Shown here: piece after piece, positions 1 through 64,000 of the stretch | Numbering within the stretch: position 1 is the first letter of the stretch | How the letters are laid out: every line of letters starts with the position of its first letter | Source: Alloascoidea hylecoeti | Lineage: Eukaryota | Assembly (NCBI GenBank): GCA_001600815.1 | Contig: BCKZ01000005.1 | Coordinates: 850,875 to 914,874, forward strand | Direction: 5' to 3' | DNA: 64,000 bases | The notes under the pieces: generated by a model | Told to the model about the DNA's origin: nothing | What the model saw: only the letters and a program-made list of their open reading frames with translations | Databases searched by the model: none | Program-made: the position numbers and the translations under genes

Positions 1-269
1 GACGTAGCCATAGAAAAGGCAATTATGGACATTGTTATGTATCCTAATACCATTCCAACTGGACCAGCAGCGCTTAAAGACTTTCCTGAGTTTAATAGTA
101 AGCCAGTTCCAAGGGCTCCACCAACTGACATAAGGACAACATGACGAGATTTTAAGCCTCTTGATAACTTAGCTTTAATTTCATCACTGGTAGTTCCAAG
201 CGGAGTCGACGAAAGTGTGGAAGTGAGTCTCTCTTCACTCAAGAAATAGTTTTTTTCTGGGTCTGTCAT
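1..269 (-). CDS. Amino-acid permease (YAT/APC family), 5' part only, running off the window edge; tandem paralog of 1439..2767
   Basis: ATG at 269 (minus). Reads MTDPEKNYFLSEERL...KLSRGLKSRHVVLMSVGGALGTGLLLNSGKSLSAAGP, containing the YAT TM1 motif. Nt 1-~175 are almost identical to 2506-~2680. Confidence 0.88.
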   Translation of the reverse strand, partial: MTDPEKNYFLSEERLTSTLSSTPLGTTSDEIKAKLSRGLKSRHVVLMSVGGALGTGLLLNSGKSLSAAGPVGMVLGYITMSIIAFSMAT

Positions 270-1438
270 TAGAAGTGATTTTTTTTCTTATGGAGAGATA
301 AGAAATACCAAATCTATGAGTGAAAAAGTAAGATGGAAAGTGTTAGAGGTATAATTGGGTTTTATATGATAGCTACAGGGACTGAATATTCGATCTTAAT
401 ACATTTAGAGTAATTTTTCCAATTGATAATTATTAAATAACCGATTATGGCATTAATATATTATTGATAAGAATTTATTTATGAGGTTTAATTTGGAACT
501 ATAGGCCATATAAAATGATGGTTGTGTGGTCAATTTAACTGCAAACGATAATGTTTAAGATGTATATTTTGCAATCAATGAGGTACAACTTAAAAGGTAT
601 ACTTATTCCCATTGTTCAGTATGGAGATAATGCAAACTAATTTTCACCTGAGCCCATATATTGCTTTAATGCGACCTGTGCTTTCTTTACTTTTGAACTG
701 CTTTCCCTCTAAAAATGAACGATTAATGTAGGTAGATGGCTGTTACATTATCGGGAAAGTAAGTTTAAGCCTCTTGAGATTCAAATAAATGAACAAAGAA
801 AAACTTGTTAGTGGGGTATGAATTAAATCGCCAAATAACTTCATATTGGTCTACTAATTAAATTTAGATGGTTTGGTTAAATGAATTTCACCGCAGACAC
901 CAAATGCAGGTACTGATTAAAGACTGATATATTAGTATTAGGTAATAAGCCATTGTTTTTATATTTTCAATACCTGACCATTTATTTACCTTATCTTTCG
1001 CTAAATCATTTCCAAATCATCCATCAATCTTTCATATATATCGCATATAACGTAAAGGTGAGAATTATAATATGGCATAGTCCGATATGTTTGTCACTGG
1101 CCAGGATTAAAATCAGCAATTGTAAACTATGAATTCAAATCTGTGAAACTTTTTGCTCATAACCATAGTCGTGTTATAATTTTGAAGTTTAACCTGACAA
1201 TCAAAAATCCCAATTCAAATTCAAATTCTTCTAGAGATTAAACTATTTTATTCAAGTAAAAAAGCTCAGGATCGCTGATAATGTATAAATGAGAAAAGGT
1301 GTGGTAACCCCATGAATGAATATATCCATACTTTAGAGTTCGATCATTGGTTATATGAATGAGTTACTCTAGGTTTAAATCTGTAATTATCTCTAAAACA
1401 CTCGTCAAACTTTTATGTATACGTTATATGTAGATATA

Positions 1439-2767
1439 TCAAAAAAATATATTCAAAACCTTTTCCCAAGTTTTTGGTTCTACATCCTCAACATTTTTAT
1501 ATTCACTTTCTAATGCCTCTAGTCTTCCTGCATTTAGATCAATTTCCGAAATTGGAACAATATTAGTTTTTTTCCATATCTTCCAACCAATATAAAATAT
1601 AACAAAAATAATCAAAGAAATATAACAAATAAAAAAATCATTAGTACTCCATGGCATGAATGCATAAAACCCTTGTGTAAGAATAACTATTACCAAGAAA
1701 AATGCCGTAAAATAACCGAGATAGGGTTGAAAAGGAGCCNNNNNNNNNNNNNNNNNNNNNNNNNNNNNNNNNNNNNNNNNNNNNNNNNNNNNNNNNNNNN
1801 NNNNNNNNNNNNNNNNNNNNNNNNNNNNNNNNNNNNNNNNNNNNNNNNNNNNNNNNNNNNNNNNNNNNNNNNNNNNNNNNNNNNNNNNNNNNNNNNNNNN
1901 NNNNNNNNNNNNNNNNNNNNNNNNNNNNNNNNNNNNNNNNNNNNNNNNNNNNNNNNNNNNNNNNNNNNNNNNNNNNNNNNNNNNNNNNNNNNNNNNNNNN
2001 NNNNNNNNNNNNNNNNNNNNNNNNNNNNNNNNNNNNNNNNNNNNNNNNNNNNNNNNNNNNNNNNNNNNNNNNNNNNNNNNNNNNNNNNNNNNNNNNNNNN
2101 NNNNNNNNNNNNNNNNNNNNNNNNNNNNNNNNNNNNNNNNNNNNNNNNNNNNNNNNNNNNNNNNNNNNNNNNNNNNNNNNNNNNNNNNNNNNNNNNNNNN
2201 NNNNNNNNNNNNNNNNNNNNNNNNNNNNNNNNNNNNNNNNNNNNNNNNNNNNNNNNNNNNNNNNNNNNNNNNNNNNNNNNNNNNNNNNNNNNNNNNNNNN
2301 NNNNNNNNNNNNNNNNNNNNNNNNNNNNNNNNNNNNNNNNNNNNNNNNNNNNNNNNNNNNNNNNNNNNNNNNNNNNNNNNNNNNNNNNNNNNNNNNNNNN
2401 NNNNNNNNNNNNNNNNNNNNNNNNNNNNNNNNNNNNNNNNNNNNNNNNNNNNNNNNNNNNNNNNNNNNNNNNNNNNNNNNNNNNNNNNNNNNNNNNNNNN
2501 NNNNGACGTAGCCATAGAAAAGGCAATTATGGACATTGTTATGTATCCTAATACCATTCCAACTGGACCAGCAGCGCTTAAAGACTTTCCTGAGTTTAAG
2601 AATAGACCAGTTCCAAGGGCTCCACCAACTGACATAAGGACAACATGACGAGATTTTAAGCCTCTTGATAACTTAGCTTGAGTTTCACCAACTTCAAGTT
2701 GAGTCGATGAAATATCAGTAGTGAGCTTTTCTTTTTTCAAGAAAGAGCTCTTGTCCGAGTCAGTCAT
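1439..2767 (-). CDS. Amino-acid permease (YAT family, DIP5/PUT4-like); middle hidden by N-gap 1740-2505
   Basis: N-terminus RGLKSRHVVLMSVGGALGTGLF and C-terminus APFQPY...FYIGWKIWKKT...IDL are typical of yeast amino-acid permeases. Confidence 0.88.
   Translation of the reverse strand: MTDSDKSSFLKKEKLTTDISSTQLEVGETQAKLSRGLKSRHVVLMSVGGALGTGLFLNSGKSLSAAGPVGMVLGYITMSIIAFSMATXXXXXXXXXXXXXXXXXXXXXXXXXXXXXXXXXXXXXXXXXXXXXXXXXXXXXXXXXXXXXXXXXXXXXXXXXXXXXXXXXXXXXXXXXXXXXXXXXXXXXXXXXXXXXXXXXXXXXXXXXXXXXXXXXXXXXXXXXXXXXXXXXXXXXXXXXXXXXXXXXXXXXXXXXXXXXXXXXXXXXXXXXXXXXXXXXXXXXXXXXXXXXXXXXXXXXXXXXXXXXXXXXXXXXXXXXXXXXXXXXXXXXXXXXXXXXXXXAPFQPYLGYFTAFFLVIVILTQGFYAFMPWSTNDFFICYISLIIFVIFYIGWKIWKKTNIVPISEIDLNAGRLEALESEYKNVEDVEPKTWEKVLNIFF
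1740..2505. other. Assembly gap (N run)
   Basis: Run of N. Confidence 1.
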
Positions 2768-3888
2768 TTCACTTTCTTAAGAAGAGATGATTTTAAAGGA
2801 ATTGGTCTTTTAATAATATTTCGAATAAGTTCAAGGCTGTAAAATGGGAAAAAATATATAAATAAAAAAAGTTTATAAGGTTCAATTTCTGGTTTTTATA
2901 TAAATTTTAATACAGTGATTGAAATATTTGTTGCTTATATATAGCATTTGGAAATATTTGGAATTGGTAATATACAAATAACCGATTAAAACAACAATGG
3001 TACCACTGATAGGAAATTATTCTTTGAATTTTGGATATAAAGTGTCATTTGAAAAGGCATATCTATCCGTCTACTAAGTCCTAATTAGAAACGGAGATTC
3101 TCATTTTTAACGTAGAAGATGTTGTTTGAATGCGGCCCTCGCCATATTTATATAATTTGATACAACAGTTAATGCCGGCAGCCGCCGCACCACCTGTAAA
3201 ACATGCGCCGCCGACCAGAAATAAATTAACGCGAATAGCTGCTTTTTCAACTTCTCAATGTTTTCTTGTCTGATCAAAATTAATGTTCGACGAATCAAGA
3301 TGTTTAAAAATGTATAATTCGCAACAAATTAATATTAAGAGGGATTTTAACAAAGAATGGAATCAAGCTTCCGCAATATTGGGTGATTCCTCAATAATTA
3401 ATTTATATCACATGACGCATAAATGTTCAGCCACTTGATTGACTAAATATTCACCTATAATGTACCCAATAATAATATCAAGATGGCTGAACATTGATGC
3501 TTCACATGGTAGATTATTTGGCTCATTACGTGGAAGAGTATTTGGTTCAAAAGGTAACCGAATTTTCTTTTGGAATGACTCTATAATAGTACATCTGAGT
3601 TATAACTCTTTCTATTATTAGTATTTCTGTTTTTTACTGTTAATGTGTAGTGTTCCCAGAACCTCATATTTCCTGCTGCTTTGGCTGTATCTCAAGCTTC
3701 CTCTTTTTAGTTCTACGCTTAAGATTACGGAATTAAACTTTTTTTTTTACCGAATATTCAGTCCACAAAAGAAAAATCTCATCGTTTTACTGATTATGTA
3801 TCTCCACCGAAATACTTTTTTCAAATTACAACATTGAGATATTTCACGGTTATATTAATAATAAGCCAGCATGTACTTGATCCAAACC

Positions 3889-3913
3889 ATATATATATAT
3901 ATATATATATATA
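3889..3913. repeat. (TA)n microsatellite
   Basis: Direct read; similar tracts at ~7591-7614 and ~21415-21434. Confidence 0.9.
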
Positions 3914-4420
3914 CACATGTATATATCGGTATAAGTCTTGTATACATATAAGTTATACCATAATATTGTCCGAAAGACTAGCTTGAGCAAATGAATATTG
4001 CCAATGAAAGACCATCAATTGATGGCAAGTTGAAATTTACAATAAAATTGGAATATTACTAGTTTACAATGATTTATCAATGGTTATTATTTGGATAAGT
4101 TTCGATGATTGCTATTCGCCATTTGTTCAGTGTACTGTACCATATCTATTTAAGATTTTATATTTCTTGGTATTCCAATCGCCAAAATATAAAATTCTTC
4201 ATCATTTTGAGGGTTTTAGCTATAGCTATATTGGTCCAAGATGACACAGATTAATAATAGTATTAGATTATTAATTACATAATAACTATATTAAGTTTGA
4301 AGGGTTTATATATTGTAATCAAAATTAGGAATATTCATATTACAATTAAGAGCAAAAAACAAAAACTGAAATAAAAATCATTTTCAAAGTCGCAAAATTT
4401 AAAAATTCTTTCTCAAGAGG

Positions 4421-5122
4421 TCAGGCACAGCAGCAAGTGGCTGGTTGATTCTTGAATCTTGAATCGCTTACCAAATCGTATCCAAAGACCATATAACCAA
4501 AAAGTGCACCCAAAATAAGGCAAATGATAATATAACCATTGTAGTACATAGCAAGCAACATAACGAGATAGGCAGCACCGAACTGAATCGCGAACATAAA
4601 ACTAGAAACTATGTGCTTCCAGAAGGCAGGACCATTACCACTTTGAGGTTTTCGGAAGATTCCAATGCTTTTCACAATATTTCCAGATTTCGTATTATCA
4701 ATAGCTTCTTCGGAACTCCCTTCAACTGGAGATTCCCCCACAGCATCTTTGTTTATAGAACTTCGATGAATATAACGATCCCATTCACGTTGTAATCTCT
4801 TGAACCCCTCAAGTGCCATAACAAAAAATATGACACCAAAACAACTACCTATCATCATACTTTTTGAGGTAATGTGCCATTTTCTAGAAATAAAGCAAGA
4901 ATCAATTGTATACCAATTCCATAACATGGAAATTTTACAAGAATTAGAAGAAGAAGAACTCATGGACATTTTGCTTACTATTAGCTTAGGTGAATATACA
5001 TCTGAGGTAGATGTAACTTCTTCAGCTGTAGCTGTTGCTAAAGATGATGAAAGTGACGCAACAATCGATGACAGAGAGGAAACCTGAGCTGAAAGAGATG
5101 ATATTTGATCTGAGTCTGACAT
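4421..5122 (-). CDS. CTR3: High-affinity copper transporter, Ctr3-type
   Basis: CKISMLWNWYTIDSCFI signature, MxxxM (MLLAM) in TM2 followed by YYNG, and a Cys-rich C-terminus (TCCCA). Confidence 0.92.
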   Translation of the reverse strand: MSDSDQISSLSAQVSSLSSIVASLSSSLATATAEEVTSTSDVYSPKLIVSKMSMSSSSSNSCKISMLWNWYTIDSCFISRKWHITSKSMMIGSCFGVIFFVMALEGFKRLQREWDRYIHRSSINKDAVGESPVEGSSEEAIDNTKSGNIVKSIGIFRKPQSGNGPAFWKHIVSSFMFAIQFGAAYLVMLLAMYYNGYIIICLILGALFGYMVFGYDLVSDSRFKNQPATCCCA

Positions 5123-5405
5123 TTCTTTAAGTATAATACACTTATTGGATATGGGGTTGAAGAAATAAAAATAACGAAATTACGAAGGATTTTTCATCTT
5201 TAAATACTTTTCTTCAAATTAGATCATGCATACACTTTATATGCTTTTACAGGCTTAAAACTTTTGTATATTAATTTTGAAAACTAAATGTGAATAACAA
5301 GTATTAAATTAAACTCTTTAATGTCACTAGTGGTATGATAAATTCGTTCACAGACCCATAAATATTAATTTAATGGGCATGTATTTGGGTTGCTTAGTTT
5401 GGATA

Positions 5406-5413
5406 TGAGCAAA
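5406..5413 (-). promoter_or_regulatory. Putative copper-responsive element (Mac1/Cuf1 CuRE, TTTGCTCA)
   Basis: Exact TTTGCTCA on the minus strand ~285 bp upstream of the CTR3 ATG. Short motif that also occurs elsewhere. Confidence 0.45.
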
Positions 5414-5944
5414 TTTAAGCCAAGAAAGGACAGATTTATTATGTTAATGCAGGATAAAAAGAATACAACTAATTCAAACTCCCAACTTTGTAAACAGATC
5501 GGAATTCTCCTTTTGAATTTTGATTAGATGATCTAACATGTATCATCGTGTACTTGCAATTGTCACCTATATATTCATTTCATTCCTTAATTGTAAATTT
5601 TTTTAAGTTTTTTTAGTTATAAACCCAAACAAGATTAACATAATATTAGTAAAAATTAATTGTCCTAAAAATTTAAGTGTCAATAATTAACATTGTTAAT
5701 TGCCTAAACTTGTTGTGTGCTTCTTGGAGATGAGGGTTTTCCAAACCCATCAGTACTTCGGTTCCAATAATTTACTTACTCTTACACTTGCAACTTATAA
5801 TTAACACGGATACATTTTTTTTTTATTTTTTTTTATTTTTTTTTAATAATTGAAGGCGATGAGTAACTAATTAAACTAATTATAAAAGGTCTGAGTCTCC
5901 AATAAGAATAATGTGTAAAAACAAGAAACTTCATCTCCAGATTT

Positions 5945-6390
5945 AATTGAGACCATTCGAATAACTTTCAGCCCGAACAAGATTAAACTGAGGTTTTTCT
6001 TGCTCGTACTATCTAACTTTTACACAACGAACTCTTCTAAAAAAACATAAATATGGAGTATGCTCTGCATGCAAAAGACTTTTTCTGGATATGAAGAACC
6101 AAAGGAACACAATTATATGGTCTAAAGATTTCATGACGTTTGGGATGGTGTTGTATTGAATAACAAAAGTTCAGTCTGTTTCTACGCTCGGTAAAGTATG
6201 TGCTCTACGAAAGTCAGACCCCAGGACTTTAATAATGAAGTCTAGATCTTCACAATCTTATGGTATAGAACTGAAATTTGGAACGGTGCTCGTACTGTAC
6301 TGTTAAGAGCCGGTCTCTAATAATCCATGCCTCGTAGAGTGGCAGCCGTTTATGATAAGGGTGATGACAATCGATACTAAACATAAGATG
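5945..6390 (+). mobile_element. Degenerate Tc1/mariner transposase fossil
   Basis: Ends with SMPRRVAAV..., the Tc1 C-terminal motif. 6322-6344 is identical to 9053-9075. Upstream fragments resemble the Tc1 HTH/linker region. Many stops and deletions; boundaries approximate. Confidence 0.6.
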
Positions 6391-7685
6391 TCATTTCACA
6401 TGTACTATGGTAGAATATCTAGAATTCATGGAATATTATCAACTATTTTAGGAACCTCTTAAGGCCGTGTAGTAGAGTACTCAGTAACTGGATATAATCT
6501 TGCCAATTTTATGTGAAGTAAGGCTGTCTGGTATCTACATATATATATTAAACACACCTGGTATGTTTTCAATATTTATCCTAGTAAAAACTTATGATTG
6601 TTCCAATTGATTTAAAACAACTTTTTTTTAAATTTAAAATTCTCCAAGCTCTAGAAGTAGTGTATGATTATAAATAGAGAACTACACATGCCATTGAACG
6701 GTTGAGCAATTAATTAGTAAACTTATCTTAGTTAAATCAACTATTAGCTTTATAACTTGTCAAGGCTAGAATCAGACTTGTAAGTTATACAGTGTGTCAT
6801 CAGCAGTTAGGGTCAATGCTATTTCACTTTAGGAAAACAAATAATTTATATAAGATCTTACACAGAATCTTGATTGAAGGACCAATTCTCAAATATTATC
6901 AAATAAAATGGAAATCACGATCCTTAACCACCTACCTAAGTATAATTGGAGAAAATTCTGGAAGCCAGTACGATCTCCTTTTAGTGTGACAGCAGGCTCA
7001 AAGCTTGGAGCTCATGATCAAAAACTTCACGACAGTTGGAATAAGAGGTTCTATGAACTATTACTGAATCTAATATTTCCATTTCATATATCCTAAAATT
7101 TTATGTGATTTGTTTAGATGAATCTGAATCTGCGGCTTCTGTAAAATGCACATGCATATGCGTCTTCTATCGCACCACATTATAATACTTCAAATTTTAT
7201 ATCGGTGTAGGTTAACATTGAGACTATGAAACCACGGCCAATAAAGTCTTATTGCTAGGATATCGATTGTACAAAAGGATTTCCCTCATATTACCGAAAG
7301 ATTTTACATGCTGAAATTAAGCTTAAATGTAATCGCACTGGTAAATGAGATCTTGATGACCGTCACGGACTTTATAATTATAACGTTAACTAATAAAATT
7401 CTATACATATTAATGAGGAGAAATCTTATTAATTTTTTATATGATAGGATTAAACTATAAATATGATTATATATCTAGCTGCATAACTACTAACTCTATG
7501 TTATAGTTATTTCTCAGTTGATCGAAGTGTGCGATGTATCAGATTTGATATCACATTTATTTATGAAAAAGGTGAGCATTGTAATCAACAATATATATAT
7601 ATATATATATATATAAGCATAGGGTGATGATCAGTTTTTGAATGTGTATTCAATCTTAGTGCTGATATCTGAGATTGAGGAAGTC

Positions 7686-8596
7686 ATGTCGACGTCCTCC
7701 AACCATGCTTTTGTCCCTCCGATTTCTTTCGGATCAGAGGTTAATACTCTGGCTGATTATAATGATTATAATTTATCACCTAAAGCAATGAATCAAGAGT
7801 ATGTAGTAGAAACTAATAATCTATTATCTCAAAATAATTTAATCTAATTAACAATTTTCACAGGCTACATAATATTTATGGCACTTTAAGAGATGATTTG
7901 GAATTAGAATTAGAATTAATTCCCGATTTGAATATAAATAATTTTCAATTAAATGGAACAGCAAATTTAATTTTTTTACCAAACTCACCTCCACAAACAC
8001 CCCGTTATGTTCATAATGACTACTTTAAATCTATAAGCTTAAACGAGATAAATCACCATCCTTTTGTGGGAGATTATGGGATTATAAATCCTAAAACAGA
8101 AGTTAATATGAATGATGACATGACAAATGAACTAAACCTATCTCTTTCCGAAAACTTTAATCTCAATATTGATATTACTTCTTCTTTTGACTGCTTTGAA
8201 TTATCCTTTCCCCAATTACAAGAAGTAGATATAGTCCATCCGAATCTACCATATCTACCACAATCACCATTAAATAAGAAAAAGAAGTACTTTGAAAAAG
8301 CTCCTACAAAAAAGAGACTTAAAAGAATTGCTAGAACTTCTCGATCAGTCACAGGGTGCTGGACCTGTCGTTTAAGACACATAAAGTGCGATGAAGGAAA
8401 GCCATACTGTCATAACTGCTCAAGAATTGGAGTTGATTGTGATGGATATGATAAAATTAAACCTTTATTCATGGTCGATAATTTGGCTGGACACAGAAGA
8501 CGTAAAGAGATTCAACTTGGGAGAAAGAAACAACAGATGAAAAACATGCAAGTTTCACAAAATTTTCAAAGAAACATAGAAGTATTTGCTGCATAG
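7686..8596 (+). CDS. Ume6-like Zn(II)2Cys6 transcription factor (exons 7686-7798, 7864-8596)
   Basis: C-terminal GCWTCRLRHIKCDEGKPYCHNCSRIGVDC followed by YD..KP.F..D, as in Ume6. Intron GTATGT(7799)...ATTAAC...CAG(7863) joins the two ORFs in frame. Confidence 0.8.
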
Positions 8597-9009
8597 TATA
8601 TCGCGATCGCGATCGCAATCAAAGATATACACACCACTTATAGTGAGGTTTCTGGATTAGCCCAGTTATTATCAAGAGTAAACATATACGCATTGTTACC
8701 TCCACATCAGCTCAAAATATGCTATTTTTTCAGTAGGAAATATATAGAAACCATTCAAAAAAACATCGAAAAAGATAGTATTTATAGTCAAGGGTGAATA
8801 GCAATTAGTGAAGATTTATATGGTCATCTTTCATGCTTAAAAACAGTAATTTTTCAATAAAAGTAACCTATAAATATGGTAAAAGTATATAGTCGATTCG
8901 TCATTCTACTTAATTTCGTCCACCACTTCATCTAAATAATCGGTCAATCAGGGCATAAATTGGGATTATTAGTGTTTAGAATTGTTTAGAAGTGGAGAAA
9001 TATATTATT

Positions 9010-9115
9010 TACGGGGACCTCATGGATCCGGATATCATTGATAATCTGATTGAATCCATGCCTCGTAGAGTGGCAAGTGTTTAGGCCTAGGGTTACAGGC
9101 GCCTACTAAATACTG
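9010..9115 (+). mobile_element. Tc1-type transposase C-terminal fossil
   Basis: From 9022 reads MDPDIIDNLIESMPRRVASV*...TKY. Homologous to 27960-28045 (minus) and 6322-6344. Confidence 0.7.
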
Positions 9116-9806
9116 GGTGTAAAGAAAGCTTAAACTTAATCGGTGCGGTATGTGGTGCTCATCACTTGGCCAAATGTTTAGTTCAAAGGCCAAATATCTA
9201 GCTTAACACGCCTATATTAAGTAGGTTTACGGCATATAATCGCCTTCAGCTAAGAGAAATTGGTGTCAGTATACAATAAATTTCGCCGTCTAATATACTC
9301 AAGCGAAAAAGATTAGCTATTATAGTGTGTGGGTAACTCATATCACACTTAGAGTATATATGAGAACAGAATACTACTACATTATTGTTTCATCTCCACC
9401 AGTTAAGCCTTGTTAAAACACCCCCCGTCCCCGTCCCCTTAAACCAAAAACAGCATTACCGAATTATTTTGTTGTAAGATTCAATCTTATTTTTTTCATT
9501 TTCCAATAGTGGGCAATTTATCATCTTTTCACCCGAAACAATCTGGTTTTCTTGGTGTTTATTTTATACTTTTATTAGTTTCGGTTTTATTCCAATAAAT
9601 AGCAAACCGCATATAGTGGATGATAAGTTTCTATTTTTCATTATTGTGATATTCACTTTGGAATACTTTTCAGGTATCTAGGTTTGGTTTGAACCGTTTA
9701 CGTTATTAACTCAAAATCAAACAATCTATATCCCCAACTTCATAGTATTTAAATTATTAAGAATAGCAAAGTTTCAGATCTACATGCTAAATAATTATCT
9801 TTAAAG

Positions 9807-12608
9807 ATGTCTTCCAAATCGCGGATTTTCTCAAGACCAAAATCTCATTCCCCGATGCCAATTAAAGCAAGATCGCATGCCGCGGAACCGAGTATAAAGA
9901 AGTCGCGTCCTTCGATATCAAAAGTAAAACCTCAAGATGGGCATCTTCACGATACAAAAAAATCCAAAGAAAATGATAATTCAACTTATGGACCCAAACC
10001 TACCCTTAGTCCGGATAGCTCTCCTGGCTCTTATCTAAATGGAGAACCTACATGGGAAGAGTCTATGGTATGTACAAAATAAGACTTCATGTTAAGGTGT
10101 TGTTCTCATGACACTTCTAAGTATTAGTATGTAATTTCATATTAAACTAACTTATGTAATATTTAGATCGCTAATTATATGAAGAAGAGTGAACTACCCC
10201 GAATGTTAAGCCCCACACTGCCACCATTTGCAAACGATATGGTCATCGATGATATTGATGATATACCCTTAAATTTGATATCACCTGATATAACGATTAT
10301 TGAAACAACAATTTCTAGTTCAGAAGGTGAAGTTGTAGAGAAACTCAACACGAAAATAAATGGTAATGGACATAAATCAACAAAGAGATCAATTTCACAA
10401 TCAAAGAAAACGCGGCGACAGATGCCTATTTATTCCGGCAGTGAAAGTGATTCCGAACCAGTATATCAAAAATCAAAAAGCTTAAATAATAATAATAATA
10501 CGAATGGTCGAAACCCAAATGTAGTAAATTCAAAGCCAAAGCCAAAGCCAAAGTCAAAGTCAAAGTCAAAATCAAAATCAAAATCAAAATCAAGTTCAAG
10601 TCCAAGTTTAAGTCCAAATGCAAATTCAAAAAATCGTGGAGTCTCACAATTTAAAATCAATAAATTTATAAAAATTGGTAATCATGAAATAGTAACAAAA
10701 ATAAATAGTTCTGAAAAATCACTTATAATTAAATTAAAATCGGAATCATTAAAGAAATCAACAATAACACAAATAAAAAAAGAATCACCACGTATATCAC
10801 TTTTACCTCATGAAAATAATTCTGTTGGACTTGGTTTAAAGTTTTCATCTAAGCAGCAACCACGACAACTCAATAAAAAAAAGTTATTCTCAAGAGACTT
10901 CACAGATTCTGAAGACGATTCAGACAACAAGTCACCTAAAACCCAAGAAAATGGTGTTAGATCAATTCAAAATTCCCCGAAACGGTTACAAAAACCGTTG
11001 TCGAGGGAAAATATCACAAAAGTAGATTCAGAAAAGTCACCACTAAAATCAAATGAGATTCCAAGAGGAAACTTCAACCCAGAAAAGGGCCGGAATCGAG
11101 ACGGAAATAGAAATGGGGATGGAGATGGAAGACGAGAAAGAGATGTAGATAAAAATCGAAATACGGATAGTTATAGGGGAAGAGATAGGGAAATGAACAG
11201 AAACATCTTCCCCAATAGAGATCGAGACAGAGAAAGGAATAGGGGCAGAGACAGAAATCAAAACACGGAGAGAGAACGAGAACGATGTTATGAAGATCAA
11301 GATCGCCATTGGAATCGTAGTCGAAGGCGCTCTCCTAACAGACAAGCAAAACCTCAATCAAGTTCATTTACACTTAATTCAAGGTTTAATAGAAGAGTGT
11401 CCGATATTGAAACAAAATCACCAAGTTCAACATCTGAAAATAAGAATATTAAAACAATTAAATCCAGAGATGGTGAAAATATATATGCAAAAATCTCATC
11501 TCCTGCAACGTCAACTATTAATGATTCCCACACAAGTCAGAAAAAGAAATTCGATAGGAATTTTACAAGTTCTGAGTCTGATTCTGATTATGACAATAAG
11601 GCATCTCGAAAGTCAGATAAAGCATTAGATGATAGGTCATCCCGGAAACGGGTATCATCTTTTGTAAATGACAAAGAAATAACACCAACTCCAAAAAAGA
11701 TGCACCCAAGTCCGTCTAATTCTACTATCTTTGCTAATATAAAGTCGCAAAACAATGCTAGTAAAGAACTGACCCCATCCCTCTCAACTTCAAAGGTATT
11801 CCCTATCAATAATAGCGTTAGTAATAATGCCGCTACTCCAACTCTACCCTCGAAACCCGAAATTTTGGACAAGAATAGTGAAAGGGGAGTTAAAGAAAGA
11901 AACTATACTATTCTTGTATATAAAAAGACAAAGTGGGGAGAGGTTGCTAGACGCAAAAAGCATGAGTCTGATAAATATGTTAATGCCGCTAGTGATTCTG
12001 ATAGAAAGAAAGGTGGAATTATGGGGATCGATTCTCTCCTTGTTTATTTGGTCTCATTTGATTATGATGATAGGGCAAATTTTGTGATGAATAATCCTGA
12101 TGAACGAAATTGGTTAACTCTATTACCATATCTTAAATATATGATAAAGTTCCATGATGAAAATAAATGGTTCCACATTGTTGGTCTCTGTTATTATATC
12201 CAATCTGCAATTCATTTGCGCGTTGCAAACCAACTGAAACAAATCTTACCTCGTAAAGTCATCAAGGAATCACCGAAAAGAGATGGTTTGGACTCGTTTA
12301 ACCAAACGAAAACTCTCGAAAGTATAATTCAACATAGGGAACACTCACAAGCAGATTTCATGAAAGCATTAACCTATCTTGGTACAGACAAAATCCAAAG
12401 GTATTTCCCAAAAACGTTTAAAAAAAAGTGTGAGATACCACAACCTTCGAAGACTGATGGTGGCTTCAGACCATTAGACGATCTATATTATTTACCATTA
12501 CATGGATTTAGCTCCTTACAGGAAATAACCGGGTTTGGTTATACATTATTACAAGAATGGGCTAATAATAATGACATCACGTGTGATTGGGCTATCAATC
12601 AGATATGA
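9807..12608 (+). CDS. Low-complexity nuclear protein with C-terminal Ebp1/AF4-CHD-like helical domain (exons 9807-10067, 10167-12608)
   Basis: Intron GTATGT(10068)...AACTAAC...TAG(10166), phase 0 and in frame. LPRMLSPTLP motif, KS/RD repeats, and C-terminal A..KKHE.D...IDSLL.Y..SF..D...W..L pattern. Confidence 0.75.
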
Positions 12609-13904
12609 TACTTCCATTCTACAGGTCTTTTTTTATTTTTAATATTGCTGGTTAATTGAACCTCTATTATGATTTTGTCTATTTTTAAAATTACTCTTTC
12701 TTTTTCGGCCAAATGAATTTGATTTTTGAATTTTGAAATATTAGTTATCTTTTTGTATTTCAATCATTGTATTATAACTTATGCAACAGTACTACAATTT
12801 TTTAAACTAAAATATCAGCATTTCGTGCTTTTTTTATTTCAAATTTTGCTATTTTTATTATGACTATTGTATTTATTTCTAAGGGTTCTTTTGATGCTAA
12901 CGTTTCTGTTCAATTGTAACATAATTATAATAAAATGTGAAATGATATACATAAGCTAACGTTTACATAACGCTTTTTACAGTATGAGGATTGTGGTTGG
13001 GTAAAAATAATTTATAAGTATGAAAAGATTTATATTAAAATTTTCTCCTCCTTTTCTATACCGCAAACACTATGGCCTATTAGATCTTATAGTTCTCATG
13101 TTACTGTTAATAAATTTTTCTTTGTTTCTCTTTTACTTATTTGGTGCTATGAAATTAATGATGGATACAACTCAATATAAACTGTAGTATATAGTCCATT
13201 CATCTGATAACCAAGTGATTACGCTAACAGAGCGAACCATAACTAGTGCAAGGAAAGGTGAGAAAAGGGCATAAAAACAAATAAATTATATAGTGGGGGT
13301 CAATGATACTTTTTCTTGAAGATCTGGTAAAAAAAAAAAGTGTTACTGATATGGAGGGTTGGCCAATATTTCGTTTAAGGTGGTACACGAAGTATCAAGC
13401 CGTTGATTTTACTAGGACACGCCATAAAAAGCCGGACGATCCTAAATGGAGGTCTAGAGTTTTTAATAAATATCGATTATGTGGGGTTTGAGGCATCTCA
13501 ACACTAAGCTTCTCAATCTATAGCTAGCTATCATGAAACACGGATTTAATGTTTATATATGGCTTATAGGTCCTATATTTATAGTATAAGGATTTATAAC
13601 GTACACATAATGATTAAAACAAATATACGAACATCACATAATTTATATACTCTGATCACCATGGACGGTAAATGGAAGATGAGATGTTTGGTTTGTAACA
13701 ATATCAAAGCTTACCTAATATATTTTTGGAATCCCGAATTGAACGGTTGAGCTCCGATCCTCCTTTGTCTTACTGATAAACGTTATAGTTATATAAATGA
13801 CATCAATTCCATAAATATGAGCTTACACACTTGTATTCCTCATCATAATTTAATCCTCTATAGCTAACTACCACTTATAAACACATACTTATAAATTACC
13901 GACG

Positions 13905-14759
13905 ATGTCTAATCCAGAAGAAATCATCCCAAGACTAACCGATGTTGGAGCACTTGGTAATAGAATCAACGGTTCTGCAAAATGCATTCATAACGTGATT
14001 GACAAAACTGTTAGTGGAGACCTTGGTTTGGCCTTAAAGAATCCAAAATTATATAGACAAGGACTTCAGTCGTTCTACCATGTATTTCAAACAATAGAAA
14101 GACAACATGAATATCTTATTCAAAACGAAGCCAAATATGACCAAAGGATAATAAACATTATAAAGGAAATCTGGAAACCTTCATTTCGAAGAACTGAACG
14201 TCTTGAAAATGATTTAAGTTATTTCTACAGTGATGAGTCAAAATTTAAGAATCCTATAATGGGAAAACAAATTGAGTTTTCACAACATATTACAAAAGTT
14301 ACCACTGAAAAGCCTTATTTAATACTTGCCTATTTCCATGTGATGTATCTAGCATTATTCGCTGGTGGAAGAATTTTAAGGGGATCAATCGAGAAATCAG
14401 ATACCTTTCCTAAAGTTGATGGCAAGAAACACGAGGAGGTTGTAAGAAGTGCAACGAGTTTCTTTCATTTCGATGTTGAAAATGAAGATGACTTGAGAGC
14501 TTCTTTTAAAAGAGATTATGAGCTTAGCACTAGAAATGATTTGACTGAGGAGGAAAAACAAGAGATTATTGAGGAAGCAATTATTATCTTTAAGAAGAAT
14601 ATCGAGTGTGTAAAAGAACTTGAAACCTATAACAGGAAGAAATTAGGTATATATAGTAAAGTTTCTACAAAGAATATCATCGGATTTAGTGTTGCTTGTG
14701 CTGTTTCCTTGGTTTTGGTATTAAAAATTACCAAATCTTCTACCTCCGTGGTTTATTGA
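13905..14759 (+). CDS. HMX1: Heme oxygenase, ER tail-anchored
   Basis: TDVGALGNRIN...H (proximal His), YRQGLQSFYHVF, HVMYLALFAGG and a C-terminal TM segment. Confidence 0.95.
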   Translation: MSNPEEIIPRLTDVGALGNRINGSAKCIHNVIDKTVSGDLGLALKNPKLYRQGLQSFYHVFQTIERQHEYLIQNEAKYDQRIINIIKEIWKPSFRRTERLENDLSYFYSDESKFKNPIMGKQIEFSQHITKVTTEKPYLILAYFHVMYLALFAGGRILRGSIEKSDTFPKVDGKKHEEVVRSATSFFHFDVENEDDLRASFKRDYELSTRNDLTEEEKQEIIEEAIIIFKKNIECVKELETYNRKKLGIYSKVSTKNIIGFSVACAVSLVLVLKITKSSTSVVY

Positions 14760-17700
14760 TCTTTTGAAATATTATTATGCTTATTGGCGTCCGTTTTTTT
14801 TTTATCTTAAGTTTACTTTGTTAACATAACTTTATAACAAATTTAACACAGCTATATTTAATTAAATCCTATATAATAACTTGTTATTCCAGATCTAAGG
14901 TTAGGTATATCTTATGAAAATCCTCAAAAATTTGTATGTATCCACTTAACTTCGGCCATATGGTAAGGTAAATTGATATCATGACAACTAAATAATTCTG
15001 CCCAGCGAAAGAAAATTTTCCAGTAAACTATTAGAATCCATTTTTTCATTTGTACGCGTTCAAGTACCTCTTATCTAATTTATTACTATCTTTTAGATTT
15101 TTTATATGGTGTTGGTTCATAAGCAACCCTTAGAGCTTCCCCAAAATGGACTTTTTATTATTTGTTTAAAAAATCAAGTCATATTCGAATTCCTGTCATA
15201 GAATGATGATATTCCTCTATAGATCTGTAGGTTAATGACTCTATGCTGGCAACGAATTCGAATTATCTGGTTGATGTTACTGCGATGAATCCGATGATAC
15301 ATATCATTATTATTAACGTATCAGAATCTAAGAAGTAGTATGTTACTTAACATGGCTCAAAAGTTGCCTGAGGTGGATCAAAAACACACATATTACATAT
15401 ATTATGAATATAGTGTGAAAAATGAATTTTAAGAGGTATGTATTGCATATATGGTATTATTATGTACTTAATTTAGATAGATATTAAATATACCATACAG
15501 CTACGAAATGTTCGTATATTTTTTGCAATTGCATATACATTCCTAAAATTGGTAGCAGAAAACCAATAGTTCTTATATAATTATATATATATATATGATT
15601 AATATTGTTGTTCTCCAGGAACTGTTATAAAATTTCTTACGATATTGTAAGTAAACTTGAGCGGTTATAACTATATTTCGAAGCATGCAGGTTGTAGCTA
15701 TAGATAACAATAATTCATTATGCATATATAATTTAATTTAATTAATCTTATTAAGTTGTTACATGATTTAAAACATTTCAAGTTTATATTTTTATTCAAC
15801 CTATGGTCTAATATAGTCACGTTGGGAAAATGGTAAATTGAAACATCTTTATGTATTAAGCTTCAGACCGATTTTAAAACTATTTCAATCTCTAGTGCTT
15901 TAATATTTGTCTCAGATAAGATATAAAATTGTATATAATTGATGGGATTTCTAAGTGAAAGCATTATCAGCTGTCTCTCAAATTTGAAATCAATCAATAT
16001 TGCAATGTCATTTTTTCCCGAATGTCAAGTTTAAGGATGTTATTCTACAAGTAATATGCATAATGTATATGGTTATGTAATATAATTAAAAGCTTATAAC
16101 TGATTATAAGTATTATTTAAGTACCGCATACCAAGCTTTTAAACATCTAAGATATCTATAGCCGTATACACGTATATATATTGATATCCATATGAATATT
16201 CACATCTATCATAGTCACGTTCAAACAGTCAAGTCAACTAAAACTACAAAATCCGTTTCTAATTGGTATTAATGCATATTAGTATGGAGAATAAATTATG
16301 ATGATGATCATCAGATTTATTAAATATGACTATTTAGAAAATACATATATATAGTTGTCGTATACTTAGTCGAAGCTTCATTATATATGTTTGTTAAAAT
16401 TCTTAATAATTAATTTTAATTTCAAAGCGTAAACGGTATTTCGAAGAGGGATTCAAAGAAGAATCATTTCTTAATTGTAATAGTTTCCTAAATTGACATT
16501 TTACCTTTTTTCAACAATTATTAATATAATTTTTTTTTCAATGATGGCTCGATTGCATATATAGACGGTGCAAAAGTCATGTCGAATAGAGAGCAATTCG
16601 TGGATTTGTAAAGTATACTTCGCGATCGCATCATAACAACCTTAACAGTCTTGTGAGAGACATAATTCGTGTAGCCCTTATTCTCAACTACGGTATACAA
16701 GTGGTTAGTAGCGAATAACAAATGTGTAAATCTAGCATTGAAAAAGAGCTTGAATAGTCATTGAAATAAAGAAATAACAAAACGTCATACAACTGATGAT
16801 TGAAGACAAACTGAACAACACAGGGGCTAAATTGATCTATTTTGTTAGATATTGGCACTTTTGGGGAGTCAATTGGGAGTCGGGCGTCTTTTTAGCATAG
16901 TTAACTGGCTCCAACAGGCACTTTAATATATACGTATAAATAATTGGCTATAGAACAAGTCCAAAGTATGTGTTAAAATTTTTTATAATCATAAATTATA
17001 ATTGTTAATGCTATAAACTTTATAGCAGAATCTAAGCAAACAATATCAATGCTAGCTCTTTAATTGAATGCGGGTATAGAAAGTGGCATAACTCTTCAAA
17101 CCAACTTTGAAATATTTACTTGTTTACTTGTAAATATATATAACTAAATTGTCGGTACTTATATTTCAAATCATTCAACCTTTGACTCTATTTTTAAACA
17201 AAATACTACGCTTTCTATCTTGTTAATAACTATAAGCACCTGCAGCTTTCACTTTTTGTCTTGTTGGGAAGAAGACAGGGATCAAATCTCACTAACGCTG
17301 GCAAAATTATCATTACCTCCTTTTTACCAAATTCTAAAGGGAAATCCCTCAGATTCATAATACTGCGACTCATTTGTTTACCATATATTATATACTATAT
17401 ACTATATAGAGATTGATCATATAATACTCCCCATGTTCCCAATTATGATACATTAAAACTTTTATGCAGCTGGTTGCAATTGAGTTTGTCATAGTACATC
17501 TTATTGAAAAATGCACATGCTTTGCACCTCGTAAATGTTTCTATAGCTAATGCAATTCTTCATAAATATATTGTAAGCTTCATTAAAATACGAAGAAAAC
17601 TAATAATTCAGATATCGTAAATATTAACCTCACCCACGATAAAAAATAACAATAAATCCAAGTATGTATATACGTATAAGATCTTATAATAAAATGAAAA

Positions 17701-19613
17701 ACATCACAAGCTAAAAAATTTGTGCCAATTGAATTAACACATACATAGATCTTAAAATCGTATATATATATATACATATATTATTAATGCTATAATTATA
17801 ATTATGTTCGGATTAATATTTACACTTTGGAAAACTTGAACTTATAAGCTTGACTCTAGTTGTAGTTGTAATTATAATTAATGTGGATCAAGCAACTTTT
17901 ACGGGAAGTTTCATGGGAATATATAAGGAAAAGCTACCATCAGAAGTGATCAGACTGTGAGCACGCGAAAGGAATAGGAAGAAAATAAAGTATGGATGTA
18001 GTACTTCAATTGCAACTTAATGCAACTATATCACTGAGGATAAGCGTAGAAACTAGCACTATCACCTCTCACTCTAACAAATCAATTGGTTTCAATGAAC
18101 ATTAAGTTCAATTGATCTTAATATGTATATAAAATTGGCCCAGATAAGTTACACTTATACTGTCATACGTAAAGTGTAATTGCTTTTACCCTTTGTGTAT
18201 AATATTTTGCAATACGCCATTGATAGGCGAAAAGATTGTATCCAGTAATAAGGACCTGTAACGGTCCTTAACGGAATATGTCATTTGCAAGTATAAGATC
18301 TCATAAAATGCATGAATAAAATTAAATTTAAAATTAGAGCCTCAAGTGAGAGCCATATTTTGAACGTTGGTGTGTATAGTACAATACTACAAGATTAAAA
18401 ACGATACGGCTGTAAACTTGAAACTTTTTGATTCGATCCGAAGGGCATTAGGCCTAGAGATAATCAATATAGAATTAATAGAGAATTTAATTAAATCAAT
18501 GACATAGGAAATATGGTGGCTTACGTACCTATAAGGCACCAAATCCGATCGCGTCTTCAGCTACAATGGTGAGATTTAAACCTGCCAATTTTCAAACTCC
18601 GATCTTCTCAAAATTTTAGCTGTGCTAGGATAATCTGCCTATGGACAATTTTATTTATTATTTATATAAAAAAAAAAAAAGAAAGTTTGGTGTACATGAA
18701 TTTGGACGTGTACAAACAATACATACGCTCTTAATTTCTTAAACGATTTTTTATTAGTCTAATATAAATGCTACATTCATTAATTTCAATACATTATTAT
18801 TGATATTGATAGGTCCGCGGAAATATGTAGATGCCTTAAAGGTATTTGATAGTTTTAATGTTAACACATTTAAAATGTTGTAATATATGAATTTGAAACA
18901 AATTTAAACAATAAGATCTATGTAAAGCATAAACCGATCCATTAAAGCTAATAATAAATATAACTATACGCAGATCACGCCTAGAATTTGGACCCGATAA
19001 TAATAAACCTACTACTAGACTACTATTATACGTCCTAGTTTTAATATTAATATTAATTATAATCAATACATTTTCTGAACCATCTACATTTATATATATT
19101 AAAAGTTGGAAGCAAGAATAAATCTATTTCGCAACTTCGCACCCTGTCCAATCGCAATATAATGAATAGGTTACGGCCTATATAGGCTATAGCATATAAA
19201 AATTTATCAAGTTTCATTATGCTATATACTTTGTGTTAATCAATTTCATGATCATGAACCTTTTATACATATATACACTCTTTCGAGGATTTTCGCTTTC
19301 GAGGAACACTTCAACGAATGCCAGCTTCACCAAAGTAAATTGCAATCACCAGAATTCACCAATTAACAACTAGTGAAATATTAATAAAATACAAAAAATT
19401 ATACAAAAAAAATTCCTCCATTTTTCCTAACGATATTAACTGCTACTATACCGAGCAATAGTACTAGACATTTTTTCAAATACAACGCATAACTAAAATT
19501 ATTAGCTGTACTTGAGATCTAGATTTAATATAGAAGTAGAAAAAGATAAACACAAACATATAGAAACATTCAAGATCAACAGAGAATTTTCACCAATGAG
19601 ATTTTCCAAAATA

Positions 19614-20960
19614 CTAGGATTCGAAAGAAGGTAATAGAAGTGTTCGTCGTATGCTTTCATGTTCAGTCTTTGACCGGGTCTCATTTCTCCCCATTTTTGC
19701 CTTAGCTAATGGATGTGTAGCAGCATATGGAGATTTTATCGATTCTGTTATACTATTATCATCTGAAGAGGAATTAAACATAATATTCATACCACTGGCA
19801 TCTGATTTCCTCTGATTTCTTGGTGCTCGAGAGGTAATTGATTGATCGTAAGTAATCGTTGCTTTAGGATAGGGTAGTGGGGGTAATGTTGATTTTCCAG
19901 TTGCTCTTGGAGACACTGATTCTAAATCATTTTTCTTACTCCCTGGATACCTTGAAGTAGTACGAGAATTATCATTTTTATACGAGACTTCATTGTATAC
20001 GATGGAAGCAGAGCTTCTAGATTGTTTGTAATTTTCCGGTTCGTAAAGATTATCGGGATCAACAGTATAATCCTCATTTAAAGATGGTTCTTTTGGGCTG
20101 GGAGCAAAAGGAAATTGAAATATTTTTGAGAAGGAACCACTAGAACAGTTTCCTGCTGTATATCTTCGAGCTCTTGAATCCGGTAGTTCGATTTCACTTA
20201 TCAGTCCCTTTGAGCCTTGTCTCTGAGTTTGACCGAGAGGTTGGGTGGTGAACGCCTGAATGCTGTGTCGTGGATGGACGGTAGTTGAAGTCACAGAACA
20301 TTTTCTTTGCGGTAAATGTTCACAAGATGATGATGATGATGTTGAATATGTCCTGGTCGACATCCTAAAGGTTTCATTGGTACCATTTGATTTCCCCGAG
20401 GAAGAAGAATGGTTGGGCGAGTGAGTCTTGAGATCTGAAGATTGTGAGCCAGAAAGAGATGGTTTCTTAGATCCCAAACCAGAACTTAACTCTAAAGTAT
20501 TGTGTGAAGTTGTTGTGTCATGTTTCGACTCAAACGCCTCGTTCAACCCAAATGATTCCGTCTCGTCTATATGCGCGATATGATTAAAATTAAAAGGGGT
20601 GGATATTGGGGCAACAGTACTTAAACGTGCTCGATTTAGTTTCGGAACTGGAGGAGGTGGAGAACTTGTGGGTGACTTTTTCATTCTCTGAATTAATGTT
20701 CCAAGTCCTGAAGATGATAGACGAGATTTGTGATTTTTCCTGCCATTTCCTTTAGAGAACGCTAACTGTGTCATTGAGACAGAATGCTTTAGTATACTTC
20801 GTGAGCCCCGTTTCGCGAACGAATCCCTTTCTTCTTCTTCTTCATCAAAATCATCGTCTAGCCATACAGAATCCATTTGAGGCCTCTCGACAGTTATAGG
20901 GTAGTTTTTTTCTGAGCTCATTGTATTGTCTATGTTTGTATTGTAGTCTAATGTTTTCAT
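19614..20960 (-). CDS. GIC2: Cdc42 effector with CRIB domain, Gic1/Gic2 family
   Basis: PQMDSVWLDDD N-terminal motif (cf. Gic2 PQMRSIWLDED) and CRIB motif ISTPFNFNHIAH. Co-ortholog of GIC1/GIC2. Confidence 0.8.
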   Translation of the reverse strand: MKTLDYNTNIDNTMSSEKNYPITVERPQMDSVWLDDDFDEEEEERDSFAKRGSRSILKHSVSMTQLAFSKGNGRKNHKSRLSSSGLGTLIQRMKKSPTSSPPPPVPKLNRARLSTVAPISTPFNFNHIAHIDETESFGLNEAFESKHDTTTSHNTLELSSGLGSKKPSLSGSQSSDLKTHSPNHSSSSGKSNGTNETFRMSTRTYSTSSSSSCEHLPQRKCSVTSTTVHPRHSIQAFTTQPLGQTQRQGSKGLISEIELPDSRARRYTAGNCSSGSFSKIFQFPFAPSPKEPSLNEDYTVDPDNLYEPENYKQSRSSASIVYNEVSYKNDNSRTTSRYPGSKKNDLESVSPRATGKSTLPPLPYPKATITYDQSITSRAPRNQRKSDASGMNIMFNSSSDDNSITESIKSPYAATHPLAKAKMGRNETRSKTEHESIRRTLLLPSFES

Positions 20961-21734
20961 ATTAAGTACTATATTGATCAGCTATAAAATAAAAGTATAG
21001 TTAAAAAGAGTGTGGGAATTGAAGATGTATTTATCGAAATATTAAGTTATTGCGAATAAAAGGGCCGTGGGTAGTATATAAATATTAATATACTTTTATC
21101 AATTTGGCATTTCGTGCCTCTTTCTGAGAAATCTTGACAATTGCAATTAAATTGAAGCATGCAACTATCCTTGTCTGTATTTATTTTTTGGGCTTCTTAA
21201 ACCATCATGTCTTACTTAGTTTATTATATTATATTAATAATAATTTAATTATATAATAATCTTGACAAATTTTTGTTATACAATTGCAAGATGTGGTTAC
21301 TATTTACGGTTTCAATGAAAATTCCTAATTTAAATTAGGTTTGGAAAATCCCAGAGTTTCAAACAATTTTTTCAACGATAAGATATGCCTCTAATTTTTT
21401 AAAAGCAGATATCGATATATATATATATATATATGGTAGCGGCTATCGAAAAAACACCTAACAAATAGTGGGGTTGAAATTTAGAATTTAGGGCCGCAAT
21501 TGCTGGCCCCTCCCTTTAATGTATATCAGCTGTTGTATTCTCACCTGACGAACTTATCTTTCAGCTGAATTTTATAACTAGAACTCATTCTTCCTAGTTT
21601 CGAAACGGTGAGTTCAAACCCCATCAAGACAATAGTAAGTGACAATTTGACTTAAGTATGATAGTGACAATGAAATGTGTTGACACACAATTGAAAATAC
21701 TACATATACATAATGATGGAAGGATCAGTAAAAT

Positions 21735-22250
21735 TATGACCGGTGAAACTCAACTCACAAATGAAGCCTTGAAAATGCGAATGAATTAGGTGGATGATAG
21801 TATTCCATTTCTCCAGCTGGACGCGTCCCGTTGGTAAAGAAAAATGAACCTGGAAATGTGTCAGATTTGTATATCATAGTCATTTTCGCAACGTTAATTT
21901 TATAAATAAACAATATTTCTACAGGGAAATCACAAGAATAAAAATTGAAAAAAAAAAATGCTTTTAACGACTCTTGAGCTTGTGTTGTGTGTAGTTTACA
22001 ATAATTACAAGTTTATAGATTTAAATTTCAAAAATTCGAGATCAAAAATGAAATAATAAATACAATTGGAGGATATTGATAATATAATACGGCATCCTAA
22101 TGTCTTTATATTATTGATCGGGTATAGTTTTCTGTCATTATGTCTCTCGGCATGGTTAGCGACATGTCAAGAATGAAACTAATTTTATGTGCATATTGCT
22201 TTAGGACTATGAATAATATGCAAGGGAGAACAAAAGAAAAAACATATAAT
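21735..22250 (+). mobile_element. Probable Ty3/gypsy reverse-transcriptase fossil (highly decayed)
   Basis: Frame-shifted fragments in canonical RT order: SISPAG.VPLVKK..PG / VRFV...FRNVN / IDL / EDID..TA / GY.F / IMSLGM...RMKLIL. Compare SP.ASP..LVKKK.G..R...DYR.LN...DL...D..KTAF...G.YEF.VMPFGL. Confidence 0.4.
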
Positions 22251-25200
22251 GGAATGCGGAATTCGAAGGCACAACATCTATAATGGAGCAGTCTAAAGCC
22301 ATAATCTTGAAATATTATTTCAAATCTAGTCAAGGTCTAGATCCTTTAAATTTTCTCTCATTTTCTATGTTATATCAAAACAATACACAAGTATTATATA
22401 GGTGATACACGTGAACGCTTGTTTACATTTCATTTTAGCACATTAAATCTTGACTGTGTAGCTAGCACTTGCTTTTAATCATTTTTCTCGGAGAACCTCA
22501 TTATAAATTTATTATCATAATATCCTTATTACTCAAGACGCAATATCACATCTGATCTTATATAAATTTATTATGGTGCCCGGTATATTTATGTGAAGGT
22601 CTTCTTCTATGAATCATTTCAATTTATTTTTTTTGTACAGGGCTCTTTAATAATATAGATATTTCATTACTTAGATATAATCAAAATTCAGACCCTCCAA
22701 CATCAAATCTAATGGAACATTTTGTTAAACATTAAGTTCATGATCATTCCTTAGCGCTAGCTCTAAGCTTATATGTAGGCCTATATTCTTGACAATTTCA
22801 ATATTATAATTATTACACATACTAACACTTAGGCCTATATGTATCATTATGAATATGTTATCTCAGGCTCCAACTTTTGGATACTTGATTATGAGGGTAT
22901 AACTTATAACTACATGCAGACGATTATTTGCTATTTAAATATACAGTATTTAATTTAATAAGCTAATTAAAATCCAACGCCCCAAGTTAGAATTATAAAT
23001 TATAAATGGAGGGCAGTCCCAACATAGTCTTCTAAATTTTAAGTCTTTCTCAGTTTTTGGGAACTTCCTTTAGTTTTGCTATACGCCATGGGCATTTTAG
23101 TATGAATATGGGTATTTTAAAAAGTTAAGTTTATCAACCTTTTATGGAACATAAAATTTTGGAATGATTTTCTGAACTCGTCGTTCGTGATTACGTTAGT
23201 ACGCAACTTATCCTATAATTTTATATATAGGGCCTTGTAGTAATACTGTAATACCTAGGTATATTTATAGATAGATTAATTAACTTAATTTGAATTGGGA
23301 AAAGAAGATAATCAATGATCTAGACGATATGATCGTTTTGCTAGAAAAGACCAAAAATAATATTTCGAGTGACTAGAATTGTCTTTTACACCTGACTTGA
23401 GTGAGAGAGCTTACAAGTGATTAGCAATTATCTGAGGGGTGACTGGCTTGTTCATTTTCAATAATAAACTATATTTACCTGGTGTTACAACATGTATAAG
23501 TGCATGCTATCAAAGTTTTGTACCCCAAATATCGTCATTGTATATAAATAAGTCTTTGTAAACAATATTAATGCTCTGGATATCATTGTATTAGGATTTA
23601 GAAGTGATAATTGTTTAATTAAGAACGCATATATATATAACCTTACACTATCATATCACTGAAACTTTGAAATGGTACTCTATAGCTATGAATTGTGTGA
23701 TCGAAAAACTTCAAAGATACAAGCTTATAATTGCTTAAAATACAAATACGATATCGATATATAATACTATACAAGAAATATTAATAGTAACAAATAATTT
23801 CGATGAAATATCAATTCTAATATTATTATGCATAATACTTAAATGTTAATCGTCGAAACCTCCCCATGTTATACCATGACAAGATGACAATATGCTTTAT
23901 TATTATGCCTGCAATCGTGACTAACAATCAAATTTTAGATTTACAAATTAAAGTTAAGCTTAATTTCAAGCTTTTATAATTAGTAATTTAGAATTAGAAT
24001 TAATTTCTAATTCTGCAGAAAATATTTGGAACAATATATATGTGCTTACAAATTGAAAAGTATACAGTTCATAACTCAAGTTAGGTTAGTATCTAGTACT
24101 ATCTATTATCTACTATCTATAGAGGAGGTATTTTTTGAAATTTGGAAATTCTAAGAACATGCAGCTTCAATGTACAGCTAGATTGACTATATATCTACAA
24201 CTTGTATGCGTAGATCTAATAATTTGCAACAAATGTTAATTAACGTTATCGATGCATATTATATTTATATTCTTTTCAATAGAATAAAAGAAAGCTCGAG
24301 TATTGATTGAATTTTTACATATATTAACAGTATACATTGCCAAGGCCATGACTTTACGCGTCCAAATTTAAAAGTCAACTATCATGGATTTATACTCTAA
24401 ATTATTGCACTACGGCAAGGCTTTGATATAACTTATAGGTAAGCGTAAAATTTACAGATTTCATAGCAAATATTATAAATAATAATCCTAGCTAAGGATT
24501 CACAAATTTATACCTGCTTATTTGTTAAATTGGTAATAATTAAGTTTGCAATAAATGCGTTTACAATCACGGTTATATGCATATGTATATATATATATAT
24601 ATACAAGTGAACTTACTAGTTAATACTTATTACTTGTATATGAACGCTTTCATACACTATATAACTATATCCCCGTATGTCTAACTAGTATATTATGTCA
24701 TTTATTTTTACAAACAAAGCTATTGATTATACGCATAAATGCGTATTTCTACCCTGCATAATAGATTTAATATAAGCTTAAGGTCTTATAAATTTTACCA
24801 ATACCGACATATTTTATATTTTGGTTCCACAGAAGATTTCGCAGAATATAAATCCCAATGATCATAATTAAACACAAAATCGAAAGTTAATCTAAGTGCT
24901 GTAATTTTATATAATAGATAGCTGTAAGTTTAGTGCTTTATACGAACTATGCATAGTTATAAATACATATATGAAATTCACGATCGTGATATATGTGGCG
25001 CGGGACACTTCATAGTAGAGTCCGGAGATGTCAGCTCTCTGAGCACGGATTTTATAGCCAGGGTGATGTGATTGTCAGAGTATACTTCCTAAAAGCAGTC
25101 TTCCAGCCACTGTAACGAGTCATGGCACCGATTGGCACACCTTTTTGCTCGCAGTTCTTACTAACACCTTAAGCGGTTTATTTACCTCACCAACCATACA

Positions 25201-26065
25201 TCATGTTTTATATGTGTTCAAATTGCTCCTTTGTTATATTGATATAGTTATATGTTGAGTAACTGGTGTAACTAGTTGTACCAACTTGACACCGACTCCC
25301 TGTTAGAAGCAAGGAATCTTTAGGCATTCAGAGAGTTTAAGCGTTTATATTTCAACTTAAATCCCTCTCAGGATGTCTAAAGGTGTAGGATTACTCTCCT
25401 TACCCATGTAATGACTGTTTGCTTATTTTTAAAAACTTCCACCATTGTATAGCTTGCTTAAGAGTCAAGAGACAAGTCTCATTATACTCAATATACTCAA
25501 TATATTCAATATTACTCATCAACGTCTCGAAAAAATGCTCTCTATCTGGGGATCAGCCAAACTATGCTATTCCGTGGAGACTCTGTGCGATTTCTGTCTC
25601 CTCTAGAGCAGAAGGATTTTGTTTCAACTAGTTTCTGATGTCTTTTGGCATTGACTATTTTGGGTTAAAGTTAGATATTTTAAAAAGTTAGCTTTTACAG
25701 GGCAGGCATATTTCGAGATGATTTTTTAAACTAACGGTTATTGGGGCACTAACCGTTTTTAGAGAATACCGGTATAATCATATTGCTATTTATTATTTAG
25801 TCATTATCATTATAAGCCTTATAGAGGTTAGTAATATTAAAATCTAAATGTCTTTGTTTAAAAATGTATTTAAATTTAAAAGTTAGCTATGATCATACCT
25901 CTTTATCATTTCAGGTTTTTATATGCATAGTATATTTATTGCTGGAATAATAAAACTGTGATCCTACTTAATTTCGGCTATTAGATGACCAAATATTTAG
26001 ACGCAAAAAAGAAAAAGTAAAAGAATATTTATTAATCCTGTATAACTCATCAGGTACTGCTAGCA

Positions 26066-26152
26066 TGTTGACGCAATGTAATTTTTGCCCACTGGCCAGT
26101 CCTTTTAATGTAAAATGAAGACATTCAACCAAACGTTAAGCTGCGGGAGTAG

Positions 26153-26185
<33 letters not shown>

Positions 26186-26855
26186 AATCCAAGTAGTGAC
26201 GCGCATGGATGGATTAACGATATTCACACTGTCCCTATCTACTCTCCAGAAAACCCACAGCCAAAGGAACGTGACTGGTAGAATCAGTGGGGAAAGAAAA
26301 CTTTGCTGAGCTTGACTTTAGTTTGACATTGTGAAAAGCTATAGATAATATAAATTCACTGCAGAATTGGTGGGAGCTTCGGTGAATTTGAAATACCACC
26401 ACGTTTGTTGTTTCTTGACTAATTCAATTAAGCGGAGCTAGAGTTCATCATCCAGCCTCTATCATTCAATTGCAGGGTTGCTTTAGCAGCTGATCCGGAT
26501 TGAAACCATTATGAGGTGGGGAGTTTGGCTGAGGCTGCACATCTATTAAACGATAATTCAGGTGCGCCCTACGGGGGACTCAGCACAGAAATCTTCAGCA
26601 GAACAATAGGGAAAACCCTCCTTGATTTTGATCTTCAACGCAAATACAAACCATGAAAGTGGGACCTATCGATCACTGGCATGAGGCTTGTGGTAGTGAT
26701 TATTATCATAGTCAAGCGTTCATAGCGAAATTGCTTTTTTATTTTTCACGCCAGCTCTTCCTATCATACTGAAGCAGAATTCTGTGGATTTTTCACCCAC
26801 TAATTAGGAACGTGAGCTGGGTTTAGACCGTCATGATACGGGTAAGTTTTGCAAT
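26066..26855 (+). pseudogene. Dispersed, degenerate 25S/28S LSU rRNA gene fragment (domains IV-V)
   Basis: Matches conserved LSU text (ATGTTGACGCAATGT, CTATGACTCTCTTAAGGTAGCCAAATGCCTCG, GGTGGGGAGTTTGGCTG, GAACGTGAGCTGGGTTTAGACCGTC), but with many substitutions, insertions and a ~50 nt deletion. No flanking rDNA unit. Confidence 0.93.
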
Positions 26856-27959
26856 ACTTATAACTTTTATTTCAATAATAATTGATAGTCTATAATAGGA
26901 GCTATAGAAACACGAAAACTATTTTTTTTTAGCTGGCGATTAAGCCATGCCAGGTAGTAGTTATTAAAAAGAAAGCGAACCCTTGATCACACTCTATTCT
27001 ATTAGGCACCTTTGTTCACAAGAAGAACTAATAGTTCTTTTGATTTTTACATGGCCAAAATTTAGTTGAATGATTGCATTACATATGCATCAGCTACCTG
27101 CAATTGTCATATATATTTCTAATATTGTAATTTTTGGTTGATGTCTTAAGCTTAAGCTTTTTCAATCTTGTTTATATCTATCTGTAGTAAATTTAAAGTT
27201 TATTGAAATTTTGATAACTTATAGCAACGATATTGCTGAACCCAACTACAGAGGTCATGTATCCATCTGTAAATAGTATTGTGAAAACCTCCGTTAAAAT
27301 AGTTGACTATGCATATGCATATTATTTCTTAAGGTTCTAATTTATGTATTATGTCATAATCATCAAGCCATAAAAAATATAAGGCCCATTTTAAAGTAGG
27401 ATATGATCAATATTTGAAACCCTCCTCCTCTGGTGGAAATGGGCGTCTAGAAGATTGTGACGGTAGATTTTCATTACTCTAGTATATATCATTTTCTTAT
27501 TTGTTATCTTATCCTTAAATTTATAATTGGGGCTTTTATAAAACTGGTAGAATAGGGAGGAAACCTGTTGAAATCAGCTAACCTAAAATGGCTAAGAACT
27601 CTTAGCTTTAAATAATTATAAAATAGCAATATTATTAAGAAACTTTTCAAATAAAGAACTTTTAATCTTAGTAATGCTTATCATTATTCTGTTAAGGAGT
27701 GGTACACTTTTTAGATTATTGCGTCTAGAGTGCAACATAGTGTTGGCCATTCGAGAAGCATTGTTCAATGAGGTCAATATCTGTAAGATTAAAAGTTTGA
27801 CCTTCCGATTTGTTGATGGTCATACTAAAACACGCACAGAAAATTGATTCCTATGACCAGTTATTTAGTACTCTAGAAAGCCTTAAACTGCTCTCAAAAT
27901 AGCACATGTTTCGTAGAAGTTAGGGATTATATTAGTTTATATAAAATGTCATTTTAAGT

Positions 27960-28400
27960 TTAGTACTTAGTAGGCGGTCTTAACCCTGCCACTCTACTTG
28001 ATATGGAGTCAATCAGATCATCAATTATCCGGATCCATGGGATCCCAAGATTTTAAGAGAGACTCAAATAATTGATCTTTTTCCACCTCCTCGCCATTTT
28101 GATCAATAATAACTGCATTGTGGTGTACTTTTAAGGAAGTCCCAAATGCACTCACTCGGATTTAGATCCGGTAAATAAGGCAGCAATTACAATACTTATA
28201 ACTTCTTTTCACAAAGTCACTTCATTATAATTCCAGCTTAGTGGATAAGTGTGCTATCCTGCTTGAATAATCCTATCTTACAAAAATTATATTTAGGAAA
28301 GCGTGATGGCTCCTTTTTTAGTGCTACGGCATTAGGACAGTAAAGTGCTACCACATTTCTAAAATTTCAACCCATACCAAAAGAATTAAAGGTCCTATAA
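27960..28400 (-). mobile_element. Tc1-family (DD34E) transposase fossil
   Basis: Minus strand reads GPLIL, LFKQDSTLIH (D codon 28258), LPYLPDLNPSECIWDFLK (E codon 28153, exactly 35 codons later = D34E), then IDDLIDSISSRVA...TKY*. Confidence 0.82.
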
Positions 28401-28670
28401 TAAAAAGAAGTTCAAAGACCTGGTCTGACTGTTGTTGAGCACCTTATACTTCTCCGGATCCGGATCCTGAACGACCGAACATTCATCACTGAATACATGT
28501 ACAGTATAAGCCTTACACTCTCAAACGTCTCACTCAAATCTATATTTAAATCATATAGGCCTTATAGATTCTGTTTCTTTGATAAGGTGAATTTTTATAA
28601 TTTCTCTTTAGAATTTGGTTAGTCTCATTCCGATAAGGTTTAGGTACTGAAAATGTTTTCTATCTACTTA

Positions 28671-30304
28671 ACAATCAGCTTTAACGGGTCTCTGATCAAG
28701 AAGATATTTATTATAAATAAAGTCTACGATATAAAAGACCCAAACTTTATAAATATTACGGATTCATCAATAGGTTATACCAAAAAAAAGCGTTAAGAAT
28801 AATTTATAAATGAATTATTTTTAGAGTTTGATGATAAAATGAATTATAAGATCTTGTTATATATAAATATATAAAATACAACTATGCTTCTATATCACAA
28901 ACAACTTGATCCATAGCTATAAATATACTTTAAATTTAACACATTGAACAAGAAGAACGTTCATTTTCACAAGTAGTAAGGTCAACAACACCTCCAGTTG
29001 GTGATTGAGCTTTTGCAATACAACTATTGACTTTATCAAGACAAGCATTATACTCTGCTGAATCAGTGTAGCATGAAGTAGAACCTGATGATGTAGCTGT
29101 GGCTGTACTTGCTTTTGTGGCTGTTACGGCTGTGGCACCAGCTGTAGTTGCAGCTGCGGTAGCTGTGTTACTAACATATTGGGTTTGGAAAGTAGTAACA
29201 TCAGTACTTTGCTCGACGGAATATTCAGTATCAACAGCAGCTTGTGCAACAGAAGTAGAAACTTGAGCTTCAGCAGATGTAGTATATGCAGCAGCAGATG
29301 ATGAAGCTGAAGTATCAGCAACGGTACCAGCAGCAGTAGTAGCGGCGGTGTCAGCAGCAGAAGTGGCAGAAGTACTAGTAGCAGCAGCAGAGGTAGCAAC
29401 AGTAGCAGCAGTAGCAGAACCTGAGGATCCATAAACTGTAGGGCCTGGAATAGTATATGTGGTTAAACCGTTGTAGATATTGACAAGGATACCGGGATCA
29501 CTAGCAGAATAAGCACCTGGAAATTTAACACCTTCAGGTTCGGCACTTCCACCACCTGTTACTTCCAAGCTTACACAGAGAGGATAGAATTGTCCTCCAC
29601 CAGATGTTCCTGCACTATGAAGAGCCAAAATTTCATGTCGCATCAAATAATTACCTGCAGAAATGTCCGAGGGAATTGTAACTGTCCATGAGTTGTTGTT
29701 TGCAATTAATGTATCACTAGCCCATGAATCAGAGCTTGCATCATATCCATCTTCATCAATCTTGAAGTATGACAAATCTTGTGGTGTGGCTGCTGAAAAT
29801 TCACCACTGACTGATGCCATGTATGTCATAACAGGACCTTTGTGAGATTCTGGCCAATCTGTCCAATAAAATGTTACAGTTTCACCGGCTGCAACACTAG
29901 CACTGATTCCACCATCAACTGCTCCAACGTTACAAGTAATAGCATCACTGGTTACATCTTCAACCGGACCATTACCACCTGTGAATTTCCAAACAATTCT
30001 ATCAGGAACTGGGGATTTGTAGACATCTTGATATACAAGCCAACCCGTATACCATTCATCGGCAACCTGAAGGTCCTGGACAATTCCATGGCCTGCGACA
30101 TATGATGATAATGCAGCAAGAATTAATTGAGTTCCAAATTTCATAGCTTAGTTTAAGTTTGACTTGTTGAGTGGTGTTGAGTAATAATGAATTTAAAAAT
30201 GAGAGAGAATATACCAGATATTCGAAATAAAAGTGCAAGATTTAATTTCTAACAATTAATCTCAGATAAAATGTTAAAGATAATGAATTCCAAAATAAAA
30301 TCCA
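28671..30304. repeat. Left arm of inverted duplication (partner 32438-34108)
   Basis: Reverse complement of the right arm apart from three indels (7, 10 and 20 nt). Confidence 0.95.
28936..30144 (-). CDS. Secreted AA9 (GH61) lytic polysaccharide monooxygenase with S/T/A linker and C-terminal 6-Cys module, copy 1
   Basis: Signal peptide ending VAG, then His1 (HGIV). WPESHKGPV supplies the second brace His. Also YLMRHEILALH, QFYPLC (axial Tyr) and FPGAY..SDPGI. Intronless. Confidence 0.96.
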   Translation of the reverse strand: MKFGTQLILAALSSYVAGHGIVQDLQVADEWYTGWLVYQDVYKSPVPDRIVWKFTGGNGPVEDVTSDAITCNVGAVDGGISASVAAGETVTFYWTDWPESHKGPVMTYMASVSGEFSAATPQDLSYFKIDEDGYDASSDSWASDTLIANNNSWTVTIPSDISAGNYLMRHEILALHSAGTSGGGQFYPLCVSLEVTGGGSAEPEGVKFPGAYSASDPGILVNIYNGLTTYTIPGPTVYGSSGSATAATVATSAAATSTSATSAADTAATTAAGTVADTSASSSAAAYTTSAEAQVSTSVAQAAVDTEYSVEQSTDVTTFQTQYVSNTATAAATTAGATAVTATKASTATATSSGSTSCYTDSAEYNACLDKVNSCIAKAQSPTGGVVDLTTCENERSSCSMC

Positions 30305-32437
30305 GGGAAATCATTGCTTTTTATACTGTGAAAAGACCGTTTAGTCCTCTATACAATTTATAACATGTACATTTTAGTATTAATTATTGCTGCATTTGTT
30401 CTGCAATAAGATAAATCCTAAGGGTCCGATACTTTTTGACGAGACAATCGTACGATTACGTGCATGATTTGATTACCGAGCCTTTAACCCCCAGATCCCG
30501 AGAAATATAGTGTGATACTATGATTATGTCATATATGTTAGACCTCGTTTCGCAAATTATAGTTATATGTAAAGGTGGTTTGTCACAGTTTCTGCAAGTG
30601 CGTAGAGTGTATGTCTTACTGTCCTGTTTTAGATGTTTGGACATGCATGCAGATATATTGGGGAAGACTATAACATTAATATTGCTGCTTATTTGTTTTA
30701 TTGTAATCGATATAACTTATACAGTTAATCTAGATTCTAGATCAGAGGTATTACATAGTACTTAACGTTTCTAGTACTTTTGTTTCTATTGTATATATCA
30801 ATCAATTAGAAACATTTCCATAGTCTAATACTACTGAAGTATAACTTTTTGTATTTTGCATACTATAGAAAATATTAATATTTTATGTTTAGCTATAGTT
30901 ACAAACTTACAGCCGTAAAAAAAATATAATACCAATACTTTTACGCTTTGTAGATCTAACTTCAATTAAATCCATGATCAGTAGCTATCAGATTCTACTA
31001 TAAGCTTATACCTATTATAGTTGTGTTACAGAGTTATGACAGATTTTCTTTGTCAATACAAGCTTAAGTTTGTTACACAGTTTACTCTGAATTCGCCATT
31101 GGGGATAAATATTTTGTGTAGATGTAGCTACATATATACATATAACTATATAAAAGGTATATATACCAGATCTGATCATTATAATGATAACCGAAGTATA
31201 CATGTATACGTATGCTGTTGTACTTAAGCTTGCAATTGTATAAAAATTTATATCTGATAAAAGTCATACCCATGGATAAACTTGCATAAACGTTGTTGAA
31301 ACCACTACTAAGATTGGTTGTAGAACTTCAGAAAACTAATACGATCGCTATAAATAGGATTGTTCCCTTAAATTGTTTCACATGTCCGTATAACTTCTAT
31401 ATAGTTTATTTCAACGATATGGCGGGAGGTATTAATATAAAAAACCTCTATTTCACAGGCTAGAGAAAAGTAACGAGATAAGTGGACAGATGAATCAGGC
31501 GCACAATTTTAAACCTATAATGATGAAACTCAAGCCGAACGGACCTTTTTAAAAAATTATATAGGCCTATAACTGATAAGAATATTTTTATACTCATAAC
31601 TAAAATGTATATTCATAGTATTTCATATTAAAAAAGCAAATAAATGCAACAACAATCATATATGGCTAGATATCGATAATAGTACTAATATATCACTGTT
31701 ATAATTAACTTTATATGGTTTAAGTTATAGCTATAGGGCTGCCAGTCAATATTATAATTTTTATATTATTTGGAAACATATTTAATTAACATAAATATTA
31801 AATTCTGATGCAGCCATCAATTTCACGTATTAATTAAATAAGTTTTAGCATGAAAGCCAAATAATATATGAAATGCTTTCTAGTTAATATAGACTTAGAT
31901 ATGGTGATCAGAACTACAAGTACTAAAGTTAAGAGATTCAGGATTAGTAACCATCCGTTTTAAAGATATATCAATGATATATAAACTTATTTTACACTAA
32001 ATCTCTAAAAATGTACTAGCGATATGCACATAGCTAAAATTCTGTCATAAACTGCAGCTGCACAACTGGGAGAACAGGCACTTTGAACTTTAACATATAA
32101 TGTTTTAAGAAGTTGCAATTGTGTAACAAAACAATACTGCATTATGCAGGAAAACATTTAAAACTATATATTGTCTTAAATTGACACTTAGAAACGATGT
32201 TTAATAGTTTAACGAGACGACCCTTAGGCCTAGAGATCCAATTACTTATAAAATATTATATAGAAAGATTTAAAGGATCGGGGATGGGTGGTATGATTGT
32301 TTCACTAAAATAATATCGCGGTTTAAAGGCTCGGCATTTAGTTATAGTGAGATCACATCAATTCATTTCGTATGCTGAATAAGTAGTTCTTAGGTTTCTA
32401 ATACCATTTCAAAAAGTATAAAATACAATGGTTTTCT

Positions 32438-34108
32438 TGGATTTTATTTTGGAATTCATTATCTTTAACATTTTATCTGAGATTAATTGTTAGAAATTAA
32501 ATCTTGCACTTTTATTTCGAATATCTGGTATATTCTCTCTCATTTTTAAACTAAAACAAAGTTTTTTCAATTCATTATTACTCAACACCACTCAACACCA
32601 CTCAACAAGTCAAACTTAAACTAAGCTATGAAATTTGGAACTCAATTAATTCTTGCTGCATTATCATCATATGTCGCAGGCCATGGAATTGTCCAGGACC
32701 TTCAGGTTGCCGATGAATGGTATACGGGTTGGCTTGTATATCAAGATGTCTACAAATCCCCAGTTCCTGATAGAATTGTTTGGAAATTCACAGGTGGTAA
32801 TGGTCCGGTTGAAGATGTAACCAGTGATGCTATTACTTGTAACGTTGGAGCAGTTGATGGTGGAATCAGTGCTAGTGTTGCAGCCGGTGAAACTGTAACA
32901 TTTTATTGGACAGATTGGCCAGAATCTCACAAAGGTCCTGTTATGACATACATGGCATCAGTCAGTGGTGAATTTTCAGCAGCCACACCACAAGATTTGT
33001 CATACTTCAAGATTGATGAAGATGGATATGATGCAAGCTCTGATTCATGGGCTAGTGATACATTAATTGCAAACAACAACTCATGGACAGTTACAATTCC
33101 CTCGGACATTTCTGCAGGTAATTATTTGATGCGACATGAAATTTTGGCTCTTCATAGTGCAGGAACATCTGGTGGAGGACAATTCTATCCTCTCTGTGTA
33201 AGCTTGGAAGTAACAGGTGGTGGAAGTGCCGAACCTGAAGGTGTTAAATTTCCAGGTGCTTATTCTGCTAGTGATCCCGGTATCCTTGTCAATATCTACA
33301 ACGGTTTAACCACATATACTATTCCAGGCCCTACAGTTTATGGATCCTCAGGTTCTGCTACTGCTGCTACTGTTGCTACCTCTGCTGCTGCTACTAGTAC
33401 TTCTGCCACTTCTGCTGCTGACACCGCCGCTACTACTGCTGCTGGTACCGTTGCTGATACTTCAGCTTCATCATCTGCTGCTGCATATACTACATCTGCT
33501 GAAGCTCAAGTTTCTACTTCTGTTGCACAAGCTGCTGTTGATACTGAATATTCCGTCGAGCAAAGTACTGATGTTACTACTTTCCAAACCCAATATGTTA
33601 GTAACACAGCTACCGCAGCTGCAACTACAGCTGGTGCCACAGCCGTAACAGCCACAAAAGCAAGTACAGCCACAGCTACATCATCAGGTTCTACTTCATG
33701 CTACACTGATTCAGCAGAGTATAATGCTTGTCTTGATAAAGTCAATAGTTGTATTGCAAAAGCTCAATCACCAACTGGAGGTGTTGTTGACCTTACTACT
33801 TGTGAAAATGAACGTTCTTCTTGTTCAATGTGTTAAATTTAAAGTATATTTATAGCTATGGATCAAGTTGTTTGTGATATAGAAGCATAGTTGTATTTTA
33901 TATATTTATATATAACAAGATCTTATAATTCATTTTATCATCAAACTCTAAAAATAATTCATTTATAAATTATTCTTAACGCTTTTTTTTGGTATAACCT
34001 ATTGATGAATCCGTAATATTTATAAAGTTTGGGTCTTTTATATCGTAGACTTTATTTATAATAAATATCTTCTTGATCAGAGACCCGTTTAATGTTAAAG
34101 CTGATTGT
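32438..34108. repeat. Right arm of inverted duplication
   Basis: 1671 bp versus 1634 bp for the left arm; the difference equals the three insertions. Confidence 0.95.
32628..33836 (+). CDS. Secreted AA9 LPMO, copy 2 (identical protein)
   Basis: The 402 aa translation is identical to 28936..30144. Confidence 0.96.
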   Translation: MKFGTQLILAALSSYVAGHGIVQDLQVADEWYTGWLVYQDVYKSPVPDRIVWKFTGGNGPVEDVTSDAITCNVGAVDGGISASVAAGETVTFYWTDWPESHKGPVMTYMASVSGEFSAATPQDLSYFKIDEDGYDASSDSWASDTLIANNNSWTVTIPSDISAGNYLMRHEILALHSAGTSGGGQFYPLCVSLEVTGGGSAEPEGVKFPGAYSASDPGILVNIYNGLTTYTIPGPTVYGSSGSATAATVATSAAATSTSATSAADTAATTAAGTVADTSASSSAAAYTTSAEAQVSTSVAQAAVDTEYSVEQSTDVTTFQTQYVSNTATAAATTAGATAVTATKASTATATSSGSTSCYTDSAEYNACLDKVNSCIAKAQSPTGGVVDLTTCENERSSCSMC

Positions 34109-34829
34109 AGTACATAAAACTTTAATATACAAATTAAATAGTTATACATCGCTGTTTACAACATTATACCATCACTTGTTTAGTACTGTACTATTGAGTA
34201 GCTGGCTAAACTTACCAATTATAAGGTGACAAGGATATACCAATATTTCATAGGCAGCCCTTACTAATTTCTCTAAACTTCACTAAAGAATCTTCAAATA
34301 TGTTTTCAATTAACTCTCAAATAATTCGCTGATTAACCACCGTACGTATAATTAATTGTGAATTGCTAAAAATATATATAAATTGATTTAATTACATTTC
34401 GGCTACAGGTTAACATCATTTAATTTTAGATTTAATTATAAGAGCGGAATATCGAGAGGATATTTTATAGCTGCCAAATATCTCAAATTTTAAATATTCT
34501 GGTGCCATATTTAGCACTATAATCAATATTAATCATAATACTCGCTTATAAACACAGTTATGTGATATAAAAATAATTTAAATATCCTAGCTCATTATTG
34601 ACAGCCATGATATTAATTAACCCTGCTGGATACCTGCATATAAATAAACGTTTATTATAGACTTAATTAAGAATTTAGGAGTATAAAAACGTTGATACTA
34701 AGACGTATAAGTTATTAGCTATTACTACAATTTGTTAGATATGTGTGGTATTGCATATTGTGCAATAGTGACAATACTACACGATACAAGACTAGCTAGT
34801 ATTTATATCTAATAATATATCTATGATTT

Positions 34830-37800
34830 TTATAAAACAAATTCATCGGTAGTAACGTCTAAACTCATATTTAATATTGCACCACATGCCCAATTCCAAT
34901 CATACACTTCAACTTTATTATCACCATACAAAGTCTTCTTAAACATTTCGATAAATCTTCTATCTTGTGGTTTGGAGATCATAATATATCTCTTTTCGCC
35001 ATGTTCTAATTCCAGACATGGTTGAAAATGCTTAGTACGTGCTGATTTAATAGGACAAACTTTTGCACCATGAGTTGTCATAATTCGGCTCACAACATCG
35101 ATACCACCATTAACCTGTGGCGTTATATTAAATGTCAAACCAGAAAACAATAATTTGTTTTGCTTTATTAAATTCCTTGATACATCTAATGATTTTGATA
35201 TATTTATTTGCTCATCACCTTCTAATTTATGGTTATCAAGTTTTAATGTATCAACCATTTTTGAATTAATGTACAACTTAGTAACTTCACTTGCATCAAT
35301 TGGCATTTCTTCTTGTGTCTCTTCATAATGATAACCAAAACAAGCTAAAACAATATCAAGATATGAAGTTGAAATAATATCAATTCCATATCTCAATGAA
35401 CATAAAAATTTTTCTGTGCGGCACACCCTTGGAGCAAACAATGTATTCGCTTCAGATATATCATTTATAATGGTTATACCAAATTGAGTCAAATGATTAA
35501 GTTGTGACTTACTAATTATGGTGTCATAGCCTGTTATAATAGCTTTGATATTAACGTAAGGCATGGAAACAGTAGCAATGTCATCTCTAATAGGTGATGA
35601 TGTTCCAGGAACTGCATCGCTATCCGTTGAATTATGTTTTGAAGATTTATAACGTTTTGACGGAGTTAAAGCATTCAAACTCTCCAATTGTTTAATTTTT
35701 TGTAGTTGTTCAATTTCAATTGGTAATAAAGGAGCGTTATGATTCTTAAGCTTTGATTGCTTCAAGTAAAGATTTAAATCAACCATATCTTCATGTAGTT
35801 TCCTAACAGCCTTATCTTTTGCTTTACGTGATGTGCTATGATATTCTTCTCCTGATGTTGGTGTAAGATTCAAAATTGAAATAGTTGACGGTGTTTCAAT
35901 GGTATTTTGTTTTCTCTTAGTTGGTATTGATAAAGGAGTTTTAGGAAGAACTTTTGGACCATATGGGGAGCTTTTATTGTTATTTTGATCGGAAGTATTA
36001 ATTACTTCATTATTTTCCTTATTAGATGGTGTTTTTTCAATTTGTTTTACTGCTACCCTATGATTTCCTTTTATTAAAGGTTTTTGATTTATATTTAACC
36101 TTTGAAGTGATCCGAGCTTTGGAGTCTTTTTGTTTTCTTTGATTTCGATACTCACATCTACAGGATCAGTCATTGGTTCATCCTCATAGAATCTTTTTAA
36201 TACTTCTAGATCCAGTTTAGTTTCACCAATAGGTTCTACAGTATTTTCCGTAGTTGGCAAAGCTGCATATCTTGGATGTGAAACATCTTGCAATTCCCAT
36301 TTTGCATAGCTATCTTCAAGCCATAAATGATTGACAACAACTACATCCCATTGTGATGCAGCATCATATTTCATACCAAATCTTCTTGAGCAAATTAAAT
36401 GTGTGTTTATTGGTCTAAATGGTTTAGTAAACTTTGCACCTAATGCTTCAATTAAACTAGATAAATAATATCTTGAATCACCTGTATAATTTGTAGCTGA
36501 TATAACATTATTTTCCATTCCTTTTAAAGGGCCTCTAACTCTAGGATAATGTAATAAATAACGTGTTGCCAATGAAAATGTATGATGTACAAGCATATAG
36601 AAAAGCCATTCAAGATTTCCAACGTGTAAATTGTTCCTACTTGCTGTGATATAGGATTTACCGTCTCTATATTCAGTTATTAATATATCAACACGTCTTG
36701 GTGTTAAGGGAACATCAGATTTAACGAAAGAACCACCAGCATATTCAATAGCCTGTTTTAAAAATATAATTGATCTTGAAGATAAATTTAATCGTTCATC
36801 TATTGAAAATCTTTTCCCATTAAAGAAAGGGGGTGAAGATGATGGTATCTGACTGGAATCTGATGCTGGGAAATCGTAAATGTCCGAATCAAGTTGCTTC
36901 ATGACTTCATCATTAGAAACATCACTAAGATCTATTTTATTTTCAGAATCCCAAGACCCAATAATAGGAGGTTCAGGAAACATATATGGTGTTTCATCGA
37001 CACGTTTTCTCAATTTAATACAATCCTCGATCCTATATAGTCTATTGTTAGCAATGAAATATTTTATAATATTATCTGTAATTTAAATTTAATCACATAC
37101 CAATGAGGAAGAACCACTTTTATACCTCTCTTTACTGCAAATAATGCCATTTTACACTTTCTATCATTTGGATCAATTGCAACAACATGCGTTGTAAATT
37201 TTGTAAGAGAATCCATATACTGACCACCAAAAGCATGAACAGCAGCATATAAAGCTAGTTTATCAGGTTCTGGCAAGCCACTTGCCGAAATAAATATATC
37301 TGAAAAGAAATATTTTGGATCTGGTGAATAGGGTCGTATTCTAAACGATCATGTTAGTAATCTGTTTTATTATTGTTTATTTAAAAGAATTCGCATTACG
37401 CTTACGTTATTACTCGATCTCTTTTAATTGAATCTTCTATCCATTCTGGCCTCGCAACAGGAATCATTCTTTTGTCAGCTTCTTCATAATCTGAAAAATT
37501 AATATTTGTTGTAATAATATGTGTAATTGTTGAGAAATCTATTGATACGTTATTGTCGCTGACTCTGACCCCCATGGCCCCATTATTTTCCAAGATACTT
37601 CTTAACTATTTAAATTTGATTTGTTAATGGTTAATAAACGTTGTAGATCTTGGTGAAATTTAAAATAAAGAGGTCCTTACCTCATTTGCTCGGGACTCGT
37701 CAAGTTCATCACTTTTAATTATATGAAAAGTTAAATGTTTGAATAAAAACTCCGGTAGAGTTACACGGGCAGGGATATTCAACGTCTCTGGTTGTCTATC

Positions 37801-37830
37801 TGGTTCTGTTCTGAGATCAACTTTTGACAT
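34830..37830 (-). CDS. RTT107: Multi-BRCT DNA-damage scaffold Rtt107/Brc1 (exons 37830-37681, 37605-37406, 37340-37101, 37032-34830)
   Basis: BRCT motifs RPYSPDP, TTHVVA, VVLPHWIEDC, GNLEWL, TNYTGDSRYYL..LI...GA.FT, VVNHLWLEDSY and RTEKFL. Three GT-AG introns with branch sites keep the frame. Confidence 0.88.
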
Positions 37831-37861
37831 TTTTGAAGATGAATATAAAATGAGTACAAAA

Positions 37862-37906
37862 CACGAAAAATATAAAAAACAACGCGAAAACGCGTTTGTT
37901 ACCCGG
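37862..37906. promoter_or_regulatory. SCB/MCB cell-cycle boxes plus Reb1 site in 141-bp divergent promoter
   Basis: CACGAAA 37862, CGCGAAA 37883, ACGCGT 37890 and TTACCCGG 37899, immediately upstream of a DNA-repair gene. Confidence 0.65.
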
Positions 37907-37971
37907 ATGTACCACACAGCTTTTTAATAACCGTAATGAAATTAATTGTGTCCACCTTCATTTTTTATTTA

Positions 37972-38785
37972 ATGGTATTTACATACTTACAGAACACCTT
38001 TTAATTATTATATTGAATTATGGTCTAACAGCCTCCTCAGTCTCGATATCGCGGCTCCAAAAATCCTCTTCCAATAGTAATAACAAATGTTTTGAAGTTA
38101 TAATTATAACCTAATTATTTATTCTAACATATGGAATATTCAAATTTATAACAGACACAAGCAGCTAAAGATGCAGCCAAATCTTTCTTTTGCGATCTAT
38201 GCCAAAAGGCAAGTAATAATATTAATGCTGATATTAATATGAAATGAATCTGTAACTAATAATTCGTATAGGGGTATTCTAGAATGATGGAATATGATGC
38301 TCATCTCAGCAGTTATGAACATTTACACACAAAGGTAATATTAGTCTTATCAAATATCTTTGAAGATGTTTTACTAATAAAATGTATAGAGACTAAAAGA
38401 TTTGAAACAAATGCAAAGGTCATTAATAAAAAATGATGATTATAAGACTAGGAAAGCTAAAGAAATGAATGAAGCTGGAATTGTCCCGATTAATGTTTCT
38501 TTATCATCTGTAGGCAAACCAAAGCTTAAAAAAGGAGGTTTTAAGAGAATAGGTAATTCTTCAATTAATAATAAAGGAAGGTTATTAGAAACAACTTCTA
38601 CTTCTGCTATCGAATCAAATCATAATGATACAAAGTTAAAAGAACTATCTGATACTACAAATCATTCACAACCACGGAAATTTCTGGGCACCCATCAGAT
38701 TGCAACTACAGAAGACGAAGATAGCGACGGAGGTGACTATGTTCGTTATGACCCAAGACATCCTACAGCTCTACAGCCGCAGTAA
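37972..38785 (+). CDS. Small C2H2 (matrin/U1-type) zinc-finger protein; exons 37972-37974, 38032-38076, 38155-38208, 38272-38334, 38390-38785
   Basis: Spliced product reads M-PPQSRYRGSKNPLPI-TQAAKDAAKSFFCDLCQK-GYSRMMEYDAHLSSYEHLHTK-RLKDLKQMQR...KKGGFK. Each intron has a CTAAY branch and an AG. The first exon (ATG only) is least certain. Confidence 0.75.
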
Positions 38786-38855
38786 TGACTTTTTCATTAA
38801 TATATAGTATCATGTTAAAATTCCAGCAAATATATGGTAATTTGTACATTTATAG

Positions 38856-41239
38856 CTAACCATGTAACAATTTAGAAGATAGCGCTTCAAGATCCGCCAA
38901 TGTTTCTGGCTCATCGACCTCAATAATTTTACCACCTTTATCTTTGTTATGTTGGTATTTCTTAGACATCTTAGTTAGTCTTTCATGATCACTTTCGGAT
39001 TGTGATTAGATGCAACACTTGATTGATTGATTAAAATCACAGGACTATCGGTACCATCATTTTCCTCGAGTTCACGAAGTTTTCGTTCAGCTTCCTTTTG
39101 TTTTCTTTTCTTTGCTAATATTTTATCCCTTTGAAGATCTTTATCATCAACATCAGCGGTGATCATCTGTTCAGTTTCTCTTTCAATAAATTTAGCCTGT
39201 TGTTCAGTTGCAGTACCATCAGATTTAAAGTCTTCCTCACCTTTAAGCTCATAGAGAGTAGGGGACTCCATCATCATCAAATATAAGTTTTGTAGGATTT
39301 CCTTTCTCTTTTAAAGAAGCTTTACGAGAAACAGCACGTTTCATGGCCTTATTTGAAGTGGGTAATTCATGTAAATCAGCATCATCACCATCATTTTTAA
39401 CAAGGTTTCGGTAATGTTTCGACAATACATCTTGATTCTTTCTAGGGAATAATATTTGATATTTATCCTTTGGTTGATCATCTTTTTTCTTTCTGATTAC
39501 CACCTTCATCACCTCTTGCAACTACAATAATTTTTCTTGAAGTATTTTTTAATTCTTTACTTCTACTGCCATTTCCTGAAGGTTTTATAATTATTGGTTC
39601 TCCACTTAATCCTAAACTTTCAGCATATTCTTTTAAAGGGATATGATCAACATTAAAAATAGATTTATCATTTTGAGTTAAAATTGATTTATAATATGAT
39701 ATAAGAGCCCTTCGTGCTAAATTTTTATAATCTGGAGCTGACTTATCATCACTCTTTTTAGCACATAGATTGTGTAATTCATTTTTAATTGATTTTTTTT
39801 TTTATCTTTGCAAATTTTTAAATTATTAACTTCAATTTTTTTTCCCTTGAAGTCTTGCTAACATTCCTTACTCTTCGGATTTTGTTAATAATAATAAACT
39901 TTGACCTTTTCTACCAAACCTTGCAGTTCTACCTGCTCTATGAACATAAGTATCAACATCTTCAAACATCTTCTGAGGCATTAACTTGTATTACCCATTA
40001 AACAGGAAAGTCCAAACCTCTCGCAACAATATCAGTTGCTAATAAGCAAGCATGTTCAGCTCTTGAAAACTTTGAAGTTTTTTTTTTTATTCTTCCAGCT
40101 TGTTTCGTGTTTCCATCTAAAGATATTAATGATATACCAGGCTGTAAAGTTTTAAAAGTTTCAAAGACAAATCTAACCTGTTTTGAAGATGAAAAGAATT
40201 CAATCACTTTTGATTTTGTATGACTTCTTATAAAACTATATAAAATATTCAATTTATCTTCAAGATTAACAATTGAATAACTTTGTTGTAAAGATTTTGG
40301 AGTTGCTGAAGTATCTTCAGGAGCTGAAGTTATAAATGATGAATTGATTAAACTTAATCGTGCTAAATCATTAATTGATTTTTGTTGAGTTGCTGAAAAT
40401 AAAAATGTTTGTCTATCAATTGGTAAACTTTCAATAATATTATCCATAGTTTGCTTAAAACCCATATCTAATATTCTATCTGCTTCATCTAATATTAACA
40501 TTTTTAAATTTTTTGTATCAAAATCATGAGATTCAAAAATATCTTGTAATAATCGACCTGGTGTTGATATAATTATATTTAATTTCCCAATTCTTTCTTG
40601 TTCATCTTGATAACTTTTCTCACTTGTTAATAAACTAACAGAAAATGAATGAAATTTACTAATGCTTTTTAAAATATTAAAATTTTGTATTGCAAGTTCT
40701 CAAGTTGGTGATATAATTAAAGCACCCAATCCATCTAATTGTGTCCATTTATTGAGGTATAAAACTTCTAATAACGGCATTAAAAATGCTAAAGTTTTAC
40801 CTGATCCTGTTCGTGCTGCTCCAAGAATATCATGTCCTTTAGGTGATTTGATAATTGAACGTCTTTGGATATCAGTACTTTTTAGAAAATGAGCTCTTTT
40901 TTAAACCTTATAATGTTCCTTTTGATAAAGGAAGATCTGAAAATTGACTTATTGGTGTACTCCCGTTCTTTTTTAAAATTATATTATGAATTTCAACTGC
41001 ATAAACTTAAAAAAGCTACATGTAAAAGTAATATCCGATTAATAAATATCAGCCATCTCACCAAATTCTCTAATTCAAAAAAATATATGAATATTATTAA
41101 AGCCAACCAATAAACTTACAAATTCTTGAATTTTTGTTTCAAGGTCTTTAATAAAATCTTCTTCATTCTCTTTTTTAATCTGTCTTTTAGATAACTTTGG
41201 AGTTGTTTTACTTTTCTGACTTTTTCGTGGTTTTGACAT
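38856..41239 (-). pseudogene. DBP4: DEAD-box RNA helicase Dbp4/Hca4 pseudogene (retains first intron)
   Basis: [64 protein letters not shown] and C-terminal EPETLADLEAL. In-frame stops (TL*GL, SPT*EL) and several frameshifts. Confidence 0.88.
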
Positions 41240-41351
41240 CTTAATTCTTTCTTTTACAAGGATGACAATTCAAAAATTGTTTAGCACGTGATCTATGATA
41301 TTATGTAATCATTATAAATGCGAACAGATTTCTTTCTACTTTGTACCAAGT

Positions 41352-42167
41352 ATGTCAGAAAGAAATGCCAGGTATATGACAAGTAGCCATAGTTCAAGAC
41401 AAAGAAGACGATCTAAATCTCCTAGTGATCGACCAAGGAGAAAGTCAAACGAGAATGATGATAGTTACAAGAGCTCATCTCATCGTGCATCACGACGTGA
41501 TGATAAATATTATAAACGGGATAGGTATAAATATGATGAAAGAAGGTCGAACAGAAGCAGAAGTCGAGACAGAAGTCATGAAAGATCGAGGTATAGGAAT
41601 GACCGATCAAAATATGACGATGGGATGGGTCAAAGAACCGGAACAGGGAGTAATCAAATAGCCATTGGTGATAAAAATGATTATCCAGAAGAAGGGAAAA
41701 TTATTAAACCAAACTTCAAGCAATCGGGTTTATTGGCAAAGGCTTCAAATACGCTAAATGGAACTGCAATGAAATATTTTGAGCCTCCGGATTCTCATAT
41801 GCCTTCTCCTAAACGAACAATTGCTTTATATGTTTTTGAAGGAGATAAATTGGTTGAAAAAATTCTGTTAAACAAAAGAAGTTGGTATTTATTTGGTAGG
41901 GATGTTACTGTTTCACATATAACATTATCTGACAACTCTTGTTCCAAACAACATGCTGTGATTCAATTCAGGTGTAAAAGAACTAAGAATGAATTTGGAG
42001 ATGTTTCTGAAATCATAAGACCTTATATTATTGATTTAGAATCAGTCAATAGTACATTCTTAAATAATGAAGAAATTCCATCAAGTCGTTATGTTGAATT
42101 AATACCAAAAGATATTATAAAATTCGGAGATGCGACTAAAGAATATGTTGTGATGGTCATAGATTGA
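41352..42167 (+). CDS. PML1: RES-complex FHA protein Pml1/SNIP1
   Basis: RS-rich N-terminus, KPNF..SGLLA..SN, KY.EPPD, and FHA motifs YLFGRD...SCSKQHAVIQFR...PYIIDLES.N.TFLN. Start more likely 41352 than 41295. Confidence 0.92.
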   Translation: MSERNARYMTSSHSSRQRRRSKSPSDRPRRKSNENDDSYKSSSHRASRRDDKYYKRDRYKYDERRSNRSRSRDRSHERSRYRNDRSKYDDGMGQRTGTGSNQIAIGDKNDYPEEGKIIKPNFKQSGLLAKASNTLNGTAMKYFEPPDSHMPSPKRTIALYVFEGDKLVEKILLNKRSWYLFGRDVTVSHITLSDNSCSKQHAVIQFRCKRTKNEFGDVSEIIRPYIIDLESVNSTFLNNEEIPSSRYVELIPKDIIKFGDATKEYVVMVID

Positions 42168-44302
42168 TTTCAATTCATCATGATGAATTACAAATCTAAC
42201 TGGTAAAGCCGCTGATTCCACTTCATGATCATTTACTATCCGTTCTATACCATATGCTTAATGATATATGAATTCATGATCACCAACGTTGATGTTATAA
42301 TTAAAGTCTTTCAAATATGTTCGAAACGTTAACTTTTGCATACTTGGATTATAGCCACTCACTGTTCCTATACCTGTTATAAATTAAATCCAAATCGGTC
42401 ACAATATTGTCTGGGATCTTTTTTTTATATAAATTATTGTAATAACAATAGATTATATTGAAACCTTGTTTTAATTTATTTATAATTAATTACTAAGTAT
42501 AGAAGAGGATATCTCCATTCGGATTTATGATTACAAGAAAAGGTAAATAAGATCACGTCTATTAATTAAAAGAGTATCCTACCCTTCTTAAAGGAGGGAA
42601 TGTGTGGTTTTAAATGACTTGATGAAGAATCTATTTTTTTTGAGGGGGTTAATTTGTATTATACATGAAACACGGGTTTGGTAAAAATTCCTATATCTAT
42701 CTTTATCTTCCCAATCGCAAGTTTAGGTTAGTCTATAATATTAACTGAAGATACACAATATCTAGTAGTTGAAATTGTTTTATGATGGTTTTACCCTTCA
42801 TGTTTTCAATTGTGTTTGATATCATTTTGCTAGCTAATTTTAGAATCGATATCCACTCGGTCGCCGAATGATCATATTCATCCATATATGCGGCTATCTA
42901 ATTAAATATTATACTGTTTCAATTGCCGTTACAATACCGGTTGGAAAGTTCTAGAAATGAATATTTATCACCAAAGGTTTAGAGATCTATATCTATAACT
43001 ACTATAGTACTGGGTATCCAAGTGTGACAGCGGCACCAAGTTGTATGTTTTAATAGAGCTAACGTTAACGTTAGTATTCTATTTTCGAATTTGAAAAGAA
43101 AAATATTCCAAATTGTTTGCATCAGGGAGATTTTAAATTATAATCGAGCAGAAAAAACAGCTGTCACCAAAGTAATTTAAATTAAAGGGTTTTATATAAA
43201 AATACCAAATATTAAAAACAAAAAACGATTGCAAAAAATTCTTTTGAATTTAAAAAAAGGATAGCCACCCTATTTTTATTATATCTCCTAAACTTATAAT
43301 CCCAATTCCAATTACAACTATTGACGATTGATATGACGGAGAAGCGTCGGAGATATATCAAATTTTGATTTGTCTAGGGAAATTGGTTCACGACGTTAGC
43401 GGGTATTAATTCTATCTACACATTTAATAGCAAGCTTAAGCTTATGAAAAAGGTGTTCAGGAAGATCATTCGTTAATTGCTGATATATAATTATATAATT
43501 AAAATTAAAATGGGACATAATGAGATGCATAGCAGTTTTAAGCAATTTTATCTTCCAAAATTTCATCTTTCTTGGAACATTTATTAATAAGATATGTACG
43601 TTGATCTTTATTAATCTTTACAATTACGAGGTGATCTTTATATAGATGAATAATAACTACCGATTATATGTAAATAATTAAAAACTGAATGAAACATACT
43701 CATTTTTATGAGCTTTGAGACTACTTTTAATGTTTGTCGAAGCAGGAGTTCAATCGTAACAGCAGTACTGTGACAACAAAAGAATTCCAAGCAACTATTA
43801 ACTGATCTTTAACCTTCCCGATAAACTGTGTGCCTACATTAATATTATGAGTATTGTAGATCGGCAAACCCATTTCCAAAGATCAAGCCCAAGTTTGTTT
43901 AAAATATCAAAAAAGGAGTGTTTTAATTCGACAAATCAACGATTTATTTACGATCTGGAAAAAGTCGATTTTCCCAATTGCAATTGCGAGATGCTTTTGC
44001 TTAAATGAAGTAAATTATAATTAAATAATTCATGTTTATATAGTTAAAGTCATGAGAATTATAAACGAACCTATAAAATTAAACAAAAAGACTCGTACCT
44101 TTCCTTCTTCTTAAAAATTTCTCCCCACTACTGACATTTCAAATAAATTAACCGAGTGCTGTAAACAACAACGAATCTCAATAACAAATTTAAAATAAAA
44201 TAAATATTAGTACTTCAATTTCACTGAAAAAAAACCATTCAGAGAAGTCTTACAGCTGCATATTAAATATTTTATTTCATCCTTTCCCTCTCTTATTTAT
44301 TT

Positions 44303-47300
44303 ATGATTTTACTATACATACTCCTATCCATTTTTCTGAGTTACTTGGTAGCTTACACTATTTTGTTTCCATATAACCAACAACAAGAAAAAGAACCACC
44401 TTCTGAAAAAGAGCTGAAAACTCCCACTCCCACATCCCCCGGTCCCGAAATTGAAACAGAAACAGAACCAGAACTAGACATGAAGATTACTGAAAAGTGC
44501 CCCATTTGCCATAGAAGATTTACTGTGTCTATCCGACGGCACAATTGCAGGTAAGTTCATAATCTTCTTACCCCTTGAAATTTCAACTATATAAGCATAT
44601 TAACTTTATTTTAGAAAATGTGGACGAGCAGTTTGTGATAATTGTTCCCATCACAAAGTCAATTTTATTCCCACAGGTGTAACACCAGATATCCAGTTTT
44701 TGGATGCTCCATTTGTTCCTCATAGAACATGTGATGATTGCATGGAGAAATATTTCATGGGAGAAGGTAAAATAAATCTAGTGGATGATCAGGAACCAAG
44801 CTTAGAAAGTAGCCACCGATTTCAAACATTAAATCCATTTGTTGGACATACAGGATCAACATCAGAATCTGAAGGAGATTCTAGTAATGATGATGGGAAT
44901 CATATTCCTCTTGATGGTATTTCTGAACCTGATCTTGATATAAATCCCTTGATTTCTAAAAATCTAAATACAGCTCCTGTTAGTTATTTTGATGACATTG
45001 TAGAACATGATCATCAGAATTCATATGATTCGCCATCAATGTCACCTTTGGAAACCTTCCCCAGTATTGATCGTGATCACGATTCAGTTCGTGTCAGAAC
45101 TCCCCCTGTATCCTCATATGGCATTCTAAATGAACCAGTTGTCAAACCTCGACTTTTACCAGATCCTGAGCCACTCACCACTATTCAACCACTTTTAGCA
45201 AAATTATTGACTATCCCTCCTCCTCTTCCTCCAAAAATCCCACAACGTCAACGTTCTCCTGCGGTTGCCGAGAGAAATTCAGATACTAATGAACCTGACT
45301 TTATTATACCACAACTAATTGATTCTCAACCTTCAACTAATGATTCTTTCACATCAGGGAATGAAAGAAGCACAAACTCAAGTCCCATTTTAAGCCGAAG
45401 AACCAGTAGCGATTCTGTTGATAAATCTTCCTTACCTGCCGCCCCAACTGCTGCATCCAATTATAAAGATCCCGTCAATGAACATCCGGTTCCAATTACC
45501 AAATATTTACCTAACAACAGGCAAGCAGATCTGAGGCGTAAATTAGGTGAACGGCCATATAGTGCTGATATTTCTTCATGGTTATTCAAAAATACATCAT
45601 CTCCAGTATCTGAATCACCACCACCCGTAAATCTGAGATCTTCACAATTACCAAAGCGGAGAAGAGCATCCCATCTTAACAAAGCATCTAGACCGATGAG
45701 TGCTGATATTACAGGTTGGAGTAATTATCTAAATCAAAATCCAATTCCAAGTAAACTTGGTAAATCTTCAATATTTTCTGGAAATGGTTATACTACTAAC
45801 CTTGATAGGTCTGGTGTAAGCGAGCATTCTAGTCATTCAAGATCAAGTTCACGTAATGGAAGTGCTGATAGTTTTAGAAAATTACAAGAACAAAAAGTTC
45901 CTTCACGGCCTTCAAGTGGTGATTATAGTAGAAAAGAAAATTTGAAAGAAAAGGAAACTCATACTCGTACTTCTGATTCACTCATCCCAAATTTAAGAGA
46001 AAAACCATCAAGACCAGTTAGCGTTATCATTTCTCCATGGTCATATTCTAATAATATAAAATCGCCGATTTCTTCTCCACATGAAAATTCTGGTCCTCAT
46101 AAGTCAAATGGTCAATTATCACCTCCTGATTCAACTGAAGCAGATCATAAACGAACAGTTAGTCCATTTGAAAAATTGTTAGATTCTTCAAAATTAGATT
46201 ATTTTGGAAATATTGCTAATCTTACTAATCTTGCTAATCATGGAAATTATGATACTCGTGGGTCTGTTCCTAATTCTGATCCAAGACAACATTCAGAACC
46301 AATTATTCCAAATCCAGAATCAATTTTTGTTCAAAGAGTTGAAGTTGCTGATCATAATGCAGTTGAAAATTTTGATGATATTTCACTTGGCTCATATGGT
46401 AAAGAGAATTTAAATCCAAGGAATTATTTATATAATAATTTATCATCAGTTCCAGATAATAATTATAAAGATGTTACAAATATCGAGAATTCTTTTATCC
46501 CCAGAGGACGTGCACCACCTTCTGTAATCAATACTAATAATAAGAAATATGAATTATCATCTCCTATCCAATTACAAACAGATGCCACTACTTCTAGTAA
46601 TCCACAACAGAATCAACAACAACAACGAGTGCTTCATAGAAATACTCAAATGGATGGAGTTAACCTTGGATCTGGTGAAAAGCCAATTCCATTTGAACAA
46701 ATTGTGAGAATGATTACTGCTTCTAAACAAGCCGCGGAAAGAGCAGCACAAATTTCAAGTAGAAGAAATTCAATGCCTATTTTCACGCCACCTAGAGATC
46801 TCGATAGTAATGAAATGGATAACATTGATTTTGTTAGTTTATCCGATCGTAGGTATGATAATGAATTCGAACAAAACAATGAGGACACTACACAAGTTGC
46901 TCCATCAATCCTTGAAGGTCACATTGACGATTTTTCAGATCATTTTGAGCCTGAAGAGAACCAGAGTTTCACTATGAATGATAATTATCAAGATGGGCGT
47001 ATTCGTTTACATGGAATTCAAGAACTCGATGAACAAACGGCGGAAACTTCAAATACAGCACCTGGTGAACCTGAGGAGCATGAAATTCCCGAGGAACATG
47101 AACATGAACATGAAGTTGAAGAAGTCGAGGTGCATGAAGTCGAAGTTGAAGATGTTGAAGATGTAGAGGAACATGTTGTAGAAGTACATGCAGTAGAAGT
47201 TCCTGAAATCGACAATTTTGCTGGACAGGATGTTAACGAGGTTGAATCTGAGGACCAAGAACAAAGTGAAATACAAGTAGAAGAACAAGCTGAAGTAGAA

Positions 47301-48332
47301 GATATTGTTCAACCACCAGTCGAGGGATTAGCCGAAGATTTAGAACAAATCGAAGAACATGAAGTTATTGAAGAACATGAAGTCATCGAAGAGCAAGAAG
47401 AATATCCTATCTCTAGCGATGGGCAAGAGGTTGAACGAATTACAGATATTCCTTCACAAACAGTTCCCGATACACAAGAAAATACTAGTTATGTTTATAG
47501 TGAAGATGAGTCTGATGATGATGAGGATCTGGTTGATGCTCTTGATAGTTTCTCTGTTGAAGAGACAGAAGAAGACCAAGACGAAAACCAAGACGAAGAC
47601 CAAGATGAAGACCGAGACCAAGCGCATGAACAAGAACAAGAACTACAGCAAGAATTACCCCAAGAGCTAGAACAAGAACGGGAGCACGAGTCAGAACAAG
47701 AACAGGAACAAGAAGGAGAAACAGAACTTGAACAGGAACAAGAAGAAACCACTGAACAGCTTGAAGATAATAATGCAGAGGTCCCTGAAATAGAGAATGC
47801 TACGAGTGAAATGGATCTAGAAGAACCAATACAAGAGATTCACTGCCCTGTTTGTAGCAGGAGTTTGAATGAATTCTCCTTAGAAGATAAAGAAATTCAC
47901 ATAAATGATTGTTTATTACGCGGTGAAGCCGATCATGTTCCTCCTCCAGAAGAAACTCCCGCTGAATTAGTAGTAGGCGATGAAGAAAGTACTTGTCCGG
48001 TTTGTGGTAATATTTTAGAAGATTTATCACAAAATGAGAAAGAAGCTCATATTGATCATTGTTTGATGCATCCAGAGGCCATTTCATCTAATGAACAGTG
48101 GAATACGAATAAAATGATTGTGTATAACTACAGAGCTCCAAAGGATGTTGATAATGATTCTGGTGATGATTCTGAAATGGTAACCGAATGCGTTATTTGT
48201 TTTGAAGACTTCGAAGAAGGAGAAAAAGTTGGAAGACTTCAATGTTTATGTGTCTATCATTTGGACTGTATCAAGCAATGGTTTGAAAGGAAAGGAGAAG
48301 GAAAATGTCCTGTTCATGCTCCAAGAAAATAA
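44303..48332 (+). CDS. PIB1: FYVE + 2x UBZ-like + RING-H2 E3 ubiquitin ligase, Pib1-like (exons 44303-44550, 44615-48332; ~1321 aa)
   Basis: Intron GTAAGT(44551)...TAG(44614) completes the FYVE CPIC...RRHNCRKCGRAVCDNCS...RTCDDC. C-terminal ECVICFEDF...RLQCLCVYH..CI..W...CPVH. Confidence 0.82.
47530..47770 (+). repeat. Acidic (EQ/ED) low-complexity coding repeats
   Basis: GAACAAGAA/GACCAAGAC iterations. Confidence 0.7.
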
Positions 48333-48945
48333 AAAGTGAAAAGAATTGTTTTTTTTTTATTTAATTTTGCAAAATATTTAAAGAGCAAAATTTCCCATAT
48401 GCATTATTGTATCTTCTAAAATATATATTATGTTTTTATTATTCTTTTTTCCCATTATTTCCTTTTTTGCATTTTGTTGTTTTATTTCTAATGTACTAAC
48501 CGGTATATTTTTTCTTTATCACACAACATCTTTTTCTTATTATTAATTTTCTTAATACTTTTTCGCTATTCTATTATATTAATACTGATAGCTTAGTTTG
48601 TAAATAATACTCATTTGATTGATTGAAATTTGGGAAATGAGTAACCTTTGTTAATTAACGAGGATGTTTCTGTTTCTGTTCCGCATGTTTGATAAATTTA
48701 AAATTGACTAGTATTTCTTTTTGATTTATATTATTTATTTGATTTTTATTATATCATTATTGTTATATACACTTATACCCTTTTGCTTAAGCATAGTCAA
48801 TTTCGACTTTTACATATACCAAGATAAAAATAATTATTTAGAATATGTTTTAAATCACGTGGAGTCACATGACCGTAGAATTTTTTTTCAGTAATTTTCA
48901 TTTTAATCTGATTTTTCACTCTTCAACTGTATATAAATTTATAAA

Positions 48946-50613
48946 ATGTCAGCAGTAATTGGTATTGCATTTGGAAACACCAGTTCCTCAATTGCTTATG
49001 CAAACCAGGATGGTAAAGTTGAAGTTATTGCCAACCCAGATGGTGACAGAGCCATTCCTTCAGTTATGTCCTATGTAGGACATGATGAATATCAGGGAGC
49101 TCAAGCCAAGGCCCAGCTTATACGTCACCCTAGAAGCACAATCGCAAACTTTAGAGATTATATTGGAAAGAAATTTGATGATATTGATGCTAGTGTTAGT
49201 GAATTCAGTGCACACCCTCTGAGTAAGGACGGTAAGGTTGTCTACAAAATTCCTATTACGAAGATCAACGAAGATGGCGAGTCAGAAACCATTGAGGAGG
49301 AAATCTCTGTTGAAGAGATTACTGCCAGACACTTAAAGACTTTAAAAGCAGCTGCTGAGGATTATATCGGAAAGCCAGTTGAAGGTGCTGTTTTAACTGT
49401 TCCAACTAACTGCTCTGAACATGAAAAGGCTGTTTTATTACAAGTTGCTAAATCTATCGACTTAAATATTCTTCAATTAATCAATGAACCAAGTGCCGCT
49501 CTTTTGGCTCACACCGCTTCCATCAGTGAAGAAGCACTATTGGAAGATAAGGTATACCTTGTTGCTGACTTTGGTGGATCAAGATCAGATGGTGCAATTA
49601 TCGCTATTAGAGGTGGTATATTGACAATTCTAGCCACGTCTCATGATTATGAATTAGGTGGTAACAAATTAGATGATGCATTAGTTGAATTCTTCGCAAA
49701 GGAATTCGAAAAGAAATATAAGGCCAATCCAAGATCAAATGAAAGATCATTAGCAAAACTCAAGGCTGAATCTGCTGATACTAGAAAAACTTTGAGTAAT
49801 GTCACTAGTGCCACAATATCTATTGATTCTCTTGCCGATGGTTATGATTTCCATACCACAATAAACAGAATGAGATTTGAATTAGTTGCAAGAAGTGCTT
49901 TAAATCAAATGACAACTTTTGTTGAATCATTAGTTAAGAAAGCCGACTTAGATGTTCTTGATATCGATGAAGTTTTACTTGTTGGTGGCACTTCTTTCAC
50001 ACCAAAGTTAGCTTCAAATATTTCATTTTTGTTCCCTGAATCAACAGTAGTTGTATCTCCATCTACAAACTCAAAAGCAGTTGATCCAAGTGAGCTTATC
50101 GCTCGTGGAGCTGCATTACAAGCTTCTATGCTCGAGCCATTTGATCAAGATGAAATAACTGAATCTTTACAGCCTGTTGTTGTCAATGCTTCTCATTTAC
50201 AGAAGGAAATAGGTATCTTAGATGCCGCAGGAAAATTCATTTCAATTGTTTCTTTAGAAACCGCCATCCCCATCCGAAAATCAATTAAATTGAAGAGTGC
50301 CGAAACTAAAGGTGATTTACTAATTGAGATATATGAAGGTAAAAGAAACATTAAGATCACAAAAGTTGAGAAACCTGCCAAAGGTGAAAGTAACGATGAT
50401 GATGAATCTGATTGGTCCGATGAGGAAGAAGAAGATGAAGAAATCAGAGAGAAGGAGATTTTACCTGGAACAAAACTAGGAGAATTAATTTTAAGAAACG
50501 TTGAAGCAAATTCAGTAGTTGAAATTGTAGCTAATGCAACTAGAGAAGGACAATTACACATTAGTGCAAAATCAGGTTCACAAGCTGTTCGTGGAGATAT
50601 TTCTCCAAAATGA
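48946..50613 (+). CDS. SSZ1: Ribosome-associated complex Hsp70 Ssz1
   Basis: VIGIAFGNTSSSIA, IANPDGDRAIPS and ADFGG.RSD; truncated substrate-binding domain with an acidic insert. Confidence 0.96.
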   Translation: MSAVIGIAFGNTSSSIAYANQDGKVEVIANPDGDRAIPSVMSYVGHDEYQGAQAKAQLIRHPRSTIANFRDYIGKKFDDIDASVSEFSAHPLSKDGKVVYKIPITKINEDGESETIEEEISVEEITARHLKTLKAAAEDYIGKPVEGAVLTVPTNCSEHEKAVLLQVAKSIDLNILQLINEPSAALLAHTASISEEALLEDKVYLVADFGGSRSDGAIIAIRGGILTILATSHDYELGGNKLDDALVEFFAKEFEKKYKANPRSNERSLAKLKAESADTRKTLSNVTSATISIDSLADGYDFHTTINRMRFELVARSALNQMTTFVESLVKKADLDVLDIDEVLLVGGTSFTPKLASNISFLFPESTVVVSPSTNSKAVDPSELIARGAALQASMLEPFDQDEITESLQPVVVNASHLQKEIGILDAAGKFISIVSLETAIPIRKSIKLKSAETKGDLLIEIYEGKRNIKITKVEKPAKGESNDDDESDWSDEEEEDEEIREKEILPGTKLGELILRNVEANSVVEIVANATREGQLHISAKSGSQAVRGDISPK

Positions 50614-52177
50614 AGAGTTAAGAATGAAAAATAAAAAACAATTGTACTCGTTTACATAAAAAGGAGTTTCCATGTTATTTGATTGATAGAAAACGTATCT
50701 AATATAATTTTAAACTTTATATTTACTGTAATTTATTGAGCTTTTTCATTGACTAACCAACACTATGGCTATCATGATTATTGATTAATCTACAACTTAT
50801 AATAACACAAGTCTAAAGTAATATCAGTATACAGTGAAGTCGATAAGTATGAAATGAAACTCGTGCCACAATACAAAACATAATAATTGCTTGCAACTTC
50901 AAATAATCTTTATATCTTATAGCATTTGTACTGTGTCTTCTGGAGCTCGAGGAAAGTATTTGGTTAGGTGATTTTTCGGCGCTAGGTGGAATTAAATGTT
51001 TGACTTTAATTCATTTGTAGGGAAATTATAATTCAACAAATTGTAGAGTGATTTCCTAATAACACAAAAAGAGGAGTAATAACACGTTCCTACATGGAAC
51101 TTTTGTAAGAGATCTTTGATAGGATTCCCAAGGGTGTCATATTCATCCAACATAACACACCTACCCACAAAGCTGTATTCATGATAAAGTAGTTTCATGA
51201 CAATAAAATAAAAGTATTGTAGTTTTATATATATATATATATATTCACCTGTTATACATATACATATGGCCACCAGCTTTATTAGTAATTCACCTCTTTC
51301 CTATTCTTAGATAGTTAAATAGTTAGTTATCTATCTATATAAGAAGAGGATTTTCCTCATTTTTCTAGGAGAACAATTTATTTCGACTACATATATTATC
51401 TTATCAAAGTAGATTCGATTCTAAACCATCAGCAATATATATAACATCATCGATCTGGAATCTCTTCAAAAAAGTATATTACAAGGCATGAACTATGATT
51501 ATTAGTATTTTGTATCAGTCTTTCACAAACTACCTCATAAATTTGGATATCATGGATATAATTATTAAATTTTGTATTGTTCATGCATCATGTAGCTTTG
51601 ACCCCGATTAGGTATAAGAAACATATTTTCATCAACTCATAAAACTTTATAAAGAGCGACACTTCATTCCCTTCACGAAAGGAATGTCAGTACAAAATTC
51701 GATGTCAAGAAAATCCGTGAAATTATTCAGAAACCAGTCACTGATTCTGTCTCATTTATTCTTTACAGTTCCAGAAGCTGGTTTTTATTAAAATACGTAG
51801 AACCAAAAAGATGCCACTGCTCTTGATATCGATCTATCAAAATCAAATAGATTGAATGAAAATGTACTATCAACATTCTTAAAGGTTCTCGATTACAATG
51901 AAATAAATTTGATTCACTTGTTTTAATATTAATCTTAACGTGTACTATGCAAAAAGTATATTTATCTAGATTTTATACAAAACTTATAATTACCATTAAT
52001 TATAAATCATAAAACAAAACAAAACGTACCAAAATCTTATTCCCAATAATTAAATGATTATAAACAGTTAAATTATTAAAAATGTTTCAAAACTATACAT
52101 GTATAAATCAATTGTAAAATCTAGTGTTAAAACTAGAGAGTGTCAGTCATTACAAATCATAAGTTATAAACGAAACT

Positions 52178-54530
52178 TCAATTCAAATTTCTGTATTCTT
52201 CCTCTGTATCACTTTCTTCAATACTTTCAGCTAAAGGAAAGTGAAGTTTACTACTATTTGAACTTCCAATGTTATAATAAATATCTTTTTCTCTATCTCT
52301 TGAAGATTCAATACTTCTAATACCAAAACCAATACTACCATTACTATTATTTGATTCTAAAGTATTTGATCTTCCTCTTCTTTGTGTTGGACTTCCATTT
52401 CCATTTCCAAGTAATGAATTTCTACTTCTTGAAGTAGTTAATCCAAGCATACTTGCAATATCAGGATTTGATTGTATTGCAGTTGATGTATCTTCTCTTC
52501 TATGTGATAAAATTGATTTTGGTGAATGATGACCAGATGAAACTATACCTAAACCTAAACCTGATGATAATCCTGTACCTGATGATGCTCTTGATCTTGT
52601 AGCAACCATTCTAATTTTTCCAGCTTGTGATGTTGATGGTATAAGTGGAGGAGATTTATTAATAACAATAGAATTTCCTGGTGATAATGATAAATGTCTT
52701 AATTTTGGAGTTATTGAAATTCTTTTATTTATTTTTGGTGTTGTTGATGTTGATGTACCACCAGATAATTTAAATGGTTTTATATCAATATCTGTACTTT
52801 CTGTACTTGTTAATGATAATGGAGTTTCAATTGTTTGTTTTGTTGAGTCATTTGAATCATCATTTATTACACTTATATTAAATGTTTCAATATCATTTTG
52901 ATTTTGATTTTGATTTTGATATACATTTTCATTTTCATTTTCAACTGCGGTTGTTTTTTCTAAACTTTTTATTGTTGTTGTTACAGTTGTTGTTTGTAAT
53001 TTTGAATTTATTGGAATTGAAATATGATGTTGTTTTCTAATTGATGAATTAATTAATTTTATTTTTGAAATTTCTTTATTTTCAAATGTTATTAATAAAT
53101 CATTAAATAAATCATTTGTATTAAAAATAATTAAATCATTAATTAATGGTATTAAAACTTTTCTCTTTTCGATTAAATTATTATTATCTTTATTATTATT
53201 ATTAAATCTTCTCATTAATGAATGACCAAAAATTGTTTGATTTGAAAATTTTTTAATTGACTCATTATCAAATTTTTTTAAATCTTCATTATAAAATAAA
53301 AAATTTAAATGTTTAAAAATTATATTTAAAATTGATATATTTATCCAACTTAATTGATAAAATGATTTTTTTAATAAATTTAATCTTTCATTATCATTAT
53401 TATTGTTTATTTCTGTATTATAAATTTTATTAATTTTATCAAATATTGTAAAACTTATTACTGAATCAGGTAATTCTAATAAATATAAAAATAAAATACC
53501 AATTAAATATTTTAAATTTGAATTATTAAATTGTTTAAAAAAATTTAATGAAATTTGATCAATTAATTCATTATTATTACTTTCTTCTGTTGTTGATTTT
53601 GAATCATATTTATTTAAATCTTTTTGAATCATAAATTTAACAAATTTATCTCTTATAATATGAACTTTTTTCAATTCATTTGGTATAATATTTGATAACC
53701 ATGCATTTTTGATTTCATTTTTAACATCTTCTTTATTATTATCATTACTATTATTAATTTTATAATTTAAATAATTCATAATTTCAGTTATTATTAATGG
53801 TATAACATTTGAAATATATTTATCATCATTATTTTTAATTAATTTTATTTTATTTTTATTATGTAAAATAATTAATTCTTCACCAAAACCAATATATTCA
53901 GAATGATTTATAATATCATCATAACCAACAATTTTAAATTCATCTTCATTATTAACATTCAAATCTTTAAAAGTATTTGAATTGGAAGGTAATGATGAAG
54001 AATCATAAAATTTTTTTGTAATTTCTAATCCTGTATTAAAACATCCAGTTCCTTTATTTAATATAAAATCATTTATAATAAATGATGAAGAAATAAATGA
54101 TGATGATTTTAAAATTAATTTAAATTGATCTTCTAATTCTGATGAATTTAAATTATCTTTTAATATATTAATTAATGAATTAAAAGTTTTATTTAAAATT
54201 ATTAATTTTTCATCATTATTAATATTAATTAATTCTTTTGTTTTTTTTAAAATTAAATTTGAAAATTTATTTTTTGTTGACTCTAAACCTAAATATAATG
54301 TATGATATGTTTGACATAAATTTTGCAATTGTTCTTCTTTTGAATTTAATATTGGAGTTTCTGGTATTACTGATTCTGTTAATGTTGAAGCAGTTGTTGT
54401 TAAAGATGATCTATTTGATGATGATGTTGATGATGATGATGATGATGAAAATGAAGAATCTATTGCTGAATCACTTGTTTCACTTGTATTAGAACTGAAA
54501 ACTTCTTTTGTAGAACTAGTTGAAAGAGAT

Positions 54531-54575
<45 letters not shown>

Positions 54576-55753
54576 GTTGAATTAATTGTAAAGCATTTTT
54601 CTAACCAAATATATTTATCATCACTAACAATAAATTTATTTTTACCAACCGATAATTTTTTTAAAAAACCATTTTTAATTAAATCGTTACCAAAATTTTC
54701 ACTAAATGATATTGAAATTGATTCACTACTTGATAAATTTAATAATAGCCATTGATGAATTTCATTTCCTGTTGATACATAATATGATGTATTAACAAAT
54801 GGAATTTTTATAATTTGTTTTGAAATTGTTGATAATAAATTATTAAAAAAATTTGATAATTCTTCTTTTGTATATAAATGATTTGAAATTTCAATTAATT
54901 CAATTTTATTATCTTTTGAAGAATTTGAATTTTCAATTTGTTTATTAATTTTTTCTTGTAATTGTAATTGTAATAAATTTGATTTTAATTTTTTTTTCTC
55001 TTTTAAATTTAATGTTGTATCAGTTTCATTTAATCCTTTAATTTTTTTTTCAGTTTCTTTAACTAATTTATTTAATTCATTAATTTCATCTAATTGATTT
55101 AAAATTAATTCCATTGATGATTCAATTTTAAATTTATATTGATTAGTATTCCATTCATTAAAAGGTTTATAAACTTTTGAATATAATAATTTTGATGTTG
55201 TTAAATGAACAAATGATTCATCTGAAAAAATATCTAATAATGAATCTATTTGATTTCTAATTGTTCCTATGTTGTTATCAGGTTTAATAGTTTCTTTTAT
55301 TTCTTGGTTTTTTTCATTTTCTTTTTGTGGTTGAGTATTCAAAGTTGAAGGAGTTTCAAACATCATTTTTTCAACTTCATCAATATCAAAGTCTTCATCG
55401 TTTAATTCATTTGTAGTTTTTTGTTTAGGAGTATCAATAATTTTCCTTGTTGAAGTTTTATCTTTATTAAATTTACTACTATTAAAGTTTTTATTTTTAT
55501 TTTTATTCTTATTCTTATTTTTATTTTTATTTTTTTGACGTATACGTAATTCTTTTGTATTATTATATGATAGATCCATTAAACTATCGGAAATTTCTTG
55601 TTCATAATCTATTCTTTTTTTAATTAAATCCAATAGATTCTGATGTTGTTTATAATTTAATAAAAGTTGATTATGAAATAATCGAAAATCATCAATTTGA
55701 AATATATAATTATCAGTTGTTGTTTCGGTAGTAATAGTGTTAATTGAGGACAT
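52178..55753 (-). CDS. F-BAR/DEP/RhoGAP protein, Rgd2/Rga8-like, very AT-rich
   Basis: N-terminal coiled coil (IKKRIDYEQE). DEP-like KIPFVNT...STGNEIHQWL...ENFGNDLIKNGFL. RhoGAP-like FGEEL...IPLIITEIM.YL...YLLELPDSVI. Confidence 0.75.
54533..54574. repeat. (ATT)n trinucleotide repeat encoding poly-Asn
   Basis: Direct read. Confidence 0.9.
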
Positions 55754-56212
55754 AATGATTTAGTTTATGACAGATAGAATATGGTATAAGCTGGAAAATA
55801 AAAATACAAAATTTGAAAGAGCAAATGATGGAGGAGTATGAAAAGTGAAAATAGAAGAATACAAACAAGAATAAAGATGAGCCTGGAGAATAAGACGTGA
55901 AAATAACGGAAGATAAGTTTAAACCACCAGAAAGTTTGAAACATAGAACATTCATTCACCAAAAGAAGGCGGTCTTTCTGGCCACGTGACTGGGCCAACC
56001 CACCTTACAAAACCAGCAGAGATTGAAGAAGCCCGTCTCCTGCCGAACAAACAGCACAGGGAGCCTCCAGGAAAGCTTGTGTAGGGTTGATCATAGCTAT
56101 AGGCTTCATAGCTACATGTATGAGACTTTACGGTATAACGTCAACGCATTATCATAATTATTATAAAAATGCCTAGAAATCACCTACAATATTAGGGCAA
56201 TTTATATAAAAT

Positions 56213-57023
56213 TTAGATAATTAAACCATCTCTTCTGCTTTCACTTTTCCATCCAATGGACCTTAAAGCAACTGCTAGTGTATCTCTAGCACTTTGGACA
56301 ACCACTTTTGCAAGACCTGCTCCTCGTTTCCTAACCCTTTTAATTGAACTTGAACCTTCATCATCACCACCATATAAATTACTATAATCATTTTCAAATT
56401 CTTTAGCATCTCGTGGTGTTAATGGTCCTTGATTTAAATCATTTGCCGTTGGTAAAACATTTTCTCCAGCACTTAAACTAACGAATAATGCAAAGGGTAT
56501 AAACCAAACACATAATCCAAAAAATGAAGCAACTTGAGAAAATGATGGAGGACCGTTATGTTTAAAATTTGGATCTAATCTTTGTTCCCAAGTTGGTATA
56601 GCAATCGAATTAAAATATTTAAACCAAATATAATGATTTATTAAAACAAGTAAACATGATCCAATAAAAATTGGACTTGTTAAACTTATAAATGGGAAAC
56701 TTTTTAAATTTTGATAATATATTAAATATGTGAATAATGAAAATAAACATAATTTAAATGGGAATGAATCAATTAACCATAATAATATAAAAATTCCTGA
56801 TATTAAATATATTGATTGTGTTAAGACTTTTTTTGTAAGAACTGAATATTCTTCAACTAATTCTGAAATATAGTAAAGAGCAGCAGCTAATAAATCATTT
56901 TAATCATTAGTTATAATACGTGGCAAATATATCATATATTAATGTGAAAAGCTTACCTATAGCTAAAGTAGCAAATATAAATGCAAGAAATATTCCAATG
57001 TATGAAAGAAGTTGAAAAATCAT
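56213..57023 (-). CDS. SVP26: ER-Golgi cargo adaptor Svp26/TEX261 (exons 57023-56957, 56886-56213; 246 aa); missed by ORF track
   Basis: MIFQLLSYIG..LAI-AAALYYISELVEEY...FPFISLTSP...NHYIWF.YF...SFFGLCVWFIPFALFVSLSAGENVLP. Phase-1 intron GTAAGC...ACTAAT...TAG. Confidence 0.93.
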
Positions 57024-57119
57024 TTTAAATTTTGATCGTTTTGTACCGTTTTAAACCTTTTAAAAGGAGTTTTTCCATTGAGAAACATAATAAATTAGCT
57101 ATGTGAGTATTCTGAAATG

Positions 57120-57127
57120 TCACGTGA
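57120..57127. promoter_or_regulatory. Cbf1-type E-box TCACGTGA in SVP26/cys2 divergent promoter
   Basis: Perfect palindrome ~85-90 bp upstream of a sulfur-pathway gene. Confidence 0.55.
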
Positions 57128-57210
57128 TGCCGTTTATTAAGAAAATAAAAATATACTCATCATTTTTCATTCCTCAAATCTTTGTATTTTATACAATATA
57201 TTATTATAAA

Positions 57211-58710
57211 ATGAATATAAATATGTTGAGATTATCAACTGGAAGAAACATTATAAACCGCTGTTCTGGCTCAAGTTTATTTCTAATACGGAATATAAGT
57301 TCTGGCACTGTTATAAGACAATTGAAAAAAGCTCCTCCGATGGATTCAATGGCTTTTCCGTGTTTGGATAAATTGGATGATAGAACTGCTGAATTGACGA
57401 AAAATTGTTCTTTTAACTCAGGACCAGAACCATCATATTCGGATTCTCATGATCCTCCAAATTATCAAGTTTTCACTTCAAATGATCCTTTAATACTTGA
57501 TTATGGCTCCGTTTTAAACTCTTTTAACCTTGCTTATGAAACATGGGGTGAGTTAAATGCTGATAAATCAAATGCAATTTTACTACATACTGGATTGAGT
57601 GCTTCATCTCATGCCCATTCAACAGAATTAAATAAAAAACCAGGATGGTGGGAAAACTTCATTGGTCCTTCTTCTGAATTCCCAATAGATTCTTCAAAAT
57701 ATTTTATTATTTGTACAAATGTTCTTGGTGGTTGTTTCGGTTCATCAGGTCCATCTTCAATAAATCCACAAACAGGTCAAAGATATGCAACTTCTTTCCC
57801 AATTTTAACAATACCTGATATGATTAGAGCTCAAAATAGATTAATTAAAAATCATTTTAAAATATCTAAATTATATGCTTCTGTTGGTGCTTCAATGGGG
57901 GGTATGCAATCTTTAGCATATGCAACTAATTTCCCAAATGAAACTTCAAAAGTTATATCTATATCAGCATGTGCTAGATCTCATCCATATTCAATTGCTT
58001 TAAGACATACCCAAAGAGCTGTTTTATTATCGGATCCTCATTATTCAAAAACAAGAGGGAATTATTATAATTCAATTCCACCACATACTGGTTTAAAATT
58101 AGCAAGAGAAATTGCAACTGTTACTTATAGATCAGGACCTGAATGGGAATCAAGATTCGGTAGAGATAGAGCAAATCCATTAAGAAAACCTGCTTTATGT
58201 CCTGATTTTTTAATTGAAACTTATCTTGATCATGCTGGTGAAAAATGGTGTTTAGAATATGATGCAAATTCATTTCTTTGGATTTCAAAAGCAATGGATT
58301 TATTTGATATGGGTATTAAACAACAAACATTAACTAAAAAGAATCGAAAAAATTCAATAATTTCACAAAATGATTTAGAAAATGAATTAGAAAATGCATT
58401 TCCAATAAATCCAATTGAAGAAACTCCTAGAGAAAAAATCCAACAATTAGAAAAAAATGATATTATAAATGGTTTATTACCAATGTCAAATTTAAAAACT
58501 TTAATAATTGGTGTTGAATCAGATATTTTATTCCCACAATGGCAACAAAAAGAAATTTCTGATACTTTAAAAAAAGGATCAATTTTACAAGGTGGTGATG
58601 GTTCAAATATAAAATTTGTTAATTTAAATCAAGATCAAAGTTGGTATGGTCATGATACTTTTTTATTAGATTTAAAAAATGTTGGAGGTGCTATTAAAGA
58701 ATTTTTATAA
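57211..58710 (+). CDS. cys2: Mitochondrial serine O-succinyl/acetyltransferase (MetX family; S. pombe cys2 / A. nidulans cysA type)
   Basis: Basic presequence, AFPCLD and [17 protein letters not shown] has the serine-type GLS motif. Also GGCFGSSGP, nucleophile GASMGG and [11 protein letters not shown] at 57211. Confidence 0.85.
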
Positions 58711-59353
58711 ATTATTTTAATTAGTATTATAGAAATGGAATATAATAGTTTTTGCATCATATATTTAAATAGCTATAGACGATTATATTTAGTATTAGTA
58801 TCTTATAATGATATATTCAAACTAAGATTAAACTGAAAATTCACAAATATTACACCTGATATTTAGACATAATGATAAATTTTAACTGACGGTTATTTCT
58901 AATAATCATCATCAAGTGTACCACAAATGTTTGAATATTTAATGTCGCAAATTTAGGGAGAAATCGTGAGAAAAAAAAAAAGTTTAATTTTAAGATGGAA
59001 AGTAAAAAAAAAAAAGTATGGTTTGGTTTAAATTTGTTGTAGCTAAATTTTTAATTTTATGAACATAAGTTAGTCGTAAAATGTCCATATTTGTACTGCT
59101 TAAATGGACAACAAAAATTTAAATACCCAAAACAGAATACTGCACTAAAAATTTTCAAAAAGTTTAAATATAATATAGTTAGAGTTCAAAATTTGAACAA
59201 AGATTAGTATGCATAGGCACATTAATTTCCCTTTTTGAAATCCGTACTATTTACATTATTACAAACTTGCAAAGCAAACTACTTCACCAATAAAAAATTT
59301 TATCAAAGAAAGATTAAAAGGGTGGTATACCATTTTTCCCATTTACCAATAAA

Positions 59354-60366
59354 ATGAATGATCCCAGATTAACTAAGTATGATTAACTAAGTATGATAAA
59401 TTATCTCATTTACACAAAAGAATGATGAAGATAAAACAAATATTAACCCGAAACGTTTAGAAAACTATTCAGAACTTCAGAAATATATAGATGAGATGAC
59501 TGGTCCTTATGACCATAATCCATTAGCACATAAAATTCAATTATTATTATATGACAATAAGACATTAATCGAACAAGGGGATAAAACTCCACCTAGAAGA
59601 GTTGAGGAAGAAGAAATCCCCACGTTATCAACTAAGGGTGAATCTCAATCAATCATAACTAGCGTCAAGCCAACAGAAAAGCGTTCAAGGTGGGATTCAA
59701 AGACACATTTAGAGCTTTAACCGGTAAAGAAATCAAGATGGGATTTTCAAGTACCACCTACTCAACAACAGTTAAAAAAAAGATCACAATGAGATCAAAC
59801 ACCTACAGTATTACGTGACACTCAAACCTAAGGAACAGTTTCCGTTATTCAACCTGGTACAACTGTAACAAGCCAAGCACCACATGAGATTTTATCAGAT
59901 GAATGATTGAGTAGTATATTGCCTTCTGAAGGTTATATAATTGTTGAACCACCAACACCATTAACAGTTCCATCTGAACATATTGGGTTTCACAATAATA
60001 GAATGAATATAGAATACCAGAAATGAATATTCAAAATAGTGTTTTAAAATCAACAAGTTTTATGCTTATGCAGTAACACCATTACTTGAAGATGCTTTAA
60101 CAGATGAAGATCAAGTACATCGACAAACAGCTGCTAGTGTTATTAATCATATGGCATTAGGATGTGTTGGATTAGGATGTGAAGATGTTTTCATTCATTT
60201 TTTAAATTTATTAATGCCTAATATTTATGAAACTTCACCTCATGTAATTGAAAGAATAATGAATGATATTGATGGTGTTATAAATGTTGTTGTTCTTGGT
60301 ATTGTATTAGATTATATTTGGGCAGAATTGTGTCATCCTGCTAGAAAAGTTAGAGAACCATATTGA
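59354..60366 (+). pseudogene. HSH155: U2 snRNP SF3B1/Hsh155 pseudogene with large internal deletion
   Basis: N-terminal KRSRWD/SRWD/..*DQTP repeats and ILSDE*L..ILPSEGY.IV.PP are fused directly to C-terminal HEAT text (AVTPLLEDALTDEDQVHRQTA..., NIYETSPHVI, HPARKVREPY). Contains stops and frameshifts. Confidence 0.9.
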
Positions 60367-61418
60367 AATATCTAGATCCTAACTCCTATGATCCCAGTCT
60401 CTATACAGTTACTTTGTCGTATATAAATAGGTCCATACTTTCCCCCTTCTAATAAAGCTTTCAACTTGGTTCCTCTTTATAACCTTTACAGTATACAAAA
60501 GAAAAAATAAGTAAAGTTTTAATATAATATAATTCAAATGAGTATAATATTTCTATAGTCAAACAAGACTCTATTGGGATTTGTAGTAATCATATAATCA
60601 TAATTTTTGACTTACTTACTCTTGATTCAACCAGATCTTTAAAAGACAATTACAAGCTTGTCCATAGGTAAAGGTTAATTATAGGCTTAGAGCTGATATT
60701 TAACATCGATCGATTGTGAGAATTATTATCCTACGATCTAGACTTATATATATAGCTTATAACATTCAAGTATTACACAGACACCGTAGACTCAAACTTA
60801 TGTGTAACTAAGCGGCAATCACAATTAATTAAATATAGATATATAACTTATAGTTGCATAATTTTCAGGCTTTTTGCTATGAATTAATTACATCATGATT
60901 AATAGAACTATCAATTGTTAGATTTTATTGAATATTTCTATTAATTCTATATGTTTAGGCTTTTAAATTTTTTGTCTATAATTTATCCCTAAGGTTAATC
61001 ATTGCTATAGGTTCACGTTTAAATAATATTAAATATGAATATTAATCGAACAGTAATCAAAAATCAAGCATATCAAATCTAGATGAATTTTGAGCTTGGT
61101 TACATATAATTTATACTATAATTACCAACTTTTAACTCAAGCGAAATTAAAACCAATATAAAAGAACGTTATTTTATCATGGTATTTATAATTAGTTAAG
61201 ATAAAATATTACGACATTAACATTCATTATATTAACTGAATCTAATTAATGATATGATTAATAGGTTCTTTGTTAAAAATTAAGCAACACGATAATTATT
61301 ACTACAAGACTATATAAATGGAGCTTTTTCCCTTTATTTTTGATAAATACAAGCTTTTCTCTTTTCTTTCTAACTATAACTGATTTAATCAAAAATATTT
61401 AAAGCTACTATTATTAAA

Positions 61419-61679
61419 ATGATTGGTGAATCAAATCCTTTACAAAGAAATAACGAAAAGAATCTTCAATCTGAAGAACACGGTGGTAAATTAAAAACCC
61501 ATCAAGAATCTAAAGGACATAACATTCAAACCGAAACTCATGGGGGTTGTGGGCCCGACAAGGTAGGTAATACTCATCAAGAATCCCAAAAACTCGGCGA
61601 AAACAAAGCTGAGTATAAATCTCAAGGGAAAATCACTGGAGATAAGAATCATTTAAAATCTGAAGGACACGGAGGTTAA
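61419..61679 (+). CDS. Small hydrophilic His/Gly/Glu/Lys repeat protein (hydrophilin-like), function unknown
   Basis: TATATAAA at 61311, AAAATG start context, higher GC than flanks, and internal repeats xxQ/KS/TExHGG x3 and THQES x2. Confidence 0.6.
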   Translation: MIGESNPLQRNNEKNLQSEEHGGKLKTHQESKGHNIQTETHGGCGPDKVGNTHQESQKLGENKAEYKSQGKITGDKNHLKSEGHGG

Positions 61680-62857
61680 AACAAAAGTCAACACAAAGCT
61701 TAGTTATAAGGGGGTCATGGGACAAATTAATTGAAGTTTGTTTAAAAATTAAATATTAATAACTGCTCTGAACCAATATTTTATAATAAATTTTAGTCTA
61801 TCTTTCAAAAGTATTTGATTGCGGTTGTAGGTATATCAATGTAAGAGATAAAAAAAATTAAGGAAATATTAATGATTAAAATATTAAACTTGGATATATC
61901 ATGTTATTTTAGTAAGTCTCCAACATATAATTTTGTATCGTTTCCAAAATATAAAATGAATGGGACTACGATCAATTCAATCCAATCAGGCTTTAATCAT
62001 CCTATATGTAGGTTTAAATTAGACCTGTATTTAGAAATTATACAACATATTTTCACAGAGGAGCCCAACTTAAAATGTCTGATTTTCTGTGAAAGGTTAG
62101 TTTTAAGGAATCGTTGGAAGCTTAAGATATGATTCGTATATTGCAAATGCATGTAAGAATTAATAATTACCAAATATAGAAATTATACTTTACTTGCATT
62201 ATATATTTAGCGGCCATAAATAAAAATATTGGTAGTATTTATGATCATTAATAGATATTATAGTTCACTCTACTTATTACTTATTATTTATTATTTATTA
62301 TTGTATGGCTCGCTTGCAGAGGAAACGCACAAGATACTTTGGAGAAGAATCCTCATGATGAAGTTATGGAGCCATCAATGATATCCAAAATGTATATGCT
62401 CTACTTGAATGTGTTATCGATACTTAATCCGAAACCGCTCAGTTTTTAAAAGGTCTCAATAGACATTCAATTAACATAAGATTTATACACATTTGTTAGA
62501 GTGGCTCTTAATAGCGTAATCCATTCACAAAAATGATCCCATATTTAAGCTTAAGATTTATACGTTACTCTTATTCAATGAATTAAAATGTGTTCAACTT
62601 CAAGTTATGTGTGTATAAGCTCCTTCAAATATATAACGGAGCTTAATCTCCGGTTAAAGATATCGATAAGTATATTTTTGACTGGTGTTTATCTCATATT
62701 CTAATAGATAAACGATTATCTACGGAACATTAAACATTAAATAAGGCAAGAGGCAAGAGGCATTCTAAAATTAATTGAATAAATCGAACTTAGAAGAGAC
62801 AAAATTCGGGATTATCAAAACTGTAGTTATAAGAATGTGTTACAATTGATATTCTTA

Positions 62858-63320
62858 TTTGTATGCCCGATGGACTGAAACGTGGATTACGGCGGTACTG
62901 GACCTACTGCCGGTAATAATACGTAATCACAATTGACCCAACTTTTCTGCAAATTATACCTGATATTCTGTTGATTTCTTTACTTACTCTGATACACCAA
63001 TATTATTATTTCGAGCTTTTTTCAATGATGATTAGAATCCTAGGTGTAGGTAGAATAATTGAGATCATTAAAAGATATTTAATAATGAATAATTTAAAAC
63101 TGTAGACTCGTTTTCCTTGAACATATATTTCCCGAACTCATATTGGAAGCCCCATATTTCTGATCAACGGTTACACAATTCCATTACCATTTAAATGATC
63201 TACTGAGAATCATTGCAAAATTAAACTTAAAATTTACAATTTTGAAAGTTGAAATTAAACAAATTTTAATTTACGGGAAACCCTTTGAAGAGGAGGAGTA
63301 AAACGCCGCACTTTATAATT
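62858..63320 (-). mobile_element. Possible very old Tc1-type fossil
   Basis: Weak fragments in Tc1 order on the minus strand: YMFKEN, L.IIEK, KSW, AVI...GHT. Confidence 0.28.
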
Positions 63321-64000
63321 TTAAAAATGTCACAGTGATGGTTGTAATTTTAATATCGCGATCGTTGGATCGATCATGATAATAAAAGTTTGCAATTGCA
63401 AATGATTTCATGAATTCAAACAACATATTTTATATAATGAATTTTGATTTTGTATAATAAGATATATTGCGGATCGATTGGTGAGCCTTGTTCTGTATCA
63501 TTCATTTTTGTTCTGTTCAATTGATGATGAATAGAATTTAAGAAGAAAGCCTCTCATATAACTAGCTTAAAAACCATGCATATGCATCAATCACTTTCAA
63601 ATCCAACGTGCATGAACAAGAATAGAAACATCTCAATTACAATGTATATCTTCAAAGTAAGGGAAAATCCACAATAATTGTTATGTAGTTAATGTAAATT
63701 TTCCTATAATTATTACATCATCATCAATAGCAGTAACCCATTTGTTACTTCGACTGTGATTACCGATTTTGGTTTCGATATATCCGGGAAGTGATTTGCA
63801 ATTGTAAACTCTGTAATCGATCTTAAATCATATATAAATAAAAAAGACCTGGTGGGTGATACTAATATTACTGGGTATACTCTTCAGTTATTATAAATAC
63901 CACTCTTTATCCCCCTTTTCTATCTCTTCATTAAATCTCAATTGTAATTGATCTTATACACTTTTCACTTTTTTATTAAAAACTTATAAAAAACAACTCC

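Follow-up and report, generated by a model that had tools for sequence, protein, structure and literature searches.

Two identical, divergently oriented AA9 LPMO genes with a C-terminal six-cysteine module in Alloascoidea hylecoeti

The stretch of Alloascoidea hylecoeti contig BCKZ01000005.1 analysed here (the window, 64,000 nucleotides) contains two 402-codon open reading frames that encode the same AA9 LPMO and together span exactly 28936-33836. They are one gene duplicated head-to-head, forming the arms of a 1.5-kb inverted repeat with 1500 nt of exact identity. The locus has the following features:

27704..27835, minus strand: broken Helitron/PIF1-type helicase remnant (best PDB match Helraiser 7LCC, E 4e-4; dispersed copies)
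28124..28252, minus strand: broken DDE_3 transposase remnant (Pfam DDE_3 E 0.006, short of the curated threshold; dispersed copies)
28658..30327, unstranded: left arm of the inverted repeat, with its exactly repeated core at 28683-30182
28936..30144, minus strand: AA9 LPMO gene copy A, 402 aa (ORF and Pfam; translation identical to copy B)
28939-29076, minus strand: copy A six-cysteine module
about 29077-29421, minus strand: copy A Ala/Thr/Ser linker
about 29422-30090, minus strand: copy A catalytic domain
30091-30144, minus strand: copy A predicted signal peptide (by eye)
30328..32414, unstranded: unique spacer with two divergent upstream regions
32415..34119, unstranded: right arm, with its exactly repeated core at 32590-34089; an extra 30 nt in the upstream region make it longer than the left arm
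32628..33836, plus strand: AA9 LPMO gene copy B, 402 aa (ORF, Pfam, PDB alignment)
32628..32681, plus strand: copy B predicted signal peptide of 18 residues, whose removal would expose His1 (by eye; Pfam position 1 is residue 19)
32682..33350, plus strand: copy B AA9 catalytic domain (Pfam, alignment, predicted fold)
32682 (His1), 32928 (His83), 33153 (His158) and 33186 (Tyr169), with Gln167, plus strand: copy B catalytic-domain residues
33351..33695, plus strand: copy B low-complexity linker, predicted disordered (composition, pLDDT)
33696..33833, plus strand: copy B C-terminal six-cysteine module, residues 357-402, a predicted helical hairpin

The Pfam AA9 match covers residues 19-228 (E 4.5e-70; 236 bits against a cut-off of 27.8) and places profile position 1 on His19, the residue exposed as His1 if the signal peptide, whose cleavage site was called by eye without a predictor, is removed as predicted. 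The copper-site residues are all present (mature His1, His83 within WPESH, and axial Tyr169), as are His158, Gln167 and Tyr169 of the QFY motif; we take His158 and Gln167 to be the second-sphere His and Gln of the AA9 site. WPESH and QFY align with WPESH and QNY of the solved AA9 7OVA, and the predicted fold is an AA9 beta-sandwich (best solved-AA9 match in a structure search, E 3.5e-29, rmsd 1.6). The claim of the preliminary description that there are two intact AA9 genes with a complete histidine brace and QFY motif is thus upheld, and its description of them as secreted agrees with the predicted 18-residue signal peptide. The catalytic domain lacks a Cys pair that is nearly invariant elsewhere (alignment positions 112/116). 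Ala, Thr or Ser make up 83 of the 114 linker residues, pLDDT falls below 50 for residues 242-353, and the protein has no Pfam CBM_1 match. A profile search of the host genome returned these two copies as its only AA9 matches; the amplification proposed earlier is upheld, but goes no further than a single identical duplicate.

Indels totalling 30 nt, and substitutions in a 136-nt upstream segment, distinguish the two arms. The spacer carries a dispersed element of ~45 bp at about 32060-32110 and had no Pfam match in a six-frame scan. When older homology was sought past the arms, the inner score was reached by 14/300 shuffles and the outer by 107/300, and gene conversion is therefore not demonstrated.

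Pfam or homology confirmed the neighbours that had been named as Ctr, heme oxygenase and HSP70/SSZ1; the one named GIC has a CRIB-like motif by eye but no Pfam match. The transposon-fossil setting is also real, with Helitron/PIF1-type and DDE_3 remnants flanking the AA9 locus; in six-frame scans the full-length flanks gave no Pfam match, but short pieces of them did. No tRNA genes were found, and the domain of unknown kind at locus L010 had no PDB sequence match. The AA9 genes are indeed richer in GC than their flanks (0.43 against 0.27-0.32), as had been reported, but this excess is not anomalous because amino-acid composition accounts for it (expected 0.430, observed 0.430), and GC3s is 0.179, inside the 0.032-0.303 range of 23 other genes, with host-like codon usage. 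We therefore rejected horizontal transfer as argued from GC content, and likewise mould contamination, given the yeast genes on the same contig and the host codon usage. The genes are single ORFs, as stated before, but intron absence says little about origin because all seven GH45 genes of this genome are single ORFs too.

The host is a member of the Saccharomycotina without a close named relative, in keeping with its earlier placement: every named match among the best 120 for SSZ1, the one gene used, is a budding yeast (best about 60%). Profile searches of the genome for partner enzymes returned 15 CBM1 matches in 12 genes, seven GH45 genes (six with CBM1), one CBM1-GH5 gene, two CBM1-DPBB (loosenin-like) genes whose DPBB score lies just under the cut-off, and four GH3 genes, three of which start without an evident signal peptide. 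Other partners that had been suggested were not found: GH7 cellobiohydrolase and the CDH cytochrome domain had no matches in the genome (nor did the control for either), and GMC (AA3) oxidase had none in this possibly incomplete assembly (control matched in 5/14 genomes). GH10 was likewise absent from the genome (control matched in 3/14 genomes), and the AA16 search matched only the two AA9 tails. Since no GH7 was found and screened yeasts mostly failed to grow on cellulose (PMC8254220), full cellulose digestion is doubtful. CGG-type regulator motifs were not enriched upstream of the cellulolytic genes; AAAC-N6-GCA is a candidate motif of a possible cellulolytic regulon. A metagenome scan returned ten distant AA9 loci and no close relative, and no RNA run was among the sequencing runs that contain the sequence. 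Four sequencing runs contain 0.97-0.98 of its words, one of them labelled a wood decay metagenome; these are possible sources and were not counted as independent. A further run (X5) has a share of 0.07.

AA9 is missing from most yeasts (PMC5596469) but was previously known from Geotrichum. There are further yeast cases besides Geotrichum: the 120 matches listed in a protein search include seven named budding-yeast records of the same AA9 subfamily from two other lineages, and Myxozyma and Kockiozyma (Lipomycetaceae) carry it. The A. hylecoeti catalytic domain is 58% identical to P0256 (accession CDO57431, GcLPMO9C) and 59% identical to a G. candidum protein of 359 aa, which is the length of GcLPMO9B, and polysaccharide activity is presumed from these Geotrichum relatives. 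GcLPMO9A and GcLPMO9B act on PASC and xyloglucan and release both C1 and C4 products, and wood saccharification rose with each of the three enzymes; C-terminal extensions were taken off before these assays (PMC5596469). The A. hylecoeti protein shares with GcLPMO9A-D its subfamily, a signal peptide, a long C-terminal extension and GH45 partners (PMC5596469, PMC4479816), but it comes from a separate yeast lineage whose single AA9 gene is present as two identical copies in inverted orientation, where G. candidum has 4-5 diverged paralogues, and GH7, cited in the G. candidum secretome (PMC5596469), was not found. The uncharacterised Pezizales AA9s (Rhizina P0002, Morchella P0005-P0007) have the same three-part layout, a six-cysteine terminal module and 65-69% identity in the catalytic domain; they belong to filamentous hosts and keep the Cys pair 112/116. 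TaAA9A (2YET) and 7OVA-type AA9s are the best PDB sequence and fold matches, with the same copper-site residues, although identity is 46-51% and the solved chains comprise the catalytic domain only.

The C-terminal module of about 45 residues (357-402), absent from the preliminary description, is predicted to form a disulfide-stapled helical hairpin. It contains six cysteines, ends in ERSSCSMC, and has five invariant residues (N366, C368, N373, Q380 and C399); the predicted disulfides are 368-399, 375-392 and 358-402. Pfam had no match for it, and a PDB fold search returned only generic helices (best Z 4.3, no Foldseek match at E 0.001). The module is common to AA9s of Pezizales, Geotrichum and Agaricomycetes, and it also ends two AA16-like proteins and one non-catalytic secreted protein, so that its presence does not depend on cellulose catalysis; in Rhizina, AA9 and AA16-like proteins alike have it. 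The six-cysteine form occurs in 10/35 module-bearing rows, its named members besides the A. hylecoeti gene being Rhizina (2), Morchella (3) and Hymenopellis (1), with no named yeast; the module that ends G. candidum P0025 and P0249 has a two-cysteine form. Of four candidate bearers from one search, two (P0241 and P0243) lack support, P0241 being a repeat protein that did not pass the module HMM. Like X283, X280 and X278 (PMC10990093, PMC8615602, PMC10154629), the module is a conserved element ending a disordered Ser/Thr linker. Identity with X283 was rejected, since the tail has six Cys and no terminal RXHAR motif with one preceding, dimerising Cys. X280 accompanies CBM18 and is reported in AA9 only, and X278 sits in AA11; by description, both are set apart from the present module, for which a folded hairpin is predicted and which occurs on AA16-like proteins as well as on AA9. 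The module may already have a CAZy X number (full list: Lenfant et al.). The tail of Cryptococcus neoformans Cel1, an AA9 with a long C-terminal extension from another yeast-form fungus, was set apart on the same footing, being described as unstructured (PMC10166503); Cel1 is a wall-localised basidiomycete protein with unknown substrate.

The best reading of the product is a secreted AA9 LPMO acting on cellulose or xyloglucan within a minimal endoglucanase-based system, and we consider the following account moderately probable. The AA9 gene would be old and fully adapted to its host, most likely inherited from the ancestral ascomycete and lost in most other yeasts. It would have been duplicated head-to-head beside transposon debris, the identity of the copies coming from recent duplication or gene conversion. 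The secreted product would bind one copper via His1, His83 and Tyr169 and oxidatively nick cellulose, and probably xyloglucan, at C1/C4, acting with the seven GH45 endoglucanases, the CBM1-GH5 and the two CBM1-loosenin-like proteins; the freed oligosaccharides would probably be imported and then split by intracellular GH3/GH5 enzymes. Because no CDH, GMC oxidase or AA16 was found, we propose that reductant and H2O2 may be supplied by phenolics of the wood, by microbes nearby or by the oxidase side reaction of AA9 itself. The hairpin would be a tethered binding module, most likely keeping the enzyme on the polysaccharide surface, although, with few aromatic residues, it does not resemble a flat cellulose-binding CBM.

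That the second copy, or its perfect identity, is an assembly artefact is very improbable: a shared consensus could yield 1500 identical nucleotides, but each arm continues into unique flanks, the arms differ in their upstream segment, and they contain no N, whereas three duplicated-gene loci do. In addition, the longest contig with this protein in the protein collection measures 1622 nt, that with SSZ1 13599 nt, as would fit a collapsed two-copy repeat. An ancient horizontal transfer from a Rhizina- or Morchella-like fungus, followed by amelioration to host codon usage and with the same role for the enzyme, is the less likely origin but a serious one. Pezizales are the top matches (69% catalytic-domain identity, against 55-60% for the named yeasts), the six-cysteine form is found there, and transposon debris adjoins the locus. 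The phylogeny, which the preliminary description had proposed as a check, gave a divided answer, with the groups for the AU tests named only after the trees were seen: a single yeast clade is allowed with the catalytic domain alone (p-AU 0.233) and disfavoured once the module is added (p-AU 0.042, 0.087 and 0.082), when the gene comes out as sister to Rhizina (85/90, not starred); the AU test does not reject a Rhizina/Morchella grouping (p-AU 0.311). On the other hand, no tree holds a starred clade containing the AA9 gene, the same identities would arise if Pezizales sequences changed more slowly or if paralogy were hidden, and no compositional trace of transfer is seen. The six-cysteine form may be ancestral, since it also occurs in a basidiomycete, and ancestral genes kept by yeasts yet grouping outside other yeasts are documented (PMC4479816). 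Retention is favoured over old transfer from Pezizales.

The role of the enzyme could also differ, in that it might remodel glucans in the wall or hyphal sheath of the fungus itself, the hairpin anchoring it to the wall and the cellulases serving separately. Cel1 has been proposed to act on the wall of the fungus that makes it (PMC10166503), the module is shared with AA16-like and non-catalytic secreted proteins, and the AA9 lacks CBM1 although 12 other host genes have it. We nevertheless judge this improbable: the closest characterised relatives cut cellulose and xyloglucan, most yeasts with similar walls have no AA9 (PMC5596469), and here AA9 co-occurs with plant-wall enzymes.

A bolder proposal, unlikely as it stands, is that the hairpin is an undescribed portable anchor putting AA9 and H2O2-producing AA16 on one surface in fungi with both, and that A. 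hylecoeti, the closest AA9 lineage to the core yeasts yet seen, attacks wood by a stripped-down set of LPMO, GH45 and loosenin without GH7, CDH or AA3. The hairpin is in any case a concrete candidate for a binding domain not described before. With one LPMO and no CDH or AA3 found, such a naturally minimal cellulolytic system would make the source of electrons and H2O2 cleanly testable, and a yeast-native LPMO would be a practical component for yeast strains that are to use cellulose. Should this be the lineage that ship-timber beetles farm, the bolder proposal would allow the wood feeding of that crop fungus to be tested directly at the level of enzymes. For the family, A. hylecoeti adds a third budding-yeast lineage with AA9, and AA9 was therefore lost several times or regained.

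Two 402-codon open reading frames with identical translations encode the AA9 lytic polysaccharide monooxygenase of this window:

28936-30144, minus strand, AA9 gene, copy A
32628-33836, plus strand, AA9 gene, copy B

The Pfam AA9 match (E 4.5e-70) covers residues 19-228 and begins at His19; a putative signal peptide was assigned by eye. The copper-site set of the mature protein (His1, His83 within WPESH, His158, Gln167, and Tyr169) lies in motifs that align with their equivalents in the solved AA9 7OVA. In an AlphaFold2 model based on an alignment of 41 sequences, the catalytic domain is confident, residues 242-353 are disordered, and the last 45 residues are again confident; the predicted structure resembles solved AA9s (top matches 7OVA, 7A8V, and 2YET). 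The Pfam match, motif residues, and 7OVA alignment thus bear out the claim of the preliminary description that there are two AA9 genes with complete copper sites. The whole-genome search returned two AA9 matches, both of them these copies. The pair is a real, uncommon feature, and the premise of that description is correct in outline.

The genes sit in the arms of an exact inverted repeat (28683-30182 versus 32590-34089, perfect identity being as in the assembly), within longer arms (28658-30327 and 32415-34119) that are 97.3% identical across 1707 columns. Upstream, the arms are set apart by indels totalling 30 nt and by a small number of substitutions, beyond which each side is unique. The sole similarity left outside them is a 15-nt upstream match, equalled in 14 of 300 shuffles, so that recent duplication and gene conversion would look alike. 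Indirect signs favour two genuine copies: the flanks are distinct, the arms contain no N (three loci with duplicated genes contain some), and the longest contig for the AA9 protein in the protein collection is short (1622 nt versus 13599 for SSZ1).

The left flank carries two transposon remnants:

27704-27835, broken Helitron-type helicase piece, best match Helraiser (E 4e-4)
28124-28252, DDE_3 piece, below cut-off (E 0.006)

Together with 48 degenerate matches of flank and spacer segments elsewhere in the genome (39 of 176 candidates scored), these agree with the earlier description of a TE-fossil region. The genes are also GC-richer than their flanks, as had been noted, but this does not serve as a signal of transfer: the GC expected from the pooled codon usage of 13 host genes is 0.430 and that observed is 0.430, and GC at synonymous third positions (0.179) falls within the range of 23 other genes (0.032-0.303). 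We therefore reject the argument for horizontal transfer from GC. Elsewhere in the window, a ~45-bp element (32060-32110) has at least 13 matches elsewhere in the genome at 90-98%, some of them paired on one strand with a spacing of 230-310 nt; 52178-55753 and 57127-58710 are strongly AT-biased (GC3s 0.03 and 0.09 versus about 0.2-0.3 for most neighbours; minimum 1-kb GC 0.14); 39998-40501 (minus strand) encodes a 167-residue DEAD-box helicase fragment, possibly a broken or interrupted copy; and a Ctr copper transporter gene (4421-5122, minus strand) lies 24 kb from the AA9 genes, probably by chance.

The C-terminal module (residues 357-402) is a predicted helix-loop-helix with pLDDT of about 85-94. 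An HMM built from 32 aligned rows of the protein collection matches 32 of 120 AA9 rows, 31 of them among its own building rows, and independently matches P0242 (2e-23). P0242 and a Rhizina protein, P0268, match 7ZE9 (1e-37), the AA16 structure described in PMC10088020, where AA16 is reported to make H2O2 that boosts AA9s, contact between them being hypothesised and unconfirmed. In another row, P0244, the module is present without a catalytic domain. N366, C368, N373, Q380, and C399 are invariant, and because the cysteines are gained or lost mostly in pairs across rows, the alignment suggests disulfides 368-399, 375-392, and 358-402. With its conserved polar residues and few aromatics, the module would fit a binder of soluble glycan or protein better than one of flat cellulose. 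It has no match in Pfam or Atlas and no clear one in the PDB, and we found no description of it in the mainly open-access literature. This apparently unnamed module is a more original lead than the AA9 genes.

Among the best 120 of 486 AA9 matches, the top-ranked relatives are Pezizales. Budding yeasts contribute seven named rows (five Geotrichum, Myxozyma, and Kockiozyma), so that Geotrichum is not the one exception it had been taken to be. We found no paper describing AA9 in a budding yeast other than Geotrichum in the mainly open-access literature; the per-species CAZyme data of PMC8254220 may already list it for the host lineage. The catalytic domain (42 of 80 rows compared) has 65-69% identity with named Pezizales; with named yeasts the range is 55-60%, with Aspergillus-type proteins it is 50-54%, and G. 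candidum GcLPMO9C gives 58%.

Trees of 80 rows, and of 49 after removal of near-duplicates, fragments, and long branches, place the gene in a well-separated 39-row subfamily without settling its position there. Forcing it into a 16-row yeast-containing group (seven rows with organism names) costs 0.65 log units (p-AU 0.233). When module columns were added for 23 of 31 module-bearing rows, the gene paired with Rhizina (85/90); constraints to yeast-side rows then gave p-AU values of 0.042, 0.087, and 0.082, and a constraint to Rhizina/Morchella gave 0.311, all groups having been defined after inspection of the trees. Ancient horizontal transfer is a real rival. We nevertheless favour retention in yeast with hidden paralogy, because AA9 is spread over three yeast lineages and there is precedent in PMC4479816.

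Every named record among the best 120 SSZ1 relatives is a budding yeast, none above about 60%. A quick 44-row SSZ1 tree, rooted on Nadsonia, puts the host between Nadsonia plus one row and a 41-row core-yeast clade (supports 100 and 99), which we take to be where the lineages of Alloascoidea and Sporopachydermia branch. As the tree is without Geotrichum, Lipomyces, or mould rows, it is compatible with a deeper position, against which the best scores of core yeasts argue.

In genome-wide family searches, CBM1 matched 15 times, spread over 12 genes; there were also seven GH45 genes (six with an N-terminal CBM1) and 14 GH5 matches, one with a CBM1 and presumably mannanase-like by its motifs. One GH45 gene and one GH5 gene form a pair on contig 14. 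Two CBM1 proteins, which we take to be swollenin/loosenin-like, have a C-terminal DPBB domain scoring just below cut-off, and two further secreted CBM1 proteins share a ~230-residue C-terminal domain:

L042, 2667-3770 and 5490-6200, plus strand, tandem CBM1-CBM1-DPBB genes (one N each, 5' ends approximate)
L010, 1423-2709, plus strand, CBM1 protein with the shared domain
L012, 115-1662, minus strand, CBM1 protein with the shared domain

No Pfam family matches the shared domain, which carries an HExxH-like motif (HELGH/HEVGH); that of L010 also has no PDB sequence match. Three of four GH3 genes lack an evident signal peptide. The genome searches returned no GH7 or CDH cytochrome (control searches silent), no GMC oxidoreductase (control positive 5/14), no GH10 (control positive 3/14), and no AA16. 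Judged by eye, L009:859-1671 (minus strand) is a candidate cellulose adhesin: its CBM1 leads into a Ser/Thr stalk and what may be a GPI-type end, and it lacks a catalytic domain. An expanded set of similar GH5 genes (L024, L026, L027, L029, and L030; four of five on contig 15) is presumably exo-glucanase-like. AAAC-N6-GCA is present in 10 of the 15 upstream regions taken from cellulolytic genes in the window and in L003-L012, L017, and L042 (two start sites estimated, paralogues non-independent, composition uncontrolled) and in 0 of 22 other regions, an enrichment equalled in 1 of 500 label permutations; it is a weak lead.

Most likely, the secreted copper AA9 would nick cellulose and xyloglucan, by analogy with GcLPMO9A and GcLPMO9B, for which PMC5596469 describes activity on both. 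The nicks would open fibres to the GH45s and loosenins, final oligosaccharide breakdown would take place inside the cell, the co-substrate would be supplied from outside the usual CDH/AA3 route, and two copies would raise dosage. A rival role is remodelling of the fungus's own wall, for which Cel1 (PMC10166503) offers a precedent and the spread of the module over other proteins also speaks. Cultivation of Alloascoidea in wood by ship-timber beetles, as described in PMC9171207, becomes relevant only provided that the host belongs to that lineage. Screened yeasts are described as growing poorly on cellulose (PMC8254220), and without GH7 the benefit to this one may lie in partly eroding wood walls, not in digesting them fully.
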